25,132 nt of DNA. Source: an uncultured Candidatus Saccharibacteria bacterium. Its GTDB lineage: Bacteria > Patescibacteriota > Minisyncoccia > UBA6257 > 2-01-FULL-56-20. This document shows, one piece after another, positions 1 to 25,132 of the stretch. The notes under the pieces are model-generated. The model worked only from the letters and a program-made list of their open reading frames with translations. It was not told the DNA's origin and did no database searches. The position numbers were made by a program, and so were the translations under genes. The stretch lies in contig CAZWBU010000005.1 of assembly GCA_964632585.1 (NCBI GenBank), forward strand, positions 1,209 through 26,340. The letters run 5' to 3'. How positions within the stretch are numbered: the first letter of the stretch is position 1; every line of letters starts with the position of its first letter.

Positions 1-1
1 A

Positions 2-841
2 GCACCCGTGCCCGTTGTTCTCCAGGCATCTCATACATCACACCTTGGCGGCGCGGGAAATGCGGCCGCAAATGCCGCGGCGCTCGGCGGGCGGACCATG
101 CTTCTTGGAGTTGTCGGCGACGATGCCGAAGGGCATGAAGTGATGCAACTCGCTCGCGCGGCGAAGATCGAGCCACATTTTGTTTTCGACGCCGCTCGTT
201 CAACGACGATGAAGACGCGCATCGCGGCGCGGCATCACCAGCTCGTGCGAGTTGATCGGGAGTCAACTGGGCCTCTCAGCAAAGTAACGGAGCGCCGGCT
301 TCTCGCTCTCATCAAGCGATTGCCGACGCCAGACGTGATCGTGGTTTCCGACTATAACAAAGGCGTCGTTACGAAGGAGCTCATGACTGCACTCAAACGG
401 CGGTTTGGAGCGAAACGTATTCTTGCTGACTTCCGGCCCGTGAACGCCGCGCTTTTTACCGGCGTTTCTCTCATCACACCGAATGTTCTTGAGGCGAGCC
501 AGATTACTGGTATTCGTGCAACGACGAATGCCAAAGCCGCCGAGGTGGTTCGATTTCTTGCGAAGCGTTTTAAGTCATCGGTCATCCTCACGCAAGGGGA
601 ACATGGAATGACGACGTACGGGGCAGGCAATGGACGGCCGATCCACGTGCCATCTGTTGCCCGCGAAGTATTCGACGTGACGGGAGCTGGCGATACGGTC
701 ATTGCGGTCGCCGCGCTCATGCTTGCTTGTGGTGCGACGGTCCACGAAGCGGCTACCGCCGCGAACTATATCGCAGGGATTGCCGTGGGGCGTGAGGGGA
801 CCGCGGTGATCTCGGCCAAGGAACTCGAGTCACTGCTTTAA
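2..841 (+). CDS. hldE: D-glycero-beta-D-manno-heptose-7-phosphate kinase (HldE/RfaE domain I, PfkB family), 5'-truncated by window edge
   Basis: Motifs GGAGNAAAN, SDYNKG, TPN and DVTGAGDT (PfkB signature). The frame is open to the window start, and the stop TAA overlaps the next ATG at 841. Confidence 0.88.
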   Translation, partial: APVPVVLQASHTSHLGGAGNAAANAAALGGRTMLLGVVGDDAEGHEVMQLARAAKIEPHFVFDAARSTTMKTRIAARHHQLVRVDRESTGPLSKVTERRLLALIKRLPTPDVIVVSDYNKGVVTKELMTALKRRFGAKRILADFRPVNAALFTGVSLITPNVLEASQITGIRATTNAKAAEVVRFLAKRFKSSVILTQGEHGMTTYGAGNGRPIHVPSVAREVFDVTGAGDTVIAVAALMLACGATVHEAATAANYIAGIAVGREGTAVISAKELESLL

Positions 842-2124
842 TGATTGCTTCGCTCAGGAGTTTCGGCAAGTTTTTTTTCAAGATGCGGATTGTCTCACCG
901 CTTCGCGCAGCGCTTCTCGCGTGTTTCGGTCCGCGAGCGAACCGAGAAGGTTGGGAAAAGCGTATGCTCATCGTGAATCTTGAGGCGCTCGGCGATCTCG
1001 TAATGTTCACGGGCGTCCTGAAGCACTATAAGCAAAAATTTCCGGACCGACGGATCGTGCTTGCGATCAAGGCCGGCACCGGCCTCGAAGAATTTTTCCA
1101 CGGAAGTTTTGTTGATGCGATCGTCAGCATAGACTATCGGCGTTTCGCGATCGATCCGTTCTATGGCTTTCAAGTCATTGCATCATTGCGTACTACTGGC
1201 TTTCATACAGTCGTGAATCAGGACTTCAGTGCGTCGGAGATCATGGGGAAGATCATCGCAACCTCTCTCGGCGCCGAGCAAATCATAGGATCAGACGGAC
1301 TCTCTATTGAATTTGAACACTCTTTCGATATCCAACAGGTGATGAATCTAGCTATCATTGAGCATCATATACTGCCGCGCTACACAAGCATTGTGTCCAC
1401 GCGTGGCATGAAGGCTACCTCGGCGGATCGCCTCCCGAATGTGATCGCCTATTACGCACGGATTTTTGAACATGTTGTTGGCGGAACGGCAAATGAGTAC
1501 GCGCCGACGCTCGCTACTCCAGAGGGTGCCGGTGACGTTCTTGAAAAATTTGTACTTGCGGGGAAGCGGTACGCGGTCATGAACGTGAGCGCGAGCGTGG
1601 CGTATAAGCGCTGGCCGATCGACCGATTCGTCGAGATGGCAAAGATCCTCGTTGCACGAGGACTCGTGCCTATTTTGATCGGTACATCCAGCGATCGGAT
1701 CTCATCGGATGCTTTTGCGGAGCGCGTTCCAACATGCCTGAATCTTGTTGGGCAGACGTCGCTCCATGAACTCATCGTTTTGATTGCAAAAAGCTATCTT
1801 GTATTTACGAACGATACATCAACTGTTCATCTTGCCGTGGCGCTTCGGAAGCCATCACTCTGCATCACCGGCGGAGGACAGTTTGGCATGCAGTGTGACT
1901 ACGGATACTCGGATATCAATCACTGGGCATATGCGCGGACCGATTGTTATGGCGATAATTTTCGTTGCGGGGACCGTGTTCCTCCTGGCGAACCCTCGCC
2001 ATGCATTGCCTCCGTGCTCGAGGCGTTGGTTTCTACGAAGCTCACTGCGTTGCTCGACTATCTCGACGTTCTGGAACGCGAAGGCAAGAACTATCCTCAT
2101 GAGCCGTTCCGGGTAGAATTTTAG
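841..2124 (+). CDS. Glycosyltransferase family 9 (heptosyltransferase-like)
   Basis: LGDLVM N-terminal motif, KRWP motif, NLVGQTSL and NDTSTVHLAVAL resemble the WaaC/WaaF-type GT9 signatures. Confidence 0.82.
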   Translation: MIASLRSFGKFFFKMRIVSPLRAALLACFGPRANREGWEKRMLIVNLEALGDLVMFTGVLKHYKQKFPDRRIVLAIKAGTGLEEFFHGSFVDAIVSIDYRRFAIDPFYGFQVIASLRTTGFHTVVNQDFSASEIMGKIIATSLGAEQIIGSDGLSIEFEHSFDIQQVMNLAIIEHHILPRYTSIVSTRGMKATSADRLPNVIAYYARIFEHVVGGTANEYAPTLATPEGAGDVLEKFVLAGKRYAVMNVSASVAYKRWPIDRFVEMAKILVARGLVPILIGTSSDRISSDAFAERVPTCLNLVGQTSLHELIVLIAKSYLVFTNDTSTVHLAVALRKPSLCITGGGQFGMQCDYGYSDINHWAYARTDCYGDNFRCGDRVPPGEPSPCIASVLEALVSTKLTALLDYLDVLEREGKNYPHEPFRVEF

Positions 2125-2127
2125 AAC

Positions 2128-3174
2128 ATGAAACTCATTTACAGCGGCCTCGAAGCGGAAATATATAACGAGCGGCGGAAGCCGAGTTTTGAATATGTGA
2201 ATTTTTACCTCACGCTTGCAAAGATGCCGGGCGTCGAAGTTCTGGAATATCCTTTCGATACCATTGTGAACAAGGGGAAGATCGCGTGGAACGCAGAACT
2301 TTTCGAGCTCGTTGTGCGGGAAAAGCCAGACGTGTTTTTTGCGTTTATGTACACCGACGAGCTTAACTCCGCGACTCTCGATCGTATCCGGAAAGAAACG
2401 AAAACTAAGGTCGTTGGCTGGTTTGCCGATGACTACTGGCGATTTTGGAACTACTCTCGTTTCTGGTCTCCACACATGGATTTGGTGGTAACTACGTCGC
2501 ACGAGGCGCTCGTGTGGTACCGGCGGGCGGGATCCCAAAACGTTATGCTTTTGCAGTGGGCAGCCAATCCGACGATTTTTCATCCTGAAGATGTTGTTCA
2601 GGATATCGACGTGAGCTTTGTCGGACAGTACAGGCCGGCGCGCGCTCGTCTTATTCGCGCGCTCGAGGATGAAGGAGTTCGCATTCAGACATTCGGTCTT
2701 GGGTGGCCGAGCGGCCGCGTGCCGGCGGATAAACTTCGCACTATATTTTCGCGGAGCAAAATTAATTTGAATCTGAATGACCGTCGGAACCTTTTTGATC
2801 CGTGGGTGCTCGGACGCGTTGCGTTTCGGAAGTCAAGGAACCAAATCGTGCCGGATCTTCACTTCGTCCGCAATCTGCGTGCGTGGTTTCATCTGCAGAC
2901 ACCACATATTCACGCGAGACCATTCGAACTTGCCGCATGCGGCGCGTTCGTGCTTTCCGGATTCGCCGAGGGCATGGATCGGTACTACGCGCCGGACAAG
3001 GAGATGGTCTTTTTCCGTTCGCCGAGTGAACTCGTAGCGAAAACGAAACAGTACCTTGTGCGTCAGGATGATCGGGAGCGTATCGCCCGCGCAGGATACG
3101 AACGGACCCTTCGCGAACATACGTACGAGAAACGATTTGCGGAAGTTTTTTCACGATTGGGATTTTTGGAGTAA
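2128..3174 (+). CDS. CgeB-like GT-B glycosyltransferase
   Basis: DVSFVG, SKINLN, RPFELAACG and RERIARAGYERTLREHTY are typical of this family. Confidence 0.8.
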   Translation: MKLIYSGLEAEIYNERRKPSFEYVNFYLTLAKMPGVEVLEYPFDTIVNKGKIAWNAELFELVVREKPDVFFAFMYTDELNSATLDRIRKETKTKVVGWFADDYWRFWNYSRFWSPHMDLVVTTSHEALVWYRRAGSQNVMLLQWAANPTIFHPEDVVQDIDVSFVGQYRPARARLIRALEDEGVRIQTFGLGWPSGRVPADKLRTIFSRSKINLNLNDRRNLFDPWVLGRVAFRKSRNQIVPDLHFVRNLRAWFHLQTPHIHARPFELAACGAFVLSGFAEGMDRYYAPDKEMVFFRSPSELVAKTKQYLVRQDDRERIARAGYERTLREHTYEKRFAEVFSRLGFLE

Positions 3175-3191
3175 TCGTCCGCATCGCGCTT

Positions 3192-3260
3192 GCCGGGCAG
3201 TAGAAATTCTACTCCAAAATTCTTTTGCACTCCCTGCTAGCCGAATTTTCACTGCCCGGC
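3192..3260. repeat. Intergenic inverted repeat, 18-bp arms with 16 matches
   Basis: GCCGGGCAGTAGAAATTC (3192-3209) versus GAATTTTCACTGCCCGGC (3243-3260). Confidence 0.75.
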
Positions 3261-3303
3261 TTGCGAAGAGCTACTCGGAGCGTTATGCTCAAATTCGACC
3301 GTT

Positions 3304-4134
3304 ATGACCACCGTTCGTTCCATGAAAGAGTTTATCAAGCGCCAGCCGGCGCTTTTCGGATTTATTCTCCGCGTCAAGCATTTTCCGGAAGAGTTTCGAT
3401 CTTGGTTTTATTTCATCGTTCCTGCATCGCCGCTCGAGCATCCGGAGACGCGCGCACTTCATGGAGATCACATGTGGCAAAAACTTGCCGTCCAACTCCT
3501 TCGTACGATGCCGATCTCGAGCATCGTTGAAACGGGAACGTATAAAGGATTTACCACATCATTTCTTGCAAGCCACTTTACCGGCCCGATCTCGACCGTG
3601 GAACTTATTGGTATGTACTACCGCGAGAGCCGCTCGCGGCTCGCGCGGTACCCTTACGTCCGTGTCATACGGAGTTCGTCTGACCGAGCAATCCGGCAAC
3701 TCATTTCCAGTGGCCGGCTCGGCAACCTTCCACTCTTTTTCCTCGATGCTCACTGGTATGACTACTGGCCGCTTGCGGACGAACTGCGGGTGATCGGTAC
3801 ACTGCCTCGCGCGATCATCATGATTGACGATATGCAGGTGCCCGGTCGCGACGATTTTGGCTACGACATTCAACAAACGGAGCTCGGTCCCATACCTTCA
3901 GACATGAAGTATATCGAACGTGCTCTTCCCGTCGGCCAGCCGTGTCGCGTGTTCGTGCCTGCGTATCACTACCGGGATGCGCAGGGCGTCGAACCAAAGC
4001 ACCCCGGAGACAAGATGCGAGGGTACATGGTTCTTTTTTGGGGACTTGAGGCCGAGGCGGCGACATTTGCCGCGACCGAGTTTGTGCGGGGTGCGTATAA
4101 GGAATACGAACTCCATTCCGCCGAGACAAGGTAG
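3304..4134 (+). CDS. Hypothetical protein with class I SAM-dependent methyltransferase-like features
   Basis: IVETGTYKG motif I-like segment, FFLDAH and IMIDD; lies within the glycan operon. Confidence 0.6.
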   Translation: MTTVRSMKEFIKRQPALFGFILRVKHFPEEFRSWFYFIVPASPLEHPETRALHGDHMWQKLAVQLLRTMPISSIVETGTYKGFTTSFLASHFTGPISTVELIGMYYRESRSRLARYPYVRVIRSSSDRAIRQLISSGRLGNLPLFFLDAHWYDYWPLADELRVIGTLPRAIIMIDDMQVPGRDDFGYDIQQTELGPIPSDMKYIERALPVGQPCRVFVPAYHYRDAQGVEPKHPGDKMRGYMVLFWGLEAEAATFAATEFVRGAYKEYELHSAETR

Positions 4135-4157
4135 TTCTCATGCTGTTCCGTTGAACC

Positions 4158-5108
4158 ATGACCGAATACCCGCTTGCATCTATAATCATTCCGACCTGGA
4201 ACGCCGGCCGCTATGTGGCTGAAGCGGTCGACTCCGCGCTTGCACAAACATATCCGAACTGCGAGGTCATCGTCGTGGATGACGGCTCGACGGACAGTAC
4301 AAAGGCAGTTCTCGAGCCGTACACTTCAGCGAAAAAGATTATCTATATCTATCAAAAAAACGGGGGATTATCTACGGCACGTAATGCTGGTATTCGCGCA
4401 AGCCGCGGCGCCTACATTGCGCTCCTTGATTCGGATGACATTTTTTTATCCGAAAAGATTGCGGAGCAAGTTCAATACCTTGAAACGCATCCCGATTGCG
4501 ATGTGTCATACTGCGATCTCTATCACTTCTGGGACGGCGAGTCGGAGCTTTTGAAACTGAACTACCACTATTATTCTGGCGCAGATGTCTTGCCACATTT
4601 GATCGAAGCGTCGTTTATCGCGCCGCTTTCAGTTGTCTTCCGACGCTCGGTGTTTGAAAGGTTTGGGTATTTTGACGAGAACTTGTGGCGGTCGGAGGAT
4701 TTAAACTTTTGGTTCCGCATCGCGCACGGCGGGGCACGCATCGATTTTTTGCCGAAGATTCTTGCGAAGCTCCGGATGCGGAAAATCGAGAATCTTCAGG
4801 GTGTCGAGAGCCAACCGCAAGTGAAGACGACCATGCTTGAGGTTTTAACTCGTCTTGACAATGCGATGACTCGCGAAGAACACATTCGCTATGACATGGA
4901 CTATCATCTTGCGCGCTATCGCCGGAATATTGGCATCGCCTATCTCATGAATGCGAAAAAAACCGAGGCGAAGCCCTATCTTCTTGCGGGCGACAGCATG
5001 GGGCGAATGCTATGGTTTATGGGTGCGCTTCTGCCCGCTACAATCATTCAAAAATTGCTCGTGAAGTTTTACTACATCCGGCGTTCGCACCGTTTAGAAC
5101 CCGCATGA
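4158..5108 (+). CDS. Glycosyltransferase family 2
   Basis: SIIIPTWN, VVDDGSTD, ARNAG and LDSDD (DxD) motifs. Confidence 0.92.
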   Translation: MTEYPLASIIIPTWNAGRYVAEAVDSALAQTYPNCEVIVVDDGSTDSTKAVLEPYTSAKKIIYIYQKNGGLSTARNAGIRASRGAYIALLDSDDIFLSEKIAEQVQYLETHPDCDVSYCDLYHFWDGESELLKLNYHYYSGADVLPHLIEASFIAPLSVVFRRSVFERFGYFDENLWRSEDLNFWFRIAHGGARIDFLPKILAKLRMRKIENLQGVESQPQVKTTMLEVLTRLDNAMTREEHIRYDMDYHLARYRRNIGIAYLMNAKKTEAKPYLLAGDSMGRMLWFMGALLPATIIQKLLVKFYYIRRSHRLEPA

Positions 5109-5983
5109 AGAACCACCAACCACCAACTACAAACTACAAGCTCTCCGGCGCTCCAATTGTTTCCGTTATCATGCCGGCGTGGAATCAGGCGCGGTATGTT
5201 AGCCGTTCGATCGAGGGCGTGTTAAAGCAGTCGCTTAAAAATCTCGAGCTCATCGTTATTAACGATGGCTCGACGGACAATACCCGAGAGGTTGTTGCGA
5301 GCTTTATGGTGCATGATCCGCGCGTGATTTATTTTGAAAACGACAAGAATCGCGGAATTCCATATACCTTCAATCGCGGGGTCGAGGCCGCCCGCGGAAA
5401 ATACATTGCCCGTGTTGATTCAGATGATGCGTGGATCGGGGACGACAAGCTCGAACGCCAAGTTGCGTTTCTTGAGTCGCATCCGGACTATGTTGGCGTC
5501 GGCGGCGGGATGATCGTTGTCGATCCTGGAGGCAAAGAACTATACCGATATTTTAAAGAAGAAACAGACGAGGCCATTCGCCGCACCGCGCTTGTTACAA
5601 ACCCTATTGCTTCATCTACGGGCCTCTACCGCACGGACGCCGTGCGCCGCGCGGGCGGCTTCAATCTTGGATTGAACTACAACGAGGACTGGGATTTTTC
5701 TTTAAAGACCGGGCTTTTAGGGAAGCTCTATAATTTTCCGGCCTATTTTTCGTATTACACGTCGACGGGGGAGAACCGTTCCTCAAAAGACATGCTTCCG
5801 CATACTCTAAAAGCGTTCCGCGTGATTTGGCGTTATCGCGGAAAGTATCCGGGTTTTTGGCACAGTTTTTTCTTGAACTCGGCGCAACTGTGCTATGCAC
5901 TCATCCCGTTTTGGATTCGCAAGCGCGTACATATATTGCTCTGGCCGGTGAAGAAGTTTTTATCCGGACGGGTTCGGACCTAG
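5105..5983 (+). CDS. Glycosyltransferase family 2
   Basis: SVIMPAWN, NDGSTD and RVDSDD motifs. Start moved from 5012 to ATG 5105, which overlaps the upstream TGA (ATGA). Confidence 0.88.
   Translation: MKNHQPPTTNYKLSGAPIVSVIMPAWNQARYVSRSIEGVLKQSLKNLELIVINDGSTDNTREVVASFMVHDPRVIYFENDKNRGIPYTFNRGVEAARGKYIARVDSDDAWIGDDKLERQVAFLESHPDYVGVGGGMIVVDPGGKELYRYFKEETDEAIRRTALVTNPIASSTGLYRTDAVRRAGGFNLGLNYNEDWDFSLKTGLLGKLYNFPAYFSYYTSTGENRSSKDMLPHTLKAFRVIWRYRGKYPGFWHSFFLNSAQLCYALIPFWIRKRVHILLWPVKKFLSGRVRT
5111..5141 (-). repeat. Heptamer array (CTA-type on +), translated as the N-terminal extension NHQPPTTNYKL
   Basis: Reverse complement reads ..AGCTTG TAGTTTG TAGTTGG TGGTTGG. Confidence 0.7.
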
Positions 5984-6011
5984 TGAGTAGTTTGTAGTTG
6001 GTAGTGAGTAG
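5981..6011 (+). repeat. Heptamer array starting at the GT2 stop codon
   Basis: TAGTGAG TAGTTTG TAGTTGG TAGTGAG TAG. Confidence 0.85.
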
Positions 6012-6080
6012 CAGGCGCGCCGGGCAATTCCTGCAAGATGTGAGTTGACCACTTTCTAGCTTTCTTGTACATTGAGACCG

Positions 6081-7112
6081 ATGATAGTCGCTCGCGCGCC
6101 CATGCGTATCAGCTTTGTCGGCGGGGGAACGGACCTCCCCGATTTTTATCACCGCTCTCCGGGGAGGGTGATTTCGACGACGATCGATAAATACGTCTAC
6201 GTGGTTTTGAATCGAACGCCACTCGTTGACAAAGTTTCGGCCCGGTACTCGATCTCCGAGACCGTCGGCCACGCGAGCGAGCTGAAAAACACCCGCATCA
6301 GGGCAGCGCTCCTCGATATGGGCATTCACAAAAATATCGAGATCGCGTCATTTGCTCCCATTCCAGCAAAGACCGGACTCGGATCGTCCTCGAGCTTTTC
6401 TGTTGCACTCGTGAAGGCACTTCATGCGTATCAAGGAAAAAAAATAGACGCTGCCGAAGCGGCGCGCGCGGCCGCACGTCTTGAGATTGACCTTCTTCAC
6501 GAACCGATCGGACCTCAAGACCAGTATGCTGCCGCATTTGGAGGGCTGAATGTCATCCAGTTCAATCCAGACGACTCCGTTGATGTTCGGCCCGTACTCA
6601 TTGATTACAAAAAACGACTTCAGTTCGAAGGGAACATGCTCGTGTTTTTTACCGGCATCACGAGGGACGCGTCGAGCGTTCTTACCGAACAGAAGAAGAA
6701 TATTGTTGATGAAAAAAAGTTCGAGACGATGAAAGCGATGGCCGCTCTTGTTCCCGAATTTGAGACGAAGCTTTTGGCCGGAGACTTTAAAGGGCTCGGG
6801 GCGATGCTCCACGACGGATGGCTCAAAAAGCGAAGTCTCACAACTACCGCATCAAATCCCGTGATCGACGACTATTATCAAGCTGGTATGGATCATGGTG
6901 CGTGGGGAGGGAAGATCTTGGGCGCCGGCGGGGGAGGGTGCGTTATGTTCCTCGCGCCGCGAGACAAGCATGCGGCAATCCGCAAGGTAGTTGCATCAGT
7001 GGCGAAGCAACATCAACTTGGGGAATTCAAAGAGTTGCCAATCCATTTTGTACAGTCCGGGGTTGAGATTTTATTCAACGGGGACCACTACAGAGGAGCG
7101 CATTTTGCCTGA
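6081..7112 (+). CDS. hddA: D-glycero-alpha-D-manno-heptose-7-phosphate kinase (GHMP family)
   Basis: RAPMRISFVGGGTD, GLGSSSS, GPQDQY and GGKILGAGGGG motifs; next to gmhA/gmhB. ATG 6081 preferred over TTG 6072. Confidence 0.88.
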   Translation: MIVARAPMRISFVGGGTDLPDFYHRSPGRVISTTIDKYVYVVLNRTPLVDKVSARYSISETVGHASELKNTRIRAALLDMGIHKNIEIASFAPIPAKTGLGSSSSFSVALVKALHAYQGKKIDAAEAARAAARLEIDLLHEPIGPQDQYAAAFGGLNVIQFNPDDSVDVRPVLIDYKKRLQFEGNMLVFFTGITRDASSVLTEQKKNIVDEKKFETMKAMAALVPEFETKLLAGDFKGLGAMLHDGWLKKRSLTTTASNPVIDDYYQAGMDHGAWGGKILGAGGGGCVMFLAPRDKHAAIRKVVASVAKQHQLGEFKELPIHFVQSGVEILFNGDHYRGAHFA

Positions 7113-7123
7113 AGCACGCTCAA

Positions 7124-7723
7124 ATGCAAAACTACATTAAGAGTTTTATCGAAAATACGAAGGTTGCCCTCGATAGGGTGGATGCCGGGGAAATTGCCAA
7201 AGCAATTAACATTCTTCAAGCGTGCTATGAACGGGAGGGAAATATTTATGTTTTTGGAAACGGTGGCTCCTGGGCCATTGCGGGTCACTGGGTAACGGAT
7301 TTTAATAAGACCGTTTTCAGCCATCACCTCGACACCGACCACCGGCGCTTCCGTGTGAGCCGGATGCCTGCGACCGCAGAAGAACTTACTGCATGGGCGA
7401 ACGACATAGGGTACGACATGGTATTTGCCGGTCCGCTTAAGAACATTCTTGAGGATGGTGACGTGGTGATTGCGATCTCATGTTCGGGTAATTCTCCTAA
7501 TGTGGTGAAGGCGGTTGAGGTGGCCAGAGCTCACAAAGTGCCCGTGATCGGGCTATCAGGATTTGACGGTGGAAAACTGAACGAGCTCGCCGATGTAAAA
7601 ATTCTCGTGCCCACTCCGAAAGGGGAATATGAACTGGTAGAGACTACCCACGACACCATCATGCATTTGATGACGGTTTACTTTAAAAACTACTTTGATC
7701 ACATGGTAAGTCGTGATGTCTAA
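7124..7723 (+). CDS. gmhA: Phosphoheptose isomerase (SIS domain)
   Basis: GNGGS, AWAND, ISCSGNSPNV, GFDGG and ETTH motifs. Confidence 0.9.
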   Translation: MQNYIKSFIENTKVALDRVDAGEIAKAINILQACYEREGNIYVFGNGGSWAIAGHWVTDFNKTVFSHHLDTDHRRFRVSRMPATAEELTAWANDIGYDMVFAGPLKNILEDGDVVIAISCSGNSPNVVKAVEVARAHKVPVIGLSGFDGGKLNELADVKILVPTPKGEYELVETTHDTIMHLMTVYFKNYFDHMVSRDV

Positions 7724-8282
7724 ACGACCCGCAATTTTTCTGGATCGTGACGGGACGATTATTCGGCAGGTCGAAAACCTCCGCGACGTCCGCGAGTTAT
7801 TCCTCTTGCCAGGGGCCGCGCGGGCCATCCGATCATTCAATCGTTTGGGATACTTTGTTGTTGTTATTACGAATCAGCCGATAATTGCCCGCGGATGGCT
7901 TACCGAAAAACAAGTTGAGAGCATTCACGGCATTCTTATAGAACGGCTTGCACGGCTGGGGGCAAAAATAGACGCCATTTTCTACTGTCCCCATCATCCG
8001 AACGCGAACGTGAAAAAATACCGGAAGGCCTGCCGGTGCCGGAAACCGAAGCCCGGCATGATTCTCGATGCGATACGGAAGTTCGGCATCGGCCGCAAGC
8101 GGAGTTTTATGGTTGGCGATCATGCATGGGATATTCTTGCGGGGAAAGCCGCGAAACTCCGAACAATATTGGTTCATACGAATTCTCGCAGCCGTGATCC
8201 CGCCTATGCACACGTAAAGCCGGATTTTACGGTTCGTAATCTGCCCGCCGCAGTGCGCATCATCAAAAGACATGCAAACTGA
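7716..8282 (+). CDS. gmhB: D,D-heptose-1,7-bisphosphate phosphatase (HAD family)
   Basis: FLDRDGT, TNQP, CPHHP..CRCRKPKPGM and MVGD motifs. Confidence 0.9.
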   Translation: MSKRPAIFLDRDGTIIRQVENLRDVRELFLLPGAARAIRSFNRLGYFVVVITNQPIIARGWLTEKQVESIHGILIERLARLGAKIDAIFYCPHHPNANVKKYRKACRCRKPKPGMILDAIRKFGIGRKRSFMVGDHAWDILAGKAAKLRTILVHTNSRSRDPAYAHVKPDFTVRNLPAAVRIIKRHAN

Positions 8283-9000
8283 AATTACCCAAGCGGTTTT
8301 ACTCTCGGCCGGGCTTGGAACTCGGATTAGGTCTCTTTTCCCCGACATCCCGAAGGTGATGGCACCGATGCTCGGCAAGCCGCTCCTTGAGTGGCACATC
8401 GAAGAGCTCAAGAAGCACGGAGTTAAGGAGTTTTTTATTAATCTTCACTACCTGCCGGATGTTATCCGGAATTACTTTGGCGACGGATCAAAGTGGGAAG
8501 TGAAGATTACGTATGTTCTTGAAGCACCGGAGATTTTGGGGACTGCGGGAGGTGTGAAAAACTTCGATGGAACGCTCCATGGCAACTTCTTCGTAGTCTA
8601 TGCAGATGTATTTGGTTTAATTGACTACTCGAAGATGGCCGAAGCGTTTTATCGACATCCGGGCGCGATTGGTATCACAATCGTCGGCATGAATGACCAT
8701 CCACACGACTCTGATCTTGTGACAATGGATGAAGAACTAAAGTTCATAAAAATCTACCCAAAGCCCAACAGAGAATTGCCGCCGAATTTTCGAACCATGC
8801 GCACGACATTTATTTTCAATGAACGAATTTTGAAGTACATTCCACCAAAAACGTATTACGAAATTGATCACCAGCTGCTGCCGGATATGTTGTCGAAAGG
8901 AGAGGTTTTTTACGGTTACGAAACGAAAGATTTTTTGAAAGATATTGGCACGCCGGAGCGGTACCAGGAAGTGGAGGAGTATTTGAAAAAGTTGGTTTAG
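8272..9000 (+). CDS. hddC: Sugar-1-phosphate nucleotidyltransferase, probable heptose-1-phosphate guanylyltransferase
   Basis: LSAGLGTR, PKVMAP, LGTAGG and DIGTPE motifs. The HddC assignment rests on context after hddA-gmhA-gmhB. Confidence 0.72.
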   Translation: MQTEITQAVLLSAGLGTRIRSLFPDIPKVMAPMLGKPLLEWHIEELKKHGVKEFFINLHYLPDVIRNYFGDGSKWEVKITYVLEAPEILGTAGGVKNFDGTLHGNFFVVYADVFGLIDYSKMAEAFYRHPGAIGITIVGMNDHPHDSDLVTMDEELKFIKIYPKPNRELPPNFRTMRTTFIFNERILKYIPPKTYYEIDHQLLPDMLSKGEVFYGYETKDFLKDIGTPERYQEVEEYLKKLV

Positions 9001-9033
9001 GAGACAGGAAAGCCAAAGAATAGGAGCACGCGG

Positions 9034-10545
9034 CTATTGCCCGGCGGTTTCGGCTGGTGTGGGAGTTGCTTGGGGAAAAAGAACATTTCTCACTTCTCGA
9101 AGGAGCGGTTCGCGGCGGAGGTAGAGGATGCCGAAATAAACGATGATGCCGACTGCGATGTTCGCCGCGACATGAACCCCCGCGCTTTGGAGCGCGAAGA
9201 CGGTGACGGCCATCGCGGCTGTTGCAAAGAGCGCGTTTTTGAGATGCCGTGTTATGTGGAATGGATTGATGCTTCGCACTTTCGTCTGAAGATAAAAGTT
9301 GCTCACGAGTTGTGCGCAGAGCGTTGCCAATGCGCAGCCGATGACACCGTACTTCGGAATGAGGAGGAGGTTAAGCGCGATGTTCGTGAATCCGCCCAAG
9401 GCCGAGTACACCACAAGATTCTTTTGACGGTTGTAGACAACGATGACGTTCGAAAGGAGGAGCGCGGAAAAGTCGGCGAGAAGTGTGAGGAGAAGGATTT
9501 GAAAGGGTAGCGCGCCCGGAACGAATTGTTCTCCAAAGATGAATCGGATGAGTCCATGAGCGACGATGATGCCACCCGCCGTGATGGGGAGTGCGACCAT
9601 ATACGCGGCGCTTACTGCGTATTCGATTGCCGAGGTCATTTTTTCTTTTGATTGCGCGGCGAAGCGTGAAAAGGCGGGAAGAACGCTCAAAGACACGAGC
9701 GAGGGGATGAGGTAGATGAGTTGGATGATGCGTTGAGGAGCGGAGTACCAGCCAACCTCGGTCGAAGAGCGGAACCATCCAAGCATGATGATGTCGGCGT
9801 TGATCATGAGCATGCCAAGCACACCAGAGATGGCAAAGGGCCAGATGGAACGGAAGAGGTTCCGAGCGATGGTTGAAGAAAATGCGGTCAAGATGCCGCG
9901 GAGATATTTCCGGACGAAGAAAGTCGCGACGAGTGTCCCGGCACCGGCACCGGCGGCATAGGCAACGGTGAATGCGCGCACGGTCGGATGGATGGCGAGA
10001 AAGAGGAAACCGAACCCGACGATGAAAAGGTTCGTGAAGCCATAACTCACCGTCTCCCACTCCATGCGTTCATCGGCGTGGAGGATTGCTTGATAGAACT
10101 CGCGGATGCTGTCGAATATCATGATGCATGCGACGATAGGAAAGAGGAGTGCGGCTTTTGCGGTCGTGTTGGCGTCTGCGGTCGGCAGATGCGGGGCGAC
10201 GAAGATGATGAGGATGGCGCCCGCGGCGACGAAAAGCATTTTCAGGCGGAAGGTTGTCGCGATAAGCGTCCGCCGGGCGACTTCATCGGCCGTTTGTGCC
10301 CAGTTGCGGATCAAGACCTGGCTCACGCCCGAGTCGCCGAAGAGTGTAAGAAAAGCGACGATGGTAATCGTATAGTTAAAAACGCCCCATTCGGCGGGGC
10401 CCAGAACGCGGGCGGCATAGATGATGACAAATGCCCGCAGAAAGCGCCCGCCGAAGTTCGATACGGCGAGCCAGAACGTGTTCTTTGCAACGGTCTGACG
10501 GACATTCGAATTCTCAAAGAGAAATGATTTGACGTGCTTGAACAT
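9034..10545 (-). CDS. wzx: Polysaccharide flippase (Wzx/MOP superfamily)
   Basis: About 12-14 hydrophobic segments; KNTFWL, ARVLGP..GVF, DIIMLG..VGWYSA and LIPKYGVIGCA motifs. Confidence 0.85.
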   Translation of the reverse strand: MFKHVKSFLFENSNVRQTVAKNTFWLAVSNFGGRFLRAFVIIYAARVLGPAEWGVFNYTITIVAFLTLFGDSGVSQVLIRNWAQTADEVARRTLIATTFRLKMLFVAAGAILIIFVAPHLPTADANTTAKAALLFPIVACIMIFDSIREFYQAILHADERMEWETVSYGFTNLFIVGFGFLFLAIHPTVRAFTVAYAAGAGAGTLVATFFVRKYLRGILTAFSSTIARNLFRSIWPFAISGVLGMLMINADIIMLGWFRSSTEVGWYSAPQRIIQLIYLIPSLVSLSVLPAFSRFAAQSKEKMTSAIEYAVSAAYMVALPITAGGIIVAHGLIRFIFGEQFVPGALPFQILLLTLLADFSALLLSNVIVVYNRQKNLVVYSALGGFTNIALNLLLIPKYGVIGCALATLCAQLVSNFYLQTKVRSINPFHITRHLKNALFATAAMAVTVFALQSAGVHVAANIAVGIIVYFGILYLRREPLLREVRNVLFPQATPTPAETAGQ

Positions 10546-10606
10546 TGGGTGTAACTTCTACACTATATTTACTGAACCAGTCAAGGGTATCACGACCACA
10601 ACGACC

Positions 10607-11158
10607 ATGCAAAAAAGACGTGCGCGGTACGTATCGCGCAACAGCGAAAAAAACAAAAACCCGATTATCGTGGCCGTTTCGGGAGGGTTTGATCCCGTGC
10701 ATGTCGGCCATATTCGTTTATTTCAACGTGCAAAGAAGTTGGGCGATAAGCTCGTCGTGATTTTAAATAACGATAACTGGCTCCGAAAAAAGAAACAGCA
10801 CGTTTTTATGCCAGAGCAGGAACGCAAGGAAATCATCGAGGCGCTCAGGCCTGTTGATGGAGTGATTCTGACGCGACATACACCCAACGCGAACGACATG
10901 AGCGTGTGTGCCGAGCTTCGGAGGATTCGACCGAATATTTTCGCGAATGGTGGCGATCGTCACGCGGGGAACATTCCCGAAGTAGACGTGTGTAAAGAAA
11001 TCGGCGCGAAGATGGTTTTCAATATCGGCGATGGAGGTAAGGTACAGTCAAGTTCGTGGTTGCTGGGGCGTTATCTTGATGCGGTGAACGGAAGAAAATC
11101 AAAAAAAGGGAGGCATAATCAAAAATTCCACCTCCCGGCGGGATCATCGTTTATGTGA
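10607..11158 (+). CDS. Standalone cytidylyl/adenylyltransferase (HxGH family; RfaE domain II/TagD-like)
   Basis: SGGFDPVHVGH, NGGDR and QSSS motifs. ATG 10607 chosen as the start. Confidence 0.8.
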   Translation: MQKRRARYVSRNSEKNKNPIIVAVSGGFDPVHVGHIRLFQRAKKLGDKLVVILNNDNWLRKKKQHVFMPEQERKEIIEALRPVDGVILTRHTPNANDMSVCAELRRIRPNIFANGGDRHAGNIPEVDVCKEIGAKMVFNIGDGGKVQSSSWLLGRYLDAVNGRKSKKGRHNQKFHLPAGSSFM

Positions 11159-12104
11159 GCGATTCGATGGTCTGTCGGATGCCGGTTTTTAATTCAATCG
11201 TCGGGCGCCACCCGAGAACCTTTTCCGCTTTTCGCGCATCGATCGCGATACGATAAACCTCCCCTTTTCGGTAGGGCGCGTAGATGGGCTTTTGGGTAAA
11301 TCCCGTTGCGCGGGCGACGCCTTCGAAGATCATATTGTCGGTGATGAGTTTGCCCCAGCCGAGATTTACAACCTCGTTTTTGCCCCTCCGGAGCGCGGCA
11401 AGATTCGCACGCACGATTTCAGAGACATGCACGTAATCGCGCGCTTTTGTGCCGTCGCCAAAGATCGTCGGGCGGACGCCGTGCAACATCTGTCCGCCGA
11501 ATATCGCGACGACGCCTGCCTCGCCCTTCGGGTTCTGCCGCGGGCCATAGACATTTGGGTAGCGGAAGATGAAGTAGGGGAAGCTATAGTACTTTGCATA
11601 AAATTTAATGACTTCTTCACCGAGGAGTTTTGAAAGGCCATAGGGAGAAAGAGGCATTGCGGGAGTTGACTCATCGGCGGGGATTTTTTTCGGTTCACCG
11701 TAGATTGCGCCGCCCGTCGAGGAGAAGATGAACTTCCGATGCCTTCCGCGCTTGCCTCGCCGACTTGAGGCGGGACCGTATTCGCCGAAGGAGCGCAGGA
11801 CATTCGCCGTGCCAAGGACATTTGTGGTGTAGGTTGGAATAGGGTCGCGGAGCGATTTTACGACCTCGGCGATCGCGGCGTGGTGGTTTACAACCTCTGG
11901 CCGTTCTTTTTTCATAATTTTGTCCACCAGCTTTGCGTTCCGGATGTCGACTTTATAAAACTTCGCCTTCGGATTTACGTTTTTGCGGAAGCCAGTTTTG
12001 AGATTGTCGATGACCGCGACGTGGTGACCAGATGCGATGTATGCATCAACGATGTGACTCCCAATAAAGCCGGCGCCTCCCGTTACTATAATTCGCTTAC
12101 TCAT
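11151..12104 (-). CDS. galE: NAD-dependent epimerase/dehydratase, UDP-glucose 4-epimerase-like
   Basis: GGAGFIGS, SSTGGAIYG, YGLSK (YxxxK), NVYGPRQ and RDYVHV motifs. Confidence 0.85.
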   Translation of the reverse strand: MSKRIIVTGGAGFIGSHIVDAYIASGHHVAVIDNLKTGFRKNVNPKAKFYKVDIRNAKLVDKIMKKERPEVVNHHAAIAEVVKSLRDPIPTYTTNVLGTANVLRSFGEYGPASSRRGKRGRHRKFIFSSTGGAIYGEPKKIPADESTPAMPLSPYGLSKLLGEEVIKFYAKYYSFPYFIFRYPNVYGPRQNPKGEAGVVAIFGGQMLHGVRPTIFGDGTKARDYVHVSEIVRANLAALRRGKNEVVNLGWGKLITDNMIFEGVARATGFTQKPIYAPYRKGEVYRIAIDARKAEKVLGWRPTIELKTGIRQTIESLT

Positions 12105-13446
12105 AATTTATGAAGAATGATTTTAACGTTTTGGTGATAATTGCCAGATCGAGGATGATTGATCGGTGTTTTAAATAATATACATCGAATGAGAGTTTTT
12201 CAATGACATCTTCGGTCGTTTGGTCATAGCGGTAGTTGATCTGCGCCCAGCCGGTTATACCCGGTTTTATAATGGAGCGGATTTCATAGTACGGGACCTC
12301 TTCGACGAGCTTTTTTACGATCTCCGGGCGTTCTGGTCGGGGACCGACAAAAGACAGGTCACCCTTTGCAATGTTTATGAGTTGCGGTAGTTCATCGAGG
12401 TGTGAAGCGCGGAGGAACTTGCCGATCGGCGTCGAGCGGGGATCGCTTGTGGAGGCCCACTGCGCGCCGTTTCTTTCGGCTGAACCGTCTGGGGCCAAGG
12501 CCTTCATGGAACGGAATTTGTAGAGCGTGAATGGGTTGCCGTGTTTTCCAACACGGATTTGCTTGTATATTGCGGGTCCCGATGAGGTAAGGCGGACGGC
12601 GAGTGCGATCAAAAGTTCGAGTGGCACAAGAAGAACGATGAGCGCGATTGCGCCAACGAGCTCCAAGCCGCGCTTCAGGTCGTCGTAGAAGCGTCGCTCG
12701 CCAATCGCGTGCTCAATGAACCACGATTCGGTGATCTCACGAATCGGTATCTTGCGGAAGACGATCTCATAAAAACTTGAAATATCGCGCACCTCGATGC
12801 CAAGCGCAAGGAGTTCATAGAGCAGTCGGGCGGCCGTTTCATCGTGTTTAAAGGATGCGGGAACGACAATAAGGTTGATGCCGTGTTCGCGCACAAGGCG
12901 TTCAAGATGCTCTGGACTTTGCAGTTCCGTGGGATTCATCCACAGTTTTACTGCGTAGCCGATCTGAGGGTTCGAGGCGATGGTTTCGCGCAGTTCGTGC
13001 GCGCGCTCACTCTTGTCGAGAATGAGTACGCGATTCAATCCTTCTCTGAAGCTCGCGCGGCGGTTGAATGCGTGACGCCACCACGACTCGGCAAGTGCAA
13101 AGATGGCGATGAAGATGAAGAGATTTGTTTTTGGAGTAATGCCGAGGGCAGGGACGAGGTAAAACAGAGCGATCGTAATGAAGGCGTTTACGGCGAGCGT
13201 CGTCGAAAGTGTTTGCAGAAAGTCGAGGTTATTGCGGAGGCGGCGAAGATCGTAGAGGCCTGCAATATAAAATACGAGGATCCAAATAATAAAAATAAGA
13301 GAAAACGGCCCCGCATGTTGTGAGGTGAACTGCTCGTTGAAGTCCAGGCCATAGCGAATGAGGAGTGTCGCTAGGAGCGCGGCATACAAGACGATAATGT
13401 CGCCGATGACGAGGATGGTGATCTTGAATGGATTGGGAATTTTCAT
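12097..13446 (-). CDS. Polyprenyl-phosphate glycosylphosphotransferase (WcaJ/WbaP-like)
   Basis: N-terminal TM helices; KFRSM, LDELPQL, GPRPE and KPGITGWAQI motifs. Confidence 0.92.
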   Translation of the reverse strand: MKIPNPFKITILVIGDIIVLYAALLATLLIRYGLDFNEQFTSQHAGPFSLIFIIWILVFYIAGLYDLRRLRNNLDFLQTLSTTLAVNAFITIALFYLVPALGITPKTNLFIFIAIFALAESWWRHAFNRRASFREGLNRVLILDKSERAHELRETIASNPQIGYAVKLWMNPTELQSPEHLERLVREHGINLIVVPASFKHDETAARLLYELLALGIEVRDISSFYEIVFRKIPIREITESWFIEHAIGERRFYDDLKRGLELVGAIALIVLLVPLELLIALAVRLTSSGPAIYKQIRVGKHGNPFTLYKFRSMKALAPDGSAERNGAQWASTSDPRSTPIGKFLRASHLDELPQLINIAKGDLSFVGPRPERPEIVKKLVEEVPYYEIRSIIKPGITGWAQINYRYDQTTEDVIEKLSFDVYYLKHRSIILDLAIITKTLKSFFINYE

Positions 13447-13556
13447 GTTTAGGATTTAGAACTTAGGATTTAGGACTTGGCAATGTAAGAATAGAAGAAT
13501 AGGAGATGGGATTCTCGAGGTTGGTCTAAGTCCTATTACCTAAGTTCTAAGTCCTG
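13447..13556 (-). repeat. Paired complementary heptamer arrays with no enclosed ORF (empty copy of the 17627-18049 cassette)
   Basis: Minus strand reads TAGAACT TAGGTAA TAGGACT TAGACCA, then about 44 nt, then AGTCCTA AATCCTA AGTTCTA AATCCTA AAC ATG. Confidence 0.88.
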
Positions 13557-14305
13557 CTTCTTATGTCCTTTGAGCTCTTCGTATAGGGTTTGCCGAAGAC
13601 CGTGACCCAGAGGTAATTTAGAGCATAGCGTGCCCCCGTGGCAAGGAGGCCCTCTTTTGCTAGGCGGCGATTGGATGAGGTGACGGTGAACCGATAGTCA
13701 AAGCGCACGCGGCCAATGGTTGAAAGACGCATGGCGGTATCGGTGTCATCACCATAAAATGTGTAGGAGGTGTTGTACCCGTGAATGGCTTGGAGTGCGG
13801 TCTTGCGCATCACAACGTTACCGCCGATGATGAAGGCGCCGCGGCCGAAGATGCGATTGACGAGCGCGATCGGATAAGAAAGAAGATAAAAGACGGTGAT
13901 GAGAACTCTCGCAACACGAGGAGTTTCGGCAAATGTATAGGGACCGCTCAATGCCACGAGATTTGGTTGGCGTTCGAAGGCAGCATATGCTCGGTGGAGC
14001 CATGATGCATCGATCGTGGTGTCGGCGTCAATATTGCCGATGAGGTCGCCAGTCGCGGCACGAAATCCGGTATCACGTGCCTGGTTCGTTCCCTTTCTGG
14101 ATTCATCGATCACCTCGACTCCGGGATAGCGCTCGGCCACAGCGCGGGTCCGATCGGTCGAAGCGTTGTTTACGACGATAATCTCCACGTCGTAGGATGT
14201 GTGCGAGATGGCGCGCATCACCGCGTCGAGACATGCACCGATGAAATCCTCTTCATTATGAGCGGGGATGACAATCGAGAGGCGGGGATAGGTCGACGTG
14301 TCCAT
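13547..14305 (-). CDS. Glycosyltransferase family 2
   Basis: SIVIPAHNEE, VNNASTD and NIDAD motifs. Confidence 0.9.
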   Translation of the reverse strand: MDTSTYPRLSIVIPAHNEEDFIGACLDAVMRAISHTSYDVEIIVVNNASTDRTRAVAERYPGVEVIDESRKGTNQARDTGFRAATGDLIGNIDADTTIDASWLHRAYAAFERQPNLVALSGPYTFAETPRVARVLITVFYLLSYPIALVNRIFGRGAFIIGGNVVMRKTALQAIHGYNTSYTFYGDDTDTAMRLSTIGRVRFDYRFTVTSSNRRLAKEGLLATGARYALNYLWVTVFGKPYTKSSKDIRSRT

Positions 14306-14308
14306 AAT

Positions 14309-15034
14309 TCAACGAATTATTTTCCATTTCTTGCTTATGGCGCGTTTGGTGAACATAACCGCAATGGCATTTCCGGCCCATTCCATAAGGAGGCGTGGCC
14401 AGCCGATCGTGTGTGCGCGCCGTCCGCTGTGAAACACGACGAGTGCTGGATCGAGCCGTGTCTCGCCGATTCGACCGAGACGTCCGAAAAATTCGTAATC
14501 TTCGCTTGCGATGATATGTTCTTGGTAACCTCCTAACTGCGTAAACGCATTTCGCCGAACCATTTGAAACTCTCCCGCCGCTCGGCCGATGTACATGACA
14601 TTATTCACAAGGCGGTGAAATAGATTAAGTGTGCCGAAGACAATGCGATCGCCCCAAGTGGCAACTTCAGGAAATACTCGAATGTTGGCGGTTAATCCGA
14701 CAAGGCGAGGATATTTCGCGAAGGTGGCGAGCGCCTGAGTGAAGAACTCGCGTGGATGCAGTATCTCGACGTCCGCGTCCATGAAGACCAGGTAGTTTCC
14801 CCGTGCCACACCCGCGCCGCGATTTCTTCCCGCGGCGATTGACTGCACCTCATCCGGTTTACGGGTGACTACGCGATCGGCATATTGTTTCGCGATAAGG
14901 ACGGTCCGGTCCGTGCTTCCGTCATCGGCAACAATGATCTCGTGAGGAACGCCCGATAGCCCTTCGCTAAGTTTCTTGAGCGTTTTACCTATCACCCGCT
15001 CTTCTTTGAACGTTGGGATAATGATAGAGATCAT
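14309..15034 (-). CDS. Glycosyltransferase family 2
   Basis: SIIIPTFKEE, ADDGSTD, RNRGA and FMDAD motifs. Start placed at MISIIIP (ATG 15034). Confidence 0.88.
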   Translation of the reverse strand: MISIIIPTFKEERVIGKTLKKLSEGLSGVPHEIIVADDGSTDRTVLIAKQYADRVVTRKPDEVQSIAAGRNRGAGVARGNYLVFMDADVEILHPREFFTQALATFAKYPRLVGLTANIRVFPEVATWGDRIVFGTLNLFHRLVNNVMYIGRAAGEFQMVRRNAFTQLGGYQEHIIASEDYEFFGRLGRIGETRLDPALVVFHSGRRAHTIGWPRLLMEWAGNAIAVMFTKRAISKKWKIIR

Positions 15035-15152
15035 CCCGTTAGAGATAGGAAACATTTGCGTTTCCGTTGGTACACGGCGGGACCTTTTATTGAGATATTA
15101 AGCATGGGTCAATGATTGGACGAATTGGTAGTTGGGTTATCTCTAACGGGAT
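15033..15152. repeat. 120-bp miniature element with perfect 15-bp terminal inverted repeats
   Basis: ATCCCGTTAGAGATA (15033-15047) and TATCTCTAACGGGAT (15138-15152). A related copy lies at 23927-24056. Confidence 0.8.
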
Positions 15153-15745
15153 CATAGCCGGTTTTCGAGGTCGCGTTTGCGCAGCGTGCGGTTGATACCC
15201 CCGAGGACGAGTAGCACGACGATGGTGAGCGCAGCGACAGTCGCGAGTTGGAAACTTTGGTCAATCTTTGCAACTGCCCCGCCGAAGAAGTAGCCGAGCG
15301 CAATAAGAACACCTGTCCACACGAGCTGTCCAATAGCGTTGAAGGCCAGATATTTGCGGAAGGGGATACGCGCGATGCCGGCGGTGATTAGAATCACGAG
15401 CGCAAACCCGAAGCCCATCGTGATTTTCGAAAGAAAGAGAATCTTGTTTTGATGTCGATGGAATGCCTCCTCCGTTTTTGAAACAAGGTCTTCATCGATA
15501 CCTACGAAGTGACCATATTTCCGCACAAGCGGATGGCCGCCGTGATATCCGACGCCGTACCAGAGAACATCAGCGCAGAGATCACCTGCCATGAGCGTGA
15601 GGTACACTGGATAGAAGGAAACGTAATCGAGCCGAAGGAGAATGCCGGAGAGCATCATAATGATGGGACCCTCAATGATAGCGAGCGGGAAAATGATCGC
15701 ATAGCGATACTGAAGAACAAGATGAACGATCGTATCGAGTGTCAT
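15152..15745 (-). CDS. dedA: DedA family membrane protein
   Basis: IEGP motif, GDL..D..WYGVG, ILFLSK and AG..RIPFRKYL..NAIG. Confidence 0.85.
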   Translation of the reverse strand: MTLDTIVHLVLQYRYAIIFPLAIIEGPIIMMLSGILLRLDYVSFYPVYLTLMAGDLCADVLWYGVGYHGGHPLVRKYGHFVGIDEDLVSKTEEAFHRHQNKILFLSKITMGFGFALVILITAGIARIPFRKYLAFNAIGQLVWTGVLIALGYFFGGAVAKIDQSFQLATVAALTIVVLLVLGGINRTLRKRDLENRL

Positions 15746-15788
15746 GTTAGGTTCGCCTTTCTATTCTATCACTTTCTACTCGGTCCCA

Positions 15789-15908
15789 TTGACCCCGCAC
15801 CTTTTCTAGCAACAACTATACAAAATGTTTTTTAGAGCCGAAAGGCGGCTACGCCTTCCATTTTTGATATGCATAAATCTCAATCCGGAAAAGGTGCGGG
15901 GTTGACAC
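15789..15908. repeat. Inverted-repeat element, TTGACCCCGCACCTTT...AAAGGTGCGGGGTTGACAC, long form
   Basis: 14-bp perfect arms at 15792-15805 and 15889-15902, with an internal hairpin AGCCG-AAAGG-CGGCT. The same ends occur at 19336-19385. Confidence 0.82.
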
Positions 15909-15931
15909 CGGTTATTGCGGATTGCTAGAAT
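15902..15931 (+). promoter_or_regulatory. Sigma70-type promoter, probably giving a leaderless dsbA-like mRNA
   Basis: TTGACA-N18-TAGAAT, with the ATG 7 nt after the -10 box. Confidence 0.62.
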
Positions 15932-15938
15932 GGAGCTC

Positions 15939-16700
15939 ATGCAAAACAAACCAGAAGATCAAGACGGAGTAGAGGAAACGGTGGAGTCCAGTGGCGGACA
16001 GTCGGTTGCCCAAAATAATTTTTTACCAATCAGTATCTTTCTCGCGGCGGTGATGATTTCGGGATCGATCTTGTATACGTCGGGCCGGAGCGGAGCTGCA
16101 AATCCTAAGGCGGCGAATAATCCGAGCGTTCCACAGCTTGCCGACATCAAAACCTTGCTTGCCGTTAGTGAACGCGATGTGATCTTGGGCGATCAGAACG
16201 CGCCGGTTACCTTCATCGAATACGGTGACTTCCAGTGTCCGTTTTGTGGTAGGTTCTTCAGTCAGGTTGAACCGCAACTCAAAGAAGAGTATGTGAAGAC
16301 AGGGAAGGTCAAAATGATTTATCGTGATATGGCATTTTTAGGACCGGAGTCGGTGGAGACCGCGAAGGCCGCTGAGTGCGCCAAGGATCAGGGCAAGTTT
16401 TGGCAGTATCACGACGAACTCTTCACCGCAGAGATCAAGGACGGCAAAGAAGGAAATGGCAACCTCAATCGAGCGCTCTTCCTGCAGATCGCGAAGAGTT
16501 TGGCAATGGATGTGAATACGTTTACGTCTTGCTATGACGGTGCGAAGTATGCAAGTGTCGTTGATGAGGCAACGGCGAATGCACGCAACGGCGGAGTGAA
16601 TGCAACGCCGACGAGTTTTGTGAATGGCACGGTAGTTCAAGGAGCTCAACCGTACGAGGCATTTAAAGCCGCCATTGACACCGCACTTGCCGCACGATAG
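15939..16700 (+). CDS. DsbA-family thioredoxin-fold protein with N-terminal membrane anchor
   Basis: TM helix, EYGDFQCPFC, AAECA and NATP cis-Pro loop. ATG 15939 preferred to TTG 15915. Confidence 0.87.
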   Translation: MQNKPEDQDGVEETVESSGGQSVAQNNFLPISIFLAAVMISGSILYTSGRSGAANPKAANNPSVPQLADIKTLLAVSERDVILGDQNAPVTFIEYGDFQCPFCGRFFSQVEPQLKEEYVKTGKVKMIYRDMAFLGPESVETAKAAECAKDQGKFWQYHDELFTAEIKDGKEGNGNLNRALFLQIAKSLAMDVNTFTSCYDGAKYASVVDEATANARNGGVNATPTSFVNGTVVQGAQPYEAFKAAIDTALAAR

Positions 16701-16800
16701 GATTCACTTCACGACGTTCGCATCGGCGGCACGAACATCACGTTTCGCCCGGGGCAATCGACGTAGAACGATAAAGGGCGAAACAAGAACGATTAACGGA

Positions 16801-16998
16801 ATGGATTTTCAGAATCAAACACGTCCGGAGCGCGTTTGGCATCAAGCCGGCGACGCGGACGGCTGCACCGGCGACTGGAAGTGCGCCAAGTGTGGCAAAG
16901 CCATCGACCGGTTGCCGTTCCCTCCGGATCAGGCCCGCTTGGGCCAGCTCCTCTGTCGGGACTGCCACAAAGAGAAGATGGGTGCGTTCCGCCGGTAA
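16801..16998 (+). CDS. Small CxxC-x17-CxxC-like zinc-ribbon protein
   Basis: WKCAKCG..I..LPF.P....LLCRDCH pattern; ATG 16801. Confidence 0.75.
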   Translation: MDFQNQTRPERVWHQAGDADGCTGDWKCAKCGKAIDRLPFPPDQARLGQLLCRDCHKEKMGAFRR

Positions 16999-17020
16999 GC
17001 TCGGCGCCGGGCGCACGCAT

Positions 17021-17050
17021 AAGATCCCCACGCTGGGGATTTTGTGTTTT
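17021..17050 (+). terminator. Intrinsic terminator
   Basis: AAGATCCCCA-CGC-TGGGGATTTT followed by GTGTTTT. Confidence 0.65.
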
Positions 17051-17081
17051 CTTGGTTCTACGATAGAATCGTATGTGCCCT

Positions 17082-17294
17082 ATGATGCTTGCGTGGACCG
17101 AACTTGTTTTGGGAATCTGGATCTTGATATCGCCATGGCTCTTGGGTGCGAGCGCAAATTCGTTGATGCTGTGGAGTAATGTCCTTGTCGGACTCGTGCT
17201 TGTCGTTTTAAACCTGTGGATGATATTTACCCTACCCACACCTCGTGTCGAAGAAGAGGAGGTTCAAAAAACTAACGGTGGTGGGAAAAAATGA
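17082..17294 (+). CDS. SPW-repeat small membrane protein
   Basis: LGIWILISPWLLG motif and two hydrophobic helices. Start uncertain (17073, 17082 or 17085); TAGAAT at 17064. Confidence 0.72.
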   Translation: MMLAWTELVLGIWILISPWLLGASANSLMLWSNVLVGLVLVVLNLWMIFTLPTPRVEEEEVQKTNGGGKK

Positions 17295-17322
17295 TTAAAA
17301 CGTCGAGCAATTAGTTTACCGC

Positions 17323-17408
17323 GAACAGTGTGCAGTGAGCATCGTGTTGAGCATCAAGCCATGCGACCACCTTTCTGTTCACTGCTCACTGCAAGCTACT
17401 CACTTCTA
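17323..17408. repeat. Paired complementary heptamer arrays upstream of glutaredoxin
   Basis: Left CAGTGTG CAGTGAG; right TTCACTG CTCACTG CAAGCTA CTCACTT CTA. Perfect 11-bp inverted repeat TGCAGTGAGCA (17331-17341)/TGCTCACTGCA (17383-17393). Confidence 0.75.
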
Positions 17409-17413
17409 AAAAT

Positions 17414-17629
17414 ATGGCGAACGTAAAAATTTACAGCACCCCCACGTGTGTCTACTGCAAAATGGCGAAGGATTTCTTCGTGAAAAACAGCGTGCAATAT
17501 CAGGAGTTCAATGTGGCCGAAGATGATGCGGCGCGGGAGGAGATGATCCAGAAGTCGCACCAGCTCGGCGAGATCTTTGTTGGATTTGACCAAAAGGGGC
17601 TGACGAGAGCGCTCAAAATTAAGACCTAG
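17414..17629 (+). CDS. Glutaredoxin/NrdH-like protein, apparently lacking the cis-Pro segment
   Basis: YSTPTCVYC active site and VGFD. QLG is joined directly to EIFVGFD. Confidence 0.8.
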   Translation: MANVKIYSTPTCVYCKMAKDFFVKNSVQYQEFNVAEDDAAREEMIQKSHQLGEIFVGFDQKGLTRALKIKT

Positions 17630-17654
17630 AACTTAGCCAATAGGACTTAGAACG
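17627..17654 (+). repeat. Left heptamer arm of four-helix-bundle cassette
   Basis: TAGAACT TAGCCAA TAGGACT TAGAACG; the first TAG is the glutaredoxin stop. Confidence 0.88.
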
Positions 17655-17655
17655 G

Positions 17656-18027
17656 ATGAATTCGTACAAAGAGCTTATTGTTTGGCAAAAAGCATTCGAT
17701 CTGACAAAAGAGGTTTATCGGCTAACCAGTTTATTCCCTGCATCGGAGTTATATGGATTAACAAGTCAATTGCGACGTGCAGCTGTTTCTATTGTTTCAA
17801 ATATCGCCGAAGGTTTCAGTCGGAAATCGCAACGAGAAACAGTGCAGTTCTTCTCGATCGCGTTTGGATCAACTAGCGAGGTTGAAACTCAACTGTTATT
17901 AGGGAAGGAGATGGAGTTTGCTGCAGTGCATGAGTTCGTTCGAGCTGAAGATCTTTCGCTCCAAGTTCGTAAGATGCTGAATTCAATGTTGAGTAGTTCG
18001 AAGAAGAATACTATTTCTAAGTCCTAA
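17656..18027 (+). CDS. Four-helix-bundle protein (23S rRNA intervening-sequence protein family, Avd-related fold)
   Basis: YKELIVWQKA, FP.SELYGLTSQLRRAAVSI.SNIAEG and AFGS.SEVETQL motifs. Confidence 0.92.
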   Translation: MNSYKELIVWQKAFDLTKEVYRLTSLFPASELYGLTSQLRRAAVSIVSNIAEGFSRKSQRETVQFFSIAFGSTSEVETQLLLGKEMEFAAVHEFVRAEDLSLQVRKMLNSMLSSSKKNTISKS

Positions 18028-18047
18028 ATCCTAAGTTCTAATTCCTA
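18013..18047 (-). repeat. Right heptamer arm of four-helix-bundle cassette
   Basis: ATTTCTA AGTCCTA AATCCTA AGTTCTA ATTCCTA. Contains the ORF stop and ends 5 nt before the trxB ATG. Confidence 0.88.
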
Positions 18048-18052
18048 AATTC

Positions 18053-19009
18053 ATGTACGATTTAATTATTATCGGCGGCGGGCCAGGCGGCGTGTCGGCT
18101 GGGGTCTACGCCGCGAGAAAGAAAATAAAGAGCTTGCTCATTACCGATTCGTTCGGTGGGCAGTCGCTTGTTTCTGCGGACGTGCAGAACTGGATCGGTA
18201 CCAAGTCCGTTTCTGGTTATGATCTGGGCAAGATGTTCGAAGAGCACCTTCGTGCACAAGAGGATATCGAAATCGTAGGTGATGATCTCGTGACGTCCGT
18301 TAAAGAAGTTGAGGGCGGTCTTGAAATTGGAACGCAGAGCGGCAAAACCTATCAAACAAAATATCTTTTAATCTGCTCGGGGAGCCGTCGCAAGAAGCTT
18401 AATATCCCGGGCGAGAAGGAACTCGATGGGAAGGGAGTCGTGTATTGCTCTACCTGCGATGCGCCGCTCTTTAAGAATAAAGTTACGGCAGTCGTAGGTG
18501 GAGGCAACGCAGGGCTTGAGGCAGTTGTGGATCTTCTACCGTACGCTTCTAAAATATATTTACTGGAGTATGGCGAGGCACTCAAAGGTGACGCAGTAAC
18601 GCATGAGAAGATTAAGGCGAATCCGAAAGTAGAAATCATTTTCAATGCGCAGAGCCAAAAAGTGCTTGGCTCGCCCTCCACAATTTCGCCGGGCGAAACT
18701 GAGGAGGGTAAAGGATTTGTCAACGGTCTCGAATATCTCGACCGGAAAACGAACGAGGTGAAAAAACTTGATCTCGAAGGTGTTTTCGTCGAGATCGGTG
18801 CCTTGCCAAACTCGGAGTTTGTGAAGGACGTTGTGCAGCTCAACAACGTGAATGAAATTGTCTCTGATCCGAAGACGCAGAAAACCTCGCATGCGCGCAT
18901 CTGGGCAGTAGGGGACGCGACGGACGTATTGTACAAGCAGAACAACATCTCGGCAGGAGATGCGGTGAAAGCGGTACTGAATATTTACGAGGAGTTGAAT
19001 AAGGGCTAA
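18053..19009 (+). CDS. trxB: Thioredoxin-disulfide reductase
   Basis: GGGPGG, CSTCD redox motif, GGGNAG and AVGD motifs. Confidence 0.9.
   Translation: MYDLIIIGGGPGGVSAGVYAARKKIKSLLITDSFGGQSLVSADVQNWIGTKSVSGYDLGKMFEEHLRAQEDIEIVGDDLVTSVKEVEGGLEIGTQSGKTYQTKYLLICSGSRRKKLNIPGEKELDGKGVVYCSTCDAPLFKNKVTAVVGGGNAGLEAVVDLLPYASKIYLLEYGEALKGDAVTHEKIKANPKVEIIFNAQSQKVLGSPSTISPGETEEGKGFVNGLEYLDRKTNEVKKLDLEGVFVEIGALPNSEFVKDVVQLNNVNEIVSDPKTQKTSHARIWAVGDATDVLYKQNNISAGDAVKAVLNIYEELNKG
18674..18708. repeat. In-frame palindromic hairpin within trxB
   Basis: CCCTCC-A-CA-A-TTTCGC-CGG-GCGAAA-C-TG-A-GGAGGG, within the segment encoding SPSTISPGETEEG. Confidence 0.65.
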
Positions 19010-19035
19010 GATAGGAATCAGCGAAGGAGGTTTAC

Positions 19036-19293
19036 ATGCCATCGGTTCTCGGTCTGGCTGCGTTTTTGAGCTTGCTCACCATAACAGTAGTGGTGACGCG
19101 CTTTCCACACCGGTTCCTTCGAGAAATCGTAGCTCTCGTCGAGCTTGTGTATCGGATTTGCCACATTGTTCTTTGGGGAGTGCTTCTGGGGAGGATCGCG
19201 CTCGTCATTGGGATAGTTCTCGCATCGCTTTGGCTAACTCTTTTCATCTACTATGAGCACGGGGCCAGCTTCACGCTCGGGTTTTTCCATTGA
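19036..19293 (+). CDS. Hypothetical small membrane protein
   Basis: AGGAGG 5 nt before the ATG, 2-3 hydrophobic segments, and a hairpin right after the stop. No family recognised. Confidence 0.45.
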   Translation: MPSVLGLAAFLSLLTITVVVTRFPHRFLREIVALVELVYRICHIVLWGVLLGRIALVIGIVLASLWLTLFIYYEHGASFTLGFFH

Positions 19294-19331
19294 GCCGCTG
19301 TCCGAATCGGACAGCGGCTTCCGTTCTTTTT
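19293..19331 (+). terminator. Hairpin, probable intrinsic terminator
   Basis: AGCCGCTGTCCG-AAT-CGGACAGCGGCT followed by TCCGTTCTTTTT. Confidence 0.55.
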
Positions 19332-19335
19332 GGCC

Positions 19336-19385
19336 TTGACCCCGCACCTTTGGCGGACCAGCCGGCAAAGGTGCAGGGTTGACAC
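19336..19385. repeat. Inverted-repeat element, short form of 15789-15908
   Basis: TTGACCCCGCACCTTTG-N13-CAAAGGTGCAGGGTTGACAC. Confidence 0.82.
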
Positions 19386-19408
19386 ACCCTACGGCCTTGC
19401 CGTATCTT
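19379..19408 (+). promoter_or_regulatory. Sigma70-type promoter of groES-groEL
   Basis: TTGACA-N18-TATCTT, immediately upstream of a CIRCE-like box. Confidence 0.6.
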
Positions 19409-19411
19409 GTA

Positions 19412-19438
19412 TTGGCAATCCTCGGTCGAGGTTGCTAA
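19412..19438 (+). promoter_or_regulatory. Degenerate CIRCE (HrcA operator)
   Basis: TTGGCAATC-N9-GGTTGCTAA versus consensus TTAGCACTC-N9-GAGTGCTAA (7/9 in each arm), upstream of groES. Confidence 0.72.
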
Positions 19439-19446
19439 ACAATAAT

Positions 19447-19515
19447 GCGAATGATACGAATGGTGTACGAATACTACGAATATTTGTAGCATTCGTCGTT
19501 CATTCGTAGATTCGG
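19447..19515. repeat. Complementary CGAAT/ATTCG arrays in the groES leader
   Basis: Four CGAAT units (8-11 nt spacing) followed by three ATTCG units. Confidence 0.7.
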
Positions 19516-19529
19516 ATTACATTGCATTT

Positions 19530-19817
19530 ATGCAATTCAAACCACTATCGAATCATGTATTCCTCGAACCGCTCGAGGAGGAAAAGGTAACGAAGTCAGG
19601 CATCTTTTTGCCGGAGACGGCCGAAAAAGAGAAGCCGGTCATGGGCAAGGTTTTGGCCATCGGGCCAGGAAAGAAGAATGAACAAGGCGTTTTGAGCCCC
19701 ATGCCCGTTAAGGTCGGCGATAAGGTCCTTTTTAAGAAGTACGGACCCGACGAGATCGAGATCGAAGGGAAGAAGTATCTGGTCGGAGACGAGGATGATT
19801 TACTCGCGATTATTGAT

Positions 19818-19820
<3 letters not shown>
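19530..19820 (+). CDS. groES: Co-chaperonin GroES
   Basis: KPLSNHV, TKSGIFLP, KEKP and VKVGDKV motifs. Confidence 0.97.
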
Positions 19821-21548
<1,728 letters not shown>

Positions 21549-21551
<3 letters not shown>

Positions 21552-21584
21552 AGAATTAGCGAATAGGGAATAGCGAACAGTGAC
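21549..21584 (+). repeat. Heptamer array starting at the groEL stop
   Basis: TAGAGAAT TAGCGAA TAGGGAA TAGCGAA CAGTGAC. Confidence 0.7.
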
Positions 21585-21590
21585 GAGTTA

Positions 21591-21623
21591 CACAAAACCC
21601 CCGCAAACGGCGGGGGTTTTGTG
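21591..21623 (+). terminator. Intrinsic terminator after groEL
   Basis: 14-bp stem CACAAAACCCCCGC/GCGGGGGTTTTGTG. Confidence 0.85.
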
Positions 21624-21624
21624 C

Positions 21625-21652
21625 TTGCTTTTCTCTGGCAGGGTAGTATACT
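21625..21652 (+). promoter_or_regulatory. Putative promoter for leaderless lemA
   Basis: TTGCTT-N16-TATACT, with ATG 21660 seven nt downstream. Confidence 0.5.
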
Positions 21653-21659
21653 GAACCCC

Positions 21660-22202
21660 ATGGAAATTATCTTCATCGTTGTTCTCGCGCTCGCGGCCTG
21701 GCTCATTTTTGCCTATAACCGCCTGGTTACCCTGCGGAATCGGGTAAAAGAGGCATCTTCGGACATTGAGGTTCAACAAAAGCGCCGGTATGACCTCATC
21801 CCAAACGTCGTTTCGACCGTGAAGGGCTATGCGAAGCACGAGGACGCGGTGTTTACTAAAGTTACCGAGGCCCGCTCGCGGGCGATGGGTGCAACTGACC
21901 CGAAAGCGAAGCTCGCGGCGGAGAATGCGCTTTCTTCAACCCTGAAGTCACTCTTTGCGATTTCAGAGGCGTACCCGGAACTCAAGGCAAATCAGAACTT
22001 CCTTGCGCTCCAGCAAGAGCTTTCGGATACGGAAAATAAGATTCAAGCCGCGCGACGGTTCTTTAATACGAATGTGCGCGACTACAACACCTCGCTTCAA
22101 ACCTTCCCGACGAATCTGATTGCAAACAACTTTGGATTCACGGCGATGGAATTCTTTGATGCTGAAGAGGAAGCAGAGAAACCCGTAAAAGTCAGCTTTT
22201 AG
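21660..22202 (+). CDS. lemA: LemA family protein
   Basis: N-terminal TM, YNRLV..RN, RYDLIPN, EAYPELKANQNF and AARRFFN motifs. Confidence 0.93.
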   Translation: MEIIFIVVLALAAWLIFAYNRLVTLRNRVKEASSDIEVQQKRRYDLIPNVVSTVKGYAKHEDAVFTKVTEARSRAMGATDPKAKLAAENALSSTLKSLFAISEAYPELKANQNFLALQQELSDTENKIQAARRFFNTNVRDYNTSLQTFPTNLIANNFGFTAMEFFDAEEEAEKPVKVSF

Positions 22203-22227
22203 CTTTGAGCTGTTAGGTTCGAGTAAC
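22193..22227 (+). repeat. Heptamer array spanning the lemA stop
   Basis: CAGCTTT TAGCTTT GAGCTGT TAGGTTC GAGTAAC. Confidence 0.65.
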
Positions 22228-22250
22228 CGGCCAGAGGCCGGTTTTCGTTT
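22225..22250 (+). terminator. Probable lemA terminator
   Basis: AACCGGCC-AGA-GGCCGGTT followed by TTCGTTT. Confidence 0.6.
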
Positions 22251-22255
22251 ACAGT

Positions 22256-22357
22256 AACCCTTCGACCCTGCTCAGGGTGCTCGATTTTGCGACGCCTTCG
22301 GCGGGCAAAATCGGCAAAAACATCGCGCCCGGCGCAGGTCGTGGACCTGTCCGGGCG
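22256..22357. repeat. Cluster of REP-like hairpins between convergent genes
   Basis: ACCCTG-CT-CAGGGT; CGATTTTGC..CGCC-TTC-GGCG..GCAAAATCG; CGCCCGG..CAGGTC-GTG-GACCTG..CCGGGCG. Confidence 0.6.
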
Positions 22358-22378
22358 TAATTCGAGCTGTGGCGCTCG

Positions 22379-22537
22379 TTAGTGTGGCGTTGCGATCCTC
22401 GTGACGCCAGACTTGATTGCGATATCGACCATCGTGTTGCAGAACCATATGGTGAACACCAGGGCTCCGGCGGTCAAAAGCGCAGCACCCACGATCGGTA
22501 CGAGCCAACTCTCTTCGTGGGTCTTTGCAACTTCCAT
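22379..22537 (-). CDS. 52-aa single-TM microprotein MEVAKTHEESWLVPIVGAALLTAGALVFTIWFCNTMVDIAIKSGVTRIATPH
   Basis: GGAGGTG 5 nt upstream; TGATG overlap with the upstream ORF; one hydrophobic helix. Confidence 0.62.
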   Translation of the reverse strand: MEVAKTHEESWLVPIVGAALLTAGALVFTIWFCNTMVDIAIKSGVTRIATPH

Positions 22538-22692
22538 CACTGCACCTCCGGCAAGTTCGAGGTCCCTTCCAAGATCTCGAACAGTGCCAAAGCAAATCGT
22601 ATCCCGATGTAAGCGCCAATGCAGACGAAGCAGAGGAACGTGATGCCGCCGATGGCACCAAGTTGCAGGACCCAGTTTGGCAGGGTTGCCAT
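22537..22692 (-). CDS. 51-aa single-TM microprotein MATLPNWVLQLGAIGGITFLCFVCIGAYIGIRFALALFEILEGTSNLPEVQ
   Basis: GGAAAGGAAAGG just upstream, a hydrophobic core, and a stop that overlaps the next start. Confidence 0.62.
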   Translation of the reverse strand: MATLPNWVLQLGAIGGITFLCFVCIGAYIGIRFALALFEILEGTSNLPEVQ

Positions 22693-22712
22693 AACCTTTC
22701 CTTTCCGCGCGT

Positions 22713-22877
22713 TCAGCGCATCCTGTCGTTTTCTTCCGCCTCGATGGCGTCGGCGAGCGGGCCCTTCGGTTTCTTTCCGAAGAATGCCTCGCGGAGCTGG
22801 CGGGGTCCTCGTGCCCTGACGATTGCGAGGAATATTGCCGCGGCGACGATCAAAAGTATCGGTCGTAGCAGTTCCAT
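22713..22877 (-). CDS. 54-aa single-TM microprotein MELLRPILLIVAAAIFLAIVRARGPRQLREAFFGKKPKGPLADAIEAEENDRMR
   Basis: GGGAGGAAG 5 nt upstream; N-terminal TM followed by a basic then acidic tail. Confidence 0.62.
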   Translation of the reverse strand: MELLRPILLIVAAAIFLAIVRARGPRQLREAFFGKKPKGPLADAIEAEENDRMR

Positions 22878-22957
22878 CTATGCTTCCTCCCTTGCCTGGT
22901 AGTAGAAGTTCGATTGTGTTTTTTCGCCGGAAGCGAATCGAACTTTCACCACTCGGC

Positions 22958-22998
22958 TTGCTAATTACTGTTGTATCAGCGATAATATGCTTTGTCAA
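22958..22998. promoter_or_regulatory. Overlapping divergent promoters (htpX and microprotein operon)
   Basis: Plus strand TTGCTA-N17-GATAAT (22958-22986); minus strand TTGACA-N17-TACAAC (22998-22970). Confidence 0.45.
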
Positions 22999-23000
22999 TT

Positions 23001-23954
23001 ATGACTGGACCAGATCTTTACAAAAATAAGGATTCGAATATCTTCAAAACCTGGATACTGTTTATGGGGTTTTTAGTGTTTGTGATCGCCGTCGGTTGGG
23101 TCTTCAGCGAAGCATATGGCAACTCCGGTATTCTCGTCTTTGCGGTGATTTTTAGTGTGGGGACGAGCTGGGTGAGCTACTGGTACTCGGACAAGATCGT
23201 GCTTCGCATGGCGCGCGCCAAGCCAGTTGACATGAAAAGCAATCCGGAGTTGTACCGGATAGTCGAGAATTTGGCCATTACTGCGGGACTCCCGACGCCG
23301 AAGATTTATACCATTCCCGAGGCACAGATGAACGCATTTGCCACGGGGCGAAATGCGGAGCATGCCGTGATCGCCGTTACCGAAGGCGCGCTTCGGGGCT
23401 TGAGCAAGCCGGAGCTTGAAGGCGTCTTGGGGCATGAGATGTCGCACATCGGCAACCGTGACATGCTTGTCGGCACCGTTGCAGTAACGCTTGTCGGCCT
23501 CATTTCGCTCTTGTCGGATATGTTTTTGCGGTCGCTGTGGATGGGGGGGGGACGCCTGCCTGCCGGCAGGCAGGGAGCCGGCGACGATCGGAATGGTAGC
23601 AACGGCGTGATTATGATCATTGCCATTGCCCTCGCCGTACTCGCGCCGATTTCGGCAACCTTGATCCAGCTTGCTATTTCGCGAAAGAGAGAGTTTTTGG
23701 CGGATGCTTCGGGGGCACTTCTTACTCGCTATCCCGATGGGCTTGCTTCGGCGCTCGAGAAGATCGCGAAAGATACGATTCCGATGCGTGTAGCCGCTCG
23801 GAATACCACCGCGCATTTATGGATCGATGACCCGTTTACCGGTGATAACCGTGCGTCGTGGTGGCACAAGTTGTTCCAAACACACCCTCCCATTGAAGAA
23901 CGGATTAAGATCTTGCGGGGGATGAGTCCCGTTAGAGACCGCGGTCGCTTGTGA
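23001..23954 (+). CDS. htpX: Zinc metalloprotease HtpX (M48)
   Basis: NAFATG, HEMSH (HExxH), SRKREFLAD and THPPIEERI motifs. ATG 23001 preferred. Confidence 0.93.
   Translation: MTGPDLYKNKDSNIFKTWILFMGFLVFVIAVGWVFSEAYGNSGILVFAVIFSVGTSWVSYWYSDKIVLRMARAKPVDMKSNPELYRIVENLAITAGLPTPKIYTIPEAQMNAFATGRNAEHAVIAVTEGALRGLSKPELEGVLGHEMSHIGNRDMLVGTVAVTLVGLISLLSDMFLRSLWMGGGRLPAGRQGAGDDRNGSNGVIMIIAIALAVLAPISATLIQLAISRKREFLADASGALLTRYPDGLASALEKIAKDTIPMRVAARNTTAHLWIDDPFTGDNRASWWHKLFQTHPPIEERIKILRGMSPVRDRGRL
23555..23574. repeat. Perfect 20-bp palindrome in frame within htpX
   Basis: CCTGCCTGCCGGCAGGCAGG, within the segment encoding RLPAGRQG. Confidence 0.85.
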
Positions 23955-24056
23955 GAATAAATACACAGTTGATTGCTCAAGAAATATGCTAGTAACACTA
24001 ATCTAGTAACACTAATTTAGCAGGACGTGGACGACCGCGACCTGTCTCTAGCGGGA
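23927..24056. repeat. 130-bp miniature element related to 15033-15152, with an internal 14-bp tandem duplication
   Basis: TCCCGTTAGAGAC..GGTCGC / GCGACC.GTCTCTAGCGGGA arms; CTAGTAACACTAAT x2 at 23989-24016. Confidence 0.75.
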
Positions 24057-24922
24057 TGAAATTATTACAGCTTATCCGCGCGAGCATCTATTCGCCGGCA
24101 TTTTATCGGGGCCTGGAACGTAAGCCATTTTGGTTTTCGATTAAGTACTTTTATTCGCTCACCCTCGTGATCGGTATTGTTTTTTCGGTTACTTTTTCCT
24201 TGCGGGCGATTCCGGCGATTCACACGTTCGTCCAGGGTGTGAGCGGGGGACTCGTTTCGTTATTTCCCGAGAATCTCGAGATCACGATCCGGAGCGGCAC
24301 GGCGAGCATCAACCAACCCGAACCGTACTTCATCCCATTCCCGGATGCCCTTCGTGAAACCATGAAGTCGACCGATGGCGCGCAATTAAAAAATCTCCTC
24401 GTGGTGAATACCCGCGATGCGTTCTCCATCGATCAGTTCCGGTCGTATGAAACTGCCATCCTTATAACCCGCGAGAGCGTCGTATGGTCGGATCGCGAGG
24501 GGCGCATCTCGATCGATACGCTTGCGGCGTTTCCTGATACGTTGATCGATCGTCCGTTTCTCATCAGGGTTTCAAATCAGATCGAGCTTCTCGGACGCTG
24601 GCTCGCTCCGGTTATCGTATTCGGGTCGTTTGTCGCATTCATCATCGGTTACTCGTTTCATCTCCTGTATTTCGTTCCGATTGCGCTCATTGCTTGGGTG
24701 ATTACCCGAATGCGCAAACATCCTGTTTCGTATCGTACGTCATATCAGATGGCTATCCATGCGTTTACGTTGAGCGCGCTAGCCGAAATGATCATAACCG
24801 ATGCGTTCAGGGTGCCGACGGTTCAGTATCTCCCGACATTTATTGTTATTGTCACCCTCTGGGCGAATCTTCGCTGGATGGAAAGTGAGCCCAGGTCTTC
24901 TGTCCCTCCTGCAGTCGCTTGA
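24056..24922 (+). CDS. Membrane protein, DUF1189-like
   Basis: N-terminal TM, soluble domain and several C-terminal TMs; SIKYF..L and Y..SYQMAIHAFT patterns. The family call is from recall only. Confidence 0.6.
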   Translation: MKLLQLIRASIYSPAFYRGLERKPFWFSIKYFYSLTLVIGIVFSVTFSLRAIPAIHTFVQGVSGGLVSLFPENLEITIRSGTASINQPEPYFIPFPDALRETMKSTDGAQLKNLLVVNTRDAFSIDQFRSYETAILITRESVVWSDREGRISIDTLAAFPDTLIDRPFLIRVSNQIELLGRWLAPVIVFGSFVAFIIGYSFHLLYFVPIALIAWVITRMRKHPVSYRTSYQMAIHAFTLSALAEMIITDAFRVPTVQYLPTFIVIVTLWANLRWMESEPRSSVPPAVA

Positions 24923-24948
24923 AATCGATCTTGGCAGGGGAGTATAGT
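24919..24948 (+). promoter_or_regulatory. Putative tRNA promoter
   Basis: TTGAAA-N18-TATAGT, ending 13 nt before the mature tRNA 5' end. Confidence 0.5.
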
Positions 24949-24961
24949 AATTGAGCTCTGT

Positions 24962-25046
24962 GGAGGGTTCGCCTAGCGGTCTATGGCGCGCGCTTGGAAA
25001 GCGCGTTTGGCGCAAGCCATCGAGGGTTCGAATCCCTCACCCTCCG
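24962..25046 (+). tRNA. tRNA-Ser(GGA), CCA not encoded
   Basis: Acceptor stem GGAGGGT/ACCCTCC plus discriminator G; anticodon arm CGCGC-TTGGAAA-GCGCG; long variable arm TGGC-GCAA-GCCA; T arm GAGGG-TTCGAAT-CCCTC. Confidence 0.96.
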
Positions 25047-25082
25047 CAGAAATTCGGAATCAAAAGAAACGGACAAAGCGGG

Positions 25083-25101
25083 GTCGCGCCGAAGGCGCGA
25101 C
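25083..25101. repeat. GC-rich hairpin downstream of tRNA (REP-like or terminator)
   Basis: GTCGCGCC-GAA-GGCGCGAC. Confidence 0.55.
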
Positions 25102-25132
25102 ACTAATGCATTCCCCCCGCCGAATCCAGAAT

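What the first reader, a model, noticed from the sequence alone, without database searches (positions are those of the whole stretch)
13447..13556. Empty twin of the cassette: same arms, same stop/start anchoring, no gene inside
Seen on the minus strand: the left arm TAGAACT TAGGTAA TAGGACT TAGACCA matches 17627-17654 at 24/28 nt and also begins at the upstream gene's TAG. The right arm AGTCCTA AATCCTA AGTTCTA AATCCTA AA matches 18020-18049 at 29/30 nt and ends 1 nt before the next ATG. Only about 44 nt separate the arms, versus about 365 nt holding the ORF. Inference: this is a filled/empty pair, being either a non-autonomous (MITE-like) copy, a scar after ORF loss, or a target awaiting insertion. 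Near identity across unrelated operons on opposite strands argues for copying of a unit rather than independent slippage.
Basis: partly seen in the sequence, partly recalled or inferred. Interest (0 to 1): 0.78.

Follow-up and report, generated by a model that had tools for sequence, protein, structure and literature searches.

The report
Gene-less twin of heptamer hairpin cassette
A 100-base hairpin built from 7-base repeats fills the gap between two sugar-transferase genes and has nearly the same arms as a nearby hairpin that encloses a small four-helix-bundle gene, which ties ordinary intergenic 7-base repeats to the intervening sequences known from ribosomal RNA.

Summary
Window 13448-13549 (minus strand) is TAG-heptamer arm, 44-nt loop, CTAA-heptamer arm. 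It runs from the GT2 stop codon to 1 nt before the sugar-transferase ATG. Its arms match those around the PF05635 gene at 17656-18027 at 24/28 and 29/30.

It is not a lone pair. This 703-kb CPR-like genome holds 63 TAG/CTA heptamer runs and 82 strict period-7 arrays. At least 12 are gene-less hairpins, always with the TAG arm 5' of the CTA arm, set between a stop and a start. Only 2 hairpins of this TAG/CTA type enclose a PF05635 gene.

Congeners have compact junctions at both window sites, so both elements are recent gains. The exact arm 22-mer is amplified only in this genome. The 23S rRNA gene carries gene-less hairpins that share a 16-mer with the arm of a third PF05635 gene.

Best reading: a gene-less copy of an IVS-like hairpin family, spread by copying, and probably an RNase III substrate and translational insulator (inferred). 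No transposase, target duplication or ORF remnant was found.

This scan has reported the gene-bearing cassette many times on other DNA. Paired heptamer arrays and the rRNA IVS are in print. Shared arms between gene-less and gene-bearing copies were not found in the papers searched.

The parts
13522..13549 (-). 5' arm of the gene-less hairpin: four TAGNNNN heptamers giving TAG in all three frames. The first TAG (13549-13547) is the GT2 stop codon.
   Evidence: (I3, I4)
13478..13521 (-). 44-nt loop with no ORF and no similarity to the interior of the PF05635 gene.
   Evidence: (score 9 against a shuffle mean of 9.5)
13448..13477 (-). 3' arm: four NNNNCTA(A) heptamers giving TAA in all three frames. 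It is G-poor and ends 1 nt before the sugar-transferase ATG.
   Evidence: (I1, I4)
13452..13555 (-). Predicted RNA stem: 4 + 12 + 8 base pairs with a 3x3 internal loop. The outermost pairs reach into the last GT2 codons.
   Evidence: -34.1 kcal/mol, z = -5.8
13547..14305 (-). Upstream gene: family-2 glycosyltransferase, 252 aa.
12097..13446 (-). Downstream gene: Bac_transf sugar transferase, 449 aa, with no SD-like motif upstream.
17623..17652 (+). 5' arm of the filled twin. It begins at the glutaredoxin TAG stop.
   Evidence: (I2, I3)
17656..18027 (+). PF05635 (23S_rRNA_IVP, four-helix-bundle) gene in the loop of the filled twin. Its stop lies inside the 3' arm.
   Evidence: (E = 3.4e-36)
18013..18049 (+). 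3' arm of the filled twin. It ends 3 nt before the ATG of the thioredoxin-reductase-like gene.
   Evidence: (I1, I2)
21553..21573 (+). Solo TAG-heptamer run directly after the stop of the 552-aa ORF. It belongs to the same grammar but a different unit family.

Best explanation
The element at 13448-13549 is a gene-less member of a genome-wide family of hairpins whose arms are inverted arrays of 7-base units (TAGNNNN on the 5' side, NNNNCTA(A) on the 3' side). It is the same kind of element as the hairpin that encloses the PF05635 gene at 17656-18027, and it shares that element's arm sequence because the arm module was copied within this genome.

Shown:
- It was gained in this lineage at a junction that is compact in congeners.
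- It runs exactly from stop to start.
- Both arms carry stop codons in all three frames.
- The polarity (TAG arm first) is invariant.
- The same kind of gene-less hairpin sits in this genome's 23S rRNA gene as intervening sequences, and those copies share a 16-mer with the arm of another PF05635 gene.

Inferred:
- The element is co-transcribed with the GT2 and sugar-transferase genes and forms a stem of about 24 bp that brings the stop and the start together.
- The three-frame stops end any upstream translation.
- The stem is either cut by RNase III, as rRNA IVS stems are, leaving a short G-poor leader on the downstream gene, or it is opened by the terminating ribosome so that the downstream gene is re-initiated.
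- Either way the insertion is tolerated inside an operon.

How the module is copied is unknown. Help in trans from the PF05635 protein of the filled twin is possible but untested.
For: - Arm identity and chance control.
- Genome-wide counts: 63 TAG/CTA runs against 3-13 for control trinucleotides. The 4-unit pattern gives 81 against 3 for the control. There are 82 period-7 arrays against 0-7 for periods 5, 6 and 8-11.
- Position: about 30 of 63 runs end 1-19 nt before an ATG that opens an ORF. The hairpins at C19, C11, C58, C7, C15 and C43 all lie stop-to-start between co-directional genes.
- Polarity: TAG-then-CTA 12, the reverse order 0.
- Gains: the GT2-transferase junction is at most about 30 nt in 4 congeners. 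The grx-trxB spacer is 4 nt in congener G001, and none of 21 relatives with that junction has a PF05635 gene there. The C19 and C11 hairpins are absent from congeners, and the C58 hairpin is shared with G001.
- Copying: the arm 22-mer with at most 1 mismatch occurs at 5 sites in G000 and in none of 40 relatives. Two 23S rRNA hairpins are nearly identical to each other.
- IVS link: the 23S rRNA gene on C14 and C30 is confirmed by Rfam. An exact 16-mer is shared by 4 hairpins inside the 23S gene, 1 in the 23S-5S spacer, and the arm of the C48 PF05635 gene.
- Arms travel with the ORF: in G004 and G025 the arms are nearly identical while the ORF region is visibly more diverged. The closest homologue, at 69% aa identity, shares the left-arm core.
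- PF05635 flanks across phyla are inverted-complementary in 48 of 80 loci, against 0 in controls, and period 7 dominates.
- An RNase III gene is present.
- Only 13% of genes have an SD-like motif, and 0 of 16 array-preceded genes do.
- Precedent: RNase III cuts the heptamer-bearing 28-bp stem of the Coxiella IVS (PMC4990558).
Against: - No RNA data exist for this organism, so transcription, cleavage and coupling are all inferred.
- No enzyme for copying is identified. No Y1/RAYT transposase was found, and there is no target-site duplication.
- Loops of different copies are unrelated, so only the arms are shared.
- All stem pairs are Watson-Crick, so RNA-level and DNA-level structure cannot be told apart.
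- The genome has more arm families (over 40) than PF05635 genes (4). Some relatives have up to 20 CTA arrays and no detectable PF05635, so the protein is not needed for the arrays to persist.
- The public data for this organism are only low-depth contigs.
Confidence: 0.75

Rival explanations
1. The element is a host cis-regulatory element that evolved in place. The heptamer arrays are binding sites for a host single-strand-binding factor (S1, cold-shock protein or similar) that tunes translation of genes lacking SD sequences. Copies resemble each other because they bind the same factor, not because they were copied.
For: CTA arrays sit 1-7 nt before ATGs in a genome with few SD motifs. Similar proposals exist for TAACTGA repeats (PMC4679880) and for GGGNATC repeats after stops and before starts (PMC4692102). 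Different arm families occupy the same grx-trxB junction in two genera (L022).
Against: The shared string is an ordered series of three different units. It is exact over 22 nt at two sites and amplified only in this genome. More than 40 unit families occur in one genome, which is hard to fit with one factor. The same hairpins occur inside rRNA, where no translation takes place. The elements are absent from orthologous junctions of congeners, which function without them.
Confidence: 0.2
2. The element is a scar: a filled PF05635 cassette was inserted here and later lost its gene.
For: Degraded PF05635 copies exist in relatives (G008 fragments with stops, and a truncated G028 copy). The arms are those of a filled copy.
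Against: The loop has no similarity to the ORF. Loop lengths are bimodal with no intermediates. Inverted arms favour inversion, not deletion. Gene-less hairpins far outnumber filled ones.
Confidence: 0.08
3. The element is an empty landing site into which the gene can later be placed, for example by recombination between matching arms.
For: The arms share 28-37 nt of near identity with the filled copy. A gene-less hairpin occupies the grx-trxB junction in another genus.
Against: In relatives the arms and the ORF are inherited together. The gene-less hairpin in the other genus has unrelated arms. No site was seen in both states within one species.
Confidence: 0.05
4. The element is an assembly artefact: repeat-induced misjoining created one of the two copies.
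For: Arrays coincide with contig ends and gaps elsewhere (C18 end, C48 N-run).
Against: Both copies lie inside a 26-kb contig whose gene order is syntenic with congeners. A contig from an independent study bridges the left arm of the filled copy into the ORF, and no contig skips either element.
Confidence: 0.03

Closest known systems
Intervening sequences (IVS) of 23S rRNA, with or without an S23p/PF05635 ORF (Coxiella, Leptospira, Salmonella; PMC4990558; CPR rRNA insertions, PMC11270868)
   Same: Terminal inverted repeats form a stem of about 24-28 bp. Heptamer repeats occur in the arm. Both ORF-bearing and ORF-less forms exist. This genome's own 23S rRNA gene carries ORF-less heptamer hairpins that share a 16-mer with a PF05635 cassette arm.
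   Different: This element lies between two protein-coding genes, anchored at a stop and a start, not in an rRNA helix. RNase III cleavage has not been shown here.
Paired (convergent) heptamer arrays between aligned ORFs: GGGAATC in Xanthomonas and GGGGAYT in Nostoc (PMC4692102); paired heptanucleotide sites in Geobacter metallireducens (PMC2700814)
   Same: Tandem 7-nt units, often about 4 per array. The G-containing array lies on the coding strand just after a stop, and its complement lies just before a start. Arrays are often paired as inverted repeats.
   Different: Those arrays were read as G-quadruplex or regulator sites and were not linked to any gene family. Here the units carry TAG/TAA rather than G-tracts, and the arms are shared with a PF05635 cassette.
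TAACTGA heptamer direct repeats upstream of start codons in Beggiatoaceae, cyanobacteria and Bacteroidetes (PMC4679880)
   Same: Heptamers carry stops in all three frames. They lie a few nt upstream of start codons, with no SD sequence.
   Different: TAACTGA arrays are almost all solo direct repeats of a single unit (one indirect repeat was reported). Here there are many unit families, frequent hairpin pairing and a fixed arm polarity.
MITEs and REP/BIME elements
   Same: Short, multicopy, intergenic and hairpin-forming elements that are gained and lost between close relatives.
   Different: No target-site duplication and no conserved interior were found. No cognate transposase was found (RAYT not found). 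The arms are tandem arrays, not unique terminal repeats.

Membership tests
rRNA-type intervening sequence (IVS) | Inserted in a helix of an rRNA gene | tested here: not met
   The element lies between GT2 and sugar-transferase genes. Rfam finds no rRNA there. Sister copies with other arms do lie in the 23S rRNA gene.
rRNA-type intervening sequence (IVS) | Complementary termini forming a long stem that encloses the insert | tested here: met
   The arms are 86% complementary over 28 nt (I4). The RNA fold is -34.1 kcal/mol with z = -5.8.
rRNA-type intervening sequence (IVS) | Excised from the transcript by RNase III | not testable with these tools
   An RNase III gene is present at C33:6133-6516. 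No RNA data are available.
MITE (non-autonomous transposon) | Terminal inverted repeats | tested here: met
   (I4).
MITE (non-autonomous transposon) | Target-site duplication flanking the element | tested here: not met
   No direct repeat flanks either copy when the junctions are read directly and compared with congener junctions.
MITE (non-autonomous transposon) | An autonomous partner encoding a transposase, with shared ends | tested here: inconclusive
   The ends are shared with the PF05635 cassette, but PF05635 has no known transposase activity. No Y1 transposase is present in the genome.
MITE (non-autonomous transposon) | Copies homologous along their whole length | tested here: not met
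   Only the arms are shared. The loop is unrelated to the filled copy, and loops differ among copies.
Intergenic heptamer arrays of the Xanthomonas/Nostoc/Beggiatoa type | At least 3 tandem 7-nt units, strongly over-represented compared with other periods | tested here: met
   82 period-7 arrays against 0-7 for other periods. 63 TAG/CTA runs against 3-13 for controls.
Intergenic heptamer arrays of the Xanthomonas/Nostoc/Beggiatoa type | Placed just after stops on the coding strand, with the complement just before starts, between co-directional genes | tested here: met

The most novel reading that the evidence does not exclude
PF05635 four-helix-bundle proteins are sequence-specific binders of heptamer arrays. 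Each acts in trans on gene-less hairpins that carry its own arm sequence, either copying them or controlling their processing. On this reading the gene-less hairpins in operon junctions and in rRNA are the non-autonomous members of one element family. That family would account for much of the unexplained excess of 7-base repeats in bacterial genomes.
Probability: 0.2. Interest if true: 0.85.

Novelty: new variant of a known kind. Interest (0 to 1): 0.58.

Why it matters
Three separate literatures describe pieces of this. They cover rRNA intervening sequences with an S23p ORF, the unexplained excess of intergenic heptamer repeats, and Avd-like four-helix-bundle proteins of unknown role. In this one small genome the pieces meet. 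Gene-less and gene-bearing hairpins share arms in three arm families, and one of those families links an operon-borne gene to gene-less hairpins inside 23S rRNA. That makes one question directly testable: are heptamer hairpins the non-autonomous partners of PF05635 cassettes? It also offers a simple rule for how an insertion can sit between two tightly packed genes without harming either. The rule is stops in all frames, a stem that joins the stop to the start, and a G-poor leader. It matters for annotation too, because these arrays break assemblies and mislead start-codon calls.

Tried and rejected
- Loop against ORF interior: no similarity on either strand, so this is not a recognisable deletion derivative.
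- Target-site duplication: none seen when the junctions were read.
- Intrinsic terminator: none found. Promoter: no hit inside the element (13448-13549); the one weak hit in the scanned region lies upstream, at 13644-13615.
- Rfam at gathering threshold: nothing on the hairpin.
- RAYT/Y1 transposase: not found.
- Reads: only low-depth Logan contigs were available. No contig skipped either element and no mixed alleles were seen, so filled/empty polymorphism could not be tested.
- A 22-sequence alignment was too diverse for the search for related loci. An 11-sequence alignment worked.
- Strict pairing of near-perfect period-7 arrays recovered only 7 pairs because the arms are imperfect. The TAG/CTA detector was more useful.
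- G-U pairs as a strand indicator: all stem pairs are Watson-Crick, so this was uninformative.
- Correlation of CTA-array count with PF05635 copy number in 41 genomes: rho = 0.67, with medians of 18 and 1. This is suggestive only, because related genomes are not independent and only one array flavour was counted.

Full report
**Observation**

Read on the minus strand, window 13549-13448 has three parts: four TAGNNNN heptamers, a 44-nt loop, and four NNNNCTA(A) heptamers. The first TAG is the stop of the 252-aa GT2 gene. One base separates the last heptamer from the ATG of the 449-aa Bac_transf sugar transferase.

The arms match those that bracket the PF05635 gene at 17656-18027 at 24/28 and 29/30. 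With a short inward extension the right-arm match is 37 nt at 92%. Pattern searches with up to 3 mismatches found only these arms in the window, against zero in 100 shuffles.

The two arms are mutually complementary, 86% over 28 nt. The sense RNA folds into a stem of 4 + 12 + 8 bp at -34.1 kcal/mol, z = -5.8. The filled copy folds with the same stem design.

**The element is one of many**

The window lies in a 703-kb, 61-contig, 91%-complete genome of CPR type. That genome has 63 runs of at least 3 heptamers with a fixed TAG or CTA. Twelve control trinucleotides give 3-13 runs. The four-unit pattern occurs 81 times, against 3 for the reversed control. A detector that ignores sequence finds 82 period-7 arrays, against 0-7 for periods 5, 6 and 8-11. 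These fall into more than 40 unit families.

Where both arms pass the strict test, the TAG arm always precedes the CTA arm: 12 against 0. Reading the other strand gives the same order, so the design is strand-symmetric.

About 30 of the 63 runs, read in the CTA orientation, end 1-19 nt before an ATG that opens an ORF. The hairpins at C19, C11, C58, C7, C15 and C43 all run from the stop of one gene to the start of the next co-directional gene.

Because 7 is not a multiple of 3, three TAG units put a stop in every frame. The CTAA units do the same with TAA.

Only 13% of long ORFs in this genome have an SD-like motif. None of the 16 that are preceded by an array has one, and their leaders are G-poor.

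**Filled against empty**

The genome has four PF05635 genes. Two sit in TAG/CTA hairpins with different arm families: C5, which is the window copy, and C18. The other two (C3, C48) sit between inverted arrays of other heptamers.

Sites matching the arm 22-mer of the window pair within 3 mismatches comprise one filled hairpin, about five gene-less hairpins and four solo arrays.

Loop lengths are bimodal, 7-93 nt against 354-362 nt. The loop of the empty twin shows no similarity to the gene. Gene-less hairpins are therefore the common state, not decayed cassettes.

**Gain and loss**

The four congeners keep the gene order GT2b, GT2a, sugar transferase. Their gap is at most about 30 nt and holds no hairpin.

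Glutaredoxin and the thioredoxin-reductase-like gene are adjacent in 21 relatives, with spacers from -1 to 268 nt. The spacer is 4 nt in congener G001, and none of the 21 holds a PF05635 gene. One other genus (G018) has a gene-less TAG/CTA hairpin of an unrelated arm family at exactly that junction.

The C19 and C11 hairpins are absent from congeners. The C58 hairpin is shared with G001 and is degenerate or reduced in G002 and G004.

The arm 22-mer with at most 1 mismatch occurs at five sites in this genome and at none in 40 relatives.

Both window elements are therefore recent gains, and the arm string spread within this lineage.

**Link to rRNA intervening sequences**

Contigs C14 and C30 carry the 23S rRNA gene (Rfam, 1387 bits), which has many insertions and two group I introns. 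At model positions near 160, 284 and 583, and again on C30, the insertions are gene-less hairpins of TTTTCAA-type heptamers.

These hairpins share an exact 16-mer with the left arm of the PF05635 gene on C48. Two of them are almost identical to each other although they sit in different helices. Gene-less heptamer hairpins are thus copied as units. The same element type occupies both rRNA helices and operon junctions.

In Coxiella, a homologous arrangement is cut in mid-stem by RNase III: an S23p ORF, a 28-bp stem and heptamer repeats in the arm (PMC4990558). CPR rRNA genes are known to hold both ORF-bearing and ORF-less insertions, some encoding 23S_rRNA_IVP (PMC11270868). This genome encodes RNase III.

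**Arms and gene travel together**

- In G004 and G025, which belong to different families, the arms are nearly identical while the ORF region between them is visibly more diverged at the nucleotide level.
- The closest homologue of the window protein (G020, 69% aa identity) shares the left-arm core.
- Across 108 cassettes, about 20% of pairs with at least 60% protein identity share arms. Below 50% identity the figure is 0-1%.
- In 80 PF05635 loci from many phyla, the flanks are inverted-complementary in 48, against 0 in shifted controls, and period 7 dominates.
- Among 41 related genomes, CTA-array counts rise with PF05635 copy number (rho = 0.67; medians 18 and 1). However, genomes without the gene can still hold up to 20 arrays, and related genomes are not independent.

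**Mechanism**

Shown: structure, placement, polarity, three-frame stops, recent gain, and intragenomic copying of the arm module.

Inferred: the element is co-transcribed with its flanking genes. The stem places the stop and the start side by side. Stops in every frame end upstream translation. Then either RNase III cuts the stem and leaves a short G-poor leader, or the terminating ribosome melts the outer helix and frees the start. Either route would let such an insertion persist in a 4-13-nt junction.

The copying mechanism is unknown. No transposase, target duplication or shared interior was found.

**Prior knowledge**

Paired heptamer arrays after stops and before starts are described for Xanthomonas and Nostoc (PMC4692102), and paired heptanucleotide sites for Geobacter (PMC2700814). 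Stop-bearing heptamers upstream of starts are described for Beggiatoaceae (PMC4679880). None of these papers links the arrays to a gene family.

Earlier notes of this scan report the PF05635-in-heptamer-hairpin cassette on many other genomes. A later check there found that filled copies within a genome rarely share arms, and that filled/empty sites were seen in only one genus.

This report adds one point. In a single genome, each of three filled copies has gene-less partners with its own arm sequence, and one of those sets lies inside rRNA.

**Limits**

There are no RNA data. The public DNA data are low-depth contigs that neither span the empty element in the listed pieces nor show alternative alleles. 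The genome is fragmented at such repeats, so counts are lower bounds.

Noticed in passing
window 5108-5143 and 5977-6011: Two complementary heptamer arrays (19 nt, 95% complementary) flank a whole GT2 gene in the reverse order. The CTA-type array lies before its start and the TAG-type array after its stop, with 849 nt between them. This is either a gene-enclosing stem or two half-hairpins.
   Followed up: partly
G000 contigs C14:12300-16650 and C30:1-2900 (L185, L215): The 23S rRNA gene is heavily interrupted. It has at least five insertions in the first 600 model positions, two group I introns, a 1.1-kb insertion near the 3' end, and heptamer hairpins in the 23S-5S spacer.
   Followed up: partly
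L021, L025, L027, L029 (grx-trxB junctions of relatives): In L025, L027 and L029 the spacer holds a duplicated 5' end of the trxB-like gene (MYDLIIIGG). In L021, L025 and L027 it also holds a shared GC-rich insert (ggcggcccgcc...ggcgaggctcgcc), and in L025 and L027 the insert is followed by a new ATG. This is a different small element that appears to supply a start codon.
   Followed up: no
G000 C15:1377-1394, C15:2015-2032, C30:1795-1811, C13:14042-14058: A GC-rich palindrome (GCCTGCC..GGCAGGC) abuts several solo heptamer arrays. It is a second repeated module joined to the arrays.
   Followed up: no
L069 (G025), upstream of the sugar-transferase orthologue: Eight perfect ATACTAG units lie directly before the start codon. 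This shows the same grammar in another family of the order.
   Followed up: no
window 17565: A contig from an independent freshwater-sediment study carries a 24-nt in-frame insertion in the glutaredoxin gene and continues through the left arm into the PF05635 gene. A related strain elsewhere therefore also has the filled cassette.
   Followed up: no
G000 C18 end (13256-13276) and C48:4156-4165: Contig C18 ends inside the right arm of its PF05635 cassette, and a 10-N gap abuts the arm on C48. Heptamer arrays break this assembly, so copy counts are lower bounds.
   Followed up: no
G008:C20:1737-2041 (L035): A degraded PF05635 copy, in two fragments with two TAA stops, lies about 1 kb downstream of the trxB orthologue. 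It is an example of cassette decay in a relative.
   Followed up: no

Follow-up and report, generated by a model that had tools for sequence, protein, structure and literature searches.

Between a glutaredoxin-like gene and a thioredoxin-reductase-like gene of a CPR-like bacterium, we found a gene of the four-helix-bundle family PF05635 that is closed in on both sides by complementary arrays of 7-nt units. We consider this locus, with a probability of roughly 70%, to be one copy of a widespread cassette class, in which a PF05635 gene lies within complementary arrays of ~7-nt units, in the layout of an rRNA intervening sequence (IVS), at a junction of protein-coding genes. The class of heptamer-armed PF05635 cassettes is apparently undescribed.

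A PF05635 gene enclosed by heptamer arms at the grx-trxB junction

Coordinates given without a contig are those of the window, the whole stretch of 25,132 nt that was analyzed. It belongs to a genome (G000) of 703 kb in 61 contigs, with 52% GC and 91% completeness. The features at the junction are as follows.

17414-17629, plus strand: glutaredoxin-like gene (grx), upstream, 71 aa; PF00462, E 7.5e-14
17627-17652, plus strand: left arm, 26 nt; units TAGAACT, TAGCCAA, TAGGACT and TAGAA
17656-18027, plus strand: cargo gene, 123 aa; four-helix-bundle, 23S rRNA intervening-sequence protein family, PF05635, E 3.4e-36
18015-18050, plus strand: right arm and remaining heptamer array, TYCTAAN units; paired with the left arm over 18015-18040
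18053-19009, plus strand: thioredoxin-reductase-like flavoprotein gene (trxB), downstream, 318 aa; PF07992, E 2e-34

The family assignment made in an earlier sequence-only reading of this DNA is borne out. The cargo scores 124.1 bits against PF05635 (cut-off, 33.8), with residues 5 to 110 covering model positions 1 to 106, i.e., the full length, and PF05635 is its only Pfam match, with no match to a Y1 (HUH) transposase. The nearest solved structure is that of XCC0516 (PDB 2GSC; E 5.3e-21), a pentamer according to the literature. Six residues, Q38, R41, S45, N49, E52, and E75, are invariant across 12 homologues. We know of no biochemical activity for any PF05635 IVS protein. The cassette contains no transposase or integrase, as had been noted before, and no reverse transcriptase. 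PF05635 proteins resemble Avd (PMC10053308), and the cargo might be a stray Avd accessory gene of a diversity-generating retroelement (DGR); we regard this as very improbable, since the 91%-complete genome has no reverse transcriptase (PF00078), no template/variable repeat (TR/VR) or long direct repeats lie around the gene, and its neighbors are redox housekeeping genes.

The arms fit tightly between the flanking genes. The left arm begins exactly at the grx stop codon, as the earlier reading had it, with TAG (17627-17629) as its first three bases, and the cargo ATG (17656) follows 3 nt past its end. The cargo stop codon (18025-18027) and the last codons before it lie inside the right arm. The trxB ATG (18053) had been placed 5 nt beyond the right array; the distance is in fact 12 nt from the paired right arm and 2 nt from the end of the heptamer array (about 18050). 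Between 17627-17652 and 18015-18040, sequence and fold agree on two perfect helices of 10 and 12 bp, separated by a 4x4 internal loop, and a repeat search extends the arms by weaker pairing to 17616-17652 and 18015-18051 (37 nt, 78% complementary). Complementary termini that form a stem around the open reading frame (ORF), a trait of ORF-bearing 23S rRNA IVSs, are thus present, as are tandem heptamers adjoining the ORF, as in the Coxiella IVS. The cassette is not inserted in a 23S rRNA helix (9, 25, or 45): it lies between grx and trxB, and the 23S gene is on another contig.

When positions 17615-18060 are folded, both the minimum free energy (MFE) and the centroid structures close on the stem that had been proposed. 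The arm duplex has an energy of -30.7 kcal/mol, compared to -6.6 +/- 2.3 kcal/mol when the right arm is shuffled (500 shuffles; minimum, -17.3), and the stem pairs have probabilities of 0.91 to 1.0 in a 900-nt context, with the last inner pair (0.66) as the sole exception. The arm unit occurs 12 times in the window, with 0.86 occurrences expected, and a flank complementarity score of at least 14, as strong as that of this cassette, is reached by only 7 of 915 crude ORF calls genome-wide. The z-score of the entire 446-nt fold is weak (-1.84) because the ORF dominates it. This weak score and the fact that the arms are simple repeats would fit a complementarity that low-complexity flanks produce by chance, but the shuffle controls and the mismatched-pair controls described below rule this out, and we assign it a negligible probability. 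The arm-gene-arm arrangement in the window is confirmed.

The only terminator-like hairpin within 17000-18400 is at 17017-17047, and a promoter scan of the same interval found no promoter-like site. There is thus no sign that the cassette has a promoter of its own, and the SPW gene, grx, the cassette, and trxB probably form one transcription unit. The gene order dsbA-SPW-grx-trxB-groES is kept in most relatives. The grx gene lacks, at 17560-17570, about 8 aa of the GVPV cis-Pro loop region that are present in all relatives. In a contig of another sediment metagenome, 24 extra nt after 17565 restore these ~8 aa, and the left arm and the ORF still follow; the gap is due either to a deletion in this strain or to an assembly slip.

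The junction is empty in relatives

The cassette (arms plus gene, ~410 nt) occurs at grx-trxB only in G000. None of the 20 relatives that have both genes carries a PF05635 gene between them, so the filled and empty alleles that the earlier reading had called for exist. The distance from the grx stop to the trxB start is 4 nt in a member of the same genus (G001), and other relatives have 2 to 30 nt or unrelated hairpins there. No target-site duplication is seen when the filled and empty sites are compared. A search of sequencing runs recovered this DNA from three sediment DNA metagenomes and from no RNA run. Low-depth contigs from these metagenomes, which are short and have a depth of 2 to 5, show no joint without the cassette.

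Other sequences are found at this junction as well. Two relatives (L049 in G018 and L056 in G015) have gene-less heptamer hairpins there that begin at the grx TAG, with units TAGGGKY / TATACCC and TAGAGSC / TCTAACC, respectively. The grx-trxB spacers of G005, G020, and G015 (L052, L054, and L056) contain a duplicated 5' fragment of trxB (ATGTACGACCT...GGCGG) upstream of the real start, near a GC-rich hairpin, which may be the footprint of another insertion.

The closest homologue of the cargo (L039, genus g17; 70% identity) has nearly identical arm units, including the mismatched second unit in the matching position. It is located between lemA and an M48 peptidase gene, and the grx-trxB junction of its genome is empty. 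Since similar arms are kept at the lemA/M48 junction, the gene moves together with its arms. Over the full set of loci, similarity between arms grows with protein identity, averaging 4.4 at 20 to 40% identity and 9.7 at 70% identity or more. Judged by these sequences, gene and arms have been inherited and relocated together.

Armed PF05635 genes in the genome, in relatives, and in distant phyla

G000 has four PF05635 genes, and all are flanked by complementary arrays of 7-nt units that differ from copy to copy: TAGGACT-type at the grx-trxB junction, TAGGGTW on contig C18, GYTCAAA on C3, and AATTTTC on C48. Among 41 genomes (G000 and 40 relatives of its order), 25 encode PF05635 proteins, with 1 to 9 copies each. 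We scored arms as the best local complementarity between the 130 nt upstream and the 170 nt downstream of each gene. The 32 loci of relatives have a median score of 14, and 27 of them lie above the 95th percentile of a control made of mismatched upstream/downstream pairs (n = 992; mean, 7.7; 95th percentile, 10; 99th percentile, 14). Their arms have a lag-7 autocorrelation of 0.6 to 1.0, compared to ~0.25 at other lags, and each locus has its own unit.

The same architecture is found far beyond this order. For 80 loci gathered from many phyla with a 7-sequence homologue alignment, the median arm score is 16, compared to 7.3 for the control; 61 of the 80 exceed the 95th percentile and 45 reach the 99th, with lag-7 autocorrelations mostly of 0.7 to 1.0. 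These loci cover Acidobacteriota, Planctomycetota, Bacteroidota, Firmicutes, Gammaproteobacteria, Cyanobacteria, Chloroflexota, and other CPR groups. Cultured carriers of the cassette include Adhaeretor mobilis, Rhodanobacter sp. OK091, Thiohalocapsa halophila, Collinsella aerofaciens, and Capnocytophaga cynodegmi. Of the PF05635 loci, 40 were scanned with Rfam, and none is located in rRNA. That homologues carry complementary, 7-periodic arms was a prediction of the sequence-only reading, and it holds for all four genes of G000, for 27/32 loci in relatives, and for 61/80 across phyla.

The arms are also often anchored at stop and start codons, as had been expected from this one locus. Arms could be located at 97 loci. 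At 68 of these a co-directional ORF ends at the left arm, at 67 a co-directional ORF starts within 45 nt past the right arm (median, 10 nt), and at 48 (49%) co-directional genes abut both arms.

Two variants of the layout were seen. One cassette (L030, G032:C9) is armed with units of 8 nt (TTAACGAG and its complement), which shows that the period can vary. At three other loci (L021 at 1474-2727 in G004, of the same genus; L016; and L022), the PF05635 frame lacks a stop codon and runs on through the right arm, which is translated as a hydrophobic, FYILN-rich segment, and then, without a change of frame, through the gene downstream; the resulting open frames are 417, 286, and 263 aa long.

Gene-less hairpins built from the same units

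Heptamer arrays are abundant in G000. At a low threshold, Tandem Repeats Finder (TRF) reports 292 arrays of period 7, compared to 56 and 61 for periods 5 and 8, respectively, and 148 period-7 arrays are at least 20 nt long with a score of at least 30. Among 147 arrays there are 66 distinct units. Sorting them into discrete families by single-linkage clustering was rejected, with 143 of the 147 arrays falling into one network. Inverted pairs of arrays make up 28 hairpins with loops of 7 to 118 nt. Gene calls flank 26 of them on both sides; at 18 of these sites the two genes are co-directional, and in most of the 18 the hairpin takes up nearly the whole spacer. Loops of 358 to 366 nt (~400 nt on C3) occur only where a PF05635 gene is enclosed, and the remaining apparent long loops are cross-pairs of adjacent hairpins. 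Apparent enclosures around rpsH, rplW, and rpsN and inside the 23S gene were rejected, their flank-complementarity signals being cross-pairs of neighboring short hairpins.

The arm families of the four cassettes have 12, 10, 17, and 3 gene-less sites in the genome, compared to ~0.3 for shuffled queries. Two gene-less hairpins are found in the window itself.

13447-13556, minus strand: gene-less hairpin whose units belong to the family of the cassette ("empty twin"); loop of ~44 to 49 nt, -34.5 kcal/mol
17326-17393, plus strand: short hairpin with CAGTGAG / CTCACTG units; inverted repeats and a TRF period-7 array

The first fills the spacer of two minus-strand genes. A by-eye comparison for an ORF remnant in its loop gave only an 8-nt resemblance, which we judged to be chance. 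The second separates the SPW gene from grx, within what is likely the same operon. Some heptamer families, AGCTTTT, CAGTGAG, and GCAAAGG among them, were seen only as gene-less hairpins. Since gene-less hairpins are common, the arms are not private to the cassette, which must be read together with them.

In ribosomal-protein operons of three genera (L005, i.e., G000:C11:7200-8000; L169, 7380-7900; and L192, 9120-9700), heptamer hairpins occupy successive spacers, those of rpsN-rpsH-rplF and of rplD-rplW-rplB, and each stops a few nucleotides short of the next ATG, without a Shine-Dalgarno (SD) motif. A separate repeat family in G000 consists of long palindromes, e.g., CTAGTCATGACTAG with ATAACTGG flanks (G000:C25:4444-7219 and C12:11688-12976); it lies on both sides of several genes and gives the top flank-complementarity scores.

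A stop triplet is present, on one strand or both, in about 76% of the array units, compared to 40% of random genomic heptamers; the AT-richness of the arrays inflates the former figure. Since 7 is not divisible by three, a stop triplet in the unit falls in all three frames. As a hint only, this may partly explain why 7-nt units are tolerated at gene ends.

Heptamer hairpins in the 23S rRNA gene

The 23S rRNA gene of G000 lies on C14, with its 3' part on C30. Aligned to the Rfam model, the gene has long insertions in place of three terminal loops in domain I.

Model position ~160: insertion, 79 nt instead of 8
Model position ~284: insertion, 91 nt instead of 5
Model position 583, helix 25: long insertion; helix assigned from flanking conserved sequence

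All three are gene-less hairpins of AATTTTC / GAAAATT heptamers, a unit family that they share with the C48 cassette arms and the ribosomal-protein spacers. Helix 25 is a classical IVS site. The 23S gene (G000:C14:12325-16197 and C30; L011, L006, and L012-L014) has further insertions of 145 nt and ~65 nt, as well as two group I introns (RF00028).

Array density follows gene copy number, and PF05635 is the only cargo

We counted period-7 arrays of at least 20 nt in samples of 23 to 200 kb from each of 20 related genomes, plus 11 kb from G039, with statistics on G000 and the 19 samples of at least 30 kb. Array density is 5.5 to 38.5 per 100 kb in 10 genomes with PF05635 genes and 0 to 12 in 10 genomes without them (Mann-Whitney p = 0.0015), in counts that include the arrays flanking the genes themselves and among genomes that are kin. 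Density is also correlated with PF05635 copy number (Spearman rho, 0.78; 20 sampled genomes, kin, not phylogenetically corrected). One exception is G001 of the same genus (L170-L179), with 12 arrays per 100 kb and no PF05635 gene detected; either its genes are unassembled or arrays persist without them.

The loops in the sampled relatives fall into two size groups: 10 are under 100 nt, none is between 100 and 340 nt, and eleven are of 340 to 461 nt. These eleven represent ten distinct hairpins, eight with a PF05635-like ORF and two that are cross-pairs in ribosomal-protein operons. PF05635 is thus the only cargo of such hairpins in G000 and the samples of 20 related genomes.

These distributions bear on whether the heptamer hairpins are host operon punctuation, serving in processing, termination, or coupling, with PF05635 merely a host gene in a spacer and nothing mobile. 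The gene-less hairpins are numerous, 18 of 26 lie in co-directional spacers, they recur between ribosomal-protein genes in three genera, and unrelated ones stand at grx-trxB in L049 and L056, all of which punctuation would explain. However, it would not account for PF05635 being the only enclosed gene in G000 and the samples of 20 related genomes, for gene and arms that co-vary and reappear at another junction in another genus, for the same architecture in distant phyla, or for a grx-trxB junction that is empty in 20 of 20 relatives. We therefore consider punctuation alone unlikely and favor a cassette class that is gained and lost.

RNA or DNA level

The 97 arm pairs comprise 2,589 Watson-Crick positions, 111 G-T, and 144 A-C, with no excess of G.U over A.C among the mismatches. 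These wobble counts give no sign that the stem is kept up by selection on the sense RNA. Arm complementarity would plausibly be renewed at the DNA level, by array slippage together with template switching between the inverted arms.

Arms without G.U bias are also what DNA-level repeats would show, and they could be terminal inverted repeats of a DNA transposon or MITE-like element, served by a transposase encoded elsewhere and with PF05635 as a passenger. Filled and empty alleles exist, and the gene-less copies are dispersed like MITEs. Yet the arms vary between copies, even within one genome (66 units in 147 arrays), and no conserved terminal inverted repeats are common to all copies, a difference that fits poorly with ends recognized by their sequence. 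In addition, there is no visible target-site duplication, the cassette neither contains nor adjoins a transposase gene, and the cargo is always PF05635. Such an element is, in our estimate, quite improbable, and we keep to the reading of an IVS-like PF05635 cassette.

A near-perfect duplex of ~26 bp in a transcript is a substrate of RNase III, by established biochemistry, and G000 encodes RNase III (rnc). Because the arms would form such a duplex, an RNA stem and its cleavage by RNase III are likely consequences of the arrangement. In the transcript of grx, cassette, and trxB, the arms would zip into a stem of ~26 bp and loop out the gene, so that the stop codon of grx would again adjoin the start codon of trxB. 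With the gene looped out and stop and start rejoined, the insertion would be tolerated much like an IVS in an rRNA loop. RNase III would then cut the stem, freeing the cargo RNA and separating the neighboring cistrons, while the arms would be kept complementary by a DNA-level process and not by selection on RNA wobble pairs. In the most speculative step, the protein may act on the heptamer arrays. The sequence-only reading had proposed an IVS-like cassette at an mRNA junction; its architecture, its generality, and its gain and loss stand, whereas excision from RNA, given arm mismatches without G.U bias, stays a step that we infer.

The heptamer hairpins may even form a genome-wide system that has the protein as its trans-acting factor; in it, the gene-bearing cassettes would be "autonomous" and the gene-less hairpins their derivatives or targets, with a pentamer binding about 4 to 5 heptamers to spread, maintain, or exploit the arrays. 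We offer this tentatively, as a possibility that we would not bet on. If true, it would be a partnership like that of REPINs and RAYTs built on a nonenzymatic fold, and the classical rRNA IVSs would be merely the most visible insertions.

If stem-closed cassettes are common outside rRNA across phyla, rRNA is only one of their landing sites. If gene-less hairpins scale with gene copy number, the effect of the protein on heptamer arrays becomes a tractable question, as does how an insertion of ~400 nt is made harmless by looping out of RNA. Answers would bear on the abundant intergenic heptamer repeats of cyanobacteria, Beggiatoaceae, and CPR bacteria, on operon processing in tiny genomes, and on the annotation of thousands of "four helix bundle protein" genes.

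Comparison with known systems

IVSs in 23S rRNA, like the ORFs that they carry, were already known in the early 1990s, and ORF-bearing ones also occur in Leptospira, Brucella, and Xanthomonas. To our knowledge, neither the origin of IVSs nor the function of the IVS protein is established. In Coxiella, the IVS lies in helix 45, is excised by RNase III, and carries an S23p ORF that is seemingly untranslated, with three tandem GACAGAT heptamers, whose number varies between strains, before the ATG (Warrier et al. 2016, PMC4990558). The cassette resembles ORF-bearing 23S rRNA IVSs in its PF05635 cargo, in the stem that complementary termini form around the ORF, and in a sporadic distribution that suggests gain and loss, and it shares with the Coxiella IVS the tandem heptamers adjoining the ORF. 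It differs from rRNA IVSs in lying between two protein-coding genes and in having full heptamer arrays as both arms. RNase III excision is demonstrated for the Coxiella IVS, whereas we only infer it for the cassette, and the rRNA of G000 holds gene-less hairpins instead.

Comparable intergenic heptamer repeats are the STRR of cyanobacteria. Intergenic direct repeats of the heptamer TAACTGA are described in Beggiatoaceae, Cyanobacteria, and Bacteroidetes (MacGregor 2015, PMC4679880). Like the arms, such repeats are tandem 7-nt units, often directly upstream of start codons, usually with a stop triplet and without SD motifs. In contrast to the arms, they are described with one unit and without complementary partners or a link to PF05635. 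The taxa with TAACTGA repeats are rich in the PF05635 gene family, and PMC4679880 does not connect the two; the terms "23S," "intervening," and "four helix" do not occur in it.

The cassette shares with Avd of DGRs (PMC10053308) a related four-helix-bundle fold, and Avd forms pentamers; unlike in a DGR, there is no reverse transcriptase and no TR/VR at the cassette, and heptamer arms are not a described DGR feature. In full-text searches of the literature, we found no description of PF05635 genes outside rRNA that are linked to heptamer-array hairpins. As in the REPIN-RAYT system (PMC3116915), a single type of gene is flanked by inverted copies of a repeat that is also dispersed as gene-less intergenic hairpins, here at 3 to 17 sites per arm family, and repeat abundance goes with the presence of the gene. 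In contrast to RAYTs, the cargo is a four-helix bundle with no known nuclease or transposase fold and not a Y1 transposase, and the repeats are heptamer arrays in dozens of variants, not one conserved palindrome. Compared to these systems, what is new here is the gene-less hairpin families that match each cassette and their presence in the 23S gene, together with the exclusive cargo, the correlation of copy number with array density, and the negative wobble test.
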